A stretch of 37,730 nucleotides of DNA from NCBI RefSeq assembly GCF_003334785.1, contig NZ_QOWV01000026.1; one strand, given 5' to 3'. The position numbers and the translations under genes were made by a program. This document shows positions 1 through 37,730 of the stretch, piece by piece. The stretch is from Escherichia coli (GTDB lineage Bacteria; Pseudomonadota; Gammaproteobacteria; Enterobacterales; Enterobacteriaceae). Under the pieces are notes generated by a model, which saw nothing but the letters and a program-made list of their open reading frames with translations, was not told where the DNA came from and ran no database searches. Position 1 is the stretch's first letter; each line of letters starts with the position of its first letter.

Positions 1-102
1 GCTGAACTGTTGCTGGAAGACTACAAAGCCTCCCTGAAATATCTCAGCGATCACCCGAAACTGCAGGGTATTGCCCAACAGAACAGCTTTAAACATACCT
101 GA
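1..102 (+). CDS. gadB: glutamate decarboxylase beta, 3' end only (partial CDS)
   Basis: Frame 1 reads [33 protein letters not shown] then TGA at 100-102; I recognise this as the GadA/GadB C-terminus; gadC follows as in the gadBC operon. Confidence 0.85.
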
Positions 103-122
103 TAACGTTTAACGGTAACGGT

Positions 123-148
123 GTCCCGAAACGAACCCGTTTCGGGAC
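123..148 (+). promoter_or_regulatory. intercistronic stem-loop between gadB and gadC (perfect 11-bp stem, 4-nt loop), no U-tract
   Basis: gtcccgaaacg / aacc / cgtttcgggac inverted repeat read directly; not followed by a T-run, so more likely an mRNA processing or stability element than a terminator. Confidence 0.4.
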
Positions 149-257
149 AATTTCCAAAGTCTGTTCACTGGCATTAGCAACGGAAAATATTGTTCTGAAT
201 ACGCTTCAGAACAAAACAGGTGCGGTTCCGACAGGAATACCGTTTTAGGGGGATAAT

Positions 258-1793
258 ATGGCTACATCAGTACAGACAGGTAAAGCTAAGCAGCTCACAT
301 TACTTGGATTCTTTGCCATAACGGCATCGATGGTAATGGCTGTTTATGAATACCCTACCTTCGCAACATCGGGCTTTTCATTAGTCTTCTTCCTGCTATT
401 AGGCGGGATTTTATGGTTTATTCCCGTGGGACTTTGTGCTGCGGAAATGGCCACCGTCGACGGCTGGGAAGAAGGTGGTGTCTTCGCCTGGGTATCAAAT
501 ACTCTGGGGCCGAGATGGGGATTTGCAGCGATCTCATTTGGCTATCTGCAAATCGCCATTGGTTTTATTCCGATGCTCTATTTCGTGTTAGGGGCACTCT
601 CCTACATCCTGAAATGGCCAGCGCTGAATGAAGACCCCATTACCAAAACTATTGCAGCACTCATCATTCTTTGGGCGCTGGCATTAACGCAGTTTGGTGG
701 CACGAAATACACGGCGCGAATTGCTAAAGTTGGCTTCTTCGCCGGTATCCTGTTACCTGCATTTATTTTGATCGCATTAGCGGCTATTTATCTGCACTCC
801 GGTGCCCCCGTTGCTATCGAAATGGATTCGAAGACCTTCTTCCCTGACTTCTCTAAAGTGGGCACCCTGGTAGTATTTGTTGCCTTCATTTTGAGTTATA
901 TGGGCGTAGAAGCATCCGCAACCCACGTCAATGAAATGAGCAACCCAGGGCGCGACTATCCGTTGGCTATGTTACTGCTGATGGTGGCGGCAATCTGCTT
1001 AAGCTCTGTTGGTGGTTTGTCTATTGCGATGGTCATTCCGGGTAATGAAATCAACCTCTCCGCAGGGGTAATGCAAACCTTTACCGTTCTGATGTCCCAT
1101 GTGGCACCAGAAATTGAGTGGACGGTTCGCGTGATCTCCGCACTGCTGTTGCTGGGTGTTCTGGCGGAAATCGCCTCCTGGATTGTTGGTCCTTCTCGCG
1201 GGATGTATGTCACAGCGCAGAAAAACCTGCTGCCAGCGGCATTCGCTAAAATGAACAAAAATGGCGTACCGGTAACGCTGGTCATTTCGCAGCTGGTGAT
1301 TACGTCTATCGCGTTGATCATCCTCACCAATACCGGTGGCGGTAACAACATGTCCTTCCTGATCGCACTGGCGCTGACGGTGGTGATTTATCTGTGTGCT
1401 TATTTCATGCTGTTTATTGGCTACATTGTGTTGGTTCTTAAACATCCTGACTTAAAACGCACATTTAATATCCCTGGTGGTAAAGGGGTGAAACTGGTCG
1501 TGGCAATTGTCGGTCTGCTGACTTCAATTATGGCGTTTATTGTTTCCTTCCTGCCGCCGGATAACATCCAGGGTGATTCTACCGATATGTATGTTGAATT
1601 ACTGGTTGTTAGTTTCCTGGTGGTACTTGCCCTGCCCTTTATTCTCTATGCTGTTCATGATCGTAAAGGCAAAGCAAATACCGGCGTCACTCTGGAGCCA
1701 ATCAACAGTCAGAACGCACCAAAAGGTCACTTCTTCCTGCACCCGCGTGCACGTTCACCACACTATATTGTGATGAATGACAAGAAACACTAA
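258..1793 (+). CDS. gadC: glutamate:GABA antiporter (APC family)
   Basis: 511-aa ORF, N-terminus [19 protein letters not shown], polytopic hydrophobic protein; position immediately downstream of gadB. Confidence 0.96.
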
Positions 1794-1818
1794 CCATGTC
1801 TGAATGGTTATAAGACAA

Positions 1819-1846
1819 GGGAGCGATAATTCATCGCTCCCTTTTT
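1819..1846 (+). terminator. Rho-independent terminator after gadC
   Basis: gggagcgat / aattc / atcgctccc hairpin followed by TTTTT, 26 bp after the gadC stop. Confidence 0.7.
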
Positions 1847-1923
1847 CGTGCTTGCTGTCGTATTGACTTAACGGGGATAAGTACGAGAATGAGCGCACAT
1901 CTGTTTACCGGAAACCAGCACAT

Positions 1924-3243
1924 ATGGATATCTGCTCCCGAAACAAGAAATTAACGATTAGAAGACCAGCGATACTAGTTGCACTGGCACTTTTACTGTG
2001 TAGTTGTAAAAGCACGCCTCCAGAGTCCATGGTGACACCACCAGCAGGTTCAAAGCCACCAGCCACGACGCAACAATCGTCACAACCGATGCGTGGCATC
2101 TGGCTGGCCACGGTTTCTCGGCTCGACTGGCCACCGGTTTCCTCGGTTAACATTAGTAACCCCACCAGCCGGGCCCGTGTACAACAACAGGCGATGATCG
2201 ACAAACTGGATCATCTGCAACGTCTCGGCATAAACACGGTCTTTTTCCAGGTCAAGCCGGACGGTACCGCCCTGTGGCCATCGAAAATTTTGCCGTGGTC
2301 CGATCTTATGACCGGTAAGATTGGTGAAAATCCGGGTTACGATCCGCTGCAATTTATGCTCGACGAAGCCCACAAGCGTGGGATGAAAGTACACGCCTGG
2401 TTTAACCCCTATCGCGTATCGGTTAATACGAAGCCCAGTACTATCAGGGAACTGAATAGCACTCTGTCTCAACAACCGGCGAGCGTCTATGTGCAACACC
2501 GCGACTGGATCAGAACGTCTGGCGATCGCTTTGTCCTCGACCCGGGCATCCCTGAGGTTCAGGACTGGATCACATCAATAGTCGCAGAAGTGGTTTCCCG
2601 CTATCCCGTAGATGGCGTGCAGTTTGACGACTATTTCTATACGGAGTCACCGGGTTCACGGCTAAATGATAACGAAACGTACCGTAAATACGGAGGCGCA
2701 TTTGCGTCAAAAGCAGACTGGCGGCGCAACAATACTCAGCAGTTAATTGCAAAGGTATCGCACACCATTAAAAGCATTAAGCCGGGAGTCGAATTTGGTG
2801 TTAGCCCGGCAGGCGTGTGGCGTAACCGATCACACGATCCGCTCGGTTCCGATACCCGAGGCGCGGCAGCCTATGACGAATCCTACGCTGACACCCGTCG
2901 ATGGGTGGAACAAGGATTGCTGGATTACATTGCTCCCCAAATTTACTGGCCGTTCTCACGGAGTGCCGCGCGTTATGACGTGTTGGCAAAATGGTGGGCG
3001 GATGTCGTTAAACCGACCAGGACCCGCCTGTATATCGGTATCGCCTTCTATAAAGTGGGTGAACCTTCAAAGATAGAGCCAGACTGGATGATTAACGGCG
3101 GCGTACCGGAACTGAAAAAGCAGCTCGATCTTAACGATGCTGTGCCCGAAATTAGCGGCACCATCTTGTTCCGTGAGGACTATCTGAATAAACCGCAGAC
3201 TCAACAAGCGGTCAGCTATCTGCAAAGTCGCTGGGGCAGTTAA
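1924..3243 (+). CDS. yddW: lipoprotein, glycosyl-hydrolase-like family 10 (YddW/DigH, divisome-associated peptidoglycan glycosidase)
   Basis: 439-aa ORF; N-terminal signal with lipobox-like LLLCSC; length and sequence match my memory of YddW. Confidence 0.88.
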   Translation: MDICSRNKKLTIRRPAILVALALLLCSCKSTPPESMVTPPAGSKPPATTQQSSQPMRGIWLATVSRLDWPPVSSVNISNPTSRARVQQQAMIDKLDHLQRLGINTVFFQVKPDGTALWPSKILPWSDLMTGKIGENPGYDPLQFMLDEAHKRGMKVHAWFNPYRVSVNTKPSTIRELNSTLSQQPASVYVQHRDWIRTSGDRFVLDPGIPEVQDWITSIVAEVVSRYPVDGVQFDDYFYTESPGSRLNDNETYRKYGGAFASKADWRRNNTQQLIAKVSHTIKSIKPGVEFGVSPAGVWRNRSHDPLGSDTRGAAAYDESYADTRRWVEQGLLDYIAPQIYWPFSRSAARYDVLAKWWADVVKPTRTRLYIGIAFYKVGEPSKIEPDWMINGGVPELKKQLDLNDAVPEISGTILFREDYLNKPQTQQAVSYLQSRWGS

Positions 3244-3260
3244 ACTCCCATTCTTACTTT

Positions 3261-3296
3261 GTAACAAGCCGGTGCTTTACCCACCGGCTTGTTACC
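3261..3296 (+). terminator. stem-loop (perfect 14-bp stem) downstream of yddW; weak U-tract
   Basis: gtaacaagccggtg / ctttaccc / caccggcttgttac read directly, 18 bp after the yddW stop. Confidence 0.5.
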
Positions 3297-3606
3297 CTCT
3301 TAAACTATCCCACTAATAATCATGCTTACTTAAGTCAAATTAACCACACTTAGTTAAACAGCCATAAATCCCTAATAAAAATGTATGAATATGAAAAACC
3401 ATACGATATTCGCTGTCACCGAAAAATAATTACGATGGGCTATACTCTTCTGAAGAACAGTAGCGTAGATTGAAACTGTCCTAAATCGCTTATTTCTTTT
3501 CAGTATATCTTCATATTTCAGGAGAATATGGTGCAGTTAGTCGATCTCGCACGTTGCGTTTCATTTTGATTCCGTCTGATTTCCCAGCCTTATAAGGGTG
3601 TGAATT

Positions 3607-4989
3607 ATGGAGATGTATTTTAAAAGAATGAAAGATGAGTGGACCGGACTTGTCGAACAGGCAGATCCGCCCATTCGTGCTAAAGCCGCGGAAATTGCCG
3701 TTGCGCATGCTCATTATCTGAGTATCGAGTTTTATCGAATTGTCCGCATCGACCCGCATGCCGAAGAATTCTTGAGTAATGAACAAGTTGAGCGGCAGTT
3801 GAAGAGTGCGATGGAACGCTGGATTATTAACGTGCTTTCTGCCCAGGTTGACGATGTCGAAAGGCTAATACAAATCCAGCATACCGTCGCGGAAGTGCAT
3901 GCCCGCATAGGAATTCCGGTAGAAATTGTCGAGATGGGGTTTCGGGTGCTGAAAAAAATCCTCTATCCGGTGATCTTCTCTTCGGATTATTCCGCCGCAG
4001 AAAAACTTCAGGTCTACCATTTCTCGATTAACAGTATTGATATCGCGATGGAAGTGATGACTCGCGCGTTTACCTTTAGTGACAGTAGTGCCTCAAAGGA
4101 AGATGAAAACTATCGTATCTTCTCGTTACTGGAAAACGCCGAAGAAGAAAAAGAACGGCAAATAGCCTCAATACTTTCATGGGAAATAGATATTATCTAT
4201 AAAATCCTGCTGGATTCTGATTTAGGCAGTAGTTTGCCTTTAAGCCAGGCTGATTTTGGCCTGTGGTTTAACCATAAAGGTCGACATTATTTTAGTGGTA
4301 TTGCCGAAGTAGGCCATATCTCCCGTCTGATTCAGGATTTCGACGGTATTTTCAATCAAACCATGCGTAACACCAGAAATTTGAATAACAGAAGTCTGCG
4401 GGTGAAATTTTTATTACAGATAAGAAATACCGTATCGCAAATTATTACCTTGCTGCGTGAATTGTTTGAAGAAGTATCGCGCCACGAAGTCGGTATGGAT
4501 GTACTGACGAAATTACTTAACCGCCGTTTCCTACCGACTATCTTCAAACGCGAAATTGCCCATGCCAACCGGACCGGTACACCGCTGTCAGTGCTGATTA
4601 TTGACGTTGATAAATTCAAAGAGATCAACGATACGTGGGGCCATAACACTGGTGATGAAATTCTGCGTAAAGTCTCTCAGGCCTTTTATGACAACGTCCG
4701 CAGTAGTGATTATGTTTTCCGCTACGGGGGCGATGAATTTATCATTGTTTTGACTGAAGCTTCTGAAAACGAAACGTTACGTACCGCAGAACGTATTCGC
4801 AGTCGGGTGGAGAAAACCAAACTGAAAGCCGCAAACGGCGAAGATATTGCCCTCTCACTTTCCATCGGTGCCGCCATGTTTAATGGTCATCCTGACTATG
4901 AGCGCCTCATTCAAATAGCCGATGAAGCTCTGTATATCGCCAAAAGACGAGGTAGAAACCGTGTTGAACTCTGGAAAGCCAGTCTTTAG
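3607..4989 (+). CDS. dosC: globin-coupled diguanylate cyclase (oxygen sensor, GGDEF)
   Basis: 460-aa ORF; GGDEF motif RYGGDEFIIV present in C-terminal half; N-terminal sensor domain; followed directly by dosP. Confidence 0.94.
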   Translation: MEMYFKRMKDEWTGLVEQADPPIRAKAAEIAVAHAHYLSIEFYRIVRIDPHAEEFLSNEQVERQLKSAMERWIINVLSAQVDDVERLIQIQHTVAEVHARIGIPVEIVEMGFRVLKKILYPVIFSSDYSAAEKLQVYHFSINSIDIAMEVMTRAFTFSDSSASKEDENYRIFSLLENAEEEKERQIASILSWEIDIIYKILLDSDLGSSLPLSQADFGLWFNHKGRHYFSGIAEVGHISRLIQDFDGIFNQTMRNTRNLNNRSLRVKFLLQIRNTVSQIITLLRELFEEVSRHEVGMDVLTKLLNRRFLPTIFKREIAHANRTGTPLSVLIIDVDKFKEINDTWGHNTGDEILRKVSQAFYDNVRSSDYVFRYGGDEFIIVLTEASENETLRTAERIRSRVEKTKLKAANGEDIALSLSIGAAMFNGHPDYERLIQIADEALYIAKRRGRNRVELWKASL

Positions 4990-5013
4990 ATGCGCCAGGA
5001 TGCAGAGGTAATC

Positions 5014-7413
5014 ATGAAGCTAACCGATGCGGATAATGCCGCCGATGGCATTTTTTTCCCCGCCCTTGAGCAAAATATGATGGGTGCGGTGTTAATTAAC
5101 GAAAATGATGAAGTGATGTTTTTCAACCCCGCCGCAGAGAAGCTCTGGGGATACAAACGTGAAGAAGTCATTGGCAATAACATTGATATGCTGATTCCGC
5201 GGGATTTGCGTCCTGCGCATCCTGAATACATTCGTCACAACCGTGAAGGCGGTAAAGCGCGTGTTGAGGGGATGAGTCGGGAGCTGCAGCTGGAGAAAAA
5301 AGACGGCAGTAAAATCTGGACCCGTTTTGCGCTATCGAAAGTGAGCGCCGAGGGGAAAGTTTATTACCTGGCGCTGGTACGGGATGCCAGCGTAGAAATG
5401 GCGCAAAAAGAACAGACCCGACAATTGATTATTGCCGTTGACCATCTCGACCGACCGGTGATTGTCCTCGATCCGGAACGCCATATTGTGCAGTGCAATC
5501 GCGCATTTACCGAAATGTTTGGTTACTGCATTAGCGAAGCCAGCGGTATGCAGCCCGATACACTCCTGAACATTCCTGAATTCCCTGCCGATAACCGCAT
5601 TCGTTTACAACAGTTGCTATGGAAAACCGCCCGCGATCAGGACGAATTTCTGCTGTTGACGCGCACCGGTGAAAAAATCTGGATTAAAGCCTCTATCAGC
5701 CCGGTTTATGACGTGCTCGCGCATCTGCAGAACCTGGTAATGACTTTCTCGGATATCACCGAAGAACGGCAGATTCGCCAGCTTGAAGGCAATATTCTCG
5801 CCGCCATGTGCAGCAGCCCGCCATTTCATGAAATGGGGGAAATCATTTGTCGTAACATCGAATCTGTACTCAACGAATCGCATGTTTCGCTGTTCGCACT
5901 GCGCAACGGGATGCCGATACACTGGGCGTCATCTTCCCACGGTGCAGAAATTCAAAATGCGCAAAGCTGGTCAGCGACCATTCGTCAGCGTGATGGCGCG
6001 CCTGCGGGGATCCTGCAAATTAAAACCTCGTCAGGAGCAGAAACCAGCGCCTTTATCGAACGCGTGGCAGATATCAGCCAGCATATGGCCGCGCTGGCGC
6101 TGGAACAGGAAAAAAGCCGTCAGCATATTGAACAACTCATCCAATTTGATCCGATGACCGGTCTGCCAAATCGCAATAACCTGCACAATTACCTCGATGA
6201 CCTGGTCGACAAAGCCGTCTCTCCCGTGGTGTATCTCATCGGTGTTGACCATATTCAGGATGTGATTGATAGCCTTGGCTATGCGTGGGCCGATCAGGCA
6301 TTGCTGGAAGTGGTCAATCGCTTTCGTGAAAAACTCAAACCGGATCAGTATCTCTGTCGTATCGAAGGTACGCAGTTTGTCCTCGTGAGCCTCGAAAACG
6401 ACGTCAGTAACATTACCCAAATCGCCGATGAGCTACGGAATGTGGTCAGCAAGCCGATAATGATTGACGATAAACCCTTCCCGCTTACCTTGAGTATTGG
6501 CATCAGCTACGACCTGGGTAAAAACCGCGATTACTTGCTCTCCACTGCTCACAATGCAATGGATTATATTCGCAAGAATGGCGGTAACGGCTGGCAGTTC
6601 TTCAGCCCGGCGATGAACGAAATGGTAAAAGAGCGTTTGGTTTTAGGCGCAGCGCTGAAAGAAGCGATTAGCAATAACCAACTGAAACTGGTTTACCAGC
6701 CGCAAATCTTCGCAGAAACGGGTGAACTGTACGGCATCGAAGCCCTTGCTCGCTGGCACGATCCCCTGCATGGTCATGTGCCCCCTTCACGGTTTATTCC
6801 TCTCGCAGAAGAGATTGGTGAAATCGAAAATATTGGGCGCTGGGTCATCGCGGAAGCTTGCCGTCAGTTAGCAGAATGGCGTAGCCAGAATATTCATATC
6901 CCGGCGTTATCCGTGAACTTGTCGGCGCTGCACTTTCGCAGTAATCAACTGCCTAATCAGGTGTCTGATGCAATGCACGCCTGGGGTATTGACGGCCACC
7001 AGCTGACGGTAGAAATCACGGAAAGCATGATGATGGAACACGATACCGAAATCTTTAAGCGCATTCAGATCCTGCGTGATATGGGCGTGGGCTTATCGGT
7101 AGATGATTTTGGTACGGGCTTTTCCGGATTATCCCGCTTAGTCAGTCTTCCGGTAACGGAAATCAAAATTGACAAAAGTTTTGTCGATCGTTGTCTGACC
7201 GAAAAACGCATCCTTGCCTTACTTGAAGCCATTACCAGCATTGGGCAAAGCCTCAATTTAACCGTCGTGGCGGAAGGCGTCGAAACCAAAGAGCAATTTG
7301 AGATGCTACGCAAGATCCACTGTCGCGTTATTCAGGGATATTTCTTTTCCCGCCCCCTACCCGCCGAAGAAATTCCAGGCTGGATGAGCAGCGTGTTACC
7401 GCTGAAAATCTGA
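5014..7413 (+). CDS. dosP: heme-PAS c-di-GMP phosphodiesterase (EAL domain), oxygen sensor
   Basis: Track ORF 4990-7413 (807 aa); I place the start at the internal ATG (MKLTDADNAADGIFF, 799 aa) preceded by a GAGG-like RBS; EAL motif YGIEALARW present; PAS region in N-terminus. Confidence 0.9.
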   Translation: MKLTDADNAADGIFFPALEQNMMGAVLINENDEVMFFNPAAEKLWGYKREEVIGNNIDMLIPRDLRPAHPEYIRHNREGGKARVEGMSRELQLEKKDGSKIWTRFALSKVSAEGKVYYLALVRDASVEMAQKEQTRQLIIAVDHLDRPVIVLDPERHIVQCNRAFTEMFGYCISEASGMQPDTLLNIPEFPADNRIRLQQLLWKTARDQDEFLLLTRTGEKIWIKASISPVYDVLAHLQNLVMTFSDITEERQIRQLEGNILAAMCSSPPFHEMGEIICRNIESVLNESHVSLFALRNGMPIHWASSSHGAEIQNAQSWSATIRQRDGAPAGILQIKTSSGAETSAFIERVADISQHMAALALEQEKSRQHIEQLIQFDPMTGLPNRNNLHNYLDDLVDKAVSPVVYLIGVDHIQDVIDSLGYAWADQALLEVVNRFREKLKPDQYLCRIEGTQFVLVSLENDVSNITQIADELRNVVSKPIMIDDKPFPLTLSIGISYDLGKNRDYLLSTAHNAMDYIRKNGGNGWQFFSPAMNEMVKERLVLGAALKEAISNNQLKLVYQPQIFAETGELYGIEALARWHDPLHGHVPPSRFIPLAEEIGEIENIGRWVIAEACRQLAEWRSQNIHIPALSVNLSALHFRSNQLPNQVSDAMHAWGIDGHQLTVEITESMMMEHDTEIFKRIQILRDMGVGLSVDDFGTGFSGLSRLVSLPVTEIKIDKSFVDRCLTEKRILALLEAITSIGQSLNLTVVAEGVETKEQFEMLRKIHCRVIQGYFFSRPLPAEEIPGWMSSVLPLKI

Positions 7414-7425
7414 CAAATTCCTCTC

Positions 7426-7446
7426 GCCCGCACTCGCGGGTTTTCA
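7426..7446 (+). terminator. short GC stem plus T-run after dosP (weak intrinsic terminator)
   Basis: cccgc / actc / gcggg followed by ttttcattt. Confidence 0.35.
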
Positions 7447-7522
7447 TTTAACGTGACACTGTCACTTAAATACTGTGATTTCAGCTACGATTCCGGGAGA
7501 TTCCTTCCTTAACTTCCCCTCT

Positions 7523-7548
7523 TGCACCAAAACTGCACTACGCTGCAC
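7523..7548 (+). promoter_or_regulatory. three direct TGCAC repeats upstream of the ddpX sigma-54 promoter (possible NtrC-type enhancer half-sites)
   Basis: TGCACCAAAACTGCACTACGCTGCAC; the first repeat matches the NtrC half-site TGCACCA; no good dyad, so uncertain. Confidence 0.3.
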
Positions 7549-7610
7549 AAATGTTGATCAAAAGTTAAAAAATATAACTTTAAGCCAGCATTCTGGCGCT
7601 TATCCCGGCA

Positions 7611-7626
7611 TGGCATGAGATCTGCA
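7611..7626 (+). promoter_or_regulatory. candidate sigma-54 (-24/-12) promoter for ddpXABCDF
   Basis: TGGCATGAGATCTGCA: GG and GC elements with the canonical 12-bp register (consensus TGGCACG-N4-TTGCA), about 45 bp upstream of the ddpX ATG; AT-rich IHF-like spacer between it and the TGCAC repeats. Confidence 0.5.
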
Positions 7627-7670
7627 TAAGCGGAAAGCGCAGCAATTTTTGTCTTATACAGGAACCGTTT

Positions 7671-8252
7671 ATGTCGGATACCACCGAACTGGTTGATTTA
7701 GCCGTAATCTTCCCTGATCTGGAGATCGAATTGAAATACGCCTGCGCTGATAACATCACAGGTAAAGCTATTTATCAGCAAGCGCGTTGTCTGTTACACA
7801 AGGATGCGATTACCGCGCTGGCGAAAAGTATCAGCATCGCCCAGCTGTCAGGGTTACAACTGGTGATTTACGATGCGTATCGCCCACAACAAGCACAGGC
7901 GATGTTGTGGCAAGCCTGCCCAGACCCGCAATATGTTGTTGATGTGACGGTCGGTTCTAATCACAGCCGTGGCACGGCGATCGACCTGACGCTTCGTGAT
8001 GAGCACGGGAACATCCTCGATATGGGCGCAGGGTTCGATGAAATGCACGAGCGCTCCCATGCCTATCACCCTTCCGTCCCGCCCGCCGCTCAGCGCAATC
8101 GGCTGTTGCTGAATGCGATAATGACTGGTGGCGGTTTTGTCGGTATCTCCAGCGAATGGTGGCACTTCGAATTACCCCAGGCAGCGAGTTACCCTCTGCT
8201 CGCTGATCAATTCTCTTGTTTTATATCCCCTGGCACACAGCACGTCAGTTAA
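7671..8252 (+). CDS. ddpX: D-Ala-D-Ala dipeptidase (VanX homolog)
   Basis: 193-aa ORF; zinc-peptidase motif SNHSRGTAIDL present; first gene of ddp operon. Confidence 0.94.
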   Translation: MSDTTELVDLAVIFPDLEIELKYACADNITGKAIYQQARCLLHKDAITALAKSISIAQLSGLQLVIYDAYRPQQAQAMLWQACPDPQYVVDVTVGSNHSRGTAIDLTLRDEHGNILDMGAGFDEMHERSHAYHPSVPPAAQRNRLLLNAIMTGGGFVGISSEWWHFELPQAASYPLLADQFSCFISPGTQHVS

Positions 8253-8265
8253 TCAGGAAACTGTC

Positions 8266-9816
8266 ATGAAGAGATCGATATCGTTTCGTCCCACATTGCT
8301 CGCGCTCGTCCTTGCCACAAATTTCCCGGTTGCGCACGCCGCCGTACCAAAAGATATGCTGGTGATTGGTAAGGCCGCCGATCCACAAACCCTCGACCCG
8401 GCGGTAACAATAGATAATAACGACTGGACAGTGACCTACCCGTCTTATCAGCGGCTGGTTCAGTACAAAACGGACGGTGATAAAGGCTCAACCGACGTTG
8501 AAGGCGATCTGGCAAGTAGCTGGAAAGCGTCTGACGATCAAAAAGAGTGGACGTTCACCCTGAAAGATAATGCTAAATTTGCCGATGGCACACCTGTCAC
8601 TGCCGAAGCAGTAAAACTTTCTTTTGAGCGGCTACTAAAAATCGGCCAGGGGCCAGCAGAAGCATTTCCCAAAGATTTAAAGATTGATGCTCCCGACGAA
8701 CATACGGTGAAGTTTACCCTTAGCCAACCATTCGCACCGTTCCTCTACACGCTGGCGAATGACGGTGCATCCATTATCAATCCGGCGGTCTTAAAGGAAC
8801 ATGCAGCGGATGATGCTCGCGGCTTCCTCGCGCAAAATACCGCCGGTTCCGGACCATTTATGCTGAAAAGCTGGCAAAAAGGTCAGCAATTAGTTCTGGT
8901 GCCAAATCCGCATTACCCAGGCAATAAACCGAACTTCAAACGGGTATCGGTAAAAATTATTGGTGAAAGTGCCTCCCGTCGCCTGCAGCTCTCCCGTGGC
9001 GACATTGACATTGCCGATGCGCTGCCGGTGGATCAACTCAACGCCCTGAAGCAGGAAAATAAAGTCAATGTGGCAGAGTATCCGTCACTGCGCGTTACCT
9101 ATCTGTATCTGAATAACAGCAAAGCGCCTCTTAATCAGGCGGATCTGCGTCGGGCCATTTCCTGGTCTACCGATTATCAGGGCATGGTTAACGGCATTCT
9201 GAGTGGTAACGGAAAACAGATGCGCGGCCCGATTCCGGAAGGCATGTGGGGCTACGATGCGACGGCAATGCAATACAACCATGACGAAACGAAAGCCAAA
9301 GCCGAATGGGATAAAGTGACGAGCAAACCCACCAGCCTGACGTTTCTCTACTCCGATAACGATCCGAACTGGGAGCCTATTGCTCTGGCGACACAATCCA
9401 GTCTCAACAAGCTGGGCATCATTGTGAAGCTGGAAAAGCTGGCGAACGCCACCATGCGCGACAGAGTGGGTAAAGGTGATTACGACATTGCGATTGGCAA
9501 CTGGAGTCCGGATTTTGCCGACCCGTATATGTTTATGAATTACTGGTTTGAGTCAGACAAAAAAGGTCTGCCGGGTAACCGCTCGTTCTATGAAAACAGT
9601 GAGGTCGATAAGTTACTGCGCAATGCGCTTGCGACCACCGACCAGACGCAGCGTACCCGGGACTACCAGCAGGCACAGAAAATCGTCATTGATGACGCTG
9701 CTTATGTGTACCTGTTCCAGAAAAACTACCAACTGGCGATGAACAAAGAGGTGAAAGGCTTTGTGTTCAATCCCATGCTGGAACAGGTCTTCAATATCAA
9801 TACCATGAGTAAATAA
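8266..9816 (+). CDS. ddpA: periplasmic D-Ala-D-Ala dipeptide-binding protein (ABC transporter substrate-binding protein)
   Basis: Track ORF 8128-9816; start placed at internal ATG giving signal peptide MKRSISFRPTLLALVLATNFPVAHA (516 aa); family 5 solute-binding protein. Confidence 0.92.
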   Translation: MKRSISFRPTLLALVLATNFPVAHAAVPKDMLVIGKAADPQTLDPAVTIDNNDWTVTYPSYQRLVQYKTDGDKGSTDVEGDLASSWKASDDQKEWTFTLKDNAKFADGTPVTAEAVKLSFERLLKIGQGPAEAFPKDLKIDAPDEHTVKFTLSQPFAPFLYTLANDGASIINPAVLKEHAADDARGFLAQNTAGSGPFMLKSWQKGQQLVLVPNPHYPGNKPNFKRVSVKIIGESASRRLQLSRGDIDIADALPVDQLNALKQENKVNVAEYPSLRVTYLYLNNSKAPLNQADLRRAISWSTDYQGMVNGILSGNGKQMRGPIPEGMWGYDATAMQYNHDETKAKAEWDKVTSKPTSLTFLYSDNDPNWEPIALATQSSLNKLGIIVKLEKLANATMRDRVGKGDYDIAIGNWSPDFADPYMFMNYWFESDKKGLPGNRSFYENSEVDKLLRNALATTDQTQRTRDYQQAQKIVIDDAAYVYLFQKNYQLAMNKEVKGFVFNPMLEQVFNINTMSK

Positions 9817-9817
9817 C

Positions 9818-37730: not shown

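Follow-up and report, generated by a model that had tools for sequence, protein, structure and literature searches.

The analysed stretch of 37,730 nt, hereafter called the window, corresponds to positions 1,533,017–1,570,746 of the E. coli MG1655 genome in reverse complement and derives from a K-12-type E. coli chromosome. Its first 102 nt are the 3' end of gadB; a 155-nt spacer, gadC, digH, dosC and further genes follow downstream. The assignment of the two flanking genes to gadB and gadC in the preliminary description of this locus proved correct, with the gadB stop codon at 100–102 and gadC at 258–1793. The features of the gadB–gadC region that are considered in the following are:

1–102, plus strand: 3' end of gadB (glutamate decarboxylase B) with the stop codon TGA at 100–102, from the list of open reading frames and 100% matches to annotated gadB in E. 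coli genomes
122–149, plus strand: hairpin with the 5' arm 122–133 (TGTCCCGAAACG), the loop 134–137 (AACC) and the 3' arm 138–149 (CGTTTCGGGACA), 12 of 12 positions complementary
150–156, plus strand: short tail AAUUUCC, in which an RNA 3' end was mapped to the last U of UUU (153)
157–189, plus strand: conserved, mostly single-stranded stretch of the gadC leader, from the Escherichia alignment
190–214, plus strand: second hairpin, A/U-rich, 10 bp with a loop of 5, from folds and alignment
247–260, plus strand: gadC ribosome-binding site AGGGGGA and ATG start at 258, (nearly) invariant in the Escherichia alignment
258–1793, plus strand: gadC (glutamate/GABA antiporter), the downstream cistron, from the list of open reading frames and database matches
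1817–1847, plus strand: canonical operon terminator of gadC with an 11-bp stem and a T5 tract; mapped 3' end at 1847

The hairpin in the spacer had been described as a perfect stem of 11 bp (123–133/138–148). This is correct, and one further U–A pair extends it to 12 perfect pairs between 122–133 and 138–149, so that positions 121–150 read gTGTCCCGAAACG-AACC-CGTTTCGGGACAa. The stem begins 19 nt past the gadB stop codon and ends 108 nt ahead of the gadC start. A ribosome terminating at a stop codon has a footprint, and a stem starting 19 nt downstream falls just outside of it. Seven of the 12 pairs are G–C and the loop comprises four nucleotides, which is the G+C-rich stem with a short loop that is expected of an intrinsic terminator. 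We calculated a folding energy of −21.1 kcal/mol for the hairpin RNA in a context of 43 nt, compared to −10.0 ± 2.5 kcal/mol for dinucleotide shuffles (z = −4.45; none of 200 shuffles was equally stable), and the hairpin was retained in both the minimum free energy (MFE) fold and the centroid fold of the full 155-nt spacer. Counting perfect inverted repeats with arms of 12 bp or more and loops of 3–20 nt, we found five in the window, compared to an average of 0.05 in 40 dinucleotide shuffles. The other four are all intergenic and lie after digH, after sra and, in two cases, between fdnI and yddM (one of these being a REP). The stem is thus far beyond chance. Its tail AAUUUCCA contains only three U in 8 nt, fewer than the approximately five or more of eight that are required of the U-run of an intrinsic terminator, and a consensus terminator scan did not call the site, nor did we find an A-tract upstream of it. 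The hairpin had been characterized from the beginning as lacking a U-tract, and we can confirm this point.

We also considered whether the hairpin belongs to a family of repeats. In 5406 of 5426 complete E. coli genomes, both the spacer and a 40-nt query around the hairpin are found at a single place. A REP/BIME or another dispersed repeat could therefore be ruled out, with a median of one place per genome and a sequence unlike the REP consensus GCCGGATG...CATCCGGC; true REPs are present in the window at 18394–18503 and do carry a consensus of this type. A search against Rfam 15 yielded no covariance-model match over positions 100–260, even at E ≤ 10.

The 40 nt around the stem are identical in 3598 E. 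coli genomes and carry one or two base differences in 1809. When seven of the variant genomes were sampled, changes within the hairpin were restricted to the loop (AACC, AAGC, CACC) and the loop-closing pair, and two of the seven also differed by one base in the tail just past the stem. No other part of the spacer changes as fast as the hairpin in the cryptic or divergent Escherichia lineages and in E. albertii, where 17 of 30 are identical. Compensatory double changes were observed at four of the 12 pairs, namely U–A to C–G at 122/149 and 124/147 and A–U to G–C at 129/142 and 130/141. Moreover, 95% of the cells of the stem are paired in the alignment, compared to 30–52% when the partners are slid against each other. 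The observed number of covarying pairs was reached by 3 of 500 shuffles, in a small sample that comprises 11 distinct sequences and includes one lineage (MOD1-EC7003) in which the upper stem is weakened. These findings are supportive, although not conclusive, of selection for pairing in the stem. An intact gadB–gadC spacer is missing in 20 of the 5426 complete E. coli genomes. In one strain, KC-Dl-1 (hit H70, NZ_CP063046.1), the match to the spacer is limited to its last 65 nt, over which gadB is annotated, and this suggests a rearrangement that removed the hairpin.

According to the preliminary description, a lack of RNA 3' ends at the hairpin would speak against a role in shaping the operon transcript. 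Published Term-seq data do contain such an end. Adams et al. 2021 (PMC7815308, Supplementary file 1, sheet M63 0.4) list a 3' end at MG1655 1570594(−) with 33,817 mean reads, and the sequence given for it, ...GTGTCCCGAAACGAACCCGTTTCGGGACAATT[T]CCAAAGTCTG, agrees with the sequence of the window. Using the conversion window = 1570747 − genomic (MG1655), this end is located at 153, which is 4 nt beyond the stem and the last U of AAUUU. The adjacent row of the same table (1568900(−), 70,553 reads; PMC7815308) corresponds to the gadC terminator end; it maps to window position 1847, where the T5 tract of the gadC terminator has just ended, and this validates the conversion. Reads at the 153 end thus amount to about half of those at the gadC terminator end in the same sample (33,817 versus 70,553), where read counts are to be taken as steady-state values and not as a measure of termination efficiency. 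The distances of the 3' ends from the last G–C pair are similar, with 6 nt at the gadC terminator and 5 nt at the hairpin. We conclude that a substantial but partial share of the stable 3' ends falls at the hairpin, and that a stable RNA species ends there at a level comparable to, but below, that of the full-length operon end. Both gad ends (153 and 1847) are listed for the M63 culture only, one of three growth conditions, and are absent from the LB sheets, which probably reflects the expression of the operon and not the hairpin.

In the classification of Adams et al. 2021 (PMC7815308) a 3' end is regarded as 'primary' only if it lies at most 50 nt from the end of a gene. Because the 153 end is located 51 nt from the gadB stop codon, it was labelled 'orphan' and carries no gene name. 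The gadC terminator end at 1847 is likewise listed as 'orphan', with a distance of 54 nt from the stop codon. One 'orphan' Term-seq end hence gains a plain assignment as the end of the gadB mRNA. In a full-text search of the published literature we found no paper discussing the gadB–gadC hairpin, nor any that compared gadB with gadC mRNA in level or half-life or that tested the stem by mutation.

For comparison we scanned 80 loci in representative genomes containing GadC, in 67 of which gadB is located directly upstream on the same strand. Automated gene boundaries were confirmed by eye at spot-checked loci, and the stem metric tolerated G–U pairs (a metric restricted to Watson–Crick pairs under-called orthologous hairpins). 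Among the spacers with a length of at least 60 nt, 51 of 56 contain a hairpin whose energy is −14 kcal/mol or better and whose start lies no more than 60 nt from the gadB stop codon. Measured from the stop codon, the 51 hairpins start at a median distance of 16 nt; their median energy is −20.4 kcal/mol, and by sequence they form at least 28 unrelated clusters that share no 9-mer. In the 80 nt that follow the stop codon, uninterrupted stems have a median length of 11 bp, compared to 6.3 bp in shuffles and 6.6 bp in coding windows taken from these loci; MFE z-scores have a median of −3.1, with z ≤ −2 in 77% of the spacers. As nine operons with a spacer under 45 nt contain no hairpin, it is common but not obligatory. 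A T-tract (at least 5 T in 8 nt) follows the hairpin in six of the 51 cases and is absent in the remaining 45. Full T-tracts occur in the orthologues of Yersinia rohdei, Serratia and Comamonas; the Y. rohdei hairpin CGGGGCGGCG...CCAGCCCCG, which is followed by CTTTTTTTT, is a textbook intrinsic terminator. Judged by these comparisons, the hairpin appears to be a recurrent, independently evolved feature of gadBC operons. Within Yersinia both forms can be seen, since Y. rohdei carries its hairpin with T8 (locus L009, 2915–2945), while its sister species Y. massiliensis has an unrelated 13-bp hairpin without a T-tract (locus L018, 2915–2950).

The paralogous gadA gene also has a hairpin about 20 nt past its stop codon and ahead of gadX, with an interrupted stem and the U-rich tail UAUUUAUU (E. 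coli KE48, locus L089, 820–860). Beyond the stop codon, gadA and gadB remain homologous for only about 4 nt (to approximately position 106), from which it follows that the two 3' hairpins are non-homologous. No Term-seq end was found in the gadA–gadX spacer at the coordinate prefixes 36659–36661, which cover most, but not all, of this spacer. A separate observation concerns the proteins themselves. At the loci of non-Escherichia Proteobacteria (L008–L073), GadC is 69–81% identical to the E. coli protein and GadB only about 51–64%. Soluble PLP enzymes are usually the better-conserved partner. This hints at different histories of the Escherichia decarboxylase (gadA/gadB lineage) and the antiporter, i.e. 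at a possibly mosaic operon.

Downstream of the hairpin, the gadC leader is unusually well conserved. A block of 24 nt at 157–180 (AAGTCTGTTCACTGGCATTAGCAA) is invariant in all 14 Escherichia sequences, and the leader as a whole (150–257) is 90–94% identical among the Escherichia lineages, compared to only 67–77% for the third codon positions of gadC and 75–87% for the gadC–digH spacer. This conservation suggests that the leader may have an additional sequence-specific function, such as translation control, an RNase site or the binding of an sRNA or a protein. Covariation of the second hairpin (190–214) is mixed, with one compensatory pair and three mismatched sequences. On the minus strand the same segment scores as terminator-like (tail TATTTTCC), and no minus-strand gene ends there. 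Two further candidates for this region were rejected. Pairing of the sRNA GcvB with the C/A-rich part of the leader, for which the GcvB query sequence was verified against genomes, gave a duplex energy that was equalled or surpassed by 68% of shuffled leaders. A gadC promoter within the spacer was dismissed as well, the sole consensus match (228–257) being placed such that transcription would initiate inside gadC.

With respect to the origin of the mapped end, we favour the following scenario. RNA polymerase would transcribe gadB. The 12-bp G+C-rich stem would then fold, at a distance from the stop codon (about 19 nt) that places it just clear of the terminating ribosome's footprint. A fraction of the transcripts would then end at ...GGGACAAUUU-3' (window 153) by termination that is leaky, independent of factors and driven by the hairpin, at the weak tail AAUUU, where only a 4-bp A/U hybrid would be left after hairpin formation. 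The remaining polymerases would pass into the leader of about 105 nt and gadC, as far as the canonical terminator at 1817–1847. Whatever creates the end, the stem would subsequently block 3'–5' exonucleases, and the gadB segment would accumulate over gadC. The expected result is more message for the cytosolic decarboxylase than for the membrane antiporter from one promoter. Partial termination as the origin of the end, its protection from exonucleases and an effect on the GadB:GadC ratio are what we infer from the combined observations. It seems quite probable that the hairpin is a leaky element that forms and protects a 3' end and gives a gadB-only mRNA, if termination, processing and Rho-based variants are taken together. 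The more specific reading, in which leaky, weak intrinsic termination combined with 3'-end protection yields a gadB-only mRNA within the gadBC operon, is our tentative choice, to which we give somewhat less than an even chance. It is favoured by the coincidence of the 153 end with the last U of the only U-run. In addition, six taxa carry textbook terminators at this place, which points to termination as a generic activity at the hairpin position. On the other hand, 45 of the 51 orthologous hairpins lack a T-tract, which fits a pure exonuclease stop as well or better.

In the preliminary description the hairpin had been likened to elements that often act as RNase E barriers or attenuators and set the stoichiometry of decarboxylase and antiporter. 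The idea of a transcript boundary favouring gadB gains support from the 3' end 4 nt past the stem, from the compensatory changes and from the recurrent hairpins. The wording 'RNase E barrier' is its least apt part, because 3' stem-loops classically block the 3'–5' exonucleases PNPase and RNase II and not the endonuclease RNase E. The original northern blots of gadBC reportedly showed a long gadBC band and a shorter band that is usually assigned to gadA; a gadB-only RNA would co-migrate with the shorter one. At the protein level, one table of the proteome of Mori et al. 2021, in which the meaning of the columns was not established, gives GadA plus GadB at about 3–8 times GadC. This was set aside as evidence for the ratio in view of the fixed GadA/GadB split, shared peptides, the contribution of gadA and the bias against membrane proteins.

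Termination has to be weighed above all against RNA processing, which is nearly as good an explanation and which we regard as possible, if rather less than probable. In this case read-through would be near-constant, RNase E would cut in the A/U-rich single strand after the stem, and PNPase or RNase II would trim back to the hairpin, leaving a stable gadB mRNA and a less stable gadC fragment with a 5'-monophosphate. RNase E prefers RN|WUU, to which the tail AA|UUU fits, and the malE–malF and puf intercistronic hairpins provide classical precedents. No U-tract follows the stem, and since most of the orthologous hairpins have no T-tract either, the stem itself would be the conserved feature; the scarcity of T-tracts among the orthologues is explained better by processing than by termination. 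Adams et al. 2021 (PMC7815308) moreover ascribe most non-terminator 3' ends to processing. However, the end was mapped to 153 and not to the predicted cut between 150 and 151, and it matches the last U of the sole U-run, as expected from termination; our search of the published literature turned up neither 5'-end data nor RNase E data on this site. A further route to the same RNA would be partial Rho-dependent termination in the untranslated gadC leader of about 105 nt or in early gadC, with exonucleases trimming back to the protective hairpin. Dar and Sorek 2018 (PMC6061677) described steady-state ends of Rho-dependent transcripts directly 3' of stable stem-loops without U-rich tails, and the gadB hairpin with its adjacent 3' end has exactly this anatomy (PMC6061677), within a spacer that offers 155 nt of untranslated RNA. 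Nevertheless, the region past the stem is not C-rich and G-poor (C/G ratio of 0.8–1.0 over 150–257 and 0.65–1.14 in 78-nt windows) and is largely folded into two further hairpins. By composition and folding, a C-rich, G-poor rut site free of structure after the stem is not supported, and we consider the involvement of Rho unlikely. Published bicyclomycin data were obtained in LB at an OD of 0.5 and are unlikely to be informative here, as neither gad 3' end appears in the LB Term-seq sheets.

The two remaining explanations assign the stem to a different task. It might mainly serve gadC, either as an obstacle to 5'-end-dependent scanning of RNase E from gadB or by contributing to a fold of the leader that adjusts the translation of gadC, in which UUUCC (151–155) or CGUUUAA (106–112), for example, would pair with the Shine–Dalgarno (SD) region of gadC. 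The MFE fold and the alignment fold each pair a hairpin-adjacent segment with the SD region, and the leader is conserved above synonymous sites and the neighbouring spacer. The SD region has a different partner in each of the two folds, though, the columns involved are invariant and hence give no support by covariation, and both the 3' end at 153 and the versions with a T-tract elsewhere would be left unexplained, so that we rate this role as very improbable. Slightly more doubtful still is the assumption of no role in RNA at all. The sequence would then be a palindrome acting at the DNA level (the operator of a dimeric protein, or a quasi-palindrome repaired by template switching) or the relic terminator of a once monocistronic gadB. 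A dimer could bind to a perfect 12-bp palindrome whose arms are 4 bp apart, and template switching is able to homogenise the arms of a palindrome. Against this, shape and position are kept in other genera with unrelated sequences (at least 28 clusters), the compensatory changes preserve pairing and not sequence, an RNA end maps at the stem, and no regulator site at the hairpin was reported in the literature that we searched.

As an element that probably yields a gadB-only mRNA, with leaky termination as the favoured route, the hairpin can be compared with several known systems. Intercistronic stabiliser hairpins that work via processing are known from the REP of malE–malF in E. coli and from the puf operon of Rhodobacter capsulatus. 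The gadB hairpin resembles them in being a stable stem-loop right after the presumably more abundant upstream cistron, with the upstream mRNA ending at the stem, and in having as partner a membrane protein that is presumably needed in lower amounts; a stem-loop at the 3' end of the upstream gene together with an RNA species ending there is expected of an intercistronic stabiliser, as is a raised level or prolonged half-life of the upstream segment that depends on the stem and on PNPase/RNase II. Unlike the malE–malF REP, it is single-copy and unrelated in sequence to REP, and it is placed in this group by its position and 3' end. In the ABC importer operons of cellulolytic Clostridia (PMC9045158), for example, leaky internal intrinsic terminators set the stoichiometry. 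The gadB hairpin shares with such terminators the location between highly expressed soluble and membrane components, the partial 3' end and the read-through to an operon terminator. It differs from leaky intrinsic terminators in that only AAUUU follows the E. coli stem, which falls short of a U-tract. The protective stem-loops of Rho-dependent transcripts (PMC6061677) have in common with it a stable stem, no U-rich tail and a precise 3' end directly downstream, whereas the bias of C over G that is expected downstream of Rho-dependent terminators is absent at the gadB hairpin. With the hairpin ahead of gadX it shares the position about 20 nt past the decarboxylase stop codon and differs by its unrelated sequence, the gadA hairpin having the interrupted stem and U-rich tail given above; gadX is presumably partly co-transcribed with gadA. 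It is reasonably well supported that the hairpin belongs to the well-known class of intercistronic terminator or stabiliser hairpins, and as such it would not surprise a specialist. What is new here is the assignment of an 'orphan' end to gadB, the covariation of the stem and the recurrence across gadBC operons.

No bacterial acid-resistance system has been studied better than the one with the gadBC operon at its core, and descriptions of how gadBC is controlled deal almost wholly with promoters and regulators. A conserved element within the operon that divides the message would supply a further layer after initiation and would explain how one promoter gives much soluble decarboxylase and less membrane antiporter. 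One may go further and speculate that a U-tract-less hairpin about 16 nt past the decarboxylase stop codon serves gadBC operons across Proteobacteria as a 'stoichiometry valve', conserved widely and re-invented independently, which in E. coli forms a regulated switch together with the unusually conserved gadC leader of about 105 nt; we think this improbable. If it were true, read-through or processing would shift with acid stress, the translation state or an RNA-binding protein, and GadB:GadC would be tuned after initiation. If the hairpin does split the message, keeping or deleting the spacer would also alter the dosage of GadC when gadBC is engineered for GABA production.

Elsewhere in the window, the sole Rfam match at gathering score is the SECIS of fdnG, an expected selenocysteine insertion element (SECIS_3, 84 bits, 22528–22586 on the minus strand, inside fdnG). 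The convergent spacer between fdnI and yddM contains two classical REP elements (18394–18430 and 18459–18503), which are flanked by two palindromes at 18352–18377 and 18527–18558 that share the motif AAATGGCGC; these two palindromes are probably the terminators of the two genes.

Follow-up and report, generated by a model that had tools for sequence, protein, structure and literature searches.

The digH-dosC spacer of Escherichia coli: probable match to the characterised control region of the yddY-dosC-dosP operon, with a hairpin, a promoter and a translated leader

In promoters recognised by sigma-S, the -10 sequence CTATACT, with its C at position -13, is a hallmark according to the published consensus, and sigma-S itself is stabilised by the PhoP-activated anti-adaptor IraM. 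Ribosome profiling has shown that E. coli 5' untranslated regions (5' UTRs) may contain minimal upstream open reading frames (uORFs), either of the 'start-stop' type or two to three codons in length. In the leader of iraD, translation is repressed by CsrA through coupling to a short uORF (PMC5574718). The operon formed by yddY, dosC and dosP (the last two also known as dgcO and pdeO) was reported to be strongly induced in stationary phase and sigma-S-dependent (PMC6119863), and the level of dosC (yddV) mRNA rises in a csrA mutant (PMC4844966). The first member of this operon, yddY, was found by chromosomal SPA tagging (VanOrsdel et al. 2018; PMC6001520), and its product was among the least abundant of the tagged small proteins (bioRxiv 10.1101/511675). 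It was also one of 17 small proteins with start-site ribosome footprints raised at low Mg2+; the region upstream of yddY drives a PhoQ-dependent reporter under the same condition, and no phenotype was observed upon deletion or overexpression of the gene, in a study whose main text names neither dosC, RpoS nor IraM (PMC11429745).

The stretch of E. coli DNA analysed here (37,730 nucleotides, called the window below) contains the same arrangement. Positions 3200-3650 are identical, base for base, to the sequence of K-12 MG1655, and the spacer sequence as well as the gene order of the yddY-dosC-dosP (dgcO-pdeO) operon are those of the K-12 RefSeq genome (NC_000913.3). Differences from the K-12 operon were thus absent from the spacer, the whole window showing a few substitutions and one length difference elsewhere. 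Window positions were converted to K-12 positions (NC_000913.3) by subtraction from 1570747, and the conversion was checked against the positions of digH, gadB and yddY. A query of 551 nt around the spacer was matched in 5,413 out of 5,426 complete E. coli genomes. Very probably, what lies between digH and dosC is a control region that has already been described, that of the yddY-dosC-dosP operon of E. coli, consisting of a hairpin, a promoter and a translated leader (Table 1); promoter, operon and small ORF are all already present in databases and literature. As a whole the window is K-12-like without being MG1655: it is 178 bp shorter at a repeated segment (18344-18555), a shortfall placed by coordinates in the fdnI-yddM spacer, and carries a handful of substitutions relative to MG1655 (for example, at 1211, 2437 and 13752).

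Table 1. Coordinates of features in and around the digH-dosC spacer (window positions)
Feature	Position	Strand	Basis or remark
gadC	258-1793	+	Gene order on window
digH (formerly yddW)	1924-3243	+	Stop codon ends at 3243
digH(yddW)-dosC intergenic spacer, 363 bp	3244-3606	+	digH stop at 3243, dosC ATG at 3607
digH 3' hairpin, 14-bp perfect stem, 7-nt loop	3261-3295	+	Fold -23.9 kcal/mol, z = -8.7
Single copy of AATTAACCAC(A/G)C	3338-3349	+	Alignments; distal, poorly conserved part of spacer
Promoter block conserved across the genus, about -80 to +14	3376-3470	+	Near-invariant columns in eight-sequence alignment
-10 element CTATACT (C at -13 plus TATACT), sigma-S type	3440-3446	+	Sequence; invariant in eight Escherichia
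Transcriptional start site (TSS) of yddY-dosC-dosP mRNA	3457	+	PMC6131387, Supplementary Data 2; b1490 TSS 1567290, reverse
dosC 5' UTR, 150 nt, 39% G+C	3457-3606	+	Mapped TSS to dosC ATG
yddY Shine-Dalgarno (SD) AGGAG, 3 nt before ATG	3520-3524	+	Sequence
yddY (b4746), 13-codon uORF	3528-3569	+	RefSeq, K-12 1567178-1567219
dosC ribosome-binding site AAGGGTG	3594-3600	+	Sequence; conserved in Escherichia
dosC (dgcO, yddV), globin-coupled diguanylate cyclase, 460 aa	3607-4989	+	
dosP (pdeO), c-di-GMP phosphodiesterase, 799 aa	5014-7413	+	Curated start

The statement in the initial annotation that dosC and dosP adjoin without a gap holds for the longest dosP ORF, the ATG of which (4990) directly abuts the dosC TAG, and fails for the curated DosP start, which lies 24 nt further downstream (5014) behind a GAGG ribosome-binding site of its own. 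The start and the surroundings of the two genes varied in a few other strains. In strain 118 (locus L006), a deletion of about 13 nt at window 3601-3616 removes the first two ATGs of dosC, and the RefSeq DosC begins at the equivalent of Met8 (453 aa), an observation that bears on the choice of start ATG in K-12. In the type strain of E. albertii (NBRC 107761; locus L017, 3001-5080), the match to DosC ends at residue 352 and DosP resumes at residue 453 a few bases further on, which indicates, as judged from the sequence, a probable internal deletion fusing or disrupting dosC-dosP. In strain MS20673 (locus L008, 4139-5015), an IS1 element is located some 45 bp beyond the end of digH, with sra as its immediate neighbour and dosCP, ddpXABCDF, osmC and bdm all missing, while in an O2:H6 strain (locus L007, 7060-7680) osmC directly follows dosP and the ddp operon is absent.

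The G+C fraction of the spacer was 0.372, compared to 0.503 for the window, and was lowest at 3297-3456 (0.32). The description of an AT-rich spacer of about 360 bp (363 bp; 37% against 50% G+C) was thereby borne out, while its description as non-coding was not, RefSeq annotating the 13 codons of yddY inside it in K-12. Only one of the 21 annotated spacers of the corresponding K-12 segment is longer, and in G+C content the spacer resembles other promoter-bearing ones (bdm-osmC, 344 bp, 0.36; narU-yddJ, 323 bp, 0.365); a further promoter-bearing spacer of that segment has 259 bp at 27% G+C. The 363-bp AT-rich spacer is real, but ordinary for a promoter-bearing spacer. With one genome taken per species, the order digH, a spacer of about 350 bp and dosC was kept in all Escherichia. 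The distal part of the spacer (3297-3375) was rich in indels across the genus in an alignment of eight sequences (four E. coli lineages, two divergent Escherichia genomes, E. whittamii and E. albertii). Within it, AATTAACCAC(A/G)C occurs in one copy in K-12 and as a tandem duplicate (an indel of 12-13 nt) in most other E. coli, and the 551-nt query spans 564 nt in many genomes. Other ORFs in the region were discarded. A 30-codon ORF (3381-3473) is not preceded by a ribosome-binding site, is for the most part outside the transcript, upstream of the TSS, and lacks its start motif in Escherichia other than E. coli, and two minus-strand ORFs (3511-3786 and 3340-3402) are mechanical ORF calls with nothing supporting either.

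The hairpin downstream of digH has a stem core (GCCGGTG/CACCGG) that is conserved across Escherichia. The stem is followed by CCUCUUAAAC, with CCUCUU in the place of a U-tract, and the hairpin was not called in a scan for the intrinsic-terminator consensus because there is no T-run after the stem. A read-through transcript from digH into dosC is listed in a study of full-length capped RNAs (PMC6131387, Supplementary Data 2). The hairpin appears terminator-like but leaky, and this stable structure would end most digH transcripts while some pass through. The 'yddW terminator' of the initial annotation thus exists as a strong G+C-rich hairpin that lacks a U-tract.

A TSS for the operon was taken from the same study, which used SMRT-Cappable-seq and reports a capped 5' end for b1490 at K-12 position 1567290 on the minus strand, corresponding to window position 3457 (PMC6131387). 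The starts of digH and gadB in the same table fall 27-28 nt before their start codons, and the table coordinates are therefore those of NC_000913.3. Position 3457 is the representative of a start cluster, given that starts within 5 bp were merged in that study, and it was obtained from late-log rather than stationary-phase cultures. Upstream of it lies an exact CTATACT, and the assignment of this -10 element to sigma-S rests on the published consensus together with the reported sigma-S dependence of the operon. The start lies 10 nt past the -10 hexamer, where 6-7 nt is usual, the exact base being uncertain as a result of the merging and of the late-log cultures. A scan with the sigma-70 consensus, a pattern that does not cover the sigma-S-type -10, produced no -35/-10 pair, and no recognisable -35 accompanies CTATACT. 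Genomic SELEX, a method of low resolution, placed a peak of RpoH holoenzyme in the digH-dosC spacer (window about 3301) and a peak of RpoS holoenzyme inside yddW/digH (about 2533), not at the mapped dosC promoter (PMC5493296). An AT-rich promoter with a conserved core at about 3376-3456, a sigma-S-type -10 element and no -35 would start transcription at about 3457. The initial annotation had proposed a stationary-phase promoter followed by a long leader: the promoter is supported by CTATACT, the mapped start and the reported regulation (PMC6119863), and the leader proved to be 150 nt long and not some 360 nt.

On the mRNA, the TSS (3457) is followed by the SD of yddY (3520-3524), its ATG (3528), located 71 nt from the 5' end, and its stop codon (ending at 3569), after which 37 nt remain to the dosC ATG (3607). 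The 150-nt leader is translated: published SPA-tag immunoblots and start-site ribosome profiling show initiation at yddY, which is driven by the strong ribosome-binding site at 3520-3524 and ends 37 nt before dosC. Such an arrangement could operate through RNA structure, with a long-range helix burying the dosC start until ribosomes on yddY open it, so that the translation of the two ORFs is coupled. In its favour, the minimum-energy fold of the K-12 leader holds a long A/U-rich helix (3490-3520 with 3601-3631) that encloses yddY and leaves the dosC AUG fully paired, and the duplex between 3480-3522 and 3590-3630 reached -23.8 kcal/mol, compared to -13.8 +/- 2.8 kcal/mol for shuffles of the upstream arm (2 out of 1,000 as good), the two segments having been chosen after the fold was seen. 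However, the leader as a whole (-43.3 kcal/mol, z = -1.67) did not fold clearly better than its shuffles. A consensus fold of seven Escherichia leaders, close in sequence and hence of low power, had compensatory changes in none of its 50 pairs and an unfavourable covariation term (+1.03), and natural substitutions in the 5' arm of the long helix break pairs. When accessibility was modelled for 19 orthologous leaders, occlusion of the dosC start region was within the range of shuffles (10% of which were as low); for E. albertii as well as strain E69 an open region was predicted, and the 14 leaders from other genera displayed no trend. In a ribosome-footprint model, the dosC AUG stayed paired when the yddY footprint was forced to be single-stranded, and the lineage of strain 118 has deleted the 3' arm of the helix together with the first dosC ATGs. 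On this balance, coupling through a long-range helix is unlikely. A functional structured leader is, judging from these models, possible but unsupported, and the structured 5' UTR that had been anticipated found no backing in the z-score, the 50 pairs or the Rfam models described below.

If the spacer held a small RNA of its own, a riboswitch (such as one for c-di-GMP) or a leader-peptide attenuator, this would be in line with the length of the spacer, which was the argument of the initial annotation, and with the presence of a translated short ORF ahead of a structural gene, as in attenuators. Yet searches with the Rfam 15 covariance models at a permissive threshold gave no match in the leader, the best match in the region (24.2 bits, against a gathering score of 50) being on the digH hairpin, and a terminator scan of 3100-3750 found no terminator-like site on either strand. 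The only hairpin candidate ahead of a T-rich run, CGCA-CGU-UGCG at 3549-3559, has four pairs. The yddY codons lack the run of one amino acid that marks attenuator leader peptides of the trpL/hisL type. A single capped 5' end falls in K-12 15672xx-15674xx (window 3248-3547) among the SMRT-Cappable-seq matches listed, and the Term-seq tables of 2021 contain no 3' ends at the locus, a weak negative considering that gadBC are also missing there. We consider any of these three elements extremely improbable: nothing in these results points to one of them, and the suggested small transcript is not upheld, with neither a terminator-like site nor an Rfam match in the leader.

The motif AGGAGA(A/G)TATG, comprising the SD and ATG of yddY, was present in every Escherichia sequence examined, while the ORF behind it varied (dosC orthologues compared using one genome per species). 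It reads MVP-, MVL- or MVR-stop in two divergent Escherichia genomes and E. whittamii, and MM-stop in E. albertii; codon 4 is TTA in E. coli, compared to TAA in other Escherichia. Within E. coli, V2L and C10R variants of the 13-codon form were seen, and allele classes were estimated from 40 evenly spaced BLAST rows. In about 8 of these 40 hits, drawn from 5,406 matching genome records, a deletion of 5 nt at window 3559-3565 (the GTTTC[A/G] region; loci L004, L088 and L090) produces a yddY of 20 codons, in which the frameshift replaces the last two residues of the 13-residue form and the TAA stop lies in CCTTATAAGG, touching the dosC ribosome-binding site. About 7 of the 40, including UPEC strain F11, lose the match at window 3561, inside yddY. 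In the O2:H6 strain, the sole genome of this type examined, a deletion that begins at 3561 leaves only the final 165 nt of dosC; the promoter remains, as does the start of yddY, an ORF of 57 codons results, and dosP is intact behind the same promoter. The deletion corresponds approximately to window 3561-4830 (locus L007, 4392-4660). Frequent absence of DosC has already been noted (PMC5635171).

The conserved start and the variable ORF bear on what yddY may be. YddY could be a trans-acting small protein (for example, in a Mg2+ stress response) that merely shares the dosCP promoter, as might be expected from the detection of the tagged protein and its PhoQ-dependent induction at low Mg2+. Against this stand a very low abundance and the lack of a phenotype upon either deletion or overexpression, as well as an amino acid sequence that, tested as a conserved small protein, was not conserved among relatives: the ORF has 2-3 codons in other Escherichia species, and roughly a fifth of the sampled E. 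coli are frameshifted to 20 aa and a sixth fused into a 57-aa ORF. That the start is kept while ORF length varies speaks against selection for the sequence of the peptide; on these comparisons, the initiation site would be maintained and the peptide not, which argues against a sequence-specific trans-acting YddY, and we regard such a protein as highly unlikely. What is left for yddY would be a cis role of ribosome loading, or neutral translation.

Under neutral translation, a strong ribosome-binding site and an ATG would have arisen by chance and be translated without consequence, their conservation reflecting the low divergence of the genus. Across Escherichia, identity over the entire leader is about 85-90%, and conservation of an 11-nt motif is correspondingly weak evidence; the low divergence within the genus therefore gives the conserved start limited weight. 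Furthermore, the sequences upstream of the dosC orthologues of Citrobacter, Kluyvera, Enterobacter, Phytobacter and Trabulsiella are unrelated and contain no uORF at the equivalent position, and no phenotype has been reported. On the other hand, nowhere does the leader vary more than in the 25 nt immediately after the yddY ATG, while the SD-ATG block varies little if at all, a pattern that fits selection on initiation rather than uniform drift. Neutral translation is accordingly a possibility to be kept in mind, if a doubtful one. On the preferred reading, what has been maintained would be the loading of ribosomes at the start of yddY rather than the peptide, and any effect of yddY on dosCP would be modest and exerted in cis.

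With yddY placed on the dosCP mRNA, the PhoQ-dependent induction of the 'yddY promoter' at low Mg2+ would be an induction of the whole dosCP operon. Matches to the PhoP box (T/G)GTTTA-N5-(T/G)GTTTA in the region had three mismatches and were confined to the minus strand at 3355-3381, about 100 nt upstream; window-wide, 36 such matches were found and 30.8 expected, that is, a chance level. The half-site-like hexamers in question (TTTTTA, GATTTA and TGTTTA, minus strand, spaced by approximately 10-11 nt) lie in a segment (3355-3381) that is not conserved outside E. coli. The low-Mg2+ induction may instead be indirect, with PhoP acting through IraM and the stabilisation of sigma-S. This IraM route to the dosCP promoter is at least as likely as direct action of PhoP, because a credible PhoP box is lacking and the promoter is of the sigma-S type.

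Taken as the control region of the operon, the spacer offers a small addition to the published picture, namely that the start of yddY is kept throughout the genus while the ORF behind it varies from lineage to lineage. As a conjecture more likely wrong than right, the genus-conserved ribosome-loading site may tune the translation or stability of dosCP mRNA; a mini-uORF of 2-3 codons may be ancestral, a TAA-to-TTA change having brought it to 13 codons; and 'yddY induction' may report the low-Mg2+ induction of the oxygen-sensing c-di-GMP module, possibly via PhoP, IraM and sigma-S. yddY is better read as a uORF of dosCP than as a free-standing small-protein gene, a reading that links its reported Mg2+/PhoQ regulation to c-di-GMP signalling. 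A mini-ORF lengthened into a detectable product of 13 residues would also be a small but clean example of how annotated 'small proteins' may come from regulatory or incidental starts. Beyond correct bookkeeping, the significance is little.

In comparison with known systems, the dosC promoter shares with sigma-S promoters that have a CTATACT -10 element and a degenerate -35 the exact CTATACT, an AT-rich spacer and the absence of a -35, and the dosCP operon is, like other operons with such promoters, reported to be sigma-S-dependent and induced in stationary phase. It differs from typical sigma-S promoters in its start 10 nt past the hexamer and in the position of the SELEX RpoS peak, which is in yddW. 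As in iraD, a short translated uORF is located on the leader of a stationary-phase-related gene. Coupling of CsrA control to the uORF on the dosC leader may be considered by analogy with iraD, the likeness consisting of the rise in dosC mRNA in the csrA mutant and of GGA motifs in the yddY SD and at the dosC start codon. Unlike the iraD uORF, yddY stops 37 nt before the dosC ATG, with neither overlap nor abutment, the 20-codon variant being the exception. Finally, like the minimal uORFs, yddY consists of an SD and ATG with a stop after 2-3 codons in E. albertii, E. whittamii and the two divergent Escherichia genomes; unlike them, the ORF in E. coli has been lengthened to at least 13 codons, with a tagged product that is detectable.

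Follow-up and report, generated by a model that had tools for sequence, protein, structure and literature searches.

A conserved sigma-54 promoter core with two putative weak NtrC boxes at the head of the Escherichia coli ddpXABCDF operon

Results

Gene layout of the dosP-ddpX region

The window analysed here, a stretch of 37,730 nt of E. coli DNA (contig NZ_QOWV01000026.1), contains the dosP-ddpX region, the full neighbourhood being gadBC-digH-dosCP-ddpXABCDF-osmC. Positions 7400-7680 are 100% identical to K-12 MG1655, and therefore the published K-12 experiments apply to this sequence without adjustment. Furthermore, the 501 bases around the feature under study were matched in 5,392 of 5,426 complete E. 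coli genomes, where they are annotated as flanked by dosP (upstream) and ddpX (downstream).

The first gene of the ddpXABCDF operon, ddpX (7671-8252, + strand), encodes D-alanyl-D-alanine dipeptidase, as identified from its open reading frame (ORF), from the RefSeq annotation and from NCBIfam, in which the product scored 334.7 bits against model NF007557 (cutoff 176). A Shine-Dalgarno sequence, AGGA, can be read directly at 7660-7663 (+), 7 nt 5′ of the ddpX ATG. The ABC transporter genes ddpABCDF follow on the same strand (8266-13635, from the annotation of the identical region) and share the promoter of ddpX.

On the upstream side, a terminator scan located the intrinsic terminator of dosP at 7426-7449 (+), where GCCCGC-ACTC-GCGGGT is followed by a T-run. 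Its hairpin, of 6 bp and -10.9 kcal/mol, parts dosCP from the ddp promoter; the terminator is modest, and some read-through from dosCP may take place. Just 3′ of the terminator, at 7453-7465, lies a perfect 13-bp palindrome, GTGACACTGTCAC, which is kept in the three Escherichia sequences examined and also in strains lacking ddp. No structured RNA was recognized in 7350-7750 by Rfam (E-values up to 1).

A sigma-54 promoter core upstream of ddpX

Sequence, matrix score and published sites together define a sigma-54 core, ATGGCATGAGATCTGCA, at 7610-7626 (+), which is intergenic, on the sense strand and 3′ of the dosP terminator. It consists of TGGCAT (7611-7616), GAGAT as the N5 and CTGCA (7622-7626), with the -24 GG at 7612-7613 and the -12 GC at 7624-7625. 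The doublets are at canonical sigma-54 spacing, exactly as the initial annotation had described, and the distance of about 45 bp that it gave to ddpX was measured as 44 nt from the end of the core to the ATG at 7671. The strict pattern TGGCAY-N5-YTGCW was found twice in the window, with 0.26 occurrences expected.

Scoring with a sigma-54 matrix, which had been proposed as a check on the promoter, was performed using a weight matrix derived from 41 other ChIP-validated intergenic-sense sites (Bonocora et al. 2015). The ddpX core scored 15.9 bits and equals the median of these validated sites (8.7 to 21.6 bits, median 15.8), ranking second in the window. Random sequence of the size of the window is expected to hold 0.34 sites scoring equally well or better; judged by matrix score against random sequence, the motif alone is thus only suggestive. 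When matches are restricted to the sense strand and to the 100 nt or so preceding a gene start, the expectation drops to roughly 0.01-0.02 (arithmetic from the matrix result).

By the -24/-12 convention, transcription is predicted to start at 7637 (+/-1; + strand) and to produce a 34-nt leader, in agreement with the 'distance 34' given for ddpX in Table 1 of Bonocora et al. No experimentally mapped ddpX 5′ end was found in the accessible literature, and a simple scan of 7300-7750 found no sigma-70-type promoter.

Elsewhere in the window, the best matrix match was CTGGCACTACCGTTGCA at 32727-32743 (+; 16.9 bits). It falls within an ORF of 514 aa and corresponds to IS19, an intragenic site in narY already reported by sigma-54 ChIP-seq (FAT 2). 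Further matches at 21027-21043 (-; 14.0 bits) and 19062-19078 (-; 13.8 bits) are absent from the main-text tables of the sigma-54 ChIP-seq paper and are probably chance.

Published evidence for the same sequence

Binding of the relevant factors to this exact sequence has been documented. In sigma-54 ChIP-seq, the core is site OS16 (FAT 10), with ddpX 34 nt downstream (Bonocora et al. 2015), and an array-based study listed ggcaTGGCATGAGATCTGCATAagcg as the predicted promoter of b1488, whose expression went up on sigma-54 overproduction and down in a sigma-54 deletion (Zhao et al. 2010). The dos-ddpX spacer was recovered by gSELEX with RpoN holoenzyme; moreover, in EMSA the ddpX probe, the primers of which map to window 7340-7747, was shifted by NtrC, by RpoN holoenzyme and by both together as a ternary complex (Shimada et al. 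2021). An NtrC ChIP-seq peak at ddpXABCDF was reported in nitrogen-starved cells (Brown et al. 2014). The enhancer-dependent promoter layout that had been proposed is therefore correct, being backed by published EMSA and by ChIP-seq of both sigma-54 and NtrC.

Expression data point the same way and support the proposal that D-Ala-D-Ala scavenging is under nitrogen control. By RT-qPCR, ddpX mRNA was 104.5-fold up on nitrogen depletion, ddpF mRNA was up as well, and the authors concluded that activation of ddpX requires RpoN and NtrC (Shimada et al. 2021); in the accessible part of the supplement to that study, ddpX appears in primer tables only and no NtrC box is listed for it. Induction of the ddp operon has been reported within 110 s of ammonia shortage. 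As cited by later papers, the founding report is that of Zimmer et al. (2000).

Regarding other inputs, the sole site reported by RpoD gSELEX is internal, at ddpA/ddpB, with none in the dosP-ddpX spacer. Stationary-phase induction, which the initial annotation had mentioned, agrees with the finding of ddpXA among the top 100 RpoS-dependent genes of strain EDL933 (wild-type/rpoS ratios of 39 and 31 in stationary phase). In addition, ddpX was reported as down-regulated in a cya mutant.

Two candidate NtrC boxes and an AT-rich spacer

Three TGCAC repeats had been noted about 75-100 bp upstream of the core. They are indeed present on the + strand, at 7523, 7534 and 7544, but are closer to the core than described, at 67-88 nt upstream of TGGCAT. 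Three same-strand TGCAC within 26 nt are expected 0.011 times per window.

Compared with the NtrC consensus TGCACCA-N3-TGGTGCA (positions below being relative to the predicted start at 7637), the repeats appear to be better interpreted as a pair of weak NtrC boxes, each of 17 bp, in which repeats 1 and 3 would be the left half-sites and repeat 2 probably falls within the decayed right half of the first box. Candidate box A, TGCACCAAAACTGCACT (7523-7539, +; centre about -106), was recognized by consensus match and spacing and holds repeats 1 and 2; its left half, TGCACCA, is the exact consensus and its right half is degenerate, giving 5 consensus mismatches in 14. Candidate box B, TGCACAAATGTTGATCA (7544-7560, +; centre about -85), was recognized by its dyad and its conservation, with repeat 3 as the left half-site, 2 dyad mismatches in 10 and 4 consensus mismatches in 14. 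The two boxes are 21 bp apart, centre to centre. Their dyad measure in E. coli was matched by only 3.5% of shuffles and is weak taken alone.

As a control, nine bona fide K-12 Ntr promoters were subjected to the same box scan, which picked up the classic sites of glnAp2, at -140 and -108. With 4 and 5 mismatches of 14, the ddpX boxes fell among the weaker sites, in the range of glnK, rutA and yhdW. No footprint placing NtrC on the bases of box A or box B was found in the accessible literature. The published NtrC ChIP-seq interval at ddpX, of 80 bp, lies over the promoter rather than over the boxes; it is not informative on the position of the enhancer, because the interval at glnA shows the same offset (downstream of the sigma-54 promoter and before the estimated start codon) despite the known upstream location of the glnA boxes.

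The enhancer and the promoter are connected by an AT-rich spacer (7549-7590, defined by composition), with 76% A+T against 50% in the window and with A-tracts at 7560-7563 and 7567-7572. Such A-tract DNA could provide intrinsic curvature without IHF. Intrinsic curvature is known to replace IHF at sigma-54 promoters.

Conservation across Enterobacterales

For comparison, 80 species loci encoding DdpX relatives across Enterobacterales were fetched. A sigma-54 site of at least 12 bits was present at the head of the ddpX operon (sense strand, within 1,200 nt upstream) in 72 of them, whereas 0.037 such sites are expected per stretch of this kind from the background rate in the rest of these loci. 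The GG and GC doublets were found in 71 of the 72 best operon-head sites; in the exception, locus L027, the best match is an alternative site and the canonical one is located 46 nt downstream. Where ORFs were examined, the site lies about 45-60 nt from the first gene of the operon.

Alignment of the upstream regions revealed two conserved blocks. Escherichia, Citrobacter and most Enterobacter loci share the same box B 17-mer; at its position, a perfect TGCAC-N7-GTGCA dyad is found in Raoultella and two further Enterobacteriaceae, and a dyad with one mismatch in Serratia, Pluralibacter and Huaxiibacter. The left half of box A, TGCACCA, is perfect in many genera. Furthermore, the 21-bp spacing between the boxes recurs in Citrobacter, Enterobacter, Mixta, Brenneria and Lonsdalea, and is about 31 bp in Pantoea. 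In a set of 25 representatives, the best dyad 5′ of the sigma-54 site averaged 1.8 mismatches, whereas shuffles gave 3.5.

Box B is closer to the core in Escherichia than in Citrobacter and Enterobacter, by 11 bp or one helical turn: counted from the start of the 17-mer, box B is at -66 in the former and at -77 in the latter (window 7561-7609 compared with loci L005 and L016). This whole-turn phasing between box B and the promoter was limited to the difference between Escherichia and Citrobacter/Enterobacter, the other genera being out of phase.

An additional regulator gene in related operons and polymorphism of the ddp cassette

In 65 loci, the promoter is separated from ddpX by an extra gene. 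The Enterobacter cloacae copy encodes an RpiR-family protein of 284 aa, for which the closest model is SapR (400 bits, the cutoff being 500). An operator-like palindrome, TTGTTA-N6-TAACA, is present directly 3′ of the -12 element in at least 57 of these 65 loci; in L016, for example, the regulator gene occupies 2134-2988 and the palindrome 2078-2094, over the predicted start. Its position over the start suggests an autoregulated, ligand-responsive repressor that would be layered on nitrogen control. A second repeat, TGACAG...TAAC, was seen downstream of the palindrome. Among the 5,426 complete E. coli genomes, none was found to contain DNA resembling the regulator gene of Citrobacter.

The promoter region was found in 4,275 of the 5,426 complete E. 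coli genomes, with an identity of 99% or more in 4,071 records. About 21% of the complete genomes are without the whole ddp cassette, and in these dosP is followed by osmC. In the one ddp-less strain that was examined, the sequence is homologous to the window up to 7492 and again from 13647 onwards; therefore the whole cassette is gone, NtrC boxes and promoter included, and 65 nt of unrelated filler stand in its place. Since the Citrobacter homology extends to the left of 7492, the absence of ddp looks like a deletion.

With a 131-nt query, two natural variants of the promoter region were also encountered. In NZ_CM183653.1 the query spans 160 nt in two pieces, which suggests an insertion or duplication of about 29 nt, and in NZ_CM176323.1 only query bases 37-131 match, next to dosC, which suggests a rearrangement that removed box A.

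Whether the E. coli ddp promoter is the pruned remnant of an ancestral promoter with two inputs is, in our judgement, evenly balanced. By this account Escherichia may have lost the regulator gene and the palindrome precisely, the spacer between enhancer and promoter becoming one helical turn shorter; the operon may thus have been left under nitrogen control alone, and about a fifth of E. coli may then have lost the cassette.

Alternative explanations

That the sigma-54 motif is a chance match, or a site of non-productive binding with no role at ddp, gains some ground from the 0.34 sites of equal score expected per random window of this size and from the many sigma-54 ChIP sites that lie inside genes and have no known function, such as the one in narY (32727-32743). 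However, the position and orientation are right for a promoter, the strong induction on nitrogen depletion was credited by its authors to RpoN and NtrC, and an operon-head site was found in 72 of 80 loci against 0.037 expected, and this explanation is effectively refuted. A related proposal concerns the enhancer, where TGCAC repeats 1 and 2 could form a second, weak sigma-54 site, CTTGCACCAAAACTGCA (7521-7537), instead of or besides an NtrC box. With 12.9 bits this is the fifth best match in the window; validated sites with TGC for GGC exist at potF and ygfT (potF having TGCAC for GGCAC), and a second site may relate to the multiple holoenzyme bands in EMSA. Yet the GG doublet is missing, ChIP-seq called one motif here, and the -12 GC is not kept, being CTGAA in Citrobacter youngae and GTGAA in Enterobacter, while the TGCACCA half-site that is kept fits an NtrC box better. 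Given this unconserved -12 GC, the match at 7521-7537 was considered incidental, and a functional second site is very improbable.

The spacer had been described as AT-rich and IHF-like; its A+T content bears out the former, but the latter label found no support. Binding and bending by IHF, as at glnHp2 or nifH, would accord with the composition and location of the spacer, with a GTTAA four nt 3′ of box B that is kept in several genera, and with an enhancer so close (-85 and -106) that a bend would aid looping, as is generally understood for sigma-54 promoters. On the other hand, the IHF core WATCAANNNNTTR had no match with one or no mismatch in 7540-7612, the best being GATCAAAAGTTAA at 7556 with 2 mismatches; the literature search found no paper tying IHF to ddpX regulation, and the two A-tracts could curve the DNA on their own. 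Lacking a core match at this threshold, an IHF site in the spacer was rejected as unsupported, and we consider IHF action here unlikely. The RpoS and cAMP dependence of ddpX raises the further possibility of a second starvation promoter embedded in the enhancer, which would use a sigma-S-type -10, CTACGCT, between the NtrC boxes (7538-7544) and a CRP-like box, TGTGATTTCAGCTACG (7474-7489), about 70 nt 5′ of its start; in that case the TGCAC region would be shared by two promoters. Consistent with this are the high wild-type/rpoS ratios of ddpXA in stationary phase and the decrease of ddpX in the cya mutant, the CTAYRCT match at 7538, the CRP-like match at 7474, which is the best in the spacer (3 mismatches of 10), and the retention of TGTGA and of the ACTACGCT linker in Citrobacter and Enterobacter. 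However, the window has 12 occurrences of CTAYRCT, which does not exceed chance, and the CRP match is poor and at chance level. Moreover, the sigma-70-type scan was empty and RpoD gSELEX gave no site in the spacer, conservation among close genera spans the whole block without singling out these bases, and the RpoS effect could be indirect or reflect read-through past the dosP terminator. An embedded sigma-S promoter is thus improbable. As to the CRP-like box itself, its TGTGA is also kept in Huaxiibacter and Franconibacter, and the box is situated at the left edge of the ddp deletion.

Discussion

The feature upstream of ddpX is, with high confidence, an NtrC-activated and sigma-54-dependent promoter of the E. 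coli ddpXABCDF operon, ddpXp, and as such is already known: it is the published nitrogen-starvation promoter of an operon for uptake and cleavage of D-Ala-D-Ala. Occupancy by sigma-54 and NtrC, as well as induction on nitrogen depletion that was credited to RpoN and NtrC by the authors, has been shown in the literature for this exact sequence. The quality of the core motif, its conservation and the geometry of the boxes are shown here.

The following course of events can be proposed. Sigma-54 RNA polymerase would sit on 7610-7626 as a closed complex in any growth condition. On nitrogen limitation, phosphorylated NtrC would assemble on the weak boxes at 7523-7539 and 7544-7560, on one face of the helix, the contacted bases being those predicted from the consensus. 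It would then reach the polymerase by looping over the AT-rich A-tract spacer, for which we infer a bend, and use ATP for promoter opening. Transcription from near 7637, the predicted start, would yield the D-Ala-D-Ala dipeptidase together with its ABC importer. The dependence of ddpX on RpoS and cAMP is not explained by this NtrC/sigma-54 mechanism.

By means of this promoter, recycling of the cell-wall dipeptide D-Ala-D-Ala is coupled to the nitrogen-starvation response, a link that has been in the literature since 2000 and was confirmed several times later. What is added here is a sharper anatomy, in which the three repeats are probably two weak NtrC boxes and the spacer is without an IHF motif, as well as the conservation of the promoter across Enterobacterales and the lack of a linked regulator gene in E. 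coli. The observations on the lost regulator and on cassette polymorphism, which were not found in the accessible literature, are modest additions.

Among characterized promoters, glnAp2 of E. coli resembles ddpXp in its -24/-12 core, in two upstream NtrC boxes on one face of the helix and in activation by nitrogen limitation. However, the boxes of glnAp2 are close to the consensus (1-2 mismatches of 14), 32 bp apart and further upstream (-140 and -108), whereas those of ddpX are weak (4-5 mismatches), 21 bp apart and closer (-106 and -85). The promoter of rutABCDEFG, also a scavenging operon, likewise combines a sigma-54 core with two weak dyad boxes 21 bp apart (-142 and -121), but these rutA boxes are about 36 bp further out and have better outer dyads, with 1 mismatch of 10 each. 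Closely spaced NtrC boxes, at around -108 to -134, are also found at glnHp2, where a protein-induced bend forms between enhancer and promoter; the ddpX spacer, unlike that of glnHp2, has no acceptable IHF core and consists of A-tract DNA only.

With respect to its physiology, ddpXA is similar to astCADBE, which is also a top RpoS-dependent gene, has RpoN and NtrC as known regulators and is induced both by nitrogen limitation and in stationary phase. The NtrC boxes of astC, unlike those of ddpX, are at about -233 and -253. For astC, a separate sigma-S promoter has been defined and there is ArgR input; no defined sigma-S promoter for ddpX was found in the accessible literature. Also close are the orthologous ddp-type operons of Citrobacter, Enterobacter, Serratia, Pantoea, Raoultella and other genera, which share with E. 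coli the sigma-54 core, box B, often box A, and the gene order ddpX-ddpA-ddpB. They differ in harbouring an extra RpiR/SapR-like first gene and the TTGTTA-N6-TAACA palindrome, both of which are absent from E. coli.
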